From an uncultured Pseudomonadales bacterium (GTDB lineage Bacteria > Pseudomonadota > Gammaproteobacteria > Pseudomonadales > JANQJO01), in assembly GCA_964510525.1 (NCBI GenBank), contig CAZECE010000042.1, forward strand, positions 9,272 to 73,271: a DNA stretch of 64,000 bases. The letters are read 5' to 3'. Shown here piece by piece: positions 1 to 64,000 of the stretch. Both the position numbers and the translations under genes were made by a program. The notes beneath the pieces were generated by a model, which saw only the letters and a program-made list of their open reading frames with translations, did no database searches and was not told where the DNA came from. The first letter of the stretch is position 1. Every line of letters begins with the position of its first letter.

Positions 1-2
1 CA

Positions 3-188
3 AGTGACTTGCCACCTACTGGTGATCTGCCTGAGGTGCCTGTTTCAGCTGGGCCCGCTAGTGAGTCCGCCGATGAAACTGATGCCGCGGCGCAAGCAAT
101 GACGCGTGCGGAAGAAATTAAGGCAGCAGCCGCAGCGGTGAATGCTGAGTCTGAAGCAGTAATCGATGCCCCTGTGGAAAACAAGTGA
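3..188 (+). CDS. 3' end of a CDS cut by the window edge (Ala/Glu/Pro-rich tail ...AESEAVIDAPVENK*); possibly SecG C-terminus
   Basis: My own translation: frame 3 is open from the window edge to TGA 186-188. It is absent from the ORF track because no start lies in the window. The product guess rests on synteny only: in E. coli secG lies directly upstream of the tRNA-Leu(GAG) gene. Confidence 0.3.
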   Translation, partial: SDLPPTGDLPEVPVSAGPASESADETDAAAQAMTRAEEIKAAAAAVNAESEAVIDAPVENK

Positions 189-202
189 TACATACTCAAT
201 AT

Positions 203-288
203 GCCGATGTGGTGGAACTGGTAGACACGCTATCTTGAGGGGGTAGTGACCTTCGGTCGTGCCGGTTCGAGTCCGGCCATCGGCACCA
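203..288 (+). tRNA. tRNA-Leu (anticodon GAG), class II with long variable arm, CCA encoded
   Basis: Acceptor GCCGATG/CATCGGC. Anticodon stem CTATC/GGTAG with loop TTGAGGG. Variable arm TGACCTTCGGTCGT. T-arm GCCGG-TTCGAGT-CCGGC, then ACCA. Very similar to E. coli leuU. Confidence 0.9.
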
Positions 289-378
289 AATTTTTAGTCA
301 TGATTTTCTCGAAGAAATTATTTGAAATAAATTTTGACTCGTCGAAGTTAAGTCCGTATTATGCTTCGACTTTCTTGA

Positions 379-455
<77 letters not shown>

Positions 456-476
456 ATTTTTATATCCATAAACCAC

Positions 477-896
477 GTGTTCAATACTCTCGAAAAAGAC
501 TATGCGTTGGTTATCTCTCAGAATCTGATCTGGGGCGATATGGATGCCTACCAACATATTAACAACACGGTTTATTTCCGTTATTTCGAAGACACTCGCA
601 TGGCCTATTTTGAAAAAATTGGGGTCAATGCTCACATGGTGCAACACAATCAAGCGCCCATTTTGGCAAGAACGGAGTGTGATTTTAGGTCCCCATTGAT
701 CTACCCGGATCAAATTTATATTGCCACGAAATGTCAGCTCTTATCTGAGAAAAAATTTAACATGGATTATGTGATTGTCAGTAAGGCGCAGAATCGGCTG
801 GTTGCTGAGGGTTCTGGATTGGGAGTGTATTACGATTTTAATACGCACAAGAGTTGTAAGGTACCTGAGCGCATAGCCCTGGCGATGCAGTCTTGA
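477..896 (+). CDS. acyl-CoA thioesterase, 4HBT/YbgC-like hotdog fold
   Basis: The ORF-track ORF 429..896 overlaps the tRNA-fMet, so I moved the start to the in-frame GTG at 477 (uncertain). The motif WGDMDAYQHINNTVYFRYFE is the typical D-x-x-GH(I/V)NN-x-x-Y signature of 4HBT thioesterases. Confidence 0.65.
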   Translation: MFNTLEKDYALVISQNLIWGDMDAYQHINNTVYFRYFEDTRMAYFEKIGVNAHMVQHNQAPILARTECDFRSPLIYPDQIYIATKCQLLSEKKFNMDYVIVSKAQNRLVAEGSGLGVYYDFNTHKSCKVPERIALAMQS

Positions 897-932
897 GTTT
901 AAAAGGTGACTTTGTAAAAGTGGGGGGGATTG

Positions 933-1274
933 ATGCCGGAAGAAATCTTTTTTGAAGCAGAAGGGTGTTTCATCACGGAGTTATCCAATACGCCTGAAGA
1001 CCCGGTTGTCTCTATTGCAAAAGCGCGGGTGTTGCCGGGTGTGACGACGGCTTGGCACTGGCTGTCGGGGACTGTTGAGCGGTATGTGATTCTATCGGGT
1101 CAGGGTCTGGTTGAAGTCGGGGAGCAGCCAGCAAGACAGGTATTGGAAGGGGATGTGGTGATTATACCGGCTAAAGTCAGGCAGAGAATCTCCAATGTGG
1201 GAGCGGTCGATTTAATTTTCCTTGCCGTCTGTACGCCTCGATTTGAGATGCAAAACTATCATCATGGTGCTTAA
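933..1274 (+). CDS. cupin domain protein
   Basis: ATG 933 follows a GGGGGGG run at 922-928. Cupin beta-barrel pattern (TTAWHWL...ERYVILSGQGLVEVG...GDVVIIPAKVRQRISN). Confidence 0.65.
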   Translation: MPEEIFFEAEGCFITELSNTPEDPVVSIAKARVLPGVTTAWHWLSGTVERYVILSGQGLVEVGEQPARQVLEGDVVIIPAKVRQRISNVGAVDLIFLAVCTPRFEMQNYHHGA

Positions 1275-1302
1275 TGCCTGCGAGGCGGTGAGTGAAATAA
1301 GT

Positions 1303-1450
1303 GCGTCACCCCAAACTTGATTTGGGGTCCAGGGAACAAAGGCGCTGTTAGTGGTTGTGCTAAAAGACTGCATAGACAGTAGTGAACTTGGGGTACAGTG
1401 TTCTTACCTCTGGATTCCGCATCAAGTGCGGAATGACGTAACAGAGTGAA
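1303..1450 (+). repeat. intergenic two-hairpin repeat element, copy A
   Basis: Hairpin 1 is CCCCAAA-CTTGA-TTTGGGG (1309-1327). Hairpin 2 is ATTCCGCA-TCAAG-TGCGGAAT (1414-1434), followed by GACG. A homologous copy lies at 5523-5706. Confidence 0.75.
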
Positions 1451-1472
1451 TTTTAAAGAGAGGAAGTAATGT

Positions 1473-1910
1473 ATGAATTTGACGGTTTATTTATCCGGAG
1501 AAATACACACCGATTGGCGCGATCAAATCATTCAAGGCTGTGAGGGCTGTGGCATTCGGTTTTTGTCTGCAGTTACCGATCATGATGCCAGCGATGCTGC
1601 AGGGGATTTGTTGGGCCCAGAAGATAAACCTTTTTGGCGCGATCACAAATCCGCAAAGGTCAATGCGATGCGCACCAAAACGTTCATCGAGCAGTGCGAC
1701 ATTGCGGTGATTCGGTTTGGCGAGAAATACAAACAATGGAATGCAGCCTTTGATGCGGGCTATTGCGCGGCCCTGGGCAAACCCTACATCACGCTTCATG
1801 GTGAAGATATCGTACATCCGCTTAAAGAAGTCGATGCCGCCGCTTATGCTTGGGCGACCACCACGGAGCAGGTGGTGGGGATGTTGGGATACCTAGTCAT
1901 TAGTTTGTGA
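1473..1910 (+). CDS. YtoQ family protein (nucleoside 2-deoxyribosyltransferase-like fold)
   Basis: VYLSGEIHTDWR... and ...FGEKYKQWNAAFDAGYCAALGKPYI...HPLKE match my memory of B. subtilis YtoQ (VYLAGEIHSNWRE, FGEKYKQWNTAMDASYAIAKGKPLI, HHPLKE). Confidence 0.7.
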   Translation: MNLTVYLSGEIHTDWRDQIIQGCEGCGIRFLSAVTDHDASDAAGDLLGPEDKPFWRDHKSAKVNAMRTKTFIEQCDIAVIRFGEKYKQWNAAFDAGYCAALGKPYITLHGEDIVHPLKEVDAAAYAWATTTEQVVGMLGYLVISL

Positions 1911-2256
1911 GTTTTGCCTCTGTGGAAGGTATTAAGATGAGTCTTCTGTGAATGGAAATAGCGAAGCGCTTTTCACTTTTGGAAGTGCTGGAGCGTTACT
2001 GCTGCTACTGGGAATTAATATTTCGTTTGTAAAGTACCTAATTTATGTTTGTGGTTAGAAGTATCTCTGATTTTTATTTAATCTAAATATGCTTTATTTG
2101 GAAAAATGTTTCTTGAATAGTAATTTGGGGTGTGTATAATTTTTGTTCTTTGAGTCGTATCTAAAAGCTCATATTGATTTATAAGAAAATCCAGTAAGAA
2201 CTGGTTAATAATTTAAATAAAAGTAGAGCAGAGTTGCTTGTTGGAGTGAAAGTGTA

Positions 2257-2841
2257 ATGAATTCAGGTTTGACTAGTCCCACAATTCCAGGAAGATTCCA
2301 GCATAAGTTGGCAGACATTCATAAGCGTTTTTCTAGTGAAGATTTAACTGATGACGACACTAGAAACAGCCTAATGGATGATATTGAGCGTTATGACGGT
2401 CAGATAATATTTTTTAGCAAGATAAATAGTCCTGAACAAATAGATATGCTTGCAACAACGGTTGAGTTAAACAAATCATTAAATAAGATTATGTGTTCAG
2501 AAGATGTGCCTCTTCAGACTGACAAAAAAAATATAAAAATGCGTCTCAAGGTAGAGACTTCAAATAAAAAAGAAATGACTTTTGATAACGTTTCTGTAAA
2601 AAAATTTAAAGACATTGCATTTGCATTGGCCTCGAAAAAGATATCCCTGACTAAAATAATTGAGGTAAAAATTATTCAAGATTTTCTATATGAATCGCCA
2701 AAAGAAATTTTTGATCAAAACAACAGTGTCTCTAAAGACATTCAAAATTTTATCGGCACTTCAAATTCAAAGGCTTTTACCCTAGCGAATCTTGATGAAT
2801 TGAGCGAACGTTTAGAAAATAATGGTTGTTTATCAGGATAA
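2257..2841 (+). CDS. hypothetical protein (orphan, Lys/Asn/Ile-rich) in a strongly AT-rich segment
   Basis: This 194-aa ORF is the only long ORF in 1911-3074. I recognise no motif. Its codon composition follows the local AT-richness. Confidence 0.45.
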   Translation: MNSGLTSPTIPGRFQHKLADIHKRFSSEDLTDDDTRNSLMDDIERYDGQIIFFSKINSPEQIDMLATTVELNKSLNKIMCSEDVPLQTDKKNIKMRLKVETSNKKEMTFDNVSVKKFKDIAFALASKKISLTKIIEVKIIQDFLYESPKEIFDQNNSVSKDIQNFIGTSNSKAFTLANLDELSERLENNGCLSG

Positions 2842-3074
2842 TCACCAGGCTGTCCTGGTAAACAGCGCCTTAGATATTTCGATTTTTTTCAGCAAAGTTT
2901 GAAAAATAATTTCTTAAAAATGAAAGTTTCGACTCGTAATCCCCTCTAACAGAAAAATGGTCTAGGGCAGAGTAAAGCAGGTAGACTATGCTGCTTCACG
3001 AAAGAGGGCAGACCGAGATCTTTGAGCCTTCAAAATCAAAAAAGCCTTAAAATCATTAGAGTGGTGAATACAGC

Positions 3075-4568
3075 GTGTTTGGATTGGTAAAACAAGAGTG
3101 GTTTGGAAACGTCCGAGGGGATGTGTTGGCTGGTTTGGTGGTGGCGTTGGCGTTGATTCCTGAGGCCATCGCCTTTTCGATCATTGCGGGGGTGGATCCT
3201 AAAGTCGGACTTTATGCCTCTTTTTGTATTGCGGTCGTCATTTCCTTTGTCGGTGGCCGACCGGGCATGATTTCTGCGGCAACGGGCGCGATGGCGTTGT
3301 TGATGGTCACATTAGTCAAACAGCATGGCTTAGAATACTTGCTGGCCGCTACGGTATTGACCGGGTTTATTCAGATCGGAATGGGGTTATTAAAGCTCGA
3401 TCGATTGATGAGTTTTGTTTCTCGCGCCGTGGTCACCGGCTTTGTAAATGCCTTGGCCATTTTGATTTTTATGGCTCAATTGCCTGAGCTGATTGATGTG
3501 CCTTGGACGGTGTATCTGATGACGGCCGCTGGACTAGGCATCATCTATTTGTTTCCGCTATTACCGCGTGTGGGTCAAGTCATTCCATCTCCATTAGTTT
3601 GCATTTTGTCACTCACCGCTGTGGCAATGTTGTTAGGTCTGGATATTCGCACCGTGGGAGACATGGGCGAGTTACCGGATACGCTGCCAGTTTTTTTGTG
3701 GCCAGATGTCCCTCTAACTTGGGATACCTTGCAGATCATTTTCCCCTATTCGGCAGCACTGGCTGTCGTGGGGCTGTTGGAATCTTTAATGACGGCCACC
3801 ATTGTGGATGATTTAACGGATACACACAGCAATAAAACCCGTGAGTGTCAGGGGCAAGGCATTGCTAACATTGCCGCGGGTTTTATGGGTGGCATGGCAG
3901 GCTGTGCGATGATTGGACAGTCTGTGATTAATGTAAAATCGGGTGGCCGAGGACGTTTGTCGACGTTTATTGCTGGGGTTGTGTTGTTGATCTTGGTGGT
4001 GTTTTTAAGCGATTGGGTTTCCCAAATCCCGATGGCGGCCTTGGTGGCGGTGATGATCATGGTCTCGATCGGGACTTTTGATTGGCGCTCGATCCGTGAT
4101 TTGAATCATTACCCGTTATCGACGAATGTTGTGATGATTGCCACTGTGGCGGTTGTGGTTTGGACGCATAATCTGGCCTATGGTGTTTTTGTTGGTGTGT
4201 TGCTGGGCTCACTTTTCTTTGCCAACAAAGTCAGTCACTTTATGTATGTCGAGAAAAGTTTCGATGAAGCCGAAAATAGCCGAACGTATAAAGTACATGG
4301 TCAGGTTTTTTTCAATTCCGCAGCTAAGTTTTTAGCGCAATTTGATTTCAAAGAAGCGGTTGAAAAAGTGGTGATCGATTTAAGTTTGGCGCACTTTTGG
4401 GATATTTCCGCGGTGAGTGCGTTAGATAAAGTGGTGATTAAGTTGCGTCGCGAAGGGGCGGATGTCACGGTTTTGGGGTTGAATGAAGCCAGTGAAACCT
4501 TGATCGATCGTTTTGGTGTACATGATAAACCAGAGGAAGTGGCACGCGTATTAGGGGAGCACGGATGA
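3075..4568 (+). CDS. SulP family inorganic anion transporter with C-terminal STAS domain
   Basis: GTG start. Polytopic membrane core with SulP-type motifs ([50 protein letters not shown]). STAS tail ([28 protein letters not shown]). Confidence 0.9.
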
Positions 4569-5473
4569 TGAATACGTCAGAGCAAACGCATGAAATAAAA
4601 CAAGCCACAAGCAGTGGCAAAAAAATAGTGGCTTGTTTGGATGGGGCTGCTCAAAGTCAAGCCGTTTGCGATTACGCGATTTGGATTGCGCAAACATTAT
4701 CAGCGCCACTTATGTTGCTTCATACAATAGAGCCGGCGCAAGTACCCCCGGTCGCTGATTTGAGTGGGGCTATTGGTCTTGGGGCTTCAGAAGAGCTGCT
4801 GGCGGAGTTGACTGAGGTTGAGCAAAGCCGGCGTCAGCTGATGATAAAAAAAGGCAATATTATGTTGCAAGCTGCTAAACAGCGAGCAGAGGCGCAAGGT
4901 ATTGAAGATGTTGAAACGGTGCAGCAGCATGGTAATCTCGCTCAGGTGTTGGTGGATCTTGAAGAGCAAGTTCGCGTGCTGGTGATGGGCATTCGGGGGC
5001 AGGATCACGAGTCGGATGCCTCTGGATTAGGTTCGCAATTAGAAACCGTGATTCGCTCGTTGCACACGCCCATTTTGGTGGTCAATACGGAATTCTCGAA
5101 GCCTAACAATGTGATGTTGGCGTACGATGGCAGTGAAGCCGCCGATAAAGGGTTGGCTCTCGTGGCTTCAAGCCCGTTATTTCAAGCCTTACCGTGCCAC
5201 TTGGTGCACATCGTGGATGCGGCCAATGCTGAACAAGACGATCCAATTTTAAATCGTGCTCATGCTCAATTGAAAGCATCGGGTATGGAAACCAAAGCCG
5301 TTAGTTTGGCGGGAAAAATGGAAACCGTTTTGGTGGAGTGCCAGCAACAGCAAGGAATTGATTTGATGGTAATGGGCGCGTTCAGCCACAACCGGTTGCG
5401 TAAATTACTGCTGGGCAGTTTAACCGCGAAAATGCTGGAAAAGACGCAAAAGCCGGTGTTGTTGCTTCGGTAA
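4565..5473 (+). CDS. universal stress protein, tandem USP domains (UspE-like)
   Basis: ATGA start/stop overlap with the SulP gene. Two USP halves, each ending in a G-x2-G-x9-GS-type motif (VMGIRGQ...LGS / [19 protein letters not shown]). Confidence 0.85.
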
Positions 5474-5522
5474 TTGTAGATGCAGTAGTGTTTTTATGGC
5501 GTCCCCGTACGTTTGTAAAAAT

Positions 5523-5706
5523 ATCACACCAAACTTGATTTGGGGTCCAGGGGTGGTGGCAATGGGTTGAGTGGGAGTTCGAAGTGACTTGGTAGCATTT
5601 ACCTTTAGATTCCAGATCAAGTCTGGAATGACGAGCGTGAACCTAACCCATATATCTGGAATGACGAGAACAATTTAATTCCAGGTTAAGCCTGGCATGA
5701 TGAGAA
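5523..5706 (+). repeat. intergenic two-hairpin repeat element, copy B, with extra tandem hairpin-2 modules
   Basis: Hairpin 1 is CACCAAA-CTTGA-TTTGGGG (5527-5545). Hairpin 2 is ATTCCAGA-TCAAG-TCTGGAAT-GACGAG (5609-5635). A half copy TCTGGAATGACGAG lies at 5655-5668. A diverged copy ATTCCAGG-TTAAG-CCTGGCAT-GATGAG lies at about 5679-5705. Confidence 0.75.
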
Positions 5707-5715
5707 ATTGGGTTT

Positions 5716-6924
5716 GTGAGTAAGGATAAACACTTCGATGTCGTTATCATCGGCGCAGGCGCATCCGGGTTGATGTGCGCTGCGACGGCCGGTGCTCGTG
5801 GTTTAAAGGTGTTGGTACTGGAAGGCAGTAATAAGCCAGGTAAAAAAATCTTAATGTCGGGTGGCGGGCGTTGTAATTTTACCAATCTTCATATCACCCC
5901 AGAACGGTTTATCAGTCAAAACCCCCATTTCTGTAAATCGGCATTAAGCCGTTATACACAATGGGATTTCATCGATCTGGTAGAGCGCTATCAAATTCCT
6001 TATGAAGAAAAAAATATGGGTGAGCTTTTTTGCCAGCATTCTGCAAAAGACATTTTAATGATGTTGCTGGCTGAGTGTGAGGCGGCTCAGGTTGAAGTTC
6101 GTGTGAACGCTGAAGTCAGTGCCATCATGCCTATAGAGAGTGCTGTCAGCCGATACCAATTAAGCGTTGATTCAATTATGTTGACCACCCGGTCCCTAGT
6201 CATTGCATCGGGTGGGCTGTCAATTCCGACCATGGGGGCCAGTGATTTTGGTTATCGGGTGGCAAAACAGTTTGGACTTAACGTATTGCCAACGCGTGCG
6301 GCTTTGGTTCCATTGACCTTTACCGATGAGTTGAAACCTTTGTTCAGCCGGCTGTCGGGAGTCACGGTTGATGTTGAGGCTGGTTCATCTTTAAAAAGCT
6401 TTTTGGGCAGTTTGTTGATGACTCACCGAGGGCTCAGCGGTCCTCCTATACTGCAACTTTCGAGTTATTGGCAAGAAGGTGAGTCGATCACGTTAAAACT
6501 GTTACCTGAAAAAGCGATGGTGGCTGAATTACTGGCGATCAAGCAAGAGAGGCCAAAAGCCTTGTTGCGCACGATACTGAATCAATGGCTGCCGAGTGCG
6601 TTGGTTTTAGAGTTAGAGGCGCGACACTGGTCAGACTGTGCCGAGAAGGAAATGACTCACATCCCGGATCGAATGTTGCAGGCCGTCAGTGAAGCTTTGC
6701 AAGCATGGCAAATAAAACCGGCGGGGACAGAGGGGTATCGAACCGCTGAAGTGACCTTGGGTGGCGTGGATACAGATGAAGTTTCCTCTAAGACGTTTGA
6801 AGTAAAAAAACAGCCTGGTTTGTATTTTATTGGCGAAGTATTGGATGTCACAGGCCATCTGGGTGGCTTTAACTTTCAGTGGGCTTGGTCTTCTGCTGTG
6901 GCGGCGGGTTTGGCGGTTGGTTGA
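5716..6924 (+). CDS. NAD(P)/FAD-dependent oxidoreductase, HI0933/YhiN (BaiN-like) family
   Basis: GTG start. Dinucleotide fold VVIIGAGASGLMCA and family signature SGGGRCNFTN. C-terminal GLYFIGEVLDVTG.LGG.NFQWAW. Confidence 0.85.
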   Translation: MSKDKHFDVVIIGAGASGLMCAATAGARGLKVLVLEGSNKPGKKILMSGGGRCNFTNLHITPERFISQNPHFCKSALSRYTQWDFIDLVERYQIPYEEKNMGELFCQHSAKDILMMLLAECEAAQVEVRVNAEVSAIMPIESAVSRYQLSVDSIMLTTRSLVIASGGLSIPTMGASDFGYRVAKQFGLNVLPTRAALVPLTFTDELKPLFSRLSGVTVDVEAGSSLKSFLGSLLMTHRGLSGPPILQLSSYWQEGESITLKLLPEKAMVAELLAIKQERPKALLRTILNQWLPSALVLELEARHWSDCAEKEMTHIPDRMLQAVSEALQAWQIKPAGTEGYRTAEVTLGGVDTDEVSSKTFEVKKQPGLYFIGEVLDVTGHLGGFNFQWAWSSAVAAGLAVG

Positions 6925-6967
6925 AGCAAGCTTGTTGGCTGACTGAAGAGGCAAGATTGGAATTGAG

Positions 6968-7432
6968 ATGGAAGAAAACCTAAAGCACTGTATCTGGGTA
7001 GATGCTGATGCATGTCCAGTAGCGATCAAAGAAATTTTGTTCAAAGCGTCAACTCGAACAAAAACACCACTGACATTAGTGGCGAATCAGCCATTGAGAG
7101 TGCCGCCTTCTCCTTATGTGAAGTCCGTACAGGTCCAGCAAGGATTTGATGTGGCGGATAATGAAATTGTTCGCAGGCTCAGCGCCGGAGATTTGGTGAT
7201 TACCAGTGATATTCCTTTGGCGGCAGAAGTGATTGAAAAGGGTGGCCGTGCTCTGAGTCCTCGAGGTGAGTGGTTTTCTAAAAACGATATTAAAGCGCGT
7301 TTAAATATGCGGGATTTTTTGGACAGTATGCGCTCGAGTGGTGTTCAAACTGGCGGCCCGCCGGCCTTGAGTAAAAGTGATATTAAAGAGTTTGCGGATC
7401 ATTTAGATCGTTGGTTAGCAGATTTAAAGTAA
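6968..7432 (+). CDS. YaiI/YqxD family protein (DUF188)
   Basis: The N-terminus [10 protein letters not shown]... is characteristic of the family. 154 aa. Confidence 0.8.
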
Positions 7433-7906
7433 TTCTATTCAGTCTTGCGCTCGCAATCGCTGTCTGGATCTGATGCAATTGTCGCACTAAAATTTCCTTG
7501 AGGTGTAGAAGATAATTTTTCAGTAAGTGTGTTGGCTTGTGTTTGCGCTGCTTGCCTTACTCTAAGCCGTCTTAAAAAGTGTAAGTTATCCGCTATTCTT
7601 CTTTCTGGGGTATTGTTAGATTGATTGTTATTTTGTCTAACGGAATTGGTTTGTCTGGTTGGCGAGGGAGCGGTGTTATTTGGCTCGCGCATAATTCCGG
7701 TTGAGAAGAAGGGGATCTTCCTTGAGGTGTTTCTGTTTCGCCTTGAGTGAGTGTGCGGGCAATTCTGCCTGAGTGGCTAGAAGCGTGTGATGAAACAGAA
7801 GAGGAAACTGAATTGTTACTTGAAGAATCGTCGTTTCCCTGAAATTTAGGCGGCGTTTGGTTGTTAGATCCACCTGCTGGGTTCAAGCTCATACATTTTA
7901 CCTGTG

Positions 7907-8770
7907 CTATTTAGATTTTTGTAAATTCGTAAACCAGCCGAAAAGGCCGCCAGTTGCAAACATCAGCAAACTGTAAGTGACCGCTGGTATAGTCATGATG
8001 GCGTTGCCAAGTATGGTCCCTGATATCAGCAAAGCAACTGTACCATTTTGAATGCCAATTTCTAAACCCAAAGTAATCGATTGTGGATGATTAAGTTTGT
8101 TCATCTTTGCGATTGTAAAACCTGAAATAATGGCGATTACATTTAATAACAAAGTGGCAACTCCAGTATCGATAAAAAAATTGGCCATGCTGTCTTTATT
8201 TTTAAGTACGACTCCGGCGATGATCAAAAAAAGAAAAGCGATTGAAACTATTTTTACAGGCTTGTTAGCTTTGGTGGCTAAGTTTGGCTTAAGGTGATGA
8301 ATCAGTATTCCAATAGCGACAGGTATTAAAGTGATAACAATTAGCTGAATAATGGTTTTAAATATAGGTAGATTAAATGTGTTTGTATCACCCAAATAGT
8401 AATCAAGTGCTATTGCTGTAAAAATTGGGATTGTAAATGGGGTTATGAGGCTTACAAAAGCCGTTAGGCTAATTGAAAGCGCTACATCACCGCGTGATAG
8501 ATAACTCATCATATTTGAGGTGGTACCACCAGGACAAAGCGCAACAATTAATAATCCGACGGCCAGCCCACCTTCCAGACCAACTAAATGAATCACCAAT
8601 ATTCCTAAGACTGGCAGTAAAGCTAGCTGGCAACTCAAGCCTATTAACATGGCTTTAGGGGATTTAAAAACATCAGTAAAGTCTGATATTCGAAGCGATA
8701 ATCCCATACCAAGCATGATAATAAACAATGAGATAGGTAAAATAACTTGGGTTAATATATCGGATTGCAT
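7907..8770 (-). CDS. bile acid:sodium symporter (BASS) family transporter
   Basis: Polytopic. Motifs LALCPGGTTSN and LEIGIQNG are typical of BASS. I prefer ATG 8770 (MQSDIL...) over the TTG at 8809 used by the ORF track. Confidence 0.8.
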   Translation of the reverse strand: MQSDILTQVILPISLFIIMLGMGLSLRISDFTDVFKSPKAMLIGLSCQLALLPVLGILVIHLVGLEGGLAVGLLIVALCPGGTTSNMMSYLSRGDVALSISLTAFVSLITPFTIPIFTAIALDYYLGDTNTFNLPIFKTIIQLIVITLIPVAIGILIHHLKPNLATKANKPVKIVSIAFLFLIIAGVVLKNKDSMANFFIDTGVATLLLNVIAIISGFTIAKMNKLNHPQSITLGLEIGIQNGTVALLISGTILGNAIMTIPAVTYSLLMFATGGLFGWFTNLQKSK

Positions 8771-8851
8771 AAAGGGCGTTTCCACCGGGTGGGTCTGATA
8801 AAACAGCAAGTTTAGTCAAATGCTTGAAAGTTTATTCTATAATTGTCGATT

Positions 8852-9304
8852 TTAAGATCGACTTTTCTTGAAACGATCAGATACTAACATGCCAATGAGC
8901 ATGGCTGCGATAAAAATGATGGCATTAAACGCGATATGAAAAGAAGTGATCGCTAAGGATAATGAAGCAATCGCAGGGCCAGGACACCAGCCATACAGTC
9001 CCCAGCCGACACCAAACAGTGCTGAGCCTGTGATGAGAGGTGTATCGATCGTTGTTTTTTCCGGAAGCGAATAAGCTTCCGTGAATGTTGGCTTTTCTCT
9101 TTTTTTCAGGAGATAAAACCCTGGTATTGCGACAGTAAGCCCGGAGCCCATGACAAAGGCAAGTGCGGGATCCCATTGGCCAAATAAATCAAGGAATCCT
9201 AATACTTTATGGGTATCAGTCATGCCCGAAATCGCAAGGCCTAAGCCAAAAAGAGCGCCTGAAGCGATAGGAATGATGTATTTAAATAAGGTGACGGCTG
9301 ACAT
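8852..9304 (-). CDS. YeeE/YedE-type sulfur-compound transporter component (second half of a split pair)
   Basis: 150-aa four-TM protein. GLGLAISGMTDTHKVLGFLD is typical of the small YeeE-like/DUF6691 partner. It overlaps the upstream gene by 23 nt. Confidence 0.75.
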   Translation of the reverse strand: MSAVTLFKYIIPIASGALFGLGLAISGMTDTHKVLGFLDLFGQWDPALAFVMGSGLTVAIPGFYLLKKREKPTFTEAYSLPEKTTIDTPLITGSALFGVGWGLYGWCPGPAIASLSLAITSFHIAFNAIIFIAAMLIGMLVSDRFKKSRS

Positions 9305-9713
9305 AAGCGGTGATGATTCCAGTCAACATAAAACACATGGTTGCAACGATCGATCTTTTTGAAAGGCGACCAATACCACATATGCCATGACCACTTGTGC
9401 AGCCGCTGCCATAATGGGCTCCAAAACCAACCAGCAAACCTGCTGCAATCAGTTGATATAACGATTGTGTGGCAGGTGGTGAGGGGTATGGGAAATTCAA
9501 AATGGCATTAGCCAGGTAAGCGCCGATGATGAGGCCCACTAAGAATAAGGGGCGCCACAGTGTTTCAAAAATCGATGCTTTGGGAGGTAAGGTAATGCTA
9601 CGCCAAAGCATGCCGCTGATGCCTGTGATTTTGCCAAGATAGCCAAACATCATGAGCACAGAGAGCCCTATTAATGCTCCTCCAATGCCGGCGTTAATAA
9701 TAGGGTCGTTCAT
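9282..9713 (-). CDS. YeeE/YedE family protein (first half of a split pair)
   Basis: 143 aa. It carries the conserved cysteine motif GSGCTSGHGICG of YeeE/YedE sulfur-transport proteins. Confidence 0.8.
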   Translation of the reverse strand: MNDPIINAGIGGALIGLSVLMMFGYLGKITGISGMLWRSITLPPKASIFETLWRPLFLVGLIIGAYLANAILNFPYPSPPATQSLYQLIAAGLLVGFGAHYGSGCTSGHGICGIGRLSKRSIVATMCFMLTGIITAYVSRHLI

Positions 9714-9915
9714 TTAATATCGCTCGTAATTGATGCACAAGTATTTTGAGGGCTGAACTGGGCAAAGAGGCTGAGAATTTTATGAAGGATGATGTCCATT
9801 TTGATTAGTAAGATTTGAGTATTTGTGAGTGATTATAAGGTATAGAAAGCTCTTTTATTATAGGGTAAAAAGAGTTTGTCGTTTTCAAAATGAAATTATT
9901 TGGGGTGCAGGGAAT

Positions 9916-10923
9916 ATGAATGATCGGTATGGTTTGTTAAAACTGAACGACATTGTAACAACGTATGAACGAATACAGCCGTTGATAAACCAAACACCTA
10001 TTTTCCAATCGGCATTGTTGAACGACTGGTTAGGCCACACTGTTTTATTCAAAGCTGAATGTATGCAAAAAATTGGTGCGTTTAAAGCACGTGGCGCCTC
10101 AAATGCTATTTTAAAACGCATTGAAAATAATGAACGGCCAAGCGAAATTGTAGCGTCGAGTTCGGGGAATCATGCGCAAGCCGTCGCATGGGCCTCTGCA
10201 AAATTTGATATCCCAGCAACGATTTATATGCCTAAAACGGTGTCTACAGTAAAGCGTCAAGCGACGAAGCACTATGGGGCTAAAACCGTAATATGTGAAG
10301 ACCGTTTTGAGGCGGATCGCCGAGTTAAAGTGCATGCACAATCTGGAGAGGGAATCTTTTGGTTACCACCTTATGATCATGATGATGTGATATGCGGGCA
10401 GGGCACTGCTTGCTTGGAGGTGTTGAGGGAGTACTCGGATATTGATGCTATGGCAGCTCCATGTGGTGGCGGTGGTTTATTATCAGGTACATTGATTGCC
10501 GCTAAAGGCAAAAACTCCAATATCGCTGTTATTGGGGTTGAACCTAAGAATGCTGACGATGCCTGGAGAAGTGTTCAAGCGGGTAAGGTAATTAAGCTTT
10601 CGGAACCACCAAAAACATTAGCCGATGGTGCTTCGACGCTGTCTGTTAGCGAACGGACTTTAACTTATTTAAAACAACTGGATTTGTTTGTCACTGCAAC
10701 GGAAGAACAAATTGCCTATTGGACACAATGGCTTCAGCACCTGCTTAAACTTCAAATTGAGCCCACCTGTGCAATGACGATGGTAGGTGTGGTTGATTGG
10801 TTGAAAAAACAAACTGAACCTAAAACGGTTTGCGTGATTATTTCAGGTGGCAATATTGATAATGCTAAACGTCAGGCTTTGCATGAGATAAACTATTTGG
10901 ATAATCCACCATCATTATATTGA
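9916..10923 (+). CDS. fold-type II PLP enzyme, threonine/serine dehydratase or serine-racemase-like (hydroxy-amino-acid ammonia-lyase family)
   Basis: PLP-lysine motif GAFKARGA, SSGNHAQAVA, and glycine loop GGGGLLSG. Start moved to ATG 9916 (MNDRYGLL...), which follows AGGG. Confidence 0.85.
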   Translation: MNDRYGLLKLNDIVTTYERIQPLINQTPIFQSALLNDWLGHTVLFKAECMQKIGAFKARGASNAILKRIENNERPSEIVASSSGNHAQAVAWASAKFDIPATIYMPKTVSTVKRQATKHYGAKTVICEDRFEADRRVKVHAQSGEGIFWLPPYDHDDVICGQGTACLEVLREYSDIDAMAAPCGGGGLLSGTLIAAKGKNSNIAVIGVEPKNADDAWRSVQAGKVIKLSEPPKTLADGASTLSVSERTLTYLKQLDLFVTATEEQIAYWTQWLQHLLKLQIEPTCAMTMVGVVDWLKKQTEPKTVCVIISGGNIDNAKRQALHEINYLDNPPSLY

Positions 10924-11606
10924 AACAACTTCTGACATAGTATTTCAGCAGGATCAGCAACTTCAATGGGAGAGGACTGATCATTTATGACGAGCGGAAG
11001 CTCAGTACATGCAGCTAAAACCACGTCGCAATTTTTATAAGTTTCCAGCATCTGCCTAATTTTCGTTAAATGTGATGAATTAACAGATACCCCTGAAGCG
11101 ATTATTTTTTGAATGTCTTGAATGAGGTTTCGATGTGCTGATTCAGGAATGACGACCTTTAATCCTGATGATTCAAGCTTATTTTTATAATAGCCACACT
11201 CCATCGTGTATTTGGTACCCGTTAGCAATACTGAGTTGAACTTTCGTTGGCTCAAGTATGAAACTACCTCATCAACCATGTGAATGAATGGCGGTTTTAA
11301 ACTGAGATCGCTTTTGATCATGTCTATTCCTTCATGAAGTGTGTTATTACACAATGCTATGCATGAAGGGTTTACGCTATCAAGGTATTCCAATTCTCGT
11401 TTTAAAATTGGGTTAATCATTTCCCAGTTATTGGGGTAATGTTTCGAGATTTCGAAGTAGTCGATGCTTGAAAGTAGTATCCGTGCAGAGTGACCGGCAC
11501 CATATTTTTCACCAGCCATTTGGTTGAGGATTTTGTAAAACTCAATGGTTGAAGGCCAGCTGGTGCCGCCTATTAAACCGATGGTTTTTAAGAGAGTGGT
11601 TTTCAT
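10893..11606 (-). CDS. aspartate/glutamate racemase family protein (cofactor-independent)
   Basis: IGLIGGTSW N-terminus and two catalytic-Cys motifs (IALCNNTLH, LAACTELP). Its 3' end overlaps the convergent gene by 31 nt. Confidence 0.8.
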   Translation of the reverse strand: MKTTLLKTIGLIGGTSWPSTIEFYKILNQMAGEKYGAGHSARILLSSIDYFEISKHYPNNWEMINPILKRELEYLDSVNPSCIALCNNTLHEGIDMIKSDLSLKPPFIHMVDEVVSYLSQRKFNSVLLTGTKYTMECGYYKNKLESSGLKVVIPESAHRNLIQDIQKIIASGVSVNSSHLTKIRQMLETYKNCDVVLAACTELPLVINDQSSPIEVADPAEILCQKLFQYNDGGLSK

Positions 11607-11627
11607 GAGAATGGTTTTCCTAGTGTT

Positions 11628-12755
11628 TTACCACCCACTGATTTTATCCCAAATGGTAATCTCACCATCACCAATGACATGGTAGCAATCGTAGGGTGCT
11701 ACGGTCATACAAGCATGATTGGGTAATATTCGGAGTTTTTTGCCAATCGGAAATTGTTCAAAATCGATGTTCCCATTTTTTGTGGTGATTTGGCCATGTT
11801 CTTGGCTGACTTTGCATATATACATGTTTTCGAATATTTCGTTAGATGTTGAATCCATCACCAAGCCAAAGCCACAGTCGTTCGTTTGATTTTGGGTACC
11901 TCTATCTTGTGATAATGCTAATGCACCTGCATCGACAATGATTCGATTACGTTCAGGTTGATGGCTGATAACCGTGGTTAATACACTCACAGCGATATCG
12001 GAAAAATCACAAACACCAAGATTCGCTTGGAATAAATCCATAAACATATAAACACCCGCTCGGATTTCGGTTAAACCATCAAAGTTTTTCCCGAACATGG
12101 CAGTTGGAGTGGAGCCAGCGGTAACAATACTAATGTCGAAACTGTTTTGTCGTAATGTGTCGGCGGCGGTGGTGACGGCAAGACGTTCTTGTTCAGCAAT
12201 CTCAATAATTTCATCAATATTTGATGCTCTGTATGAACTACCTGCATGAGTCATCACTCCAGAAAGGGTAAGGTTTTTTGTTCCACTGATTTCTTGTGCG
12301 ATTTTCAATAAGTGAGGTGAGTCAGGTTTAATTCCAGCTCTCGTACCGTCACTATCTATTTCAATTAAAACTGAGATGGTGTGATTTAATTGATCAGTAA
12401 AGTTAGCCAATAAACCAACAGCATCAGGATTGTCGACAACAATACGAACAGTGGTGCCGTTATCATATAATTTGGCCAAACGTGGCAACTTCTCAGCAAC
12501 AAAGCCAACACCATAGATGATGTCTTTAATGCCCATATTTGAGAAGTATTCGGCTTCTTTGAGTGTGGAAACCATGATTCGTTGATCGATACCTTCCAAA
12601 GCGATTTTTGCTATTTCTTCGCATTTGGTGGTTTTGAGATGAGGGCGAAACGGAATAGCCATTTTCTTGAATTTCGATGTCAGCGTTGCGGTATTATTCA
12701 GCAGCTTTTGTTTGTCTAAAATTAAACAGGGTGTTTCTAAGGAATTGAGTGACAT
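11628..12755 (-). CDS. DSD1-family fold-type III PLP enzyme (D-serine / D-threo-3-hydroxyaspartate dehydratase or D-threonine aldolase-like)
   Basis: ETPCLILD N-terminus, PLP-lysine motif FRPHLKTTK, and C-terminal RILPNHAC typical of the eukaryotic-type D-serine dehydratase family. Confidence 0.75.
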   Translation of the reverse strand: MSLNSLETPCLILDKQKLLNNTATLTSKFKKMAIPFRPHLKTTKCEEIAKIALEGIDQRIMVSTLKEAEYFSNMGIKDIIYGVGFVAEKLPRLAKLYDNGTTVRIVVDNPDAVGLLANFTDQLNHTISVLIEIDSDGTRAGIKPDSPHLLKIAQEISGTKNLTLSGVMTHAGSSYRASNIDEIIEIAEQERLAVTTAADTLRQNSFDISIVTAGSTPTAMFGKNFDGLTEIRAGVYMFMDLFQANLGVCDFSDIAVSVLTTVISHQPERNRIIVDAGALALSQDRGTQNQTNDCGFGLVMDSTSNEIFENMYICKVSQEHGQITTKNGNIDFEQFPIGKKLRILPNHACMTVAPYDCYHVIGDGEITIWDKISGW

Positions 12756-12824
12756 CTTTGTTAATAACCGAGGGTTTTAAATTAGCTTGAATTATGAGCT
12801 GACAGTATAAAGTGTTTTGACTTT

Positions 12825-13322
12825 ATGGGTTACAAGAAAATCGACATCATTGAAGCGAATGAATCTCACTGGCAGGGTATTTGGAAAATATTGCAGCCAA
12901 CATTTGAGAGTGGGGATACCTATGCTTATCCACCAGGAATTTCTGAAAGTGCAGCCAAACATTATTGGTTAGAGATACCTCAAAAGACATTTATTGCTAT
13001 TCATGGTGATGAGGTGGTTGGCGTTTATTACATCAAGCCAAATCAACCTGGACTGGGTAGCCACATTTGTAATATTGGTTATGTCGTATCACCTGATAAG
13101 CGAGGTGGGGGTATTGGCACTCAATTAGCTGAACATTCGTTTCAAATAGCTAAGGAGCTTGGTTTTCATGCGATTCAAGCAAACTTGGTTGTCAGTACGA
13201 ATACAAAAGCGATCAAGTTATGGCAGTCGATGGGGTTTGAAATTATTGGCACAATACCTAACGGGTTTAATTTGAAAGGTGAAAAGTACGTTGATGCTCA
13301 CATCATGTTTAAGGTTTTGTGA
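12825..13322 (+). CDS. GNAT family N-acetyltransferase
   Basis: Acetyl-CoA motif A (RGGGIGTQLAEHSFQIAKELGF). 165 aa. Confidence 0.8.
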   Translation: MGYKKIDIIEANESHWQGIWKILQPTFESGDTYAYPPGISESAAKHYWLEIPQKTFIAIHGDEVVGVYYIKPNQPGLGSHICNIGYVVSPDKRGGGIGTQLAEHSFQIAKELGFHAIQANLVVSTNTKAIKLWQSMGFEIIGTIPNGFNLKGEKYVDAHIMFKVL

Positions 13323-13502
13323 GTAACTCCATACATGTTTGGTTGTATTTCAATCTTGTCTTTGTGGTATACTACTGTTCATTTTGAGGCTGTCAGATAT
13401 ACACTCGTGACTCAAGGGAATGAGGGTTATTCAAAAGGATGTAATAGTCGATGTGACTGAGCAGCCTTTCCTTAATCCGCTAATCCAAAATAAGAGTAGT
13501 AT

Positions 13503-14186
13503 ATGCAGAGTCACAGTTCACCAGCCTTGAGTCCTTCAAATTCTTCATCTCTTTTGCAATATCTACATACTGCATTCCATACCTCGCCAGAAGTAGATAG
13601 AAGAGTTGGTTTGCCTTTGTCGAATGTACCAACCCCAAACCCAAGATCACCTCAACTTCAGCCAGTAGATGGAGATCAACTAGGTATTCCAGAGTTAAAT
13701 AGTGACTCCATGGGGACTCCCGCAGTTTTAACTCCAAGGTTATTAGATGTTTCATCAATGGAGCTTTCTAATAGTGGTCCAGAGTTAAAGGCTAGCGATT
13801 CAGAATTGAAGCCAACATCTGCTGATGAGATTGATCGCAGCAGTGGTAACTTGAACCTAGCCCTGACAGAAATTAAGCAGCTAATTAAGGTGTACTCAAA
13901 AAAGCTAGCTAAGGCTTACAAGGCAAGGGAGTTAACTGATAACAAAATTAGCGAAATCGAAAAGAGCTTTGTATCCGAAAAAAATGAAATTTATGAGAAA
14001 CATGACATTTCAGATGATATGAGAAACAAGAGTAATAGAGTGGTATCTGAACATTTTTCGGAGCTTTTGCGGTTTTTGAAAGAAGGTAATAATGCAGTTG
14101 TAAAAAAGATTATCAGGAGTTTGAAGGATAATTTCATCGAGTTTGTTAAAAATACTGGGCATGTATCATATAGCGGTCAGAGGTAA
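13503..14186 (+). CDS. hypothetical protein: Pro/Ser-rich N-terminal half and Lys/Glu-rich helical C-terminal half
   Basis: 227-aa ORF in an AT-rich segment next to tRNA-Ile2. I recognise no family motif. Confidence 0.4.
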   Translation: MQSHSSPALSPSNSSSLLQYLHTAFHTSPEVDRRVGLPLSNVPTPNPRSPQLQPVDGDQLGIPELNSDSMGTPAVLTPRLLDVSSMELSNSGPELKASDSELKPTSADEIDRSSGNLNLALTEIKQLIKVYSKKLAKAYKARELTDNKISEIEKSFVSEKNEIYEKHDISDDMRNKSNRVVSEHFSELLRFLKEGNNAVVKKIIRSLKDNFIEFVKNTGHVSYSGQR

Positions 14187-14483
14187 TTACTCCAGGTTGG
14201 TTTGAAATTGTTGTAGCGAGACAGATTGATTTTTAATCTAGGACAAACCGCCTCAACCCCCGGTACGAATTTCGGTACGAGGGCTAACCCCTTGGTCTAG
14301 GTGGTTTTATTATTTAACCGAATAATCACTCAAATCTTAGTAATTTATCAGGACAACTCTCGGACATTTCAACTTTGCTTGTAAGAGTATCAAATAATCC
14401 CTCAACTCTCATCCAACTCATCACCGTCATCAAAAGTCGGCAATCCCAAGCCAGAAAAAACTTCCCAATAAATGTCTAAAAAA

Positions 14484-14560
14484 TGGTGGGCCCTGTAGGA
14501 CTTGAACCTACGACCAATCGATTATGAGTCGACTGCTCTAACCAACTGAGCTAAGGGCCC
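14484..14560 (-). tRNA. tRNA-Ile2 (anticodon CAU, lysidine-type, ileX-like)
   Basis: The reverse complement is GGGCCCTTAGCTCAGTTGGTTAGAGCAGTCGACTCATAATCGATTGGTCGTAGGTTCAAGTCCTACAGGGCCCACCA. Body and anticodon arm resemble E. coli ileX rather than elongator or initiator Met tRNAs. Confidence 0.8.
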
Positions 14561-14573
14561 ATTCATGCGCTGA

Positions 14574-16421
14574 CTACGAATCGGTATCTAGGAAACTCCG
14601 CAATTGTTCGGAACGGCTGGGGTGGCGAAGTTTTCTTAACGCTTTGGCTTCGATTTGACGTATGCGCTCACGGGTAACGTCAAATTGTTTTCCGACTTCT
14701 TCTAAGGTGTGGTCGGTGTTCATGTCAATACCAAAGCGCATCGCTAGGACTTTGGCTTCACGCGCCGTTAGGCCGGATAAAACGGATCGGGTTGATTCTT
14801 TTAAGCCGCCAATGGTGGCTGAATCAACGGGGGATTCTATGTTGGTGTCTTCAATAAAGTCACCTAAGTGAGAATCTTCATCATCGCCAATGGGGGTTTC
14901 CATTGAAATAGGTTCTTTGGCGATTTTTAAGACCTTACGTACCTTGTCTTCAGGCATTTCAAGCTTTTCGCCGAGCTCTTCAGGCGTTGGTTCTCGGCCC
15001 ATCTCTTGAAGCATTTGCCTGGAAACACGATTGAGCTTATTGATCGTCTCGATCATGTGCACTGGAATTCGAATGGTGCGAGCCTGATCAGCAATAGAGC
15101 GGGTGATCGCTTGGCGAATCCACCAGGTGGCGTAGGTAGAGAATTTGTAGCCACGACGGTATTCAAATTTATCAACGGCTTTCATTAAGCCAATGTTGCC
15201 TTCTTGAATCAGGTCCAGGAACTGCAAGCCGCGATTGGTGTACTTTTTGGCAATTGATATGACAAGGCGTAAGTTGGCTTCGACCATTTCCTTCTTGGCG
15301 CGACGAGCCTTGGCTTCTCCAATCGACATGCGACGATTGATCTCTTTGATTTCTGAGATGGTCAAGCCAACTTCTTCTTCGATTTGGATGAATCGTTTTT
15401 GAGCGCGAACAATTTCGTCCTTGTATGGTGCCAGCTTGGCTGCTTGCTTGGACTTTTTTTCTACCCAAGTAAGGTCCGTTTCAAAGCCTGGGAAGCGGTC
15501 AATAAACTCTTTGCGAGACATTTTGGCTTGGCGCACGCAGCAGCGCATGATGATTTTTTCTTGTTTTCGAATGGACTCCAATACTTCGCGCACGCTGGTG
15601 ACAAGGTAGTCGAACATGCGAGGTGTTAGTTTTAGCTCCATGAAATGGGTAGCAACGGCCTCGAGTTGTTTGGCAGAAGATTTGTGGCTACGACTGTATC
15701 GAGCGATGCTTCTCTGGGCTTTTGCCATGCCTTCTTCGAGTGTTTTGAAGAAAGCAGCGGCCTTTTCAGGATCAATGCTGCCACTGTCTTCATCGTCATC
15801 TTCTGAGTCATCAGATTTGTCGTTGCCATCTTTGTCTTCGTTATCAGCATTTTTGGCTTCTGCTGCTGCCTCTGGGTTGTGCGGTGTTGCTGGCGGCTCT
15901 TCTTCGTCATCAAGAAATCCGCTGACAATGTCATTTAAACGACGTTCTTCTTCAACGGTGCGATGGTATTCACTTAATATAAATTCAATGGTTCCCGGCC
16001 AATAGGTTAAAACATGCATCACTTGGCGGATGCCCTCTTCAATGCGCTTGGCAATGACGATTTCACCTTCTCGAGTCAGCAACTCAACGCTGCCCATTTC
16101 ACGCATGTACATCCGAACTGGGTCTGTGGTGCGCCCGGGTTCGGTTTCAACGGAGGTGAGTGCGGCAACGGCTTCTTCGGTTGCGTCGTCGTCTTCCGAT
16201 TCGTTGTTGGCCTCGTTCATCAGCAACTGGTCAGCTTCTGGGGCGGTTTCATACACCGGAATCCCCATGTCGTTGATCATGCCAATAATGTCTTCGATTT
16301 GATCTGGGTCTGTTATGTCTTCAGGCAGGTGGTCATTGACTTCGCCGTAGGTCAAAAAGCCTTGCTCTTTACCGCGGTTGATAAGGGATTTCAGTTGCGA
16401 CTTTCTTTCTTCGTTACTCAT
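14574..16421 (-). CDS. rpoD: RNA polymerase sigma-70 factor RpoD
   Basis: Regions 1.1-4.2 are recognisable ([77 protein letters not shown]). Start set at ATG 16421 ([11 protein letters not shown]...), because the upstream extension has no homology. Confidence 0.97.
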
Positions 16422-16590
16422 GAAATATCTGGTGCGCCTGTTATTTGAAAATGAATAAAATGACTGGATTACACTGAATGATCGGGCCGGCTCTCGACAA
16501 ACGCGATACCATACAAGATTTTTGTCTTGATCGCTAGAATTCCAAGTCTTAGCGGCCATTTTTTTGAAGAATTCGGAAAAATAGGGTGCT

Positions 16591-18480
16591 TTACTCGCTG
16601 GTTAGGGCGGCCTTTTGGCTTAAAGCGGCTTTTTGAGCGATCAGGTCTCGAATTCGGTGTTGATCTGGTGGTTTTTGTTGAACGGCTTGAGCTAACAATA
16701 AATCGATGGCGAGCTTTTCGAGTTGCTCAAGTGCATCCGTTAACTCCTGGGTTTGAGGGGCTTCTGGCAGCAGATATTCTTGTGCGGCTAGGCTCGCCAG
16801 TTGTTGGCCTTCTTCTCGTAAGTGCCAGTGGCCTAATAGGTAAGCCAAGCTGGCGTCTGGGGTGTCTTGAAACAGTTTTTGCAGCTCTGAAAGCAGGCTA
16901 AAGTGAGGTAAGTTGGCCTCTTTGACGGAACTGGGGAGCGTCAGTTCTTGGCTGATTTTAGGGTTTTTGATCAGCATGGTGATGATTTGATCGACTAGTT
17001 TTTTGGGGGTTTCTGGTTGCGGTAAGTGTGGTTCTTGGGTTGGTGGGTATGATTTGTTTTTCCAGGGTGTTGGCGATTTTTTTTGGTGTGAGTATTGGCC
17101 TTTGTTCGAGGCTTTATAGGGTTTGTTGAAAGTCGCGCTTGGGTGGTGCTGGTTTTGCGGTTGATGTTGCGGTTGATGTCGCGGTTGGTTTTGATGGGTC
17201 GGGTTGGTGAGGAGCTGAGGTTGTACTTGTGCAAATTGCGCCAGTGATTCAACTAACAGTTGTCGGTATAAATTGTTGGGTATTCGTTCGATGGCTGGTT
17301 GGGCTCTTTTAAGAAAGCTGGCTCTGCCATCTAATGTCAGTAAGTTGATGCCTTCTGCCAATAGGTTTTGCAGCTGTTGGGACAAGGGAAGGGCGTTATT
17401 TAGTCTGTCTTCAAAAGCATTTGAGCCTTCTCGGCGGACGATGGAGTCAGGGTCTTCTCCTTGTGGTAAAAACACAAATTGAGCTTCTCGGCCTTCTTGC
17501 ATGTGGGGCAGGGTGTTGAAGAGGGCTCGTTCGGCGGCTTTTTGCCCAGCGTTATCGCCATCAAAGCAAAAAATCAGCTTGTTGCTGTGCCTAAACAGGT
17601 GTTGTACATGGTATTCGCTGGTGCTGGTGCCGAGTGTGGCTACGGTATTGGTGAAGCCTGCTTGTGCCAGGGCGATGACATCCATATAGCCTTCAACCAC
17701 GATAAAGGCTTCTGGTTTGTTGGATTGCTTTAACGCCTCAAATAACCCATAGAGGAGTTTTTGTTTTTGGAAGACGGGGGTTTCAGGGGAGTTTAGGTAT
17801 TTTGGTTGTTCGTTGTTTAGTATTCGGCCGCCAAAGCCGACGACTTGGCCTTTGCGGTCGCGTATGGGGAACATCAGTCGGTTGCGAAACCGGTCGTAGT
17901 GCCGCTCTGGCGATTTTTCGATGATCAGCCCTGCTTCCAGTCCTGCTTTGATTCGATCTTGTGTTATGTGGTTGAGTAGCCGATCCCAGTCTGGGTATGA
18001 GAAACCTAACCCGTAGGTTTCAGCCCATCCGGCGTCGATGCCTCGGGTGTGGAGGTAGTGGCGGGCTCGCTTGGCTTCGGGGGATTTGAGGGCTTGGCGA
18101 AAAAATGTCTGAGCATTGGTCAGGGTGTCGGTGAGCGTTTTGTTTATTTTGGGGGGCGGTGTGCTGTGGTTGTTTGAGTCGGCTTTGTCAGGCAGTGGCG
18201 TGCCGGTAAATTTTGCCAGCGCTTCGATGCTTTCTGGAAAGGTTAGTTTTTGATAATCCATTAAAAAGCTAATGGCGTTACCGCTGGCTTGGCAGCCGAA
18301 GCAGTAATAAAACTGCTTGGTAGGGCTGACTGAAAAAGAGGGGGTTTTTTCTTGATGAAAAGGGCAGCAGGCTGAGTAATTGGCGCCTTGTTTTTTTAAG
18401 GTGATTTGTTTGCTGATCAGTTCGACGATGTCGCAACGAAATAGCAGGTCGTCAATTTGTTCACGGGAATACAGGGGCAT
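16591..18480 (-). CDS. dnaG: DNA primase DnaG
   Basis: Zinc ribbon [22 protein letters not shown]-polymerase core and Toprim ([22 protein letters not shown]). Gene order is rpsU-yqeY-dnaG-rpoD. Confidence 0.95.
17157..17192 (-). repeat. three tandem 12-nt units inside the dnaG linker (encode ..[11 protein letters not shown]..)
   Basis: Plus strand reads GCGGTTGATGTT / GCGGTTGATGTC / GCGGTTGGTTTT, read directly from the sequence. Confidence 0.8.
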
Positions 18481-18531
18481 TACTTTTCCTGTTTATGGCC
18501 GGAATGTAGGGTTTTATCAGGTGTTTCGAGG

Positions 18532-18975
18532 CTAATTCAGCAGCGCTTTGACTTGGCGGCTGACCAAGCTCATGTCTGCTTTGCCAACCCAGTTGGCTTT
18601 GAGGGTTTGCATTACGCGGCCCATGTCTTTAACGCTATTTGCGTCAAGTTCGGCGATGACGGCTTTGACGCCTGCTTCGATTTCAGCTTCGGAGAGCTGT
18701 TTTGGGAGAAACGTTTGCAGGGTGTCAATTTCGGCCTGCTCCTGTTCGGCAAGTTCAGGGCGGTTGCCTGACATGTATTGTTTGATGGATTCCTGGCGTT
18801 GTTTGATCAGCTTGTTGAGGACGCCCAAAATCTCGCTGTTATCTAAGGTTCTGCGCTCGTCAATCTCAATTTGCCGGACTGCAGATTTAGCCATTCTAAG
18901 CGTGGTGAGCGCTCCTTTTTGTTTCTCTTTCATGGCTGTTTTGATCGCAGAATCTAGGCGATCAGACAGGCTCAT
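18532..18975 (-). CDS. GatB/YqeY domain protein
   Basis: Typical YqeY sequence (MSLSDRL...AMKEK....L...RM....IK..EID). I prefer ATG 18975 over the ORF-track start at 18996. Confidence 0.85.
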   Translation of the reverse strand: MSLSDRLDSAIKTAMKEKQKGALTTLRMAKSAVRQIEIDERRTLDNSEILGVLNKLIKQRQESIKQYMSGNRPELAEQEQAEIDTLQTFLPKQLSEAEIEAGVKAVIAELDANSVKDMGRVMQTLKANWVGKADMSLVSRQVKALLN

Positions 18976-19056
18976 TTCCACTGTGTCCTGTTTCATGGCG
19001 TCCTGAGTCTTGGTGTCCTGAGTATTGATAGGAGCATGTAAGCTAAGGGGTTGAAA

Positions 19057-19272
19057 TTAATAAGGTTTGCGGCGGCGGACTTGCTCGCGCGAGATTTTTT
19101 TTGCGTGCCTTTTAACAGCGGCAGCCAGTTTTCGCTTTCTTACTTGAGTGGGCTTTTCATAGAACTCTTTGCGGCGAACATCAGCTAAAACCCCTTCTTT
19201 TTCACAGGAACGCTTAAAACGACGTAGCGCGACTTCAAAGGGCTCGTTTTCTTTTACTCTCACTTCTGGCAT
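19057..19272 (-). CDS. rpsU: 30S ribosomal protein S21
   Basis: [29 protein letters not shown]... is canonical S21. 71 aa from ATG 19272. Confidence 0.95.
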
Positions 19273-19426
19273 ACAATACAAACCTTTCTGTTTTTGAATC
19301 TGTTGTGTTCGGAATAATAATGACGAAATGCAGATGCGTTCAATCGTCAGAATTAAACATTTTAGCCAACAGTGGCTAAGTAGTGCAAGTTATGATTGGC
19401 AGTGAGGCATTCAAAGAGGCATAAAT

Positions 19427-20458
19427 ATGATTGTTTTAGGCTTAGAAACCTCATGTGATGAAACCGGTGTGGCGCTGTTTGGGCGGGGGCGTGATGGCAG
19501 AGAAGGGGTTTTAGGGCACCAGGTCTATTCTCAAGTGGGTTTGCATCAGGCGTTTGGCGGCGTGGTCCCTGAGATTGCCTCCAGAGATCATGTGCGCAAA
19601 GCATTGCCGTTGGTGCGTCAAGTGTTAGCTGAAGCCTCGATTGATCCGGCGGATATTGGTGCGGTTGCTTATACCGCAGGGCCAGGGTTAATGGGTGGGC
19701 TGTTTGTGGGGGCTATGCTGGGCCGCTCTTTGGCTTATGGTTGGGGGGTGCCGGCTCTCGAGGTGCATCACATGGAAGGCCACCTATTGGCCCCGTTGAT
19801 GGATTTGCAGCCACCTAATTTTCCGTTTGTTTCTTTGTTGGTAAGTGGCGGCCATTCCCAGCTTGTGCTCGCTAAATCGCTTGGGTGTTATGAGCTGCTA
19901 GGGGATACCTTGGATGATGCGGTCGGTGAGGTGTTTGATAAAGTCGCCAGTGTGTTGGGGTTGCCTTATCCAGGTGGCCCCCAGTTGGAGACGTTGGCAG
20001 CTGAGTGTTCAGGGTCTGATTGGCGATTTCCACGGCCGATGGTGGATCGTCCCGGGTTGGATTTCAGTTTCAGCGGCTTGAAGACTCATTGTCGTAATTG
20101 GTGTGAGAAACTGCAGGCCAGTGGTGATTGGCATCAGGTGTCCCGGTCAGAAACCGCATACGCTTTCCAAGAGGCGGTCGTGGATACGCTTAAAATCAAA
20201 TGTTTGCGGGCGATCAAGCAGACGGGGTGTCCGCGTTTGGTCGTGGCTGGCGGGGTCAGCGCTAATCAGCGTTTGCGAGCTGTGCTCAACGCGGCGTTGC
20301 TCAAAGAAGGGGCTCAGTGTTGGTTTCCCGCGCCTTCGTTATGTGCGGATAATGGTGCCATGATTGCTTATGCTGGATGGCGGCGCTTAAAGGTCCAAGA
20401 GCCTGCCTCTTTAGCTGTTCAAGTTAAACCACGTTGGCCTTTAGCCGAATTATGTTAG
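19427..20458 (+). CDS. tsaD: tRNA N6-adenosine threonylcarbamoyltransferase TsaD
   Basis: [22 protein letters not shown] and SGGHSQL motifs. It diverges from rpsU as in E. coli. Confidence 0.95.
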
Positions 20459-20506
20459 TCGAGCTATGAGAGCTGGCGTGGTGATGAGTTACTTATGAAA
20501 GGCGAT

Positions 20507-22090
20507 TTATAGAAATTGCAGTTGTTTTTGGGCGTTAATTTCTTTTAAGCGATGCTGCAGCCGGCTTTTTAGGGGGAAGTTGTCTTCCACTAAATTAAGC
20601 GCGTAATTAAGTTGCTTAATGGCTTGGTCTTCTCGGCTGTATAAGAAAAACACTTCAGCTCTGGCTTCGTGTACGCCAATGATGTTTCCTGTTAAACCTT
20701 GTGCTTCACTGAGCAACCGCCAAACCTGCACATTGTCTTGATGAGTCAGTAGTAAGGATTCTAGGATTTTTTTGGCAGTCGCTCCGTCTTCCATTCTCAG
20801 AGAAATTTGAGCAATGTAAATCGATAATGGAAAGTTGTTCGGGTGCAGTTCGCTTAACTTGAGCAAATGGGATCGTGCTTCTTTGTATTCCCCTTTGGCC
20901 ATGAGAATTTCTGAATTGGTGATGGCATAAATAATGTTGCTGGGGTCCTTATCGATCAATGGTTGGAGTGCTTTGAGTGCTTCAGGGTATTGGTGGAGTT
21001 TTTGATGGGCGCGAGCCCAACCGTACCGAGCGGCTTGTTGAGCAATTTTGGAGGAAGATTCTTGGTGGCGATTTTTGAAGTAAGTGACGTTGCTGAATTT
21101 GTCTTCAGAGAAAGAGGCTTGTAGTCGTGCTTTCATCAATGCGAAATTTAAGCGCTGCTTGGCTGTTTTGTTGGGCAGCTGGGTGGCGCGATTCATGGAG
21201 TCTGAGATGCGGGATTCGGTCACAGGGTGGGTCAGCAGGAACTCCGGTGGTACTTCTCCATAAAACTGCGTGGCTTTGTACATTCTTGAGAAAAAGCGAG
21301 GCATTGCGCTGGGGTCGCGCTGAAGGTTTGCCAAGGTTTGCATGCCGATTCGATCTGCTTCGCGTTCATTTTGTCGGCTGAAGCGAAGTTGGGATTGCAT
21401 AGCAGCGGCTTGAGAGGTTGCCAATGTGGCTAGGCCTGAATCGGGTGATCCAGAAGCAACCAGCGCCACGCTTGCCAGTAGGGCGGCCCAAGTTGTCCAC
21501 TGGTTGCGTTTCGCCATCTCCAGGTTGCGAGCGAAATGGCGTTGGCTTAAGTGAGCCATTTCATGTGCCAGTACGGCCGCTAATTCATCCTCTGTTTCTG
21601 CGTGAAGAATGAGTCCGGCATTCACGCCTAAGATACCGCCAGGTGCTGCAAACGCATTAATGGCTTTGCTGTTGATCATAACGACTTCTAAGTCGGGTTT
21701 TTCCAGTTCGCTTTCTGAGGCAATTTGATAGGCTAAATCGGTAATGTAGGTGTTCAGCAAGGGGTCGTTAATCAAAGGTGCCTGGCCTCTAAGGGATCTT
21801 AGCCAGGCTCTTCCAAGCTGATGTTCTTGCTCCGGGCTGATGATGCTGGAAATACTGTCCCCAAGTTTGGGCAGGTGTTGTGTTGGCTCCGCAATAGATT
21901 TGCTGCTTACTACGCAAGGGGCTATGGCAAGGAGATATAGAAAAAGGAAACTCAGAAAAGCGTTTGTTTTGTTTAAATCAAAGCGCTTATTGTTATGGAT
22001 CAAATGAAGATGCCAGGTTGTCACGGTCTTCCTTAAGGTGAAGATAATATCTGGTATAGTGATGGCTATTTTGCATGAACTGAGATTCAA
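20507..22090 (-). CDS. M48 family metalloprotease with C-terminal TPR domain (BepA/YfgC-like)
   Basis: HEMAHLSQRH zinc motif followed by TPR repeats. The true start is probably downstream of 22090, because the signal peptide FLSFLFLYLLAIAPCVVSS begins about 45 aa into the ORF. Confidence 0.8.
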   Translation of the reverse strand: MNLSSCKIAITIPDIIFTLRKTVTTWHLHLIHNNKRFDLNKTNAFLSFLFLYLLAIAPCVVSSKSIAEPTQHLPKLGDSISSIISPEQEHQLGRAWLRSLRGQAPLINDPLLNTYITDLAYQIASESELEKPDLEVVMINSKAINAFAAPGGILGVNAGLILHAETEDELAAVLAHEMAHLSQRHFARNLEMAKRNQWTTWAALLASVALVASGSPDSGLATLATSQAAAMQSQLRFSRQNEREADRIGMQTLANLQRDPSAMPRFFSRMYKATQFYGEVPPEFLLTHPVTESRISDSMNRATQLPNKTAKQRLNFALMKARLQASFSEDKFSNVTYFKNRHQESSSKIAQQAARYGWARAHQKLHQYPEALKALQPLIDKDPSNIIYAITNSEILMAKGEYKEARSHLLKLSELHPNNFPLSIYIAQISLRMEDGATAKKILESLLLTHQDNVQVWRLLSEAQGLTGNIIGVHEARAEVFFLYSREDQAIKQLNYALNLVEDNFPLKSRLQHRLKEINAQKQLQFL

Positions 22091-22140
22091 GTGCTTAAGA
22101 GCCTCGTAATAAGATTCCGTTTCATCTATAAATTATAGTC

Positions 22141-22530
22141 ATGATAGAGTGTTTTTTATCCGTTGTTGGCGTTCCATTATCCAGTGAATCCGGAGTTAAT
22201 GAAAGCACCAAAAAACAGCCTTCAGAGGTATGGCAAACTGGTTGCACTCATCGGGGCGCTGATGGTTGTAATGATGGTTACGCAGTTGATTGTATTGTTG
22301 AGCTCGATGTCGGCGAAGCGCGCTGCCCTTTGCCTGCTTTGAAAACCAAACAAGCGTTAAGTCAACTCAAAAAAGGCGAGTGCTTAAACGTATTTTTTAG
22401 AGACAGAGGCAGTGTAAGAGAATTAATGAAGTTGGATGTGGATGTTGTGGAATTGAATACGTTGCAAACCCCTTTCAGTGCGTTGCTTAGACCTCGCCGG
22501 GTGGGCGTATCGTTAATCGCTAAACCTTAG
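22141..22530 (+). CDS. TusA/SirA-like sulfurtransferase domain protein with N-terminal extension
   Basis: The CPxP active-site motif context (ELDVGEARCPLPALKTKQAL..LKKGECLNV) matches TusA family proteins. The start codon is uncertain: the TusA domain starts about 50 aa into the ORF. Confidence 0.55.
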   Translation: MIECFLSVVGVPLSSESGVNESTKKQPSEVWQTGCTHRGADGCNDGYAVDCIVELDVGEARCPLPALKTKQALSQLKKGECLNVFFRDRGSVRELMKLDVDVVELNTLQTPFSALLRPRRVGVSLIAKP

Positions 22531-22541
22531 GTGGGTGTTTC

Positions 22542-23630
22542 ATGTGGCGTTTGGTTAGTCTTTGGTACGAAAAATATTTTTCCCACGAAGAAGTGGTGGT
22601 GCTGTTGCTCTTGTTGGTGGCCGCTGCTCTTACAGTTGCGTTTCTTGGTAATGTTCTGGCGCCTTTGTTTGTTGCCGTTTTTATTGCTTACTTGTTGGAT
22701 GGCATGGTTTCAGCTGTTCGATCTTGGGGGGCTCCTAGGATTTTGTCTGTCATTGCTGTGTATATCGCATTTTTAGGGATACTGTTATCGGCCATTTTTA
22801 TTTTGCTGCCTTTGACTTGGGGGCAGTTGGCAACCTTTGTTAATGAGCAGCTGCCAAGATTGGTGCTCGAAGTACGTCAGCTTATTCAGGTTTTGCCAGA
22901 GCGATTCCCTGAACTGGTGACGGTTGAACAGTCGGATTTGTGGATTGCTCGTTTTCAAGAGTCGCTGACTCATTATGGGGAGTGGATATTATCGGCTTCT
23001 GTTTCAAAATTGCCGAATGTGATGGCGATATTAATCTTTTTGGTCTTGGTGCCGGTGCTGGTGTTTTTTTTAATGAAGGATAAGGAGGTGTTGGTCAATA
23101 AAATCAGTGGTTGGTTGCCGGATGATCGAGAGATGTTGTCTCAGGTTTGGGATGAAATGAACCAGCAGTTTTCAAATTACATTCGGGGTAAGTTCATAGA
23201 AATTTGGATTGTGGGTTCTGTAACCTATATTGCGTTGATGATTTTAGGGGTCAATTACGCGCTTTTGTTGGGGTTCTTGGTGGGACTGTCTGTTTTGATT
23301 CCCTTTATCGGGGCTGCTGTTGCGACTTTGCCGGTGGCTTTGGTGGGTTATTTTCAGTTTGGATTTACTTCAGAATGGGTTACGTTAATGGTGGTGTACG
23401 CTGTGATTCAAGGCCTTGACGGCAATGTGTTGGTGCCGCTCTTATTTTCTGAGGCGGTGAACTTGCATCCAGTATCCATTATTGTGGCGGTATTGGTTTT
23501 TGGTGGGGTTTGGGGTTTGTGGGGAGTGTTCTTTGCGATTCCTTTGGCGACCTTGATCAAGGCTGTTTTAACCGCTTGGTCTAACCAGGTTCGGCGTCGC
23601 CAAGACGATGACTTGGGTGTCGGTGCTTAA
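22542..23630 (+). CDS. AI-2E family transporter (PerM/YhhT-like)
   Basis: 362-aa polytopic protein with the family's C-terminal core (IPFIGAAVATLPVALV..., GLDGNVLVPLLFSEAVNLHP, FGGVWGLWGVFFAIPLA). Confidence 0.85.
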   Translation: MWRLVSLWYEKYFSHEEVVVLLLLLVAAALTVAFLGNVLAPLFVAVFIAYLLDGMVSAVRSWGAPRILSVIAVYIAFLGILLSAIFILLPLTWGQLATFVNEQLPRLVLEVRQLIQVLPERFPELVTVEQSDLWIARFQESLTHYGEWILSASVSKLPNVMAILIFLVLVPVLVFFLMKDKEVLVNKISGWLPDDREMLSQVWDEMNQQFSNYIRGKFIEIWIVGSVTYIALMILGVNYALLLGFLVGLSVLIPFIGAAVATLPVALVGYFQFGFTSEWVTLMVVYAVIQGLDGNVLVPLLFSEAVNLHPVSIIVAVLVFGGVWGLWGVFFAIPLATLIKAVLTAWSNQVRRRQDDDLGVGA

Positions 23631-23742
23631 AAAGGTTGTTTTTGGGTTTTTTTTCGACCCGTTTGTGTCTGGAGTGTGAACTGTTGCGGCTTTTTGCAAC
23701 TACTTTAGTTCATGAGCCTTGGGGCGCGCTAAGATGTAATAC

Positions 23743-24321
23743 ATGCAAAGTCCAATTTTTTACCTAAGCAGTTTCATTGCAGTTTCATCTCAGGGGTGTC
23801 GAACGGCCGGTTTCTTGTTGCTTTGGTGTCTGTCCGTGTTTTCCGCTCCAGTCATTGCAGAGTCTGCTTGGGAGCCAGTGATGTTTCCAGCTTATTTGGA
23901 TCCTGCTGAATTAGTGGGTCAGGCTGATGGCGTTATAAAGCGATCACCATTGCTTTTTGGGGTTGCCAATAAGAATACGTTGTTTGATTTTAATACTAAA
24001 GGCTATGCTGATGCGAGTTGGCAAGGCTGGTGTGATCAGGCGCAACTGTTGGATGAATTTGAAATTTATAATTGGTGCGAGCGGTTTGCTCCCGAAATGA
24101 CGTATATCGACCCCTTGTCGGATCGTATGTGGCAACAAACAAAAAGTATTGTTAAGGGGGCTTTCTTTTGGATAGACGGTGGTGCCGATGGCGAGATACG
24201 GTTTCCGTTTGAGGAGGCCTTTCAGGCGGTGACAGAGCCTATTGAAAAAATGCAGTTTGTCATTGAGTTTGAGCCAGGTATTGATGAAAACCTGGTGCAT
24301 TTCCAGTTGTTTTTTCTTTAA
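23743..24321 (+). CDS. hypothetical secreted protein
   Basis: 192-aa ORF with an N-terminal hydrophobic signal-like segment (FLLLWCLSVFSAPVIAES). No recognised motif. Confidence 0.45.
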   Translation: MQSPIFYLSSFIAVSSQGCRTAGFLLLWCLSVFSAPVIAESAWEPVMFPAYLDPAELVGQADGVIKRSPLLFGVANKNTLFDFNTKGYADASWQGWCDQAQLLDEFEIYNWCERFAPEMTYIDPLSDRMWQQTKSIVKGAFFWIDGGADGEIRFPFEEAFQAVTEPIEKMQFVIEFEPGIDENLVHFQLFFL

Positions 24322-24325
24322 GGTT

Positions 24326-24362
24326 TTAGGCTAATCCGCAGTAAAACTCAATATTAGCCTAA
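24326..24362. terminator. hairpin between convergent genes (candidate bidirectional terminator)
   Basis: Perfect 10-bp stem TTAGGCTAAT...ATTAGCCTAA with a 17-nt loop, between the stop at 24321 (+) and the proS stop at 24417 (-). The loop is large and the T-tract weak. Confidence 0.35.
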
Positions 24363-24416
24363 GGTCTAAGTTTAGTCGCAAACCTGGGCTCCATTGTTTT
24401 CCTGGCTGCCATTGTT

Positions 24417-25691
24417 TTAGAGTGTGTTTGAAATAAACTCTATGACTGCGTCTATGCTGATGTCTTGGTTCGCTTTGGTTTGGCCTTTCGTTTCAGGGGT
24501 TCTGATTTTAATTTCTACTTGATTTTGTTGCAGGCCTTTGCTGCCCACAATGATTTGGTAGGGGAGGCCGATCAGCTCCATATCGGCGAATTTAATGCCG
24601 GGGCGTTCGTCTCTGTCATCGAGTAGAACATCAATACCTAAGTCTAAGAGTTGCTGATACAGCTTTTCAGCGGCTGCTTTGACTTCGGGGCTTTTTTGCA
24701 TGTTTAAGGGGACGATGGCGACGTCAAATGGGGCGAGGGCTTTGGGCCAAATAATGCCTCTCTCGTCATGGTTTTGCTCGATGCTGGCAGCGATGATGCG
24801 GCTGACGCCGATGCCGTAACAGCCCATGGCGAGGGGTTGGGCTTTGCCGTTGGCATCAAGTACGGTGGCTTTCATGCGTTCGCTGTACTTGGTGCCTAAT
24901 TTAAAGATATGACCGACTTCGATGCCTTTTTTTATTTCTATGTTCCCGGCACCGCAAGGAGAGGGATCACCCGCTTTGACGTCGATCAGTTCAACGTTGG
25001 CAGCAAAATTACTTTGATCGCTGAAGGCAATACTGTCTTCGCCGGCTTCAGCTAACACGTGAAATTCGTGAGAGCTGCTACCGCCAATCGAGCCATTATC
25101 CGCTTGTACGGCGCGGAACTCTAAACCCAGAGCGTGGAAGATGTTGTGATAGGTTTCGAACATGATGTCATACGTTTTACCGAGGCAGTCTTCTGATGCG
25201 TGGAAAGAATAGGCGTCTTTCATTAAAAATTCTCGTGCGCGCATGACTCCGTATCGTGGTCGAATTTCATCACGAAACTTGGTTTGAATTTGGAAAAAAT
25301 TAATGGGTAATTGTCGATAGCTTTGCAACATATTGCGAGCAATGTCAGTGATGATTTCTTCGTGAGTCGGGCCTAAACAAAATTGGCGGTCATGGCGGTC
25401 TGTGAATTGCAAAAGTTCCGCGCCGTATTCATTAATTCTGCCAGATTCGGTCCAGAGGTCGGCCGGCTGAACCATGGGCATCAGGAGTTCTAGGGCGCCT
25501 GCTTTGGTCATCTCGTTCCTGATGATGTTCTGTGCTTTTTTCAGGCTCTTTAAACCCATTGGCATCCAGGTATATAAACCACCGGCCAGCTGTCGTGTTA
25601 AGCCGGCTTTGAGCATCAATTGATGGCTGACGATTTCCGTTTCGGCGGGGGCTTCTTTGGTGGTGTTGATGGCAAATGTTTGGGTTCTCAT
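24417..25691 (-). CDS. proS: prolyl-tRNA synthetase, bacterial type but lacking the INS editing domain
   Basis: It aligns by eye to E. coli ProRS through motifs 1-3 and the anticodon-binding domain ([43 protein letters not shown]). It is only 424 aa, and the sequence runs [16 protein letters not shown] where E. coli has the INS insertion. Confidence 0.9.
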
Positions 25692-25756
25692 ATTGAGCTC
25701 AGCACTGTTTTATTTAGGGTTGTTGTACGGTTCTCGTTACTGTACGCCAATAACAG

Positions 25757-25789
25757 AAAAGCCCGATTGCGATCAACAATCAGGCTTTT
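25757..25789 (-). terminator. hairpin downstream of the HU-like gene
   Basis: On the minus strand: AAAGCCTGATTG-ttgatcg-CAATCGGGCTTT (12-bp stem with one G:U), followed by TCTGTTATT. It lies 23 nt after the stop at 25812. Confidence 0.45.
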
Positions 25790-25811
25790 CGGATTGTACG
25801 CAATTTTTTGC

Positions 25812-26300
25812 TTACATGACCATATCTTTTAGCTTTTTCAATGGTCGGATTTTTACCACGTTTCGAGCCGGTTTGGCTTTAAACATGGTCTCTTCGCCTG
25901 TGAAAGGGTTAATGCCTTTACGGGCTTTGACCGCTGGTTTGTTGACTACAGTAACCTTCATTAGGCCAGGTAAGGTGAAGTGACCCACGGCACGCTTCTT
26001 AACGTGGCGCTCCATGACGTCAGACAGAGAATCAAACACCGCTTGAACTTGTTTGCGAGTCAGTTCGGTAGACTCTGCAATTTCAGTGATCATTTGGGTT
26101 TTGGTCATGGCTTCGCTAACAGCTCTTACCGGCTTTTTCTTTACAGCGGTTTTAGCGGCTGGCTTAGCTTTGGCTCGGCTGGTGGTTGCCTTGGCTTTGG
26201 CTTTGGTGCTGGCAGCGCTCTTGGCTCGAGTGGTTTTGGTAGCGGTCGCAGATTTTTTGGCTTTGGCTCGAGTGGCTGAGGTGGCTTTTTTAGCTGGCAT
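25812..26300 (-). CDS. HU/IHF-fold DNA-binding protein with Lys/Ala-rich histone-H1-like N-terminal extension
   Basis: The C-terminal ~95 aa form an HU fold (MTKTQMITEIAE...GF.TL.GL.K......PAVKARKGINPFTGEE...KAKPA..VVKIRPLK.LK). The N-terminal ~65 aa are AKKATSATRAKAKK-type repeats. Confidence 0.85.
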   Translation of the reverse strand: MPAKKATSATRAKAKKSATATKTTRAKSAASTKAKAKATTSRAKAKPAAKTAVKKKPVRAVSEAMTKTQMITEIAESTELTRKQVQAVFDSLSDVMERHVKKRAVGHFTLPGLMKVTVVNKPAVKARKGINPFTGEETMFKAKPARNVVKIRPLKKLKDMVM

Positions 26301-26446
26301 AGTTGTTACCTTCCTGACTGGTTAACACAATGGTAAGTTACTGGATTTAAAGTTAAAACTGCGTGATTAAAAATGCTGATTAATCGCTCAGTCGAATTCA
26401 ATATAAACCGCTTTTTTTTTAATTGCCAGTCGTCAGGCAAGAAAAA

Positions 26447-26480
26447 AGCCTAAAAAATAGGGGTTTTTGGGCTTTTTTTT
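26447..26480. terminator. orphan intrinsic-terminator-like hairpin between divergent genes
   Basis: AGCCTAAAAA-atagggg-TTTTTGGGCT (10-bp stem, one G:U). A T8 run follows on the plus strand and a T6 run on the minus strand. No annotated gene reads into it. Confidence 0.4.
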
Positions 26481-26602
26481 CATTTTTTTGTTGGTGATCA
26501 TCATAAATAAGGCCTTTTAAGCAGTTTATCCCAAGATTCGCTGTCGTTATAATCGTTGGGTTTTGGTGTCAGGTTAGATGATGTGGGGAGAGGAAGTTTA
26601 AA

Positions 26603-26983
26603 ATGCCTATCTATGAATACGAGTGCAGTGAGTGTGCTCATCAATTCGAAATAATACAAAAAATGTCTGATGATCCTTTGGTTGATTGCCCCGCTTGTCA
26701 TGCGCCTAAATTAAAAAAACTCATTTCAGCGGCGGCTTTTCGTTTGAAAGGTCAGGGTTGGTATGAAACCGACTTTAAGAAAGACAATCGGAAACAGTTG
26801 GTAGACACTGATTCTAAGGCTAAGGATTCTGAGGCCAAAAAAACAAATGCTAAGGGTTCTGGTGAGTCTTCTTCGGGGTCAAGTGACAGTAGCGGCAGTG
26901 AATCGGGGGCATCTAATTCCAAATCCAAAAATGCTGATACCAGTAGTAAACAAGCTGAATCAACTGCAAAATCCTCAGATTGA
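26603..26983 (+). CDS. FmdB family zinc-ribbon protein with Ser/Lys-rich tail
   Basis: MPIYEYECSECAHQFE...CPACH is the FmdB/CxxC-CxxC signature. It sits upstream of aspS, as in Pseudomonas. Confidence 0.8.
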   Translation: MPIYEYECSECAHQFEIIQKMSDDPLVDCPACHAPKLKKLISAAAFRLKGQGWYETDFKKDNRKQLVDTDSKAKDSEAKKTNAKGSGESSSGSSDSSGSESGASNSKSKNADTSSKQAESTAKSSD

Positions 26984-27035
26984 TTCTATTCAGATGGATC
27001 CAATTTAAGTGGAACTTTTACGTTAGGGAACAGAA

Positions 27036-28829
27036 ATGAGAACACATTATTGTGGCCAAGTAACGACCTCGGTTTTAGATACGGATGTATTGGTATGCGG
27101 GTGGGTGCATCGGCGTCGAGATCATGGGGGGGTTATCTTTGTGGACCTTCGGGATCGAGAAGGCATCGTTCAGGTGGTGTTTGATCCTGATACTCAGGCT
27201 ACTTTCCAGTTGGCTGAAAGTCTGCGTAATGAGTTTGTGATTGCTGTTAAAGGTCGGGTTAGGCGGCGTCCAGAAGGGACGGAGAATCCAGAGATGACAA
27301 CGGGGGCTGTTGAAATTCTGGGGCTTGAATTGCATGTGTTGAGTGCGGCTCATACGCCGCCGTTCCAACTGGATGAGTATATTCATGTTGGAGAGGAGAC
27401 GCGCCTGAAATACCGATATGTGGATTTGCGTCGGCCGGAAGTGTCTGAAAAGTTGGTTTTTCGTTCTAAAGTGACGGCGGCTGCTCGTCGTTATTTAGAG
27501 TCTGAAGGGTTTTTAGATATTGAAACGCCTATGCTGACACGTGCCACGCCAGAAGGGGCGCGTGATTATCTTGTGCCCAGCCGGGTTCATGAAAGTCATT
27601 TTTATGCGTTGCCTCAGTCGCCGCAACTGTTCAAGCAGTTGTTGATGGTTGCAGGGATGGATCGTTACTACCAAATTGTAAAATGTTTTCGAGATGAAGA
27701 TTTGCGGGCAGATCGACAGCCGGAGTTTACTCAGATTGACATCGAAGCGTCTTTTGTGGATGAGCAGGCCGTTATGTCAATGGCTGAGGGTATGGTCGTT
27801 TCGCTATTTAAGCAATTACTCGATGTCGATCTCGGTGCGTTTCCTGTAATGCCTTATGCTGAGGCGATGCGTCGTTATGGTTCAGATAAGCCTGACCTTC
27901 GCATTCCTTATGAGTTGGTGGATCTTAAAGATGTGATGAAAGAGGTGCCTTTTCGGGTCTTTTCTGAGCCCGCGGCCAGCGTCAGTGGTCGGGTTGCCGC
28001 GCTATGTGTTCCTGGGGGTGGTGAAGCGCTGACTCGTAAAGAGATTGATCAATATACGGATTATGTGAAGCAATTTGGTGCCAAAGGCTTGGCTTATATT
28101 AAGGTTAATGATGCGTCGAATGGGCGAGAGGGTTTGCAATCTCCGATTGTTAAAAACTTAACGGATGATGCTTTGCAGGCCGTTTTGGAGCGAACGCAGG
28201 CTAAGGCGGGGGATTTGATTTTCTTTGGTGCCGATCAAGCGACTGTGGTCAACCAGGCTTTGGGCGGACTTCGTGTGAAATTGGCGCAGGATTTAGGTCA
28301 TGTTGAATCGGGTTGGCGGCCACTCTGGGTGGTTGACTTTCCGATGTTTGAACAGGATGCGGCAACCAAAAAGTGGACGGCCTTGCATCATCCGTTTACA
28401 GCGCCGACCTGCTCGGTTGAGCAGTTGAAGGTAGATCCTGCGGCGGCGTTATCAAACGCGTATGACATGGTGTTGAATGGCACTGAGTTGGGCGGCGGGT
28501 CAGTGCGGATTCACGATGCACAGTTGCAGCAAGCGGCGTTCGATGTGTTGGGTATCGATGAAGTGCAGGCGCAGCAGCAGTTTGGGTTTTTGTTGGATGC
28601 GTTTCGCTTTGGGGCGCCGCCTCATGCGGGCATCGCGTTTGGGTTGGACCGTTTGGTGATGTTAATGACGGCGGCTGAGTCCATTCGTGAGGTGATTGCA
28701 TTCCCTAAAACACAGGCGGCTTCTTGCTTGATGACCCAGGCGCCAGCCAAGGTGGAAACGGCGCAACTGCAAGAGTTGGGTATTCGTTTAAAAGCACCGG
28801 CCAAGCCAGTAAAAGAATCGGTTGTTTAG
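27036..28829 (+). CDS. aspS: aspartyl-tRNA synthetase
   Basis: Class IIb motifs ([44 protein letters not shown]). 597 aa. Confidence 0.97.
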
Positions 28830-28848
28830 ATAAAAAGGAGTTAGGGGT

Positions 28849-29589
28849 ATGGCGGGGCACAGTAAATGGGCCAATATCAAGCATCGTAAGGCGGCTCAAG
28901 ACGCCAAGCGCGGTAAGGTATTCACCAAGCACATTCGAGAAATTACCGTGGCTGCTAAAATGGGCGGTGGTGTGGTTGAAGACAATCCTCGTTTGAGGAT
29001 AGCGGTGGACAAGGCCTTGGCTGCCAATATGACTCGTGACACCATCGAGCGTGCGATCAAGCGTGGTGCCGGTACCGATGAAGCCGATAACATGGAAGAA
29101 GTGGTCTACGAAGGTTATGGTCCTTCGGGGGTTGCGGTTTTGGTGTATACCTTGACAGACAACCGTAATCGAACGGTTGCTGAGGTACGTCATGCGTTTT
29201 CCAAAGCGGGGGGGAATTTAGGTACCGATGGCTCGGTCAGTTATCTTTTTTCTAAGCGCGGTGAGATTGTTTTAGCCCAAGAGGAAGAGGGCGCTGCGGC
29301 TTTGGAAGAAGATGCGCTGCTGGATGCGGCTCTCGAGGCGGGTGCTGAGGATGTTGTTGGTCAGGACGATGGCAGCTTTGAAGTGATCACTACACCTGAG
29401 ACCTTTATTGAAGTGAAGTCAGCTTTAGAGTCAGCTGGTTTGCCAATAGTGATGGCGGACGTGGTGATGTCGGCGTCGACGCAAGTGGATTTAGATGTTG
29501 AGTCGGCTGAGAAGGTGATAAGATTGCTGGATCATCTTGAAGAGCTTGATGATGTGCAGAACGTATATAGCAATGCAGAGATGCCCTAG
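28849..29589 (+). CDS. yebC: YebC/PmpR family transcriptional regulator
   Basis: [23 protein letters not shown]... is the canonical N-terminus. Confidence 0.95.
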
Positions 29590-29653
29590 CCTTTAGCGAT
29601 CGCTTTTCTTTGCATCAAACTTTTTGCATCTAACCTTATGAGGCAAGTCTGGC

Positions 29654-30160
29654 ATGACAATAGTGCTGGGGGTAGACCCGGGTTCTCGAGTCACGGGTTA
29701 CGGTTTGATCGAGTTAGCGGCTAAACCGTTTCGAGTTCGTTACATTGACAGTGGCTGCCTGAGGTTGAAGGCAGCAGATTTGCCGCAGCGGCTGGCTGAA
29801 ATTTTTCATCGTTTAGGCGAATTGATTCGTTTATATCGGCCAACGCAAATGGCGATTGAGGCGGTGTTTGTGTCTCGAAATCCTGGTTCGGCTTTGAAAC
29901 TGGGTCAAGCGAGAGGGGCTGCAATTGTGGCGGGTTCGGTAGCTGAGTTACCCGTTTTTGAGTACAGTCCTCGTCAAGTTAAGCTGGCGGTGGTTGGGCA
30001 TGGGGGTGCTGAAAAGCATCAGGTCCAAGAAATGATGCGTTCATTGTTGAAATTGGATTTTGTTCCGGCTAGTGATGAGGCCGATGGCTTGGCGATTGCT
30101 TGGTGTCATGGTCATTGCCATCGATACGATATGATGAAAACAGCACGATATAAAGCATAA
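29654..30160 (+). CDS. ruvC: crossover junction endodeoxyribonuclease RuvC
   Basis: ILGVDPGSRVTGYG and C-terminal SDEADGLAIA motifs. Confidence 0.95.
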   Translation: MTIVLGVDPGSRVTGYGLIELAAKPFRVRYIDSGCLRLKAADLPQRLAEIFHRLGELIRLYRPTQMAIEAVFVSRNPGSALKLGQARGAAIVAGSVAELPVFEYSPRQVKLAVVGHGGAEKHQVQEMMRSLLKLDFVPASDEADGLAIAWCHGHCHRYDMMKTARYKA

Positions 30161-30190
30161 CGTAAAGCATAATAAATAGGAGCTTTGTTG

Positions 30191-30829
30191 ATGATTGGTC
30201 AATTGCGTGGGGTAATAGTTCAGCAGAAAGCTCCAATGTTGGTGTTGGATGTTAATGGTGTTGGTTATGAACTTCAGGCGCCGATGACCACATTTTACCG
30301 TTTGTCTGAGGCTGTTAAAAATGGTCAAGAGCCCCTTACATTGTATACCCATCTGCAGGTTCGGGAAGATGCGCACCAATTGTTTGGTTTTTTTCAACCT
30401 CGCGATCGCCAGTTGTTTAGAGAGTTGATTAAAGTGAGCGGGGTTGGGCCAAAGTTGGCGTTGGCTATTTTGTCTGGGATGGATGTTGAAACCTTTGTGG
30501 CAGCGATTCGTCACCAAGATGTCAAAAGTTTGGTGAGTTTGCCTGGCTTGGGTAAGAAAACTGCGGAGCGACTGGTTATAGAAATGCAGGATCGCCTTAA
30601 AAATATGTTCTCTGTTTCAGAAAATAATGATGTGAATCGAGCTCAAGATGCCGCTGTTGTTGACTTTTTTACTGAAAGCGCATCGCAGCCGGTTCAAGAA
30701 GCTGAGGAGGCTTTGGTAGCGCTTGGATACAAACCACAGCAAGCACGTCAGACCATTGCTAAATTGGATCTGAAAGATGTTGACAGTGAAGTCTTGATTA
30801 AATCCGCTTTGCAATCTTTGGTGCGATGA
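30191..30829 (+). CDS. ruvA: Holliday junction branch migration complex subunit RuvA
   Basis: MIGQLRG.IV...P..V.LDVNGVGYE; HhH motifs (VSGVGPKLALAILS, LPGLGKKTAERL). ATG 30191 preferred over TTG 30185. Confidence 0.95.
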   Translation: MIGQLRGVIVQQKAPMLVLDVNGVGYELQAPMTTFYRLSEAVKNGQEPLTLYTHLQVREDAHQLFGFFQPRDRQLFRELIKVSGVGPKLALAILSGMDVETFVAAIRHQDVKSLVSLPGLGKKTAERLVIEMQDRLKNMFSVSENNDVNRAQDAAVVDFFTESASQPVQEAEEALVALGYKPQQARQTIAKLDLKDVDSEVLIKSALQSLVR

Positions 30830-30918
30830 CCTTTGGTTCGATGATGTTGATGGTGAGGGTTTTGATTGCAATGAATAGTTGTTTCAGTTTATTGGATAAT
30901 GTGAAATAGGGGACTGTG

Positions 30919-31992
30919 ATGGACGGTGCTCACAGCAGCTCTGAGAGTCGTTGGGTTTCAATGGAGCCAAAGCAGGGTGAGGAAAAAGTGGATCGGGCGA
31001 TTCCGGCCGTCACCTTGTCTGATTATCGTTGTCAAGGCGCTATTCGAGATCAACTGTCGATTTTTATTTCAGCGGCTAAATTGCGCAGTGAAGCCTTGGA
31101 TCATACGTTGATCTTTGGCCCTCCTGGGTTGGGCAAAACCACTTTGGCTAATATCATAGCCAATGAAATGGGAGGAGAATTAAAAAGTACCTCCGGGCCT
31201 GTATTGGAAAAAGCGGGCGATTTAGCGGCGTTGTTGAGTCATTTGGAATCTGGGGATGTGTTGTTTATTGATGAAATTCATCGCATGAGCCCAGCCATTG
31301 AGGAAATTTTGTATCCTGCTATGGAAGATTATCAGCTGGATATTTTAATCGGTGAAGGTCCTGCGGCGCGCACCATTAAAATTGATTTGCCCCCCTTTAC
31401 CTTGGTTGGTGCGACGACCCGTGCTGGTTTGTTAACAGCGCCACTGCGGGATCGTTTTGGGATAGTGTCTCGTTTGGATTTTTATCAATTAAAGGATTTG
31501 GCGGATATTCTTGAGCGATCGGCACGTTTGCAAGGTTTTGACATTGCGCGTTCTGGTGCTGAAGAAATTGCCAGAAGGGCGCGCGGTACTCCGCGAATTG
31601 CCAACCGCTTATTGCGTCGGGTGCGTGATTTTTCACAGGTGCATGGTAATGGCACCATTACGGTTTCACTTGCTAACGATGCGCTCGACATGCTCGAGGT
31701 GGATGGGCACGGTTTGGATAACTTGGATCGTAAAATTTTAATCGCTTTAGTGCATACGTTTTCTGGTGGTCCTGTTGGTTTGGATACGCTGTCGGCTGCA
31801 ATCGGGGAAGAGGCTGGAACCATAGAAGATGTGATTGAGCCTTATTTGTTGCAGCAAGGGTTTATTCAAAGGACGCCTAGAGGCCGTGTGGCGACTTCAA
31901 AGGCTTATTTGCATTTGGGGCTTAAATTGCCTGAGAATACTGATGCTGTAGCTGATGCAGCTGCTGAAGCTTGTGCTGTTGAAGCGGTATAG
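30919..31992 (+). CDS. ruvB: Holliday junction branch migration DNA helicase RuvB
   Basis: Walker [52 protein letters not shown]. The start is ambiguous (GTG 30916, ATG 30919 or ATG 30961). Confidence 0.93.
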
Positions 31993-32034
31993 CCCTATTT
32001 GATTTTTATTTTAAGAGTGTAAGAGGACTTGCTT

Positions 32035-32721
32035 GTGTCTGAACCCCTCAGTGTGACATCCATTATTTTGCATGCCAGTTTGCCTGTGCAGTTGATTATG
32101 TTGGTTTTATTGGTTTTGTCTTTATTGTCTTGGATTGTTATTTTTCAGCGACGTCGCGATTATCGGGCTGCGCGATTGCGCAGTGAGGTGTTTGAAGATG
32201 ATTTTTGGTCTGGAGTTGATCTAAATCAACTGTATCAGCGAGTGAAGCAAGAAGCCGCTAATGACGGTGGCCAAGCGCAAATTTTTTCTGCAGGCTTTCA
32301 TGAATACAATCGCTTAAGAGAGCTTTCCAATGCCGGTGGCAGCAGCATCATGCAGGGGGCTGAGCGAGCGATGCGGGTTGCTTTGGGGCGTGAGCAAGAA
32401 GTATTAGAAGCGCATTTGCCTTTTTTGGCGACGGTTGCGTCTGTGAGCCCCTATATTGGTTTGTTGGGTACCGTTTGGGGCATTATGACGGCTTTTTTGG
32501 GGTTGGCGCAGCATGATCAAGTGACGTTGCAAGTGGTGGCCCCAGATATTGCTGAAGCATTAATTGCGACTGCGATGGGTTTGGTTGCGGCCATTCCCGC
32601 CGTGGTTGCTTATAACCGATTGTCCCAAGATGCGGAGAGTGTGTTCGCTCGTTACCAAACGTTTGCAGAAGAATTTTCGAGCATTTTACACCGTAGGGCA
32701 CATCAAGTGTCTGCACATTAA
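32035..32721 (+). CDS. tolQ: Tol-Pal system protein TolQ
   Basis: MotA/TolQ/ExbB core (SPYIGLLGTVWGIM.AF, IAEALIATAMGL.AAIPAV.AYN). GTG 32035 is better spaced from AAGAGGA than TTG 32029. Confidence 0.9.
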   Translation: MSEPLSVTSIILHASLPVQLIMLVLLVLSLLSWIVIFQRRRDYRAARLRSEVFEDDFWSGVDLNQLYQRVKQEAANDGGQAQIFSAGFHEYNRLRELSNAGGSSIMQGAERAMRVALGREQEVLEAHLPFLATVASVSPYIGLLGTVWGIMTAFLGLAQHDQVTLQVVAPDIAEALIATAMGLVAAIPAVVAYNRLSQDAESVFARYQTFAEEFSSILHRRAHQVSAH

Positions 32722-32744
32722 TAGGATTTGTTTAAGGAAAGACT

Positions 32745-33203
32745 ATGGCGTTAACATCTCCTGTTGCAAGCCTGCGCAGTAGGCGTAAGTCGATCGCTGA
32801 AATTAATGTGGTGCCTTATATCGATGTGATGCTGGTGCTGCTGGTGGTGTTTATGGTCACGGCGCCACTTATGACTCAAGGAATTGTTTTACAGTTACCT
32901 AAAGTATCTGCTGAGCCTATTCCCATTAAAGAGGAGCCTGTTGTTGTCAGTGTCAATAGGGCGGGGGGGTATCATTTGAATGTGGGTAAACAGCCAAAGC
33001 AAGAACTCGAACTCTCGACTATTTTGTCGACCATCGAAGTGATTATATTGGAAGTGCCCAGTACGCTGCTTATGGTAGAGGCTGACACCGAAGTGCCTTA
33101 TGGTAAGGTGATGCAATTGATTTCGGGTTTAAAGCGGATCGGTGCTGCCAATGTTGGCTTTGTAACGGATCCTGCCGGCGTAGATCCTGACCAAGGAGCC
33201 TAA
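32745..33203 (+). CDS. tolR: Tol-Pal system protein TolR
   Basis: EINVVPYIDVMLVLLVVFMVTAP is the ExbD/TolR signature. Position follows tolQ. Confidence 0.9.
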   Translation: MALTSPVASLRSRRKSIAEINVVPYIDVMLVLLVVFMVTAPLMTQGIVLQLPKVSAEPIPIKEEPVVVSVNRAGGYHLNVGKQPKQELELSTILSTIEVIILEVPSTLLMVEADTEVPYGKVMQLISGLKRIGAANVGFVTDPAGVDPDQGA

Positions 33204-33206
33204 GTT

Positions 33207-34025
33207 ATGGGGCAGTCTTGGCGGCTTTCTATAATACAAAGTGTTTTAGGGCATGCCTTGTTACTGACTTTTGCGGTTATATGGGCTTTTCCTAGAGACG
33301 TTCCACCAGTCAGACCCACTGAGTTCTTGGCTGTCCAGTTAATATCACCGCCTGTCAAACCGGTTGAGAAAAAGCCACCACCACCGAAGGTAGAAGCTAA
33401 ACAAAAAAAAATACCCAAACCTAAGCCTGCGCCAAAACCCAAGTCGGCCCCTAAATCCAAACCTAAATCTGAGGCCAAGCCAAAAGAGGCAGTTGTTGTA
33501 AAACCTGATGTTGTAAAGCCTGACCCGGTTGAAGAAGTGCCTACGAAGGATGTTAAGCCAGAAGATCCGCCCAAGCCTGAACCGCCCCAGTCGGAAAAGC
33601 CCGAAGCCAAAGACCCTCCGATTGAAGAAGAACTGTTGTCGACAGATTTCACTGAGTTGTTGGCTGAAGATCAAGAAGAGCTGGCGGTCCTGGATGGTTT
33701 TTATGAAGACATTGAAGAACAGCAGCACGCCTCTACTGTGGCCCAGTATTCGGCTTTAATTCGGGAGAAGCTAAAACAATACTGGTCACGCCCACCGACA
33801 GCGCGTAATGGTATGGAAGTGGTTTTACGTGTGCATCTGTTGCCTGGGGGGCGAGTTCGATCGGTCGAAGTGTTGCAGTCCAGCGGTGATGTGGCTTTGG
33901 ATCATTCGGCAAAACGCGCTGTTCAGAGAGCAAGAGATCTGCCTGTGCCTGAAGATAGAGAGATTTTTAATCAGTATTTTAGGTCGTTACGATTGCCATT
34001 TCGACCTGAAGATTTGCGAATATAG
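33207..34025 (+). CDS. tolA: Tol-Pal system protein TolA
   Basis: N-terminal TM, long KP/KPE-rich domain II, and a TonB/TolA-like C-terminal domain. Position lies between tolR and tolB. Confidence 0.85.
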   Translation: MGQSWRLSIIQSVLGHALLLTFAVIWAFPRDVPPVRPTEFLAVQLISPPVKPVEKKPPPPKVEAKQKKIPKPKPAPKPKSAPKSKPKSEAKPKEAVVVKPDVVKPDPVEEVPTKDVKPEDPPKPEPPQSEKPEAKDPPIEEELLSTDFTELLAEDQEELAVLDGFYEDIEEQQHASTVAQYSALIREKLKQYWSRPPTARNGMEVVLRVHLLPGGRVRSVEVLQSSGDVALDHSAKRAVQRARDLPVPEDREIFNQYFRSLRLPFRPEDLRI

Positions 34026-34086
34026 ACATCTAACTTTAGACATCTAACTATAGACACCCAAATATAGATATATAAAAGGAAAAATA

Positions 34087-35430
34087 ATGAGCGCCTTTGC
34101 GATTTGTACCGGTTCAATAAAGTTTTGCAAGCTGTGCTTAGTGTTAATCTTTGCGGGCTGGATTCACCTGGCAGTAGCCGAAAACAGTGAGTTGGTGATT
34201 GAAATTACGTCTGGCTTTGATCAACAAACGAAAATTGCCGTCGTGCCTTTTCACTGGGCGGGGATTGGGCTTTTGCCTGAATCGGTCAGTGACATTGTGG
34301 GGGCTGACTTATTTAGGACGGGGCAATTTAGGGCGTTGGAAAAAGAAAAAATGTTGGATCGTCCTTACGGAGCTGATGATATTGTCTTCAGTGATTGGCG
34401 GTTGTTAGGTGTCGACTATGTGGTGATCGGGCGGCTTAATCCTATCGCTAATCAATCAGACCAAATGCGTTATGAATTTGAGTTATACGATACACGTTCT
34501 GAAAGTCAGATGTTGGCTTCAGAGGGGGCGGCTGGAGATTTGCGAGATTTGGCACATTACATCAGTGATCAGGTTTATGAGCGTTTAACGGGTATTCCTG
34601 GCGCTTTTTCAACGCAGATTCTTTATATCACTGTGGAAAGAAAATCGTCGAACCGATCTGTGTATCGTCTCCGTAGAGCGGATGCTGATGGCCATAGGGT
34701 GGTAACGCTTTTTGAGTCGGATGAGCCCATATTGTCTCCTTCTTGGTCTCCGGATGGGCGGAAAGTTGTTTATGTTTCTTATCATAAAGGAGATCGGCCG
34801 GCGATTTTTATTCAGGATGTTGCAACCGGGAAGCAAACTCAAGTCACCAATTTTGCCGGCTTAAATGGCGCGCCAGATTGGTCTCCAGATGGCAAAAGCC
34901 TGGTCATGACGCTTTCCAGAGATGGTAACCCAGAAATTTATAATATGTTGTTGGCCACTGGTCAGTTAACACGGTTAACCAACCATTATGGAATTGATAC
35001 CGAAGGTCGTTGGTTGCAAGATGGTAAACATATCGTTTTTACGTCTGATCGTGGCGGCTCGCCTCAAATTTATCGCATGAATGTGATGTCTAAAGAAATG
35101 GAGCGTTTAACCTTTGATGGTCAATACAATGCTCGGCCAAGTGTTTCTGAAGATGGTCGCTTTTTAGCGATGGTGCATCGGCGGCGAGGTAAATTCCATG
35201 TGGCTGTTCAAGATCTTGAAGTGGGATATCTTCGGATTTTGACGGAAACCACTTTGGATGAGTCGCCGAGTATTGCACCTAACGGCAGCATGTTGATCTA
35301 TGCTACGCATGAAAATGGTAGGGAATTGCTTTCAGCTGTTTCTTTAGACGGTAAAGTTAAGGTAAGATTACCGGCTCGTACCGGGGCTGTACGTGAGCCG
35401 GCATGGTCGCCTCAATTGGTTGCACGGTAA
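34087..35430 (+). CDS. tolB: Tol-Pal system beta-propeller protein TolB
   Basis: Repeated SP.WSPDG... propeller blades (SPSWSPDGRKV, APDWSPDGKSL, EPAWSP). Confidence 0.95.
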   Translation: MSAFAICTGSIKFCKLCLVLIFAGWIHLAVAENSELVIEITSGFDQQTKIAVVPFHWAGIGLLPESVSDIVGADLFRTGQFRALEKEKMLDRPYGADDIVFSDWRLLGVDYVVIGRLNPIANQSDQMRYEFELYDTRSESQMLASEGAAGDLRDLAHYISDQVYERLTGIPGAFSTQILYITVERKSSNRSVYRLRRADADGHRVVTLFESDEPILSPSWSPDGRKVVYVSYHKGDRPAIFIQDVATGKQTQVTNFAGLNGAPDWSPDGKSLVMTLSRDGNPEIYNMLLATGQLTRLTNHYGIDTEGRWLQDGKHIVFTSDRGGSPQIYRMNVMSKEMERLTFDGQYNARPSVSEDGRFLAMVHRRRGKFHVAVQDLEVGYLRILTETTLDESPSIAPNGSMLIYATHENGRELLSAVSLDGKVKVRLPARTGAVREPAWSPQLVAR

Positions 35431-35474
35431 TTCGTTTTTTTAAATTCATTTTTTTTATTATTGAGGAGTGAGAT

Positions 35475-36011
35475 ATGCGAGTAAACCTTAAGTTGTTAGG
35501 TGCTACTTGGGTTTTGTGTGCAGCAATGGCTGGTTGTTCCAGTACCCCTGATACGTCAGAAGATGGTGCGTTCGTGAGCCCTGATGGCGCAACCGAAGGT
35601 TCTTCTGAAACCTTTGGTGCGAATGCTGGCAGCAATGTCACTGAAACTGCTTCAAAAGGTTTAGACGCAGCTCAAGCGGAGTTGCTGAAAACAAGAGTGG
35701 TGCTTTTTGATTTCGATAGCTCTTCTATCCGTCCAGAATTTTATGGCATGTTAAAAGCGCATGCGGCCTATTTGGTGAATAACACTGGCACTAAAGTGCG
35801 TATTGAAGGCCATGCCGATGAGCGTGGTACGCGTGAGTACAATATGGCCCTCGGCGAGCGAAGAGCGAAGGTTGTTGTTACGTATTTGCGTGCTCAAGGT
35901 GTCAAATCTAGCCAGCTTGAAGCTGTGAGTTATGGTGAAGAGAAGCCAGTTGACTACGGTCATAATGAGATGGCGTGGTCTAAGAACAGAAGAGCGGCTA
36001 TTAGTTACTAA
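35475..36011 (+). CDS. pal: peptidoglycan-associated lipoprotein Pal
   Basis: Lipobox AAMAGCSS. OmpA-C domain (V.FDFDSS.IRPEF...L.AHA.YL......V.IEGHADERGTREYN.ALGERRA). Confidence 0.93.
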   Translation: MRVNLKLLGATWVLCAAMAGCSSTPDTSEDGAFVSPDGATEGSSETFGANAGSNVTETASKGLDAAQAELLKTRVVLFDFDSSSIRPEFYGMLKAHAAYLVNNTGTKVRIEGHADERGTREYNMALGERRAKVVVTYLRAQGVKSSQLEAVSYGEEKPVDYGHNEMAWSKNRRAAISY

Positions 36012-36057
36012 CTATTAGTATTTAATAGTTATTGCGCTTCTTTTGAAGAGTACGCGA

Positions 36058-37071
36058 ATGATGCTAGAGAGGGCTTTGTACTGTTTGTTTGGGTTGATGT
36101 TGTTTATCAGCTCTGCAGCAGCTCAAGGCCCTTCTTTGTATTTGGCGGCAAATCCAAATCAGGCAAGCCCAAATAAAGTGCCTGTTGTAAGAGACGGTCA
36201 AACGGTTCGGGTTCATTCTGATAATCGCGTTGACGAAGTTCCTCCGGCTGAGCAGCAGCCCACGACTTTGCTGGCGGCTAATACAAACCTGGAGGCAAAT
36301 ACAAATATGGGGGCCAATTCCAATGCGGGCCCAAATACGGATTCGTTGTCTTGGGAGTTGATTCAGCAGCTTGAAGTCATGAAGCAAGAGATTGCCAGGC
36401 TGAGTGGTAAAATTGAAAAGCAATCCAGAGATTTTAAGCGTCTGGATAAAGGTTTTCAGCAAGGTTATGAGGATCTTCATCAGCGATTGATGGATTTGGA
36501 AAATGCTGCGGCTCAGGCTGCGTTGGCATTGCCTGTTTCAACAGTGCCAGTCTTGGTTGATGATGCAGCTCAAGCAAATGACGCTGATGTTGAGGGTGAG
36601 GCAAGTGTTGCGCCAGCCTCTTCTAATGCCCCTTTGGTGGTTGATTTGCCGGATGCAAAGACCGCTGACCCTGAGGCGTATGCTTCTGAAAAAAAACAAT
36701 ACGAAGCAGCAAAACAGCTTTTAAAAGAAAAGAAAGTTTTAGAAGCGTCTAAAGCGTTTAAGGATTTTGTCAGTGCTTATCCCGAAAGTACGTTGGCGCC
36801 TAATGCGGCGTACTGGGTAGGAGAGCTTTATTTAGCTGATCAGCCTCCTAAATATGAGGCAGCACAACAAGCCTTCGAACAATTTTTGACTGATTATGGC
36901 AAACATCGTAGAGTACCCAACGTGATGTATAAGCTGGCCTTAATTGATATACGCATGGGGAAAAAAGAAGCGGCTGAAATGCGGCTTGAACAGCTTTTAG
37001 AAGCTTACCCAGATAGCTCTCCTGCCAAGTTAGCTGAAGCTCAGCTGAAACATCTCTCGCAGCAGCAATAA
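36058..37071 (+). CDS. cpoB: cell division coordinator CpoB (YbgF), TPR protein
   Basis: Signal peptide, coiled coil, and C-terminal TPR region (Y..A..L......A...F..F...YP.S.LAPNA.YW.GE). Position follows pal. ATG 36058 preferred over TTG 36043. Confidence 0.85.
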   Translation: MMLERALYCLFGLMLFISSAAAQGPSLYLAANPNQASPNKVPVVRDGQTVRVHSDNRVDEVPPAEQQPTTLLAANTNLEANTNMGANSNAGPNTDSLSWELIQQLEVMKQEIARLSGKIEKQSRDFKRLDKGFQQGYEDLHQRLMDLENAAAQAALALPVSTVPVLVDDAAQANDADVEGEASVAPASSNAPLVVDLPDAKTADPEAYASEKKQYEAAKQLLKEKKVLEASKAFKDFVSAYPESTLAPNAAYWVGELYLADQPPKYEAAQQAFEQFLTDYGKHRRVPNVMYKLALIDIRMGKKEAAEMRLEQLLEAYPDSSPAKLAEAQLKHLSQQQ

Positions 37072-37166
37072 CAGCCTTTTGTTCAAAAAGGTTATATATA
37101 ACAAAGCGTTAAATTAAGTTATTGCTCAGTAAAATACGACATACTAAATAGAATACGAGCTGTGCT

Positions 37167-37811
37167 GTGGATCAGATTCGCGTTAAAGAGATTTTTTATT
37201 CCATTCAAGGAGAGGCTGCTACTCAAGGTCTGCCAACAGTCTTTGTGCGCCTCAGTGGATGTCCGTTACGATGCACGTACTGTGACAGCGCCTATGCCTT
37301 TTCGGGTGGGCGGATGATGTCTGTTGAAGATATTATTACTGAAGTACAAGATTACCCTGCGCGTTATGTGACGGTCACTGGTGGTGAACCTCTGGCGCAG
37401 CCCAGTTGTATTGCCTTATTATCAGCTCTTTGTGATCTGGATTATCAGGTGTCTTTGGAAACCAGTGGGGCGTTGACGGTGGCTGATGTAGACCCTCGGG
37501 TGCGCAAAGTGGTGGACTTTAAGGTGCCTTCCTCTGGTGAGGTGTCTAAAAATCACTGGAATAATGTTAATTACTTGCTGCCCTCTGACGAGTTAAAGTT
37601 TGTGGTTGGCGACCGGGATGATTTTGATTGGGCTTTGCTTCAGATCGAGCAGCAGGCTTTGATTGATCGGGTGGCCTCTATTTGGGTTTCGCCTGTTTAT
37701 CAACAGCTTGATCCGAGTGTGTTGGCCGATTGGGTGTTGTCTTCGGGGTTACCTATTCGAATACAAATGCAACTGCATAAATTGTTATGGGGTGATGCGC
37801 CAGGGCGTTAA
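37167..37811 (+). CDS. queE: 7-carboxy-7-deazaguanine synthase QueE (radical SAM)
   Basis: EIFYSIQGEA...G.PTVFVRLSGCPLRCTYCDS motif. GTG start. Confidence 0.9.
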   Translation: MDQIRVKEIFYSIQGEAATQGLPTVFVRLSGCPLRCTYCDSAYAFSGGRMMSVEDIITEVQDYPARYVTVTGGEPLAQPSCIALLSALCDLDYQVSLETSGALTVADVDPRVRKVVDFKVPSSGEVSKNHWNNVNYLLPSDELKFVVGDRDDFDWALLQIEQQALIDRVASIWVSPVYQQLDPSVLADWVLSSGLPIRIQMQLHKLLWGDAPGR

Positions 37812-37863
37812 ATTTGTTTAGGGTATTTGCTATGGCTCTGAACGTAGTTGAGAGGCTGTTTTT

Positions 37864-38547
37864 TTGACAAAAGAGGCGTTAATTTTATTATCTGGTGGCT
37901 TAGATTCCGCCACTTGTCTGGCAAAGTATCAGGCAGATGGTTGGCGACTGCATGCCCTTAGCTTTGATTATGGTCAGCGCCATCAAGCTGAACTGACGGC
38001 GGCTAAGCGGTTAGCGGCTCATTATCAGGTGGCGTCGCATCGAGTGATTCCATTGGCATTAAGTGATCTGGGAGGGTCGGCTTTAACTGATGCTTCTATT
38101 CCTGTGCCAGAAGAGCTGGATGTCGAAAATAGCAGCATCCCAGTGACCTATGTGCCTGCTCGTAATACCTTATTTTTGGCTTATGCATTGGCTGCGGCGG
38201 AAGTTCAGCAGGTGTCGGATATTGTGATTGGTGTTAATGCAGTTGATTACTCTGGTTATCCGGATTGCCGGCCTGAATTTATAGCCGCGTTCGAAAAAAT
38301 GGCCAATTTGGCGACAAAAATGGGCGTGGAAGGTCAGTTAACTCGCATTCATACCCCTTTAATTGAACTCACAAAGGCCGAGATAATTCAGTTAGGCGTT
38401 TCGTGTGGCTTGGATTATGGTATGACGGTTTCGTGTTATCAGTCAGATGAACGGGGCGCCGCTTGTGGGGTGTGTGACAGCTGCCGGTTCCGACGGCAAG
38501 GTTTTGAAGAGGCTGAGGTGTCTGACCCTACGGTTTATCAATCTTAA
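37864..38547 (+). CDS. queC: 7-cyano-7-deazaguanine synthase QueC
   Basis: [14 protein letters not shown]-loop and C-terminal Cys cluster (CY......ACG.CDSC..R). TTG start. Confidence 0.92.
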
Positions 38548-38651
38548 TTCGACCGTTGTTTTCATAAGGCGCAGGTCGGCTCTTGTAATTTTTATTTAGA
38601 TGGGTATTATTGTCGCTCTTCTCGGGCATGGGTCTTCATGCCATCTGATGT

Positions 38652-38727
38652 GGGTCGTTAGCTCAGCTGGTAGAGCAGTTGGCTTTTAACCAATTGGTCA
38701 CTGGTTCGAATCCAGTACGACCCACCA
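38652..38727 (+). tRNA. tRNA-Lys (anticodon UUU)
   Basis: GGGTCGTTAGCTCAGCTGGTAGAGCAGTTGGCTTTTAACCAATTGGTCACTGGTTCGAATCCAGTACGACCCACCA. Acceptor GGGTCGT/ACGACCC; anticodon loop CTTTTAA. Confidence 0.93.
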
Positions 38728-38845
38728 TTTATTTCAGTTTATTTAATCCCCACTCTAGTTGTTAAGCTGAATTTGAAGCTGTTGGAGTTCATTTAGCTCA
38801 TGATCAGTTATAGGGAGTTTTGTCTCATTTGATGGAGATGGTGGA

Positions 38846-40276
38846 ATGCTCAAATCCAGTTTTCCATTTTACCTGGCTAATAAAGCCATTGTTCCTAATA
38901 CGGATTTAACTGTTTTCGATAAATACACTGGCGAAACCGTTACCCAAGTCGCCTTGGCTTCTGCTGAGCATATCGATCAAGCGATTGCTGCAGCCGAAGC
39001 CGCAACGAAACCCATGGCCAAGTTACCAGCCTATCATCGGGCGGAAGTGTTACATCATTGTGTTGCGCGTTTTAAAGAAAACTTTGAGTTGTTGGCGCAT
39101 GCGTTGTGTGTGGAGGCGGGTAAGCCGATTAACGATTCCGAAGGCGAAGTCTCGCGTTTGATAGATACCTTCCAAATGGCAGCCGAAGAGGCAACGCGCA
39201 TCACTGGGGAAGTGATGGCGTTAGACATTACTGAGCGTGCTAGAGGCTATCGAGGACAGTGGCGTCGGGTGCCGATTGGGCCTTGCTCGTTTATCTCACC
39301 CTTTAATTTTCCTCTCAATCTCGCGGCGCATAAGATTGCGCCTGCGATTGCAGCTGGTTGTCCCTTTGTGTTGAAACCTGCCAGCATGACGCCAATTGGT
39401 GCTTTATTGATAGGGGAGATTTTGGCGGAGACAGATTTGCCACAAGGCGCATTTTCAATTTTGCCATGCCGCCGGAGTGAGGCTGATTTATTCGTCGAAG
39501 ATCCTCGACTTAAACTGTTGAGTTTTACGGGTTCCCCTGGTGTCGGGTGGGGTTTAAAAGCACGAGCGGGTAAGAAGAAGGTTGTTTTGGAGTTGGGCGG
39601 TAATGCTGCATGCATTATCGATCAGGATGCCGATATTGACGATGCGGTTGCGCGTGTCATCATTGGGGCTTTTTATCAGTCGGGGCAAAGCTGTATCAGT
39701 GCGCAAAGAATTTTAATTCATGCATCGATTTATGAAGCGTTTAAAAGCCAGTTGGTTGCGGCGACGCAAAAACTCAAGCAGGGGAACCCTCAAAACCGTG
39801 AGACTTTTATTGGTCCGGTGATTTCGGAAACAGAAGCCGAACGCATCGAAACTTGGATTCAAACTGCGCAAGCTGCGGGTGGTCGGGTGCTGTGTGGTGG
39901 TACTCGAGAAGGCAATATGGTTGCTGCGACTTTAATGGAGGCCGTACCGGAAAACACCGACTTAGTGAATCAAGAAGCCTTTGGTCCGGTAGCGATACTG
40001 AGTCCTTTTGATGATTTTGATGAGGCCATTGCCAAGGTTAATGACAGCCAGTTTGGGTTGCAAGCTGGGGTGTTCACGAATAATTTAAAGCATGCCTATC
40101 GAGCCTGGGATGAGCTCGAAGCCGGGGGTGTGGTCATTGGGGATGTGCCTTCGTGGCGAGTGGACCACAGGCCTTATGGGGGCGTCAAAGACAGTGGTCT
40201 GGGTCGCGAGGGTATTCGTTTTGCGATTGAGGACATGACAGAAATTCGCCTGATGGTAATGCGTGGGGTTGAGTAA
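38846..40276 (+). CDS. aldehyde dehydrogenase family protein (non-phosphorylating GapN / lactaldehyde DH-like)
   Basis: Catalytic Glu context VVLELGGNAA and catalytic Cys context GQSCISAQRILIH. 476 aa. Confidence 0.88.
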   Translation: MLKSSFPFYLANKAIVPNTDLTVFDKYTGETVTQVALASAEHIDQAIAAAEAATKPMAKLPAYHRAEVLHHCVARFKENFELLAHALCVEAGKPINDSEGEVSRLIDTFQMAAEEATRITGEVMALDITERARGYRGQWRRVPIGPCSFISPFNFPLNLAAHKIAPAIAAGCPFVLKPASMTPIGALLIGEILAETDLPQGAFSILPCRRSEADLFVEDPRLKLLSFTGSPGVGWGLKARAGKKKVVLELGGNAACIIDQDADIDDAVARVIIGAFYQSGQSCISAQRILIHASIYEAFKSQLVAATQKLKQGNPQNRETFIGPVISETEAERIETWIQTAQAAGGRVLCGGTREGNMVAATLMEAVPENTDLVNQEAFGPVAILSPFDDFDEAIAKVNDSQFGLQAGVFTNNLKHAYRAWDELEAGGVVIGDVPSWRVDHRPYGGVKDSGLGREGIRFAIEDMTEIRLMVMRGVE

Positions 40277-40280
40277 ATTT

Positions 40281-41147
40281 CTAGATGGGTTTAACGAACT
40301 TCAATGTCATGCGGTCACTTTCGCCAATAGCCACGTATTTTTCCCTGTCTTCTTCTCCGCCGCGAACTCTGGGCGGTAAGCTCCAAACGCCTTTCGGGTG
40401 ATCCGCTGTGTCTTTGGGGTTGGCGTTGAGTTCGCTGATTTCGGGTGCTGAGAAACCAACTTGTTGGGCGATTTGAATCACGTAACTTTGTTTCATATAG
40501 CCGCTGGCGTCTTGATCAGAAAGGTCACGACCTTCTGGTAAGCGGTGTTCTACGATGCCTAAGATGCCTCCGGGTTTTAGGGCGGTGAAAAAGGCGTTGA
40601 ACGCCGCTAGTAATGTTTCTTCTCCAGCACCACGCATGTACCAGTTGTGTACATTGCGGAACGTCAGAACTCGGTCAGCAGAGCCAGCAGGCGCGATCTC
40701 GGTATGGCTGCGTGGGTTGAATTCGGTGACGATGACTTTGCTGTAAAGCCCTGGGTTTGAGTTCATTTTAGCGAGGAACTTGTCACGGGATTTTTTGAAA
40801 TACTCGACCGTGGTGTCTTGGTTAAACTGGGCCGCGTAGAGTGTTCCTGTGTCTTTTAGGTAAGGCGCTAGGATTTCGGTGTACCAGCCAGAGCCGCCGG
40901 GCCAGATTTCAACGACGGTCATGTCGGGTTGAACATCAAAAAAGGCAAGGGTAGCTGCGGGGTTTCGAAATGGATCGCGGGCTTTGTGTTCTTTTGCTCG
41001 GTGACTGCCTTTGATGATGTTTTCTAAAGTAGTGTTTGTTGAGGCTTTACCGGCGTTGGCTGTGTTCGGTTTTTCTGATGGTGTGCAGGCGGTTAGGCAG
41101 AGTGCGAGCAAGAGGGGGAGAGAGGTTCGAGAGATGAATGGTTTCAT
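40281..41147 (-). CDS. class I SAM-dependent methyltransferase-fold lipoprotein (exported)
   Basis: Lipobox LLALCLTAC at the N-terminus, then a Rossmann MTase fold (VVEIWPGGSGWYTEILA...LKPGGILGIVEH). Confidence 0.7.
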   Translation of the reverse strand: MKPFISRTSLPLLLALCLTACTPSEKPNTANAGKASTNTTLENIIKGSHRAKEHKARDPFRNPAATLAFFDVQPDMTVVEIWPGGSGWYTEILAPYLKDTGTLYAAQFNQDTTVEYFKKSRDKFLAKMNSNPGLYSKVIVTEFNPRSHTEIAPAGSADRVLTFRNVHNWYMRGAGEETLLAAFNAFFTALKPGGILGIVEHRLPEGRDLSDQDASGYMKQSYVIQIAQQVGFSAPEISELNANPKDTADHPKGVWSLPPRVRGGEEDREKYVAIGESDRMTLKFVKPI

Positions 41148-41262
41148 GTAAGCGCCGCTTGTTTGTGTTTGATTATGTCAATTGACTGACTAGATTATCA
41201 GGGGAGATGCCAGAGCGCATTTAGTCACAGTTTGATGATGATGACAAGTTGGCGGTCGATAA

Positions 41263-41547
41263 TTAAGGGCGCTTTGGACGAGGCGGGGGGTTGACGGGAA
41301 AAAGAATGCGGCCTGCTTTGATGGTGGTTTTTTTGGGGATCGAGGGGTTGGCCAGTTGGCCGGTAAGCGCTGCTTCGAAGTTGGCAGGGTTTTTGTTCGG
41401 TGTTTCGCCTGGCTTGAACATTGAGTAGGATGCTGAATGGGTATAGCTGTTATTGCTGGGAGCTAATAGATTACTGGTGGGTGATGTGAACTCAGCAAAG
41501 GTCGCCATTACAATAACGAAACTGCCATTAATTAAGAGTTGAATCAT
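41263..41547 (-). CDS. small hypothetical protein with N-terminal hydrophobic segment
   Basis: 94-aa ORF in an otherwise empty intergenic gap. No motif recognised, so coding status is uncertain. Confidence 0.3.
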   Translation of the reverse strand: MIQLLINGSFVIVMATFAEFTSPTSNLLAPSNNSYTHSASYSMFKPGETPNKNPANFEAALTGQLANPSIPKKTTIKAGRILFPVNPPPRPKRP

Positions 41548-41663
41548 GTTTTCCTTAATAAATATTATTTATACATTTCCACTTTAAGATTAACTGCACA
41601 ATACTCCAATTTTTAGTTATGAAGTATTGAGGTTTGGTAGTGGGGTTGTAACCGGTAGGTGTA

Positions 41664-42536
41664 TCAGTCTTTTAAGAGCTGTATGACTTCAGAGATTTCG
41701 TTTTTTGCTTCTTTAATCACTTCTAAGCTGGTCTCAGGAGTGAGCTTCAATTTTTTAAACGCAGGCACTTGGTGCCAAGCAAGTGAGGCCAGTGGGTGAT
41801 CGGTGTTGCGAACCACATGGAGTTTAGCAACCAAGACGATGTCTGCGTAATCAATGAGTCCCTCGTGCTCTCTCTCTGTTTTTTGAATCTGTAAAGGTAC
41901 AGCAGAAACGCCCGGGTTTAAATTCCAATTTTGCAAAATCCATTGGCTGAGTTGAGGGCTCAGTTGGCGGATTGCATCGTCTAAAACTTCGGGGTTTTTC
42001 GGCTTGCCAAATTTTTTGGCGCAGAGCTGAATAATGGGGATGGCCCCGATGTCTTGCACCAAACCCACCATCAAGGCTTCTGAGCTGTCCAGGTGCCTGT
42101 GTGGTCGGCTTAACACCTCGCTGATGGCGCCAATTTTAATGCTTTCGTTCCAAACTTTCCGCATTCGGTTGCGCACCCAGCTTTTGTCCGCGCCACCAAA
42201 CATAGCCGACATGGTCAGGCTGAACACCAGGTTCTGAATGCACGTCATGCCCAGTCGGGTAACAGCATGATCGATGTCTTTGATGACATTTAAACCACGA
42301 AACAGTGGGCTATTAGCTGCTTGAATTAAGCGGCCGGTGAGAACAGGGTCGGTACTGAGAAACTTGGCAATTTTTTGGGTGTTGGTGTCCGGATCTTCGA
42401 TGAGTTTTTTGATTTTTTGGGTGTTCTCAGGTAACGAAGGCAAAGTGAAGTTCTTGGCCATCACTGATTTCCGGATCTCTTCGATCAAAGGATTCGATGA
42501 AGGGCCGCTGTCTTGAGTGCTTGCAGTTTGTGGCAT
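41664..42536 (-). CDS. HDOD domain protein
   Basis: LPSLPE....I..L..DP......IA.....DP.LT.R.....NS.LF, plus downstream HD-like helices typical of HDOD. Confidence 0.8.
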   Translation of the reverse strand: MPQTASTQDSGPSSNPLIEEIRKSVMAKNFTLPSLPENTQKIKKLIEDPDTNTQKIAKFLSTDPVLTGRLIQAANSPLFRGLNVIKDIDHAVTRLGMTCIQNLVFSLTMSAMFGGADKSWVRNRMRKVWNESIKIGAISEVLSRPHRHLDSSEALMVGLVQDIGAIPIIQLCAKKFGKPKNPEVLDDAIRQLSPQLSQWILQNWNLNPGVSAVPLQIQKTEREHEGLIDYADIVLVAKLHVVRNTDHPLASLAWHQVPAFKKLKLTPETSLEVIKEAKNEISEVIQLLKD

Positions 42537-42583
42537 AATGATTTTGGTCTTAGTTTGTTCTCTTTCGACTCCTTAAGTTTAGT

Positions 42584-43063
42584 CTAAATTTTCTGGAGTG
42601 ATCGGTTTTGCAGCTCATACTGTGCTTCGGATAACACCAGTAATTGGTTTTTGATGTCATTCCAAAGCCTTTTTAGTGGTGTATTAGCTGACGTAAAGCA
42701 GCGAATACCGCAATGTTGTTGCAGAAAGGTCGATGCATTGTGTTCAGATAGCTGCCGGCTTTGGCTGAGTGCTTTTAATAACGATAATACCCAATGGTTG
42801 GCGCTGGCTGTTTTTACATAGCGAATTTGTTGCTTAATAAGGAACTCTTCTAATTTAGCTGGGTCTTGTATGCGCAAGGTTCTGGCGAGCACTGTTTCCG
42901 TAATGCACTCAATGCGCTGCCAAACCAGCGTTTTGTGCTCTGGCTTGTATTGATTCCATTGGATGATTTCATTGTGAAATCGCTGGCAGCCACGACAAAC
43001 GGGGTCGCCATAGGTGGTTGAGCAAAGGCCAATACAGGGGGAGGGAATGCGAGTGGGTGACAT
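42584..43063 (-). CDS. DUF1289 domain protein with ~100-aa C-terminal extension
   Basis: SPCIGLCSTTYGDPVCRGCQRFHNEIIQW matches the DUF1289 Cys motif. Confidence 0.7.
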   Translation of the reverse strand: MSPTRIPSPCIGLCSTTYGDPVCRGCQRFHNEIIQWNQYKPEHKTLVWQRIECITETVLARTLRIQDPAKLEEFLIKQQIRYVKTASANHWVLSLLKALSQSRQLSEHNASTFLQQHCGIRCFTSANTPLKRLWNDIKNQLLVLSEAQYELQNRSLQKI

Positions 43064-43161
43064 GGCTTGATTGTTTTATAAACGTGGTTGAATTGAATCT
43101 GAGAGAGATTTTCCTATCTCGACAAGGTACAATCCAGCGTTTTCTTTCTGAGGGTAAGGTT

Positions 43162-43791
43162 ATGATGAAAAAGTTAGGGGTAGGGGTATTTTCGGCGTTG
43201 TTTTTAACAGCATGTGCGACAGATCCGTATACGGGCGAGCGGAAACCAAGTAAAGCGGCTATTGGAGCCGTTGCTGGGGCTGTGGTTGGTGCTGCCACGT
43301 CAAGTAAAAGCGACCGAGGCAAAGGGGCTCTGATTGGGGCGGCTGTTGGTGGTGGCGCCGGGTACTATATGGATCGTCAAGAGCAGAAGTTGCGCCAGAC
43401 GTTGCAGGATACTGGGGTGAGTGTATCGCGCACGGGTGACATGATTGTGTTGAACATGCCTGGTCATTTAACCTTTGCGACCAATCGATCGGATATTCAA
43501 TCCTCTTTTTTCCCAGTGTTGAACTCAGTGGCGCTGGTGTTTAAAGAGTTCAAAAACTCTAACATTAAGGTATCTGGCCACACCGATAGCCAGGGGTCCG
43601 ATGGGTACAATCAAACATTATCTGAACAAAGAGCCAGCAGTGTTGCGGATTATTTAATGGCTCAGTCCATTGCCCCGGCTCGTTTTTATGTGGTTGGATA
43701 TGGTGAGTCTCGTCCTATTGCCAGCAATGCTTCAGAGCAAGGTCGTGCTCAAAATAGACGTGTAGAAATCGAAATTTTGCCAGCTCAATAA
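43162..43791 (+). CDS. OmpA-family lipoprotein with glycine-zipper segment (YiaD-like)
   Basis: Start moved to ATG 43162 (MMKKLGVGVFSALFLTAC lipobox). Gly-zipper GAVAGAVVGAA...GAAVGGGAG. OmpA-C domain (GHTDSQGSDGYNQTLSEQRA..V..YL). Confidence 0.85.
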   Translation: MMKKLGVGVFSALFLTACATDPYTGERKPSKAAIGAVAGAVVGAATSSKSDRGKGALIGAAVGGGAGYYMDRQEQKLRQTLQDTGVSVSRTGDMIVLNMPGHLTFATNRSDIQSSFFPVLNSVALVFKEFKNSNIKVSGHTDSQGSDGYNQTLSEQRASSVADYLMAQSIAPARFYVVGYGESRPIASNASEQGRAQNRRVEIEILPAQ

Positions 43792-43885
43792 CTTTGTATA
43801 GTCAGCGGGATTACAGCCAGCGATTTAAATTCAGATGACCGTTTTAACTTAGGCAACCCGCGGTGGGCAATCTGCCGTGGGTTTG

Positions 43886-45250
43886 TTAAATGATTTGCTC
43901 TAGATCGAAGTGATCGTCTTGCAACGATGGCGGGATTTTTTCCTGACTGAGTTGCGCTAAGATGTCCATGCTTTCATTCAAAGAGTTGTCTCCAAGGTGC
44001 TTGGATTCGTCATTGATTAAAGTCAGTTGGCGGTATAACTTTTTCATCTGCCATAGCAACTCAGTGTACATAAGGCCTATTTCTTCTATCTCACTGAACA
44101 TTTCGGATGAGGCGGTTTCCAGGCCGTGTTGAATCCAGCGTTTGATCCCGAGATTAAACAGCCCTGAGCTTTTGACAATGTATAAAATATGCAGATATAT
44201 CTTTTGGGCGCATTGGCGAGGTTTTTCGGCGGTGTTCGTTGGGATGCAGGCCATGATGTCATTGATGGAGCGTGCCCAGGCGGTTAGCAAATCATATTCG
44301 GATAAAAGGCGTTGACAATAATCAGGCATTTCTTCGTCGCTTTTTCGTCGCTTGACAGTCAGTTCGGCTTTGTTGATTAATGAGGCTATTGCCGTGTAGT
44401 TTTTGTACATGTACATGCGTTGATTAATTTGAAGAAAGGGTTGTAGGCATTTTAAGTTGGTTGATTCTTTGCTTCCTTTAAACCTTAATGGGTGGAGCGT
44501 GTCGCAGATCGCAATGATCTGGCCAGCGGGTATCAGTCTTTCTTCAATTCTGCCAGCAGGGTACCCAGTGCCATCACAGCTTTCGTGATGTTCTAATATG
44601 GCACGAGGAATGATTTTATGGATCCCGGATATCGATTTCGTAATGGCATGCCCAATGACCGTGTGGTTTTGCATGGTGCGCCATTCTTTTGAGTCGTATT
44701 GGCCTGTTTTGTTAACGATTTCTGGTGGGATATGAAGTAAGCCAATATCATGGCACAGAGCAGCTATAAAAATGGCGCTGGCTTCAGAGGGCGGAAGTTG
44801 GAGTTTTTGAGAGATGCCTATCGATAGCCAGGCGCAAAAGCAGCCTTTTTCAAAGGCCTTTGGAATTTGACTGGCTAGAACCGTGAGCATTTGTTGTAAT
44901 GTTTTGTGTTTTGCATACAGGTTGCACATGGCTTTTAGAGGGCGATCGATTTGGTTTTGTGTGTGTATGGCCATTAAGTCATCATGGTTTTTTATCCATT
45001 CAGATATGTGGTTATAAAGCTTTTCGCCATTGTATCCATCTTTGATGTGTACACTGTCTTGCAGTGGTTTCATTAAGCGGTGTTTGATAAGCTTTTCGGT
45101 GACACCGGGGGCTAAGCTTTCGCCACTTTTTACCAACAAAGCGCCTTTTTGGTTGTAGATATTCTCTGAGGTCACCACGTTCTTGGTTTTATTTAAATCC
45201 GACAGGTGTTTGGCATAGGAGTCGGGTTTAAGTGGGTCAAACTCGTTCAT
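43886..45250 (-). CDS. HD-GYP domain phosphodiesterase-like protein
   Basis: HDIGLLHIP and HHESCDGTGYP motifs. Start set at ATG 45250 (MNEFDPLK...). Confidence 0.85.
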   Translation of the reverse strand: MNEFDPLKPDSYAKHLSDLNKTKNVVTSENIYNQKGALLVKSGESLAPGVTEKLIKHRLMKPLQDSVHIKDGYNGEKLYNHISEWIKNHDDLMAIHTQNQIDRPLKAMCNLYAKHKTLQQMLTVLASQIPKAFEKGCFCAWLSIGISQKLQLPPSEASAIFIAALCHDIGLLHIPPEIVNKTGQYDSKEWRTMQNHTVIGHAITKSISGIHKIIPRAILEHHESCDGTGYPAGRIEERLIPAGQIIAICDTLHPLRFKGSKESTNLKCLQPFLQINQRMYMYKNYTAIASLINKAELTVKRRKSDEEMPDYCQRLLSEYDLLTAWARSINDIMACIPTNTAEKPRQCAQKIYLHILYIVKSSGLFNLGIKRWIQHGLETASSEMFSEIEEIGLMYTELLWQMKKLYRQLTLINDESKHLGDNSLNESMDILAQLSQEKIPPSLQDDHFDLEQII

Positions 45251-45314
45251 GGGTCGCCTAATTAATGGTAACGATGTACTCAGTATATGCCTTGTTGAGG
45301 TTGAATGATGAAGT

Positions 45315-46712
45315 TTGGAGGGCGTCCGTATTAAGATCATTTTGTTGTTTATGAGTTTACTGTGTTGGTCAGTGAGTGTGTCTGCTGCTTCGGTATCTGA
45401 AGAATCCTTGGGTCATGAGTGGGCTGATCGCCATCAATTGGTTGTGATTACGGCAGAGCAGGCGTCGGCTCACTTATCGATATCGGATGTTACATTAATG
45501 GCTGTTCGCTCAGGTCGTTTAGAGTCGATCCCTTTTCAAATCGATGAAGTTGACCAAGAAGGGTTCGTTTACTTCTCAGAGACGGGTATTCCTCATTCCG
45601 GCTTACAGGATGTCTGGGATGGGTTGGATGAGTTGGTGTTTATGTTAAAGGACGCGAGTCCTGAGAGGCTGGTTAGAAGGGGTCATAATGAGAATGTTTC
45701 TTCAGGCGCACCAGGTGCTGTGGACACACCTGTTATAGACGCTGATATAGGTAAGGTTTTGGCTGAAGTGTCGACTGAATTCAATAATGGTGTAAAGGGT
45801 TACGTTTACTTGGTTCAGGGGGAGCCAAGTCAAGGAGGGGGTGATTATGTGCGATATGACCGAGAGGCTTATGTTGCTGAAAGCGATTGGTATCGACTGA
45901 CTTCACGAGCGGATAACCCGATTGAGTTGCAGGATTTGAGTTATCGTGACGATAGATTACCAGAAGCATCTTTATTGGACACGGTTAAAATGTGGATTAC
46001 TGGACACAGCGTTGGTGGTGTGACCCAGATGACGATTACCAATCGTAATTTTCGAGCCGAGGTGGTTGACGTTAAGGCGGGAGCTATTCGAGCGAATGTG
46101 CAGTTAAAAGCCCAGCTCTCAGTCGCCAAAATTCCGATTATGAACTTTTGGATAAAGTATCAGTTTACCCCTTCAGGTTTGAGAGCCGTATCTCGGGCGG
46201 AAATTCCTAATTGGATGCCGATGTTTTTGTATCGCACGTCCGTTGGTTTATCGATGGATGCGAATGATTTGAGAGGGAGCCAAGTGTATGCTTATTCCGA
46301 CTCGGATCAATTATTGGTTGGGGAGGTCGATGGCGAATTGTCGCAAGCTGAGGTTCGCATGCAAAGCGCGGCGCTGTCTTCTGAAAACCCTTGGTGGATG
46401 CTGGTCAGCCCAAGAAACTTTCAAGTGTTGGCGCGGATGAAGATCCCAACGCAATACGAAACGCCGATCAATTTGATTTATCAGGACGATGTTTTATTAA
46501 AAGTATCTCCGGAGCGTTATGTTGGGCAATTGCCAAATATTGGCTTTCAAGTGTCGAGAATTCCACTTAAAGGTGTTTATACCATGGTGTTTGATCTTTA
46601 CTTTGATAATGTTGACTCACGCTTGAATCCACGGGCGTACGTTGAATCAAAATTAACACCGACTCAATATGATTGGCGCTGGTTAACTGAACACAGACAG
46701 CTTTCAGACTGA
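45315..46712 (+). CDS. hypothetical secreted protein (465 aa)
   Basis: Signal peptide (IILLFMSLLCWSVSVSAAS). No recognised family. It diverges from the HD-GYP gene across a 64-bp spacer. The start (TTG 45315 or ATG 45351) is uncertain. Confidence 0.55.
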   Translation: MEGVRIKIILLFMSLLCWSVSVSAASVSEESLGHEWADRHQLVVITAEQASAHLSISDVTLMAVRSGRLESIPFQIDEVDQEGFVYFSETGIPHSGLQDVWDGLDELVFMLKDASPERLVRRGHNENVSSGAPGAVDTPVIDADIGKVLAEVSTEFNNGVKGYVYLVQGEPSQGGGDYVRYDREAYVAESDWYRLTSRADNPIELQDLSYRDDRLPEASLLDTVKMWITGHSVGGVTQMTITNRNFRAEVVDVKAGAIRANVQLKAQLSVAKIPIMNFWIKYQFTPSGLRAVSRAEIPNWMPMFLYRTSVGLSMDANDLRGSQVYAYSDSDQLLVGEVDGELSQAEVRMQSAALSSENPWWMLVSPRNFQVLARMKIPTQYETPINLIYQDDVLLKVSPERYVGQLPNIGFQVSRIPLKGVYTMVFDLYFDNVDSRLNPRAYVESKLTPTQYDWRWLTEHRQLSD

Positions 46713-46714
46713 AT

Positions 46715-47464
46715 TTATTTTTTGCTCATGAACTTCATAAAGGCCGTCATGGCTTCTGGGGATTTTAAACAAGCGGAAAATTCTTTGGCTTCTTTATTGA
46801 TTTGTTCAATGAGTCCTTTATTTAGGTGTTCTCGAATCAGTGCTCGACTGATTTTAAGAGCATTGGCTGGTTTTGATGCTAGGGTCTTGGCGGCCTCTAG
46901 CGCTAAAGACTGATAGCGATCGGATGCAGCGACCTCGTTAACCAGTCCCCAGCTTTTTGCGGTTTCTGCGTTTAACGAATTTCCTAGTAGTAACAGTTCC
47001 GCAGCTCGGGTGACACCGATCATTCTAGGGAGCAGCAGGCTGGCTCCGGCTTCTGGGCACAAACCAAGATCGACAAAGGGCATTTTGAGGAGCGCATTTT
47101 CTCCAAGGTAGACCAAATCGCAGTGCAATAAAACCGTTGCTCCAATACCGACACAAGGACCATTGGCGGCCACAACAAAGGGCTTCTCGTTGTGCGCTAG
47201 CGCATGCAAGAAGTGTAATATGGGATTGTCTTCTAGCAGGCTGGGGGCTTGAATAAAATCTTGGATATCGTTACCCGCGCAAAAGCAGTCGGTATGGCCG
47301 GTTAAAAAAATACAAGCCACTTGATCGTTGTTTTGAGCTTCATTGACAAGTTGAGCCATTTCGCTGTACATGGCTTGAGTGAGCGCGTTCTTTTTTTCTG
47401 CTCGGTTTAAGGTGATTTGCAGTACGTTGTCAGTGAGTTGGTGTTGAATGAATTCGGTTGTCAT
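46715..47464 (-). CDS. enoyl-CoA hydratase/isomerase family protein
   Basis: Crotonase fold motifs (LNRAEKKNAL, FCAGNDI, VAANGPCVGIGATVLLHCD). Confidence 0.88.
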   Translation of the reverse strand: MTTEFIQHQLTDNVLQITLNRAEKKNALTQAMYSEMAQLVNEAQNNDQVACIFLTGHTDCFCAGNDIQDFIQAPSLLEDNPILHFLHALAHNEKPFVVAANGPCVGIGATVLLHCDLVYLGENALLKMPFVDLGLCPEAGASLLLPRMIGVTRAAELLLLGNSLNAETAKSWGLVNEVAASDRYQSLALEAAKTLASKPANALKISRALIREHLNKGLIEQINKEAKEFSACLKSPEAMTAFMKFMSKK

Positions 47465-47538
47465 GGCGTTCTTCCTAGGGCCTACATTAGGTCGCTCATC
47501 TTAACGTATCGAATGAGTTGTTGCCAAATGTCAGCGAC

Positions 47539-48867
47539 TTATTCCTCTTCACTTTTCTTAGGTTGCAAGGGTTCCAGTGAGAGTTCAGATAAGCCTTTTG
47601 CGACGGGTTTTGGGGTGCTTGGTGTTTTTGGGGTGAGCTTGGCTTGCACGGCTTGTGCAGCCTGTACGGCCGTGTTTTTGATGGAAGGTACTGTTGATGC
47701 TTGAGGTGCTGACGCTTGAGATGGTGTTGATGTTTTAGGGGTTGCGTCAGGTTTTTGAGCCTCTTCATTGGTGGCTTTAGCGGCAGGTGCAGAATTGGCG
47801 GATGGATTTTCGTCTAGGTTGATGCGCAAGCGCAAATTGTTTTTTGAATCCGCATTTTTCAATGCTTCATCTAAGGAGATGCGACCTTGCTTGTAGAGTT
47901 TGTACAATGCGGTATCGAAGGTTTGCATGCCTTGTGCTTCGGATTTCAACATGACTTCTTTAATGGCATCGGGTTCGCCATTCTTAATCAAATCGCACAC
48001 TCTTGGGGTACCCAATAAAATCTCAATCGCCGCGGCTCTTTTGTTATCAATGGTCGGCATCAATCGTTGCGAAATGATGGCTTGCATATTTAAAGACAGG
48101 TCCAAAAATAACTGTTTATGGCGCTCTTCTGGGAAAAAATTCACGATGCGGTCGATCGCTTGGTTGGCGTTGTTGGCGTGTAAAGTTGAAATGCATAAGT
48201 GTCCAGTTTCAGCAAAAGCCAACGCGTGCTCCATGGTTTCAGCGGAGCGGATCTCGCCAATTAAAATAACATCAGGTGCTTGGCGTAGGGTGTTTTCAAG
48301 AGCATCTTCATAGCAATCTGTATCTACACCAACCTCGCGCTGATTGACAATGCACTTTTGATGCTTGTGAACAAATTCGATTGGGTCTTCGATGGTAATG
48401 ATGTGGCCCGCGCTGTTTTTATTTCGGTAATCAATCAACGATGCCAAAGAGGTTGATTTCCCTGAACCTGTGCCACCTACAAACAAAATTAAGCCACGTT
48501 TTTGCATGATTACCTGCAATAATATGTCGGGCAATTTGAGACTGTGAAAGTCTGGAATTTCTGTTTTTATCGCCCGGATAACCATGCTGACTTCGTTGCG
48601 TTGCTTGAAAATATTGACTCGAAATCGCCCGACACCACTGATGCTGATGGCTAGATTGAGTTCGGGTTTATTTTCAAATTGTTGCTTTTGCTCGTCATCT
48701 AAGAGAGCGTATGCCAGTTGGGCTGATTCGCCTTTCTGAAGGGGGGTGTCACTCAATGGCTCCATTTTGCCATAGATTTTGCAGTTGATTGGCGCACCGG
48801 TGCTGACAAAGAGATCGGATCCATCTCGGTCAATCATGATTTTCAGGTATTTTTCAAGTGAATCCAT
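47539..48867 (-). CDS. pilU: PilU-type (PilT family) type IV pilus ATPase with ~70-aa low-complexity C-terminal tail
   Basis: Walker A GGTGSGKST, Walker B DVILIGEIR, His box GHLCISTLHANNA. The C-terminal GMQTFD.AL..LY.....S..EALKNADS.N.LRLRI.L matches PilU rather than PilT, which has the AIRNLIRE motif. About 70 Pro/Ala/Ser/Thr/Lys-rich residues follow. Confidence 0.8.
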   Translation of the reverse strand: MDSLEKYLKIMIDRDGSDLFVSTGAPINCKIYGKMEPLSDTPLQKGESAQLAYALLDDEQKQQFENKPELNLAISISGVGRFRVNIFKQRNEVSMVIRAIKTEIPDFHSLKLPDILLQVIMQKRGLILFVGGTGSGKSTSLASLIDYRNKNSAGHIITIEDPIEFVHKHQKCIVNQREVGVDTDCYEDALENTLRQAPDVILIGEIRSAETMEHALAFAETGHLCISTLHANNANQAIDRIVNFFPEERHKQLFLDLSLNMQAIISQRLMPTIDNKRAAAIEILLGTPRVCDLIKNGEPDAIKEVMLKSEAQGMQTFDTALYKLYKQGRISLDEALKNADSKNNLRLRINLDENPSANSAPAAKATNEEAQKPDATPKTSTPSQASAPQASTVPSIKNTAVQAAQAVQAKLTPKTPSTPKPVAKGLSELSLEPLQPKKSEEE

Positions 48868-48934
48868 AGTGGCGGCCTGCTTGTAGCTTGGGTAATTTCT
48901 TGAGGGATGTTCCGAAAATAGTATAGACGGACTC

Positions 48935-49615
48935 TTAGCTTGAAAGGGTATAAATAACGCCGCTGCACTTTATTCGGTGACTTGGCGTTGCGTACCGATT
49001 TTGTTGGTCGCTAATGCATTGATTAAAGCCTTCCTCAGACCAGTTTTTTCCTGGCGCGGCTATTTGAACCTTGCCTGATAAGGGTTTTCCATCATCATAC
49101 TGTTTGTCAAACAGACTGAAGATACGCAATGGAATGCCGTTACCGGTTAGGATGGCGTTGGTTTCGATATCATCTTGTAAAGAAAAACGCCCGTAACTGA
49201 TGTTGATTCCATGTCCGTAGCCATTATTCAGGCATCGTTTAATGTTGCAGGCGAATTCGTTTTTTTCTACTTCTTTGCCATCGGTATAGGCATCCAGTAG
49301 GCCGCTAAAGTTTAAGTGTTGCCAGAGTTGTCCGCGTTCTTTTTCGGTATTTATTTTGTGGTCCCCATTGCCATTGGTGAGCAAGGAATCAATGTGTGTT
49401 TGCGCATATGCAAAATCACCAGGCATGGCTTTATATTGGTTTTTGAAAGCGTACCAGGCATGCGTGGTGTCTGAAATGAGTTCTGAAAAACGCTGTAGCT
49501 GGGCTTGGGTAATCAGTTGGTAGCCGTAAATGAGGCTGCTGATTAGCATGCCGAATAAACTTAATATAAGGGTGATTTCAGTCGGTGTAATATGGAGTTT
49601 GTGTGCTGCGTTCAT
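48935..49615 (-). CDS. pilin-like protein with non-canonical leader (MNAAHKLH / ITPTEITLILSLFGMLISSLIYGY)
   Basis: I prefer ATG 49615, which forms an ATGA overlap with the upstream stop. A short basic leader is followed by a hydrophobic helix with Thr+2 and Glu+5, but His replaces Gly at -1. The body has NGNGD...W.HL..SGLL and Cys residues, as in many minor pilins. Confidence 0.45.
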   Translation of the reverse strand: MNAAHKLHITPTEITLILSLFGMLISSLIYGYQLITQAQLQRFSELISDTTHAWYAFKNQYKAMPGDFAYAQTHIDSLLTNGNGDHKINTEKERGQLWQHLNFSGLLDAYTDGKEVEKNEFACNIKRCLNNGYGHGINISYGRFSLQDDIETNAILTGNGIPLRIFSLFDKQYDDGKPLSGKVQIAAPGKNWSEEGFNQCISDQQNRYATPSHRIKCSGVIYTLSS

Positions 49616-50196
49616 GGTAACCTGAGTTCTTGGCTTGTTAGCCAAACCAGCTGATCATTAAACACAATGGGGCCTAGGTTAGAAAACTCCTGAAAATTTT
49701 GATTGGCGTTCGCGCCTTCTAAATACAGCGAGAGCATTTTTTTCGCACCATTGGGTTGTGGGGTATTGGCTGATGGGCGTTTTTCTTGACCATTTAATTC
49801 CTGGTGTGGTGCGATGATGACAGCTTTGGCGTTGCCTTGCCCATTGACTGTCAGGGTGTGATTAGGGCTGTAGGCGTACCACAATCGTTCGTTGTGATTG
49901 TCCCTGAGGTCTTTTAAACCAAGCGTTTTAAAGGGCAGCCATCCTATGGTAGATAAGCATTTTTCTTTGAGCGTATCGCTTATGCCATCGTTGTTATCAT
50001 CTGGGCAAGGTAGGTTGTCCGCTTGAGATAGTAAGGCGTTTTTGGCTAGAGTGAGGGCGTTTATACCGTGAAATTTCTTTTGTTTTGGGTGTTGAATAGC
50101 TTGGTATGTTAGATACCCAATGCTGACGCTGCCGATTGTGAACATAACCACGGACAGGTATAAGATATTGAGGGTTTCTTTTGATGGGCTGACCAT
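49612..50196 (-). CDS. membrane-anchored pilin-like/pseudopilin-like protein
   Basis: N-terminal TM helix (ILYLSVVMFTIGSVSIGYL). Motif LPCPDDNNDG......C...GWLPFKTLGL.DLRD...ERLWYAYS resembles motifs I recall from minor-pilin-like proteins. No G/F-T-L-I-E cleavage site. Confidence 0.4.
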   Translation of the reverse strand: MVSPSKETLNILYLSVVMFTIGSVSIGYLTYQAIQHPKQKKFHGINALTLAKNALLSQADNLPCPDDNNDGISDTLKEKCLSTIGWLPFKTLGLKDLRDNHNERLWYAYSPNHTLTVNGQGNAKAVIIAPHQELNGQEKRPSANTPQPNGAKKMLSLYLEGANANQNFQEFSNLGPIVFNDQLVWLTSQELRLP

Positions 50197-50201
50197 TTAT
50201 T

Positions 50202-51359
50202 TTAAAACCTATGACGAAGCTGATCTAAGCGCAATTGCAACACTTCATGAGTAAAACTAGCGGGCTGTTTCTGAGAAAACTGTAAGGCTTTTTTGTAGTG
50301 CAAGTATGCTGGTTTGTATTGTTTTAGGTGTTCAAAGCTGACGCCGATATTAAATAAAATATCTGGGTTATTTGGATTGATCTTTAAAGCTTCTAAAAAA
50401 CTTGCATTGGCGGCAGTCCAGTTGGATTGTTTGGCAAATAAATTACCTTGAGTAAAGAGTAGTAGACTGTGATTTGGGTGAAATGGAATAAGATCTTGAA
50501 TCAGTGTGCTCATCTTTTGAGGATGGACTTGGTTCGCTAATCGAATCAGTGTGTCAATCCCCGTTAAGTCTTTTGGGTATTGTTTTAGGTGTTCTGACAG
50601 TGATTCAAATGCCAATTGATAATAACCTTGAACAATTAACAGGTTGGTGTTCTCAAAGGCATTGTTTGTTGCCGTTTTGGCTTTTTTGGTCGAAATTTTT
50701 GTAAGGCTGAACGGCTTTTTAATCGGTTGTTCAATTGGCTTATCCACTCGTTCAATTACTACTTGGTTTTCTGTGCGGGTTAATGTGTTGTTGGTTGGTG
50801 GTGTTTCCTCGATCGCTTTTGTTTTGGTGAGTGTTTCGTTTTTGGGCTGAGTATTAGGTTGTTTATTAGGTTGTGCTGAGGGTTGCGTTTTAGACTGTAC
50901 TTTGGGTTGTATGTTGTTAAAAGTTTCTTGAGAGAACGCGACTTGTTGGTTTTTAACGCTCGATTGATGTTCAGCTATCTTAGATTCAGTCTTGTTTGTA
51001 GACAGTGAAGGGTCGATAGCAGCATTTTTTGCCAACAAACTAAAAATTAAAATGCACAAACTTAAGATTAGGCCAGAGGTCCAAGCTGCAGACGGGGTTT
51101 TATGACTAACGTGTTGCGTTTGCGTTAAAAATTTTGCCAGTTGACTGCTGTTCTGCAAAGGCGATGGTGATTGTGGGCTGTTGCTGGGGCTTTTTCTTAG
51201 GTTGTGATTGTCGTTATGATTGTGGTTATTTTCTTGTGCTTGCGCGGGCTGTATTTTCTGCCGTATCTTGAGTTTAGGGATCGGAGTGACATGCGCTTTT
51301 TTCAGCGAGTCGGCCTTTTTAGTGGCGGCTTTTTCTAATGCGTTTAACAGGGCACTCAT
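50202..51359 (-). CDS. MshN-like protein: N-terminal cytoplasmic segment, one TM, low-complexity linker, C-terminal TPR repeats
   Basis: Architecture and position immediately after the MshM-like ATPase. N-terminus MSALLNALEKAA resembles MshN (MSVIN.AL..LA). TPR-like C-terminus (A...F.EAL.INPNNPD.LFN.GV..E.L..Y..A...Y..AL). Confidence 0.55.
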   Translation of the reverse strand: MSALLNALEKAATKKADSLKKAHVTPIPKLKIRQKIQPAQAQENNHNHNDNHNLRKSPSNSPQSPSPLQNSSQLAKFLTQTQHVSHKTPSAAWTSGLILSLCILIFSLLAKNAAIDPSLSTNKTESKIAEHQSSVKNQQVAFSQETFNNIQPKVQSKTQPSAQPNKQPNTQPKNETLTKTKAIEETPPTNNTLTRTENQVVIERVDKPIEQPIKKPFSLTKISTKKAKTATNNAFENTNLLIVQGYYQLAFESLSEHLKQYPKDLTGIDTLIRLANQVHPQKMSTLIQDLIPFHPNHSLLLFTQGNLFAKQSNWTAANASFLEALKINPNNPDILFNIGVSFEHLKQYKPAYLHYKKALQFSQKQPASFTHEVLQLRLDQLRHRF

Positions 51360-51377
51360 ACGGCTTTCCTTGGTAAC

Positions 51378-52271
51378 TTAAGCTAACGAGTTGAAGAGTA
51401 GGACCCCGAGACTGAGGTACATGATGCCGATCATGACCCATGGCAAAGCCACCCAGTGAGTCTTTTGCGCTTTTGTGTCTCGTGCGGCTTGGCGAATATC
51501 GTCAGAGTTGATGCTTAATCGGTTATTGGCATAGGCAATGAGCATCGCTTTATCGGCTAATAGGTTGATCTTTCTGGCTAGTCCTTTGGAGTATTTTTGG
51601 ATGGCTTTAGTTGCTGCCTGGTTAAACAGTCCTGGGCCTCGGTAGCCAGATGCTTGCAGTCTGTGATTTAGGTAATGGTTAATGTCTGATTTGGTAAAGG
51701 GTTTTAGATAAAACTGATGATGGATACGGTCTTGCAGCTGCCTGATCTTTGGGGTGCTGAGGTGTTGGTCTAATTCAGGTTGGCCAAATAAGACGATTTG
51801 CAGCAGCTTTGCTTGACCTGTTTCAAGGTTGCTGAGCAAGCGTATTTCTTCCAGTGTTTCTATTGGTACACACTGAGCCTCTTCAATTAATAAAATGACC
51901 TGACGATTTTGAGCATGCTTGACGAGCAGTTGGTGCATCAGGGCTTGCATTAATTTGGCTTTTGGCCAGTGCTCTTGTGCTGGGATATTCATTTCTAAGG
52001 CGATCGTCACCAGCATTTCAATTGGGGGTAAAGAGGGGTTGATGATGTAAATGACATCGGTTGTTCTCGGTAAGCTGTTTGCCAGCATATGACAGAGCAT
52101 GGTTTTGCCTGTGCCAATTTCACCGACGACTTTCACAATGCCAATGCCTTCCTCGAGTGTGAATTTTAGAGCCTCTAAGGCGGCACCTCGTTCGCTACCT
52201 GAAAAAAATAAGGCGGTATCTGGCGTGAGGCGAAAGGGTTGTCTGGCCAAACCAAAGTGTTCCAAGTACAT
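51378..52271 (-). CDS. ExeA/GspA/MshM-like AAA+ ATPase
   Basis: MYLEHFGL...PF...PD..F.F....R..AL..L, Walker A GEIGTGKTMLC, Walker B VILLIEEAQ. C-terminal TM helix and no peptidoglycan-binding domain, as in MshM. Confidence 0.8.
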   Translation of the reverse strand: MYLEHFGLARQPFRLTPDTALFFSGSERGAALEALKFTLEEGIGIVKVVGEIGTGKTMLCHMLANSLPRTTDVIYIINPSLPPIEMLVTIALEMNIPAQEHWPKAKLMQALMHQLLVKHAQNRQVILLIEEAQCVPIETLEEIRLLSNLETGQAKLLQIVLFGQPELDQHLSTPKIRQLQDRIHHQFYLKPFTKSDINHYLNHRLQASGYRGPGLFNQAATKAIQKYSKGLARKINLLADKAMLIAYANNRLSINSDDIRQAARDTKAQKTHWVALPWVMIGIMYLSLGVLLFNSLA

Positions 52272-52433
52272 GACGGCTTCCGTGCGTGAATCAATTAAGG
52301 GTTAGGGAGCCTTATGTGCTGTCAGTCTGATATCCTTATCAGGTATCGCATGCAATACGGCTCCTTTAACAGTATAGACAAGATCTTTTTGAGAGCCTTT
52401 ATGCAGGCATGTTGTTGGCTGTTTCTGTGCTTA

Positions 52434-55004
52434 TTAGCGCATAAGCTGTATTTTTTTGTGTTTGCGTGGCGTTGCAGAAACTGATTGGGCGCGGGAGGAA
52501 GGGCGGAAAGGTAATGATTTATTAGGAATGGCCTGTATGCATTGCATCATCAGTGTGCCTAATTGAGCAAAGCTGGCGGGTTTGTCATATAAAGTGACTG
52601 GCCAACTCAAAGCATCATCTGGAATGTGAGGTTCCTGGATGTGCTCTGGAACAAGAATAACGATGGGGGTATTTTGATAGCACTGAATTTTTTTGATGTC
52701 CTCCAGCAAGTTGGTGACCAAGGATGTGGGCTCTGTGTAATCTAACAAGATTAAATCAAAAGTTGAGCGGGTGTTTTCAGTATGCTCAAGGTTCTGTAAC
52801 GCTTGTCGGCTTGACAGTGCCAGGCTTAAAGGAATATCTAAACTATTCGCTTGTTCAGACATTATGGTTCCGTAGTCTCCTTGGTAGGTCATCAGTAGGG
52901 TCAGTTTATTTCTTAGAACGCTGAAAATGGCTCTATGATCGGTTTCTTCCGATGAATCTTTGCTGACAGGTAACATCAGCTGGTAATGTGTGCCAGCAGG
53001 GATGCTGCTTGAGACGGTAAGCTGCCCTCCCAGTCTTAACAAAATGTCGCGCAGTTTAAAGATCTCTGGGTGATGCGTTTGGTGGTGGTTACTGTTTTTT
53101 GAAGATTCTGCTTGAGTGTTAATAAAATATTGGTTGAGCGTGGTGTTAAAGTCGGCGTTGGAGGGCAGAGTGTCTTCTAAGGAGCAAATCAATTGGATGT
53201 TGTTCTCCATGAACTCGTCGGTTTCGAGTCGCATTTTTAACACGTTATCGATACCGGCCGATCGTTTTAAGCTGTGTTTGGCGAGCTCAATTAATAAAAC
53301 TTCAATGGCTCGGTTTGGGCCTTTTAATTGTGTGACGGTCGTGGGCTTGATTGAGTAAAGCATCTGGGTTTTAGCGTCTTTGGCTTCAATTGATATTTTT
53401 TTAAGGATGTCATGGCCTAGCGTGCGTAAGTTAAATGGGGCTTTTTCATAGAGAGCGGTTTGTTTTTTGTTAGGGGTGTTTGTGTCATTTTGGGTATTAG
53501 GGCCTGAAATAGCGGCAAGGTAATCGACGTTAGCGGTGGAGTTTCTAGAATCAACGCCTGTGTGCGTAAAGAGTGGTGGATTGGATGGGGTGTTTGTTGA
53601 TTTATTCGATTTCTCAATCGACTCCAATTGACCTAGGTGGCTAGCACTTTGGTGTTGCTGATGAAGCTGTTTAAAAAAAATCAATTGCCACAGGCCTAAT
53701 GTCACTACGCTGAGAGCGTGTATTGCTTGAAACAAGGAGGCTTGTTGAATAAAACTAGGCCCCCCTCGCCAATACAGTAAAAATTGAAATAAAGACAGCA
53801 GGCTAAAAATAATAACACTCAAATACTGATCTATTGGGTTTAACAGCGCCAACTTATTTTTGGCTAGATGCTGCTTTGGACCGGTGTTTTGTCTGCGCTT
53901 TTTAAAATAGTCGAAATTAATATGGATGACCCAGAAAAGCAAAAAGCAGGGAATACCTGCCAGCAGAAGGCTAAGACCTGGTTTTTGATGCATGAGGCTT
54001 ATGACAAAAGCTGAGACTATTAGGGTTTGCAGGGCCCACTTGCTGCGACTGGATTGTATAATGTCATTGTTAACTTGTTGGTGGAGGTGTCGATAACTCG
54101 TCACGTACAGTAAGACTAAACTCAGGGCGATCCAAATATCTGTGCTTATGCGTTCTGTTAAGTGTTGCGGTGTGTCGGACATTGGGGTTGCCAAAGTAAC
54201 CATTAATAAGCAATAGCCTGAAAACGCGATGCGTTGCTGAACTAAGGTATTGTGTTTCACGCTAGGCAGTAATTTCCGCATCGACCAGAACAGCAGTAAG
54301 CAGCCTATTGCGGTGATACTCATCCAAACCCATAGCCAAGACAAGCTGGGTTGTGCTGTATTTAAAGCGGTTTGCTCGGTGATATAGAAATGAATGGGGT
54401 GGTGGCTCTCAAGCCTTAAATAAAATAGGGCTTCAGATTTAGGGGCTAATTCTGCTGTAAAAGGTTGTGCTAAAAAGGTGGTGGTATTTTTAAGAGGTAT
54501 GAGTTGGCTGTGTTGGGAGGTTTTATTCAGTTGGAAGAGTTGAGTGGATGAAGGTTGCCAATAATTAAAATGCTGTGAAAATTCGACTGTCTTTGAAGTG
54601 GGGTTTTTGAAGGTTAGCTTCAGCCATATGGGGTAACTGGCCCAACCGAAAGAGAGTTTTGGGGTGTCTGTCGATAGGAATTGCACTTCTTTGAGTTGTT
54701 GTAATAGGGTTTCTGGGGCCGCGTCTGGCTCGGTTTGTTGCATCACATCCAGCCAATAATGGATCGTATAAGCAGGGGTTAACTTTAAATCGGCGGCATG
54801 AGTTGAAGCATCGCTGTTGCTCGTATTGTGTAGCGTGCTGTCTACAGCGGCATGTGCCTGTTGGCTGTGATTATTCTGAATCAAGATGACTTGAATCAAT
54901 GCAATGATCAGGCTGATCCGAAAGGCTTGTAAGACACTAGGCCAAGCAGTTGCAGGTAGATGGCTTGGCCGTGGTGGTTTTTGTAAAGCAATCCAAAACG
55001 TCAT
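52434..55004 (-). CDS. 7TMR-DISM family receptor with degenerate histidine-kinase core and degenerate receiver domain
   Basis: Periplasmic DISMED2-like region (LSFGWASYPIWLKLTFKNPT), then seven predicted TM helices. The H-box position reads YLAAISGPNTQ, with Gly where the phospho-His should be. The HATPase fold lacks N/G1/G2 boxes. The C-terminal REC-like fold has LILLDY and DKP but no acidic pair. Start set to ATG 55004 to avoid overlap with mnmC. Confidence 0.7.
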   Translation of the reverse strand: MTFWIALQKPPRPSHLPATAWPSVLQAFRISLIIALIQVILIQNNHSQQAHAAVDSTLHNTSNSDASTHAADLKLTPAYTIHYWLDVMQQTEPDAAPETLLQQLKEVQFLSTDTPKLSFGWASYPIWLKLTFKNPTSKTVEFSQHFNYWQPSSTQLFQLNKTSQHSQLIPLKNTTTFLAQPFTAELAPKSEALFYLRLESHHPIHFYITEQTALNTAQPSLSWLWVWMSITAIGCLLLFWSMRKLLPSVKHNTLVQQRIAFSGYCLLMVTLATPMSDTPQHLTERISTDIWIALSLVLLYVTSYRHLHQQVNNDIIQSSRSKWALQTLIVSAFVISLMHQKPGLSLLLAGIPCFLLFWVIHINFDYFKKRRQNTGPKQHLAKNKLALLNPIDQYLSVIIFSLLSLFQFLLYWRGGPSFIQQASLFQAIHALSVVTLGLWQLIFFKQLHQQHQSASHLGQLESIEKSNKSTNTPSNPPLFTHTGVDSRNSTANVDYLAAISGPNTQNDTNTPNKKQTALYEKAPFNLRTLGHDILKKISIEAKDAKTQMLYSIKPTTVTQLKGPNRAIEVLLIELAKHSLKRSAGIDNVLKMRLETDEFMENNIQLICSLEDTLPSNADFNTTLNQYFINTQAESSKNSNHHQTHHPEIFKLRDILLRLGGQLTVSSSIPAGTHYQLMLPVSKDSSEETDHRAIFSVLRNKLTLLMTYQGDYGTIMSEQANSLDIPLSLALSSRQALQNLEHTENTRSTFDLILLDYTEPTSLVTNLLEDIKKIQCYQNTPIVILVPEHIQEPHIPDDALSWPVTLYDKPASFAQLGTLMMQCIQAIPNKSLPFRPSSRAQSVSATPRKHKKIQLMR

Positions 55005-55023
55005 GAGGCTCAAGTGTTCGCTT

Positions 55024-56937
55024 TTAAAGGGGGGGCGTTTTGAGTTGGAACCGCTCCGGGTGTATCGCTTGTTGCAGTGTTTTTGAGATAGCAAAAGGCG
55101 CTCCTGCTAAATAGCTTAACAGAATATCGGCACAGATCCAGGCGTGGGTGAACCCTCGAGAGCCTAATCCACAATTGATTAGGACTTTGCTGTTGAATCC
55201 AAGTTGCTCAATAGGGCCGACTAACGGCAAATAATCACGCGACTGTGTTCGAATCGCAGTGCGCCCTTGAAGCGAATCGGTCGCTATGTTGCGGTACGCT
55301 TGGGCTATCTTTGGGCTTAAGAGAGGCAGATAGTTGATGTTTTCTTGATGCTCTTTGGGTTTCAGGCTGTCATCTGCGTTATTTGGATAATAGGTGGCCC
55401 CCAAAATCTGTACGCTGTCGCTGGAGGCCATTTTTGGTAACAAATAGTTTTTACCACTGAGAATGGTTGTTAGGGCCTCGCTTTCAGGTGTGCAGGGCAG
55501 TTCGGTTAGCTGGCCTCGTATTGGCAGTAAATTGAGCGCCAGCTGAGGGAGAAGCTGTTGCGTGTGAAAGGCTGTACACAAAATGATGTGATCATAGTCA
55601 TTAAGCGCCTGCTCTATTGTGTGTGTTGAAAATAATGTGTTAAGTCTCACGTCGATATTGGGGTGTTGGCATAAGGCTTGGCACAGTTCTGCTGCGGGTA
55701 TGAGGTGGGCTTTGGGGTAATACATCCCTGTGTTTTCGATGGTTGTATTGGCAATGTCGCTGGCTTGTTCTGGGGATACGACTTGCTCCCAAGCCTCCGG
55801 CCAAAGTTTGTGTTGTCGGATTTTGTTGAATCGCTTTTCTTCTCGAGGGTTACCAGGAAATTGAATCATGCCAGTGTTGGGCAGATGAACACTGGATGGC
55901 GTAAGGGCTTCAAGATTGGAGGCAGAAAAATAACTGCTATTGTGCTGAAACTCATTGAAGCAGCCTTTGAAAATGGATAAAGGTGTTTGCAGCGCTGCTC
56001 TGGCATTGCCAGAAGCTTTGGCCGCAATCTGGGTTTCTGAATCGGTGAGTGCCACGTGATAACCGGCGCTTGCTAAACGGTGTGCTGTGCTACAGCCGCT
56101 GATGCCAGCGCCAACAACGAGGGTTTTTTTGTGGCGGGATTGGGACAGTTTCGGTGATTTAGAAAAGGTGCTGTTTTGAGTGGGCGGGGTAATATAACCT
56201 GCCAGCATTTCTCTTTTGTGTTGAAAGCCTGGACGTTTTGAGACGCTGAACCCTGCCGCTTGTAACCCTCGACGAACCTGGCCTGCGGCTGTAAATGTCG
56301 CAAAATTTGCGTTCGGTGCTGCAATGCGTGCCATCTGTGAGAATAACGCGTCGCTCCACATTGCCGGGTTTTTTTGTGGAGAAAAGCCGTCGAGAAAAAA
56401 TGTATCGATATAACCGGAAAATTGGCTGAGGGCTTCTAGTGCATCCTGCCAGAGTAAGGTAAGGCTGATGTTGTACTCTGGCCATACCAGTCGATAACGA
56501 CCTGGAATAAGGGGAGGATAATGTCGTACTAGTCTGTTACCAATCATCTTTGATGGCGTGTTACTGAGGGAAGGGTTGAGCAGCAGTTGGTTGAGCTGGG
56601 TTTTAAAATGCGCTTGCGTCAGGGGGTGTTTTTCAATCGTGATGTAATGCAGCTGTGGCTGTGTTGTTTGGCTGGTTGCCTGTTGGTGTTTAAAAAAGGT
56701 GTTGCAGGCCAATAAAAAATTTAAACCGGTACCAAAGCCAGTTTCTAAAATGCGTAAACGCCCTTGTGTTTCTCCAAGGCGTCTTTCTAAGTGTGTATTA
56801 TGAATAAAGACGTACAGGCTTTCTTCAATAGGGTGGTTGGGGTTGAAGTAGACGTCTTGATATTCCAGGCTTTTAGGGAATTGAGCGTTTGGATCCAGTT
56901 TGGCAGGAATTAAGGGGGTAATGCAGCTGTCTATCAT
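55024..56937 (-). CDS. mnmC: bifunctional tRNA (mnm5s2U34) methyltransferase / FAD-dependent cmnm5s2U34 oxidoreductase MnmC
   Basis: N-terminal MTase half (ILETGFGTGLNFL, FFLDGFSP.KNP.MW) and C-terminal DAO-type FAD half (VVGAGISGCSTA..LA..G). Confidence 0.9.
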   Translation of the reverse strand: MIDSCITPLIPAKLDPNAQFPKSLEYQDVYFNPNHPIEESLYVFIHNTHLERRLGETQGRLRILETGFGTGLNFLLACNTFFKHQQATSQTTQPQLHYITIEKHPLTQAHFKTQLNQLLLNPSLSNTPSKMIGNRLVRHYPPLIPGRYRLVWPEYNISLTLLWQDALEALSQFSGYIDTFFLDGFSPQKNPAMWSDALFSQMARIAAPNANFATFTAAGQVRRGLQAAGFSVSKRPGFQHKREMLAGYITPPTQNSTFSKSPKLSQSRHKKTLVVGAGISGCSTAHRLASAGYHVALTDSETQIAAKASGNARAALQTPLSIFKGCFNEFQHNSSYFSASNLEALTPSSVHLPNTGMIQFPGNPREEKRFNKIRQHKLWPEAWEQVVSPEQASDIANTTIENTGMYYPKAHLIPAAELCQALCQHPNIDVRLNTLFSTHTIEQALNDYDHIILCTAFHTQQLLPQLALNLLPIRGQLTELPCTPESEALTTILSGKNYLLPKMASSDSVQILGATYYPNNADDSLKPKEHQENINYLPLLSPKIAQAYRNIATDSLQGRTAIRTQSRDYLPLVGPIEQLGFNSKVLINCGLGSRGFTHAWICADILLSYLAGAPFAISKTLQQAIHPERFQLKTPPL

Positions 56938-56956
56938 GCTGGGAGTGGATGAGGTT

Positions 56957-57697
56957 CTAATCCCAAGTGGATTTTGGGCGTCGGCGAGCCAGGTGTGGCA
57001 AAAGTAAGGTTAAGATCACACCGATGATCACGGCAATGGCGCCCTGCATAATGCCTTCAGCTCGGTTGTCCGACTGTAATTGATAATTTTGCGTTTCAAA
57101 CTGCTCGAGCTTGCTGGCCATCAATTCAAGTTGCTGGCGCATTTTGGTGTTGTCTTCGGCTAAGGCTTGGCTTTGAGAGGTGGTGGCTTTTAATTCATCG
57201 TATTGCCGTTTGATGGATTGCAAGCGTTCGGTTGCTGCTTGGTGTCGAGTTTGCAAATCAGCTACTTTCGCGTTTAGATTGCCTGCCTGTACTGAACTGG
57301 CTTTGTTTTCTTTTTTGATGGCTTCTAATTGTTTGTTTAAACGCAATACTTTGACTTTGGCGCTGGGTTCGGATTGCAAAAATTGGTTCCGAACCCAACC
57401 AGTGCCAAGACTGTTTTGGACATGGCTCCAAGTGACGCCTTCGTTGTCGGTGTGACTTTCTAAGATAGTGACTTGATTGCCGCTTTTTAGAAACCGGGTG
57501 ATCCGATGTTTTAGGGTGGGGCCAGAGCGCAGCTCAACAGAGAGGTCGTCACTGATGTAGAGTTTTTCTGCATACACTGGGGTTGCCATCGCCAATAGTA
57601 GTGTTAAAGCGACTGAAGTGAGCAAAGCCAATAGTGCTGATTGCAAAGTCGATGATGCCGAGTCAGTTAGGGAAGAGAAAACAGCGTTTCTTGTCAT
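56957..57697 (-). CDS. SH3-domain protein with coiled coil and C-terminal membrane anchor (YgiM-like)
   Basis: Signal peptide, SH3_3-like segment (LYISDDLSVELRSGP....RI...L.SG..V.....), long coiled coil, and terminal TM followed by basic residues. Confidence 0.7.
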   Translation of the reverse strand: MTRNAVFSSLTDSASSTLQSALLALLTSVALTLLLAMATPVYAEKLYISDDLSVELRSGPTLKHRITRFLKSGNQVTILESHTDNEGVTWSHVQNSLGTGWVRNQFLQSEPSAKVKVLRLNKQLEAIKKENKASSVQAGNLNAKVADLQTRHQAATERLQSIKRQYDELKATTSQSQALAEDNTKMRQQLELMASKLEQFETQNYQLQSDNRAEGIMQGAIAVIIGVILTLLLPHLARRRPKSTWD

Positions 57698-57947
57698 GGT
57701 TGTTCCTTTTTTGAGCGGTTTCAGTGGGTGGGGTCGTTGCGGGCTTGTGGTGTTAACACCTATTAATACCCACTAGCAGGCAGCAAAAATTAGTTACCCG
57801 AGTCTGAAACATCTGTCCTAAAATGATAATATCAAAGCGTTTTTTATGAGTGTTGAGTTTATACACCGGAACCGGTTTCAAGTATAGGCCTATCTTTTTT
57901 AACCATTTTAACGGTAATCAGACTGAGAAAGCTCGAGGCAGCAGACG

Positions 57948-60635
57948 ATGGCGATAGATCACTTTTACGGGGACCAAGACCCCGCGGAGACTCAAGAATG
58001 GTTGCAAGCTTTCCAGTCGTTAATTGATTTTGCGGGGCCTGAGCGGGCTCGGGAAATTTTGGATCATCTGAATACCTTGGGACGAGCGGCAGGTGTTAAC
58101 TCTGATCACTTAAATACGCCTTATCTTAATACCATTGCCATACCAGATCAGGCGCCGCTGCCAGGCGACTTATACCTAGAGCGGCGTATTCGATCGTTAA
58201 TTCGTTGGAATGCGTTAGCGATGGTTTTACGGGCTAACCGAGATAATGATGACGAATTAGGGGGGCACATAGCGACCTTTGCTTCCGCTGCTACCTTGTA
58301 TGATGTTGGCTTTAACCACTTTTTTCGGGGGGCCAGTGCGGGATTTGGTGGGGATATGGTGTTTTTTCAAGGCCATTCGTCGCCTGGAGTGTATGCCCGA
58401 GCATTTTTAGAAGGGCGCATTTCTGAAGAGCAGATGGATGGGTTTCGTCGTGAAGTGGGGGGCGGTGGTTTGTCGTCTTACCCGCACCCTTGGTTGATGC
58501 CTGAGTTTTGGCAATTTCCTACGGTTTCGATGGGCTTGGGCCCCATTCAAGCGATCTATCAAGCGTACTTTTCCAAATACCTAGAGAACCGCGAGTTGTT
58601 GCCGGTTCAAGGTCAAAAGGTATGGGCGTTTTTGGGTGATGGGGAGATGGATGAACCGGAATCATTAGGCGCTATTTCGTTGGCCGGTCGAGAAAAGCTT
58701 GATAACTTGATTTTTGTGGTCAATTGTAACTTGCAACGATTGGATGGCCCGGTTCGCGGTAATGGTAAAATCATTCAAGAATTGGAAGGTGTTTTCCGAG
58801 GTGCAGGTTGGAATGTGATTAAAGTTATTTGGGGTCGTCATTGGGATCCTTTGCTGGCGCGCGATGACACAGGTGTGTTACGACAGCGCATGGAAGAGTG
58901 TGTGGATGGCGAGTATCAAGCCTATAAAACCCATGGCGGTGGCTACACCCGAGAGCACTTTTTTAACAAGTACCCTGAACTGGCGGCCATGGTGGCGGAT
59001 TTCAGTGATGAGGACATCTATAAGTTAAATCGGGGCGGGCACGATCCAAGCAAAGTGTACGCGGCTTATCATCAAGCTTGTGCTCACCAAGGACAGCCTA
59101 CCGTGATTTTGGCAAAAACCGTGAAAGGTTATGGTTTAGGAGCGGGCGAAGGGCTGAATAAAACCCATCAGTTGAAAAAGATGGACATGGTCAGTTTGAA
59201 AAGCTTCCGTGATCGTTTTGATATGCCGTTCAATGACGATGAGTTGGAAAAACTCCCGTACTACCGCCCATCGGAAGACAGCACTGAGATTCGGTATTTG
59301 AAAGAGCGCCGCCAAGCGTTGGGTGGTTATGTGCCGAGTCGCCGTAAAAGCAGCGAGTCGTTGTCGGTACCGGATATTTCCGCTTTTGAGAATCAGCTGA
59401 AAGGCAGTGATGGTAAAGCCTTGTCGACGACTATGGGGTTTGTGCGCATGTTATCAACTCTGTTGAAAAACCCGGAGTTGGGTGAGCGTGTTGTACCCAT
59501 TGTGCCGGATGAAGCTCGTACGTTTGGCATGGAGGGCATGTTTCGTCAGCTGGGTATCTATTCCAGTGTGGGCCAGCTTTACAAACCAGAAGATGCGGGG
59601 CAGATGATGTATTACCGCGAGGACAAAACCGGTCGGATTTTGGAAGCAGGCATTAACGAGGCGGGCGCTTTTTCAGCGTGGTTGGCGGCGGCCACCAGTT
59701 ACAGTCATCACAATTATCCGATGATTCCATTTTATATTTTCTACTCGATGTTTGGTTTTCAGCGCATCGGTGATTTGATTTGGGCCGGGGGTGATATGCA
59801 GGCCCGTGGCTTTTTGATTGGAGCCACGGCGGGTCGTACCACGTTAAATGGCGAAGGCCTTCAGCATCAAGACGGCCACAGCCATTTGTTGGCTGCAACT
59901 GTCCCGAATTGCGTGGCCTATGACCCTGCTTATAATTCGGAATTGGCGGTGATTGTGCAAAGTGGTTTAAAGCGCATGATGGCAGAGCAGGAGAATGTGT
60001 TTTATTACATCACGACGATGAATGAAAATTATCGTCATCCAGGTTTGTCTGACGAACCTGAGCAGCGTGACAAACAGATAGCCGGCATTATTAAAGGCAT
60101 GTATGTTTTGGATGATCGTACCACGCCGGATGCATCAAATCTGAAATTGCATTTGCTGGGCAGTGGCACCATCCTTAATGAAGTTGTCGCTGCCGCTGAT
60201 ATTCTGGCGGATGTGTATCTGGTTCAAGCCTGCATTTGGAGTGTGACCAGTTTCAGTGAATTGCGTCGGCAAGGTTTGGCGGTTGAGAGAAAAAATCGAC
60301 TCAACCCAGAAGCTGAGCCTGAAAAAGCCTATGTCAGTGAGTGTTTGGACGCGCGCCCAATGCCGGTGGTCGCGGCCAGTGATTATATGAAGTTGGTGGC
60401 CGATCAAATCCGTCCTTTTGTCTCTTCGCACTTTACGGCTCTCGGAACGGATGGGTTTGGTCGCAGTGACTCTCGTGAACAGTTGCGGCACCATTTTGAG
60501 GTTGATCGCTATTTTATCGTTTTGGCGGCCTTGACGGCATTGGCCGACAAGGGGTACATCGGGCGCAGTAAAGTGGTGGATGCGATACAGCGGTTTGAGT
60601 TGGATGCCGCTAAAATTGATCCTTCTAAAGCCTAA
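57948..60635 (+). CDS. aceE: pyruvate dehydrogenase E1 component (homodimeric type)
   Basis: 895 aa. DPAETQEWL..F, GGHIATFASAATLY and GDGEMDEPES ThDP motifs. Confidence 0.97.
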   Translation: MAIDHFYGDQDPAETQEWLQAFQSLIDFAGPERAREILDHLNTLGRAAGVNSDHLNTPYLNTIAIPDQAPLPGDLYLERRIRSLIRWNALAMVLRANRDNDDELGGHIATFASAATLYDVGFNHFFRGASAGFGGDMVFFQGHSSPGVYARAFLEGRISEEQMDGFRREVGGGGLSSYPHPWLMPEFWQFPTVSMGLGPIQAIYQAYFSKYLENRELLPVQGQKVWAFLGDGEMDEPESLGAISLAGREKLDNLIFVVNCNLQRLDGPVRGNGKIIQELEGVFRGAGWNVIKVIWGRHWDPLLARDDTGVLRQRMEECVDGEYQAYKTHGGGYTREHFFNKYPELAAMVADFSDEDIYKLNRGGHDPSKVYAAYHQACAHQGQPTVILAKTVKGYGLGAGEGLNKTHQLKKMDMVSLKSFRDRFDMPFNDDELEKLPYYRPSEDSTEIRYLKERRQALGGYVPSRRKSSESLSVPDISAFENQLKGSDGKALSTTMGFVRMLSTLLKNPELGERVVPIVPDEARTFGMEGMFRQLGIYSSVGQLYKPEDAGQMMYYREDKTGRILEAGINEAGAFSAWLAAATSYSHHNYPMIPFYIFYSMFGFQRIGDLIWAGGDMQARGFLIGATAGRTTLNGEGLQHQDGHSHLLAATVPNCVAYDPAYNSELAVIVQSGLKRMMAEQENVFYYITTMNENYRHPGLSDEPEQRDKQIAGIIKGMYVLDDRTTPDASNLKLHLLGSGTILNEVVAAADILADVYLVQACIWSVTSFSELRRQGLAVERKNRLNPEAEPEKAYVSECLDARPMPVVAASDYMKLVADQIRPFVSSHFTALGTDGFGRSDSREQLRHHFEVDRYFIVLAALTALADKGYIGRSKVVDAIQRFELDAAKIDPSKA

Positions 60636-60653
60636 CAGGTAAGGTTATTGATT

Positions 60654-62408
60654 ATGACGCAACAACTGACAATTGCTGTTCCTGATTTAGGTGATCTTGA
60701 TCAAGCCGAAGTAGTCGAAGTTTTGATTAAGAAAGGCGACGCTTTAGCGGAAGGCCAAACGCTTATGACGTTGGAATCCGATAAAGCGTTGATTGAAGTC
60801 CCTGCGACGGAAGCGGGGGATGTGGTTGAGGTGCACATTCGCTCTGGTCAGATGGTGAAAACCGGTGACCCCATGGTGACTTTGGCGTTTGCAGAACTCC
60901 CGGTTAAAGAGCAGCCCGTTGCAGGATCTGCATCTGTTGAAGAGTCCAAGCCTGCGAGTGAATCTGCAGCCGATGCCGGTGTTAAAGCCGTTGAGCCCTC
61001 TGCTGAAAAAAAGGATGGAATGCCTGAGCCAGAAATCGAACCAGAAACGGAATCCGAAGAAGAAAGCGATACCGCTTCTGAGACGGTAAGAGTGCCCGAT
61101 TTAGGGGACATTGAACAAGCCGAAATTGTTGAGTTGTTGGTGTCGGTGGGCGATCAGGTCGTAGCGGATCAAACCGTGATGACGTTGGAGTCCGATAAAG
61201 CCTTGTTGGAAGTGCCCAGCTCCATGGCGGGTAAGGTGGCGGAAATATGGGTTCGTGCTGGGCAGAGTGTGTCAAGCCAGCAGCCCTTAATGGCATTGGC
61301 TATTGCATCGAGTGCTGCATCGAGTGTTGCATCCAATCAAACAGTCGAGTCACCTGTTGAATCAGAGAGTAAGCCGAATCAAAAACTGGAAATGCCGCCG
61401 GTGCTGCGAGAAGTAGCTGCGCCCGCCGACATTAAGCCTGTCGATCATAATAAAATCCCAGCGCCAGCAGTGAATGCAGCTGAAGCCGTGTATGCGGGGC
61501 CTGCCGTGCGGCGTTTGGCGAATCAGTTGGGCGTTGATCTGACTCAAGTGCCGCCCACAGGTCCTCGAAAGCGTATATTAAAAGAAGATGTGAAAGCCTA
61601 TGTGAAACAGCACATGACAAATCAGGGCATGACGCAACCGGTTGAAGCGGCTGGTTCTTCTGTGGCGGCAGTCAGCGGTTTTCCAGAAATTGACTTTTCG
61701 CAGTGGGGGGATGTGACGTCGGTCAAGGTGTCGCGCATTCAAAAGAAAACCGCAGAATTGCTGACGCGTTCCTGGTCGCAAATTCCACAAGTGACGCAAT
61801 TTGATTCCGCTGATATTACAGAGCTTGAAGCGTTCCGAAAAACAGAAGGCGCACGGTTAAAACCCACAGGGGTGAAGTTAACCATGGTGGCGTTTTTGGT
61901 GAAAGCCAGTGCGTACGTGTTGCGTGCCATGCCACAGTTCAACAGCTCCTTGTCGCCCGATCAAACCACGTTGCATCAAAAAGATTACGTGCACATTGGG
62001 GTCGCCGTGGATACACCCAATGGTTTGTTGGTGCCTGTGATTCGGGATGCCGATAAAAAGTCGGTGATTGAGATCGCAAATGATGTGGTGGCGTTAAGTG
62101 GTAAGGCAAGAGAAGGTAAGTTGTCTCCCGATGAAATGAAAGGCGGTTGTTTTTCGGTATCTTCTCTGGGAGGGTTAGGTGGTACCGCGTTTACGCCCTT
62201 AGTCAATTGGCCTGAAGTCGCTATTTTGGGTGTGTCTCGCTCCAAGCTAGAGCCGGTGTGGCAGGCAGAGAGTAAAGCCTTTGAACCGAGATTGATGTTG
62301 CCTTTATCGTTGAGTTACGACCATCGCGTTATTAACGGCGCTGATGCCGCTCGGTTTACGACCTTGTTGGGCGAGGTATTGGCGGATATGCGTAAGGTTT
62401 TGTTATAG
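60654..62408 (+). CDS. aceF: dihydrolipoyllysine-residue acetyltransferase E2 with two lipoyl domains
   Basis: Two lipoyl domains (TLESDKALIEVP / TLESDKALLEVP), an E3-binding domain (AGPAVRRLANQLGVDL) and a catalytic domain (SYDHRVINGADAARF). ATG 60654 preferred over TTG 60648. Confidence 0.95.
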   Translation: MTQQLTIAVPDLGDLDQAEVVEVLIKKGDALAEGQTLMTLESDKALIEVPATEAGDVVEVHIRSGQMVKTGDPMVTLAFAELPVKEQPVAGSASVEESKPASESAADAGVKAVEPSAEKKDGMPEPEIEPETESEEESDTASETVRVPDLGDIEQAEIVELLVSVGDQVVADQTVMTLESDKALLEVPSSMAGKVAEIWVRAGQSVSSQQPLMALAIASSAASSVASNQTVESPVESESKPNQKLEMPPVLREVAAPADIKPVDHNKIPAPAVNAAEAVYAGPAVRRLANQLGVDLTQVPPTGPRKRILKEDVKAYVKQHMTNQGMTQPVEAAGSSVAAVSGFPEIDFSQWGDVTSVKVSRIQKKTAELLTRSWSQIPQVTQFDSADITELEAFRKTEGARLKPTGVKLTMVAFLVKASAYVLRAMPQFNSSLSPDQTTLHQKDYVHIGVAVDTPNGLLVPVIRDADKKSVIEIANDVVALSGKAREGKLSPDEMKGGCFSVSSLGGLGGTAFTPLVNWPEVAILGVSRSKLEPVWQAESKAFEPRLMLPLSLSYDHRVINGADAARFTTLLGEVLADMRKVLL

Positions 62409-62466
62409 CTGATAATTTTATGAGAGGATCTCTTGGTTATCAAAGTAATAATTGAGTTTGGTTTTT

Positions 62467-62488
62467 TGTAAAAATGTACATTTTTACA
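62467..62488. promoter_or_regulatory. perfect 22-bp palindrome upstream of the toxin-antitoxin pair (candidate operator)
   Basis: TGTAAAAATGTACATTTTTACA equals its own reverse complement. It lies 68 nt upstream of the antitoxin start. A further TGTAAA occurs at about 62533. Confidence 0.35.
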
Positions 62489-62555
62489 TTTGTAGGTTTG
62501 TGTGTGTGTTGCTATGATTTCCCTATCAACATTGTAAACCAATGAGGTCTCAATT

Positions 62556-62810
62556 TTGAGTCGAATAGTGCTCGATGTTTCAGGTGAAGATCACCAAAAG
62601 ATAAAAGCTCTTGCGGCGTTACAGGGGAAATCTATTAAAGATTATGTTTTGGGGAAGGTTTTTTCTGATCGTGCTGATGAAGAAGAGGCTATGGTAACAC
62701 TCCAATCTTTATTGTCCGAGCGTATTGCAAGGGCGGAATTGAAAGGAAGTACCGGAAAATCATTCAGCCAAATTGCAGATGACGCCATTCGAAATAGGTT
62801 CGATCGTTAG
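62556..62810 (+). CDS. type II antitoxin, ribbon-helix-helix (ParD/CopG-like)
   Basis: TTG start 9 nt after GAGG. N-terminal RHH pattern (RIVLDVSGEDHQKIKALAALQGKSIKDYVL). Its stop overlaps the toxin start by 1 nt (TAGTG). Confidence 0.7.
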   Translation: MSRIVLDVSGEDHQKIKALAALQGKSIKDYVLGKVFSDRADEEEAMVTLQSLLSERIARAELKGSTGKSFSQIADDAIRNRFDR

Positions 62811-63118
62811 TGTCGAATTTTGAAGTCAGCTTCGATGCTGAGCAAGATTTGCTGGATATCATTTCTTACACTATCGAAAATCATGGTGTGCCAAAAATGG
62901 AGTTGTATATTGCCAAACTGGAAAAGTGCGCTGATCAGCTTGCTATGAAACAGGGCCACTTCCGTGTGATTGATGTTGATTACAAATCAGTTCGCGTAAA
63001 GCATTGCCAGCATCATTATATTTTTGGTTTTGATCGTGACTCTTCTGTCTTTGAGGTGATTGCTATCTTCCACGAGCGTATGGATTTAATAAGGCGATTG
63101 GAGATTAGGCTTTCTTAA
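62810..63118 (+). CDS. type II toxin, RelE/ParE family (ParE-like)
   Basis: 102 aa. F...A..DL..I..YT........A..Y...L......L...............R......HYIF.......V.VI.I.HERMDL is the ParE pattern. Confidence 0.75.
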   Translation: MSNFEVSFDAEQDLLDIISYTIENHGVPKMELYIAKLEKCADQLAMKQGHFRVIDVDYKSVRVKHCQHHYIFGFDRDSSVFEVIAIFHERMDLIRRLEIRLS

Positions 63119-63879
63119 TTTGGTTTTTGAGTTAACTCCACAATCGATCCTGACGGGGCTTCGTAATCTTCGCTTAAAAGTGCTCTAAAACTTCCAATTA
63201 TGGTTTCTGGTGCTACTACCTTGTTCGGATCTTCAGCCGGAAACGCTTCGGCGCGCATGGCCGTGCGGACGGGGCCTGGGTCTACAGAGTAAAAGCGTAA
63301 GTTCTTAAGGTGGGCGAGTTCTTCGCTCCATTGTTTCATCATCGCATCAGTGGCGGCTTTTGATATGGCGTAAGCACCCCAGTGGGCTTTGTGTTGTTGG
63401 CCAGCAGAGTCGGATGAGAAAATCACACGCGCATTATTGGATAACCGTAAGCAAGGCAGCAGGGCTTTGGTCAGCATGAAGGCGCTGGTTAGATTGGTTT
63501 GAAAAACGGTTTGCCAAGTGTCTAGCGGGTATTGTTCTAGCAGAGTCAGCTTGCCCAGTAGAGCGGCGTTATGAATCAATGCATCGAGTTTTTTGCAGTG
63601 GGTGAGGATGTTGTCGTGAATCTCTTTACAGTTTTCTTCCGTTAACTCGGAGAGATCGCAATGTAACTGAATAGGTGTCGTTGCTGTTTTTTCTATAATC
63701 TCATCGTAGACCTGATCAAGGCCTGCTTGGTCTTTATCTAACAACAGCACTTCGGCTTGTTGCTCGGCAAAGTGTAGAGCTAAGGCTTTGCCAATGCCGT
63801 GTGCGGCCCCGGTGATTAAGATGGTTTTGTCTTTTAGGTTATTATTTTCTGTTGAGTTGTGATCAGTGTTTGTGTTCAT
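63115..63879 (-). CDS. SDR family oxidoreductase (YciK-like)
   Basis: TGAAHGIGKA cofactor motif and catalytic Y...K (YAISKAA). Its 3' end overlaps the ParE stop by 4 nt. Confidence 0.85.
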   Translation of the reverse strand: MNTNTDHNSTENNNLKDKTILITGAAHGIGKALALHFAEQQAEVLLLDKDQAGLDQVYDEIIEKTATTPIQLHCDLSELTEENCKEIHDNILTHCKKLDALIHNAALLGKLTLLEQYPLDTWQTVFQTNLTSAFMLTKALLPCLRLSNNARVIFSSDSAGQQHKAHWGAYAISKAATDAMMKQWSEELAHLKNLRFYSVDPGPVRTAMRAEAFPAEDPNKVVAPETIIGSFRALLSEDYEAPSGSIVELTQKPN

Positions 63880-63920
63880 GGGGTTTACTTAACGTTAGGT
63901 TTACTGGTTGATTATAGTGA

Positions 63921-64000
63921 CTAGAGCCAGTTTTCTACTCTTAACCCGGACACTCGGGAAAATTCTTTGGTGTTATTGGTTACTATGATTAAGCCTTCAC
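63921..64000 (-). CDS. 3' end of a PIN-domain (VapC-like) toxin gene, truncated by the window edge
   Basis: My own translation of the minus strand gives ...EGLIIVTNNTKEFSRVSGLRVENWL*, with stop TAG at 63921-63923. The (L/V)VT.N.K(E/D)F.R(V/I).GL..ENW ending is typical of VapC. Confidence 0.45.
   Translation of the reverse strand, partial: EGLIIVTNNTKEFSRVSGLRVENWL

Follow-up and report, generated by a model that had tools for sequence, protein, structure and literature searches.

Positions 47539-55004 of the window, as the whole 64 kb stretch of DNA analysed here is called, hold six intact genes, all of them on the minus strand according to the reading of their ORFs, which reproduces the six co-oriented genes of the preliminary description. 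These genes, together with a short motif in the first of them, are as follows:

47539..48867, minus strand: PilU-type ATPase of the retraction family, 442 aa; its C-terminal tail is of low complexity
47566..47583, minus strand: LSLEPL motif of the PilU tail (aa 429-434), recognised by comparison of five tails
48935..49615, minus strand: small1 (ATG start), assigned to the type IV pilin family
49612..50196, minus strand: small2, assigned as a truncated, uncleavable member of the 'LPCPD...LPWKTLG' pilin-like family
50202..51359, minus strand: MshN-like bitopic TPR protein, 385 aa
51378..52271, minus strand: MshM/ExeA-like AAA+ ATPase (AAA_22), 297 aa
52434..55004, minus strand: 7TMR-DISMED2 membrane sensor (ATG start), 856 aa

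Alternative TTG starts exist for small1 (at 49645) and for the sensor (at 55094, giving an 886-aa form). The MshM-like gene (M) is separated from the MshN-like gene (N) by 18 nt and N from small2 by 5 nt, and small2 and small1 share a 4-nt ATGA overlap, exactly the packing that had been claimed; the gene identities proposed with it are backed by HMM domain calls and homology. Promoter and terminator scans of the block gave results at shuffle level and resolved no operon signals. The module is surrounded by the housekeeping genes aspS, tol-pal, aceEF and mnmC, and is not sited in an island.

Proteins encoded in the block

The MshM-like ATPase matches Pfam AAA_22 with 82.6 bits and TIGR03015 with 201 bits, the latter under the family cutoff, and it is 46-58% identical to the protein encoded first in complete MSH-type loci, some of whose M proteins are named 'MSHA biogenesis protein MshM' by JGI. 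Identity is 58-60% to the orthologues in conserved blocks and 69% to P0276. The protein is predicted to be cytoplasmic except for one C-terminal membrane helix (hydrophobic segment 274-292) and, in contrast to many M proteins of complete loci, it has no peptidoglycan-binding or SPOR domain. Its MshN-like partner contains one TM segment (97-115), followed by a low-complexity linker and by C-terminal TPRs (TPR_11, TPR_2 and TPR_1 matches at residues 300-365). Over the last 120-140 aa, identity to the product of the TPR gene located after the secretin in complete loci is 25-40%, and the N-terminal motif MSxLLxALxKA is common to the TPR proteins of these loci and to the block orthologues. The pair resembles ExeA/ExeB (GspA/GspB) and TadD-type helpers in combining a membrane-anchored AAA+ ATPase with a bitopic periplasmic partner, but it lacks a nearby secretin gene. 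What MshM and MshN do is, to our knowledge, poorly defined by experiment; MshN has been reported as a TadD homologue (PMC6668835).

The PilU-like ATPase matches TIGR01420 (PilT/PilU) over residues 4-343 with 445.4 bits (cutoff 319.1), and its translation retains an intact Walker A (GGTGSGKST), Walker B (DVILIGE) and His box. It reads 'RVCDLIKNGE' at the place of the PilT motif 'AIRNLIRE'. Identity reaches 75-80% with the last block gene of L094, L095, L097 and L099, and 66% with the gene downstream of a small1 homologue in L086. The tail spans roughly 95 residues, of which about 75-95 are extra low-complexity sequence; all five orthologous tails share [ML]SL[SA]LEP[IL], embedded in a Pro/Ala/Ser/Lys-rich sequence that is not conserved. 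The protein resembles the PilT/PilU motors of T4aP (V. cholerae, P. aeruginosa, A. baylyi) in its full family core, its intact Walker and His boxes and its PilU-type C-terminal region beyond the core, but differs from them in not being encoded beside pilT, in the extra LSLEP-bearing low-complexity tail, and in being encoded immediately behind a gene of the pilin family. As a motor, PilU depends on PilT, around which its C-terminal extension wraps (PMC6762196, PMC6821130, bioRxiv 10.1101/2025.10.30.685630), and every PilU studied by experiment requires a pilus platform as well as PilT (PMC6762196, PMC6821130). In V. cholerae, MSHA pili are reported to be retracted by PilT/PilU encoded outside the msh locus (PMC7096442, PMC9815625).

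The small1 protein of the window gives no N_methyl or other Pfam match, and its processing site reads KLH|ITPTE, with Gly-1 lost and Glu+5 kept. An exhaustive HMMER search retrieved 2545 relatives at E<=1e-3. Relatives of small1 have a GFTLIE start; canonical members of the family begin QQGFTLIEIAIVLVIIG and carry N_methyl above threshold, with 25.7-32.9 bits in the 224-aa L085 protein, P0134 and P0130. The family profile, searched against PDB sequences, detects Neisseria PilE (8.7e-7) and MshA (9e-4). In the AF2 model (pLDDT 94.9), a predicted helix at residues 11-61 is followed by a beta domain, and the best Foldseek match is the CFA/III type IVb pilin (E 2.7e-4), followed by TcpA, PilS and PilA1. 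In the family alignments the C-terminal cysteine pair, C200 and C217, is invariant or nearly so; the sole departure from Glu+5 in alignment A2 is the Asp of P0127, and in A3 this Glu is at least 90% conserved. Homology and the predicted model together indicate that small1 represents a real pilin-related family with a pilin fold. Its sister-lineage orthologues keep Gly-1/Glu+5 in G|HAWTE-type sites, a cleavable signal being present in four of the five block lineages, and from this comparison the loss of Gly-1 belongs to the window lineage and not to the whole module. The term 'non-canonical', formerly applied to both small proteins, is therefore accurate for the window, where neither has Gly-1/Phe+1, but not for small1 of the sister lineages.

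In small2 the corresponding site reads SKET|LNIL, with neither Gly-1 nor Glu+5, and the window protein likewise has no N_methyl or other Pfam match. A profile search from alignment A1 yielded 337 relatives, most of which measure 480-530 aa and carry no Pfam domain; small2 represents about 40% of the ~500-residue family length. In complete loci, members of this family are encoded after MshI/J/K-like genes and start with QxG and a hydrophobic helix, and every reduced-clade member is devoid of a class III signal. A 247-aa paralogue from L085 carries N_methyl at 29.5 bits and matches small2 by BLASTP at 1e-5. The AF2 model (pLDDT 79.6) places a helix at residues 6-56 before a beta-sheet, and the two best Foldseek matches are pilins, at non-significant scores. 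On sequence grounds, small2 is a truncated member of the pilin-related 'LPCPD' family known from complete MSH-type loci. The pilin-like nature attributed to both small proteins is thus upheld by homology, and for small1 also by its pilin-fold model (pLDDT 95), the comparison with pilin folds being confident for small1 and below significance for small2.

In its 886-aa form, the sensor matches Pfam 7TMR-DISMED2 at residues 114-238 (33.9 bits vs a cutoff of 22). The same domain is called in all four orthologues, located at the same place in the blocks of L094, L095, L097 and L099; they measure 759-835 aa and share ~30% identity over the C-terminal part. A weak BarA match covers 549-816, and the C-terminal 340 aa weakly match the histidine-kinase catalytic domain of PDB 7z8n (E 3.9e-4), in an alignment where the Asn residues of the N-box and the glycines of G1 and G2 are replaced. 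Neither HisKA/H-box nor HATPase_c gave a Pfam match in the sensor, the kinase domain is degenerate in all orthologues, and the C-terminus is receiver-like. The protein is similar to RetS/LadS-type hybrid sensors in its periplasmic 7TMR-DISMED2, multi-pass membrane region, kinase-like domain and receiver-like end, but departs from them in the undetected HisKA/H-box and the replaced ATP-binding boxes. That it acts as a signalling partner is something we only infer.

Missing machinery and relation to MSH-type loci

It had been claimed that the 64 kb contain no machinery core, and indeed a secretin, MshE/PilB, a platform protein and a canonical prepilin were all sought there and not found. Using secretin, MshE, MshG and MshI/J/K of complete loci as tblastn queries (MshE, MshG and secretin taken from L008), the 64 kb yielded only the ATPase core of PilU; no T2SSE gene besides it was detected by tblastn within the 64 kb, and a six-frame scan of the 64 kb for the prepilin motif G[FMILV]T[LMIV]xE gave no match. 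The ~7.7 kb past the left edge and the 10 kb past the right edge, from the same metagenome assembly, contain no pilus genes, which makes ~82 kb of contiguous sequence with zero core genes.

In the MSH model of MacSyFinder (Denise et al. 2019, PMC6668835), the mandatory genes are mshM, mshE (an MshEN + T2SSE extension ATPase), mshG (the T2SSF platform), mshL (the secretin) and an mshA-type major pilin carrying a class III signal peptide. Among these, mshM has its counterpart in the MshM-like ATPase (82.6 bits for AAA_22 and 46-58% identity), and mshE, mshG and mshL were found neither in the 64 kb nor in the sequenced flanks. A possible candidate for the major pilin is small1, a pilin-family protein without Gly-1 here, the residue being kept in its sister orthologues.

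Variant complete MSH loci were found in Gamma- and Betaproteobacteria (L008, L015 Halioxenophilus, L085 and L102). Complete MSH-type loci follow the order M-secretin-N-MshE-MshG-I/J/K-like-pilins; in every one seen (these four and ~60 with fixed M/N/ATPase spacing), M and N flank the secretin, and MshE/MshG come right after N. The block shares with MSH (MSHA) systems (PMC6668835) its MshM-like and MshN-like proteins (46-58% and 25-40% identity) and both small proteins, whose families are encoded at the pilin end of complete loci. It differs from them in having no MshL secretin, MshE, MshG or MshI/J/K-like genes, in a small2 with about 40% of the family length and no class III signal, and in the addition of PilU and the 7TMR-DISM sensor, neither of which is present in the complete loci examined. 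Each of M, N, small2 and small1 has a homologue in complete loci; the block is therefore most likely a reduced derivative of an MSH-type locus and is not unrelated to known loci, which corrects the former statement that it matches none of them.

The arrangement mnmC-sensor-M-N-small2-small1-PilU recurs in four further metagenomic lineages (L094, L095/L096, L097/L098 and L099), with different downstream neighbours, so that the conservation of the block as a unit in relatives, on which the preliminary description had made its reading depend, is found beside mnmC. M-N-small2-small1 occurs alone in a fifth lineage (the contig of P0002/P0276), and small1-PilU alone in L086/L087. Five lineages carry all six ORFs in intact form, at 29-80% amino-acid identity, and between L094 and L095 dN/dS is 0.07-0.21 for five genes (MshN giving no estimate), with saturated synonymous sites. 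Judged by these comparisons, the arrangement is under purifying selection in several lineages. Beside the four-gene core of the P0276 lineage, the closest one by MshM (69% identity), there is no PilU and no recognisable sensor, and therefore the six genes may not form one functional unit.

Possible role of the block

The explanation that we tentatively prefer, with a probability of roughly 45%, regards the block as conserved and as descended, in reduced form, from an MSH-type locus; retaining accessory parts only, it would depend on a pilus machinery whose genes lie elsewhere in the genome. Because the same set is shared by several uncultured gammaproteobacteria, the block probably functions as an accessory module and is not junk. 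The cytoplasmic, tail-anchored AAA+ MshM and MshN, with its periplasmic TPRs, would form a pair in the inner membrane, akin to ExeA/ExeB or TadD-type secretin-assembly helpers, which would serve a secretin encoded elsewhere. Small1 would be a pilin subunit, still cleavable in sister lineages through Gly-1/Glu+5, and in the window lineage it probably stays uncleaved in the inner membrane; small2 may derive from a tip or minor-pilin-like protein and be anchored in the membrane. The absence of Gly-1 from small1 of the window and from every reduced-clade small2 argues against ordinary incorporation into a filament. PilU would provide retraction force via a PilT whose gene lies elsewhere, and the LSLEP-bearing tail extension may tether it to a partner in the module; the kinase-dead sensor with its receiver-like end could link an envelope or carbohydrate signal to this activity in the manner of RetS/LadS. 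A module of this kind would rely on PilT, PilD or a secretin encoded at other sites.

A plain split of the MSH locus, with the genes for secretin, MshE, MshG and MshI/J/K elsewhere, the six genes as the remainder and PilU and the sensor as mere neighbours, is less probable, although it is the strongest of the alternatives. T4P genes are commonly scattered, which counts in its favour, as do the homology of M and N to those of complete loci and the Gly-1/Glu+5 of sister small1 proteins, implying that some machine processes and assembles them; the published MSH model is itself multi-locus, with loner genes (PMC6668835). However, given the position of the secretin between M and N and of MshE/MshG after N in complete loci, a split presupposes that two stretches were excised precisely and that both excisions were maintained in six lineages or more. 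It also fits poorly with the ~82 kb of contiguous sequence without a core gene, and with a small2 of under half the family length which has lost the class III signal in all reduced-clade members.

A reduced MSH descendant working with a pilus is also to be weighed against a stand-alone envelope or signalling device without any filament, which appears distinctly improbable. This would be a new inner-membrane machine made of uncleaved pilin-like proteins, MshM/N, a tethered PilU hexamer and the pseudokinase sensor, in which the pilin-fold proteins would be static parts, by analogy with FlaF/FlaG. In the archaellum, FlaF/FlaG are uncleaved filament-subunit-like proteins serving as static parts; their unpolymerised subunit fold with the membrane anchor kept offers an analogy for small2 and for small1 of the window lineage, and we know of no sequence relationship between the two pairs. 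Such a device would agree with the lack of Gly-1 in both pilin-like proteins of the window, with the short conserved motif of the PilU tail, which suggests a dedicated partner, with the catalytic degeneration of the sensor in all orthologues, and with a compact block conserved without any core gene. It is opposed by the cleavable small1 signal of four of the five block lineages, by the occurrence of the four-gene core without PilU or sensor, and by the dependence of all experimentally studied PilU proteins on PilT and on a pilus platform (PMC6762196, PMC6821130).

The missing core genes, the truncated small2, the lost signal-peptide motifs and the degenerate kinase domain would also suit a decaying, now functionless remnant of a lost MSH locus, but this is very improbable with six ORFs intact in five lineages despite saturated synonymous sites, dN/dS of 0.07-0.21 for five genes, preserved overlapping and closely spaced starts, and a small1 that keeps the invariant family residues and a model of pLDDT 94.9.

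Finally, a recently acquired AT-rich island is hardly credible, as the borders have no mobility genes or tRNA and the position beside mnmC is kept in distant relatives, this conserved synteny effectively refuting a recent acquisition of the block; a foreign origin is not supported. The AT-richness noted beforehand proved marginal: GC is slightly lower in the block than in the window (0.439 vs 0.460), 15 of 114 equal-sized windows being as low or lower, and the trough of 0.39-0.40 corresponds to the low-complexity Q/N/P/K/T linker within the TPR gene.

Gene content and surroundings of the block

The minus-strand segment 47539-55004 contains six ORFs, all intact, which are listed below together with the identity shared by each window copy and its orthologues in related lineages.

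Genes and features of the block, with orthologue identity to the window copy
52434-55004, minus strand: sensor, 7TMR-DISM type; about 30%, C-terminal part
51378-52271, minus strand: M, MshM/ExeA-like AAA+ ATPase (AAA_22); 58-60%
50202-51359, minus strand: N, MshN-like TPR protein; 32-35%, C-terminal TPR region
49612-50196, minus strand: small2, pilin-like protein; 29-36%
48935-49615, minus strand: small1, pilin-like protein; 37-41%
47539-48867, minus strand: PilU, motor ATPase; 75-80%
47542-47826, minus strand: PilU tail, with the motif [ML]SL[SA]LEP[IL] at 47566-47583, common to all five orthologues

M and N, the two large central genes, were assigned with Pfam/NCBIfam. The tight spacing reported in the preliminary description was confirmed, with gaps of 18 nt between M and N and 5 nt between N and small2, and an ATGA overlap between small2 and small1. 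The 64 kb contain neither a secretin nor MshE/PilB nor a platform protein, as had also been stated, and they likewise have no MshI/J/K-like gene and no canonical prepilin motif; nor was any of these found in the ~8-10 kb past either window end in the same metagenome assembly. The block lies among housekeeping genes (aspS, tol-pal, aceEF and mnmC). The suggestion that it is AT-rich holds in direction only, its GC content being 0.439 against 0.460 for the window, a marginal difference that 15 of 114 equally sized windows match; the local GC minimum is due to the low-complexity linker of N. This periplasmic linker (window 50500-51100) is a long Q/N/P/K/T-rich stretch of highly variable length, N orthologues ranging from 385 to 549 aa in total.

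Promoter and terminator scans of the block gave results at shuffle expectation only, and the operon is therefore not defined by such signals. In all relatives the sensor start overlaps or nearly abuts the mnmC stop (L094 7599-7601, L095 7540, L097 7542-7554, L099 4369), and in the window the gap from the mnmC stop to the sensor is 19 nt (55004-55024). The start of mshM follows after a further 50-180 nt in these loci. Thus, the sensor may be co-transcribed with the tRNA-modification gene mnmC rather than with mshM.

Conservation of the block and its relation to complete MSH-type loci

Whether these genes are conserved as a unit had been proposed as a check, and the block was indeed found to recur in four further lineages (L094, L095/L096, L097/L098 and L099), with mnmC followed by the genes for a 7TMR-DISMED2 sensor, M (301 aa), the TPR protein, the two small proteins (~200 and ~215 aa) and a T2SSE protein (417-440 aa). 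Upstream genes are alike across these lineages, and downstream ones differ (PDH; AIM24/ThiF; TatD/MinCDE). Saturation at synonymous sites precluded dN/dS estimates for the window against its relatives; the only pair to give values was L094 and L095, with dN/dS of 0.07-0.21 for the five genes that gave an estimate (none for MshN), synonymous sites being saturated in this pair as well. In the relative with the most similar M (69%), M-N-small2-small1 is preceded by an unannotated 465-aa gene and followed by unrelated genes, with no PilU, and the L086/L087 lineage has only small1-PilU, after 620 nt of non-coding DNA. The constant core is therefore M-N-small2-small1, which PilU and the sensor usually but not universally accompany. 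In L094, DsrE/F/H and DsrC genes (255-1549) are located ~8 kb from the block, which hints that its carriers are sulfur-oxidising gammaproteobacteria.

A scan of species-representative genomes recovered hundreds of M relatives at 46-58% identity. In these, the ATPase is followed by a fixed series: a secretin, a TPR protein, an MshEN+T2SSE ATPase with a T2SSF platform protein, a trio of unannotated genes (about 525, 205 and 60-200 residues) taken as MshI/J/K-like, and a ~500-residue protein without a Pfam domain. The TPR protein has the MSxLLxALKKA start and C-terminal TPRs also present in N of the block. Taking into account this fixed series and the JGI name MshM given to several of the related ATPases, these are complete MSH-type loci with a variant gene order. 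Of the genes that define an MSH system, only mshM is clearly present in the window, which on these data therefore cannot be filed as such a system; it plainly descends from one.

The two pilin-like proteins

The pilin-like nature attributed to the small proteins was borne out by homology and, for small1, also by structure prediction. Neither Pfam nor NCBIfam matched small1. An exhaustive HMMER search yielded 2545 relatives at E<=1e-3, the majority of which start QQGFTLIEIAIVLVIIG and score above threshold for N_methyl. Its AF2 model (pLDDT 94.9) consists of a helix at residues 11-61 and a beta domain, the best structural matches being type IV pilins (CFA/III at E 2.7e-4, then TcpA, PilS and PilA1), and the family profile matched the PDB sequences of Neisseria PilE (8.7e-7) and MshA (9e-4). 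Two conserved cysteines are found towards its C-terminus. A metagenome scan with the small1 alignment returned only four loci, short and distant.

Gly-1 is the key requirement for cleavage by prepilin peptidase. As previously noted, it is missing from both window proteins; in small1 of the window (KLH|ITPTE) and of the nearest relative (FHN|ITLTE) it is gone and Glu+5 is kept, and the sister lineages keep both residues (L094 QAG|HAYTE, L095 QRG|HAWTE, L097 VSG|SAWVE, L099 PRG|HAWTE). Because of this difference, small1 would be processed in the sister lineages and, judging from these N-termini, would still be membrane-anchored in the window lineage. The loss in one lineage of a residue kept by its sisters constitutes a natural experiment in the passage from pilin to membrane-resident protein.

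For small2 there was likewise no Pfam or NCBIfam match, and a word-indexed homologue search with small2 as sole query found only itself and one relative. Its full length aligns to the N-terminal 40% of the family of the ~500-residue protein in the complete loci (337 members by profile search), with which it shares motifs including AK.ALL.YA, LPCPD, G.LPWKTLG and LWYA. Members belonging to complete loci have a Q-x-G start followed by a hydrophobic helix, and a shorter paralogue in L085, a genome with a complete locus, scores 29.5 bits for Pfam N_methyl and matches small2 at 1e-5. Gly-1 is absent from small2 throughout the reduced clade to which the block belongs. In the AF2 model (pLDDT 79.6), an N-terminal helix of 50 residues lies on a beta-sheet; the top two Foldseek matches are pilins, not significant, and a search of PDB sequences with the family profile gave no match. 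That small1 might be the lost C-terminal half of this ~500-aa family, that is, a split gene, was rejected by phmmer and BLASTP against 125 members (no match better than E 0.01).

In complete systems, canonical genes of the small1 family are located a few kb downstream, in a cassette of ABC permease, 249-aa protein, pilin and ABC ATPase. In L085 (12271-17717) and L088 (6609-11448) a GFTLIE pilin of this family stands amid an ABC-2 permease gene, a 249-aa unannotated gene and an ABC ATPase gene, adjoined by a divergent ~550-aa HATPase_c protein. An ABC transporter operon with an embedded pilin gene is unusual.

Motor, sensor and interpretation

PilU matches TIGR01420 (PilT/PilU family) with 445 bits over residues 4-343 of 442, and its Walker A, Walker B and His boxes are intact. 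In all orthologues, a non-conserved Pro/Ala/Ser/Lys-rich stretch extends past the conserved PilU C-terminal region; together with the motif retained within it, this pattern would be typical of a disordered tail bearing a short docking motif. A second motif, PGN[LM].[DN][DE]FF[KR]K, is found in the four sister lineages only and is missing from the window. PilU requires PilT (PMC6762196, PMC6821130) and wraps around the PilT hexamer with its C-terminal extension (bioRxiv 10.1101/2025.10.30.685630).

In the sensor, a 7TMR-DISMED2 domain was found, and HisKA and HATPase_c had no Pfam match. Its C-terminal part aligns with the histidine-kinase catalytic domain of PDB 7z8n (E 3.9e-4), with the N-box asparagines and the G1 and G2 glycines replaced; no H-box was found, and the orthologues display the same degenerate pattern. 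At its C-terminal end, the sensor sequence reads as a receiver-like segment in which the DLILLD aspartate is preserved. The HATPase_c protein adjoining complete loci, considered as possible kin, is unrelated at E 1e-2.

The best-supported reading, to which we assign a probability of about 45%, is that the block is a conserved accessory module of MSH-type origin whose partner machinery, PilT and a prepilin peptidase included, is encoded at other sites. That an msh locus has simply been split is more doubtful: in every complete locus seen, the secretin and MshE/G lie within the series running from M to the pilins, small2 is shortened, and no core gene occurs over about 82 kb. It is unlikely that the block is a stand-alone device making no filament. 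About as unlikely is its fuller form, an inner-membrane device complete in itself, no longer pilus-building and needing neither PilT nor a secretin, in which two uncleaved pilin-fold proteins would be the fixed membrane parts and MshM/MshN the scaffold, a PilU hexamer would be docked via the LSLEP tail motif, and the kinase-dead 7TMR-DISM sensor would give the input; if true, components of type IV filaments would here have been put to a new use, in sensing or envelope work. A decaying remnant is highly improbable given the conservation, and a foreign island, contradicted by synteny, can practically be discounted.

Should the block prove to be a functional module, it illustrates an evolutionary route along which a complete type IV filament locus is reduced to helper proteins, pilin derivatives and a motor before being linked anew to a sensor. 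It also provides a natural setting for asking which role MshM/MshN-type proteins have without an attached secretin gene and for what reason a separate PilU is retained; concrete candidates for PilU partners come from the tail motif and from the neighbours, which are fixed. Text searches on MshM/MshN and on PilU/MSHA retraction, with partial literature coverage and queries not aimed at this arrangement, found no description of it.

Just outside the block, an HD-GYP-type (HD_5) protein and an HDOD-domain protein are encoded at 43886-45340 and 41664-42536 (minus strand), and in L097 a REC-GGDEF gene lies immediately upstream of mnmC; cyclic-di-GMP signalling may thus be close to the module, a link that is positional only. 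Two genes past PilU, a 465-aa ORF without family match (45315-46712, plus strand) has exactly the length of the unannotated gene directly upstream of mshM in the closest relative's contig (ERR4592245). A ParD/ParE toxin-antitoxin pair (62556-63118, plus strand) separates aceF from a YciK-like reductase gene, and a PIN-domain gene, annotated from locus L100, starts at the right edge of the window.
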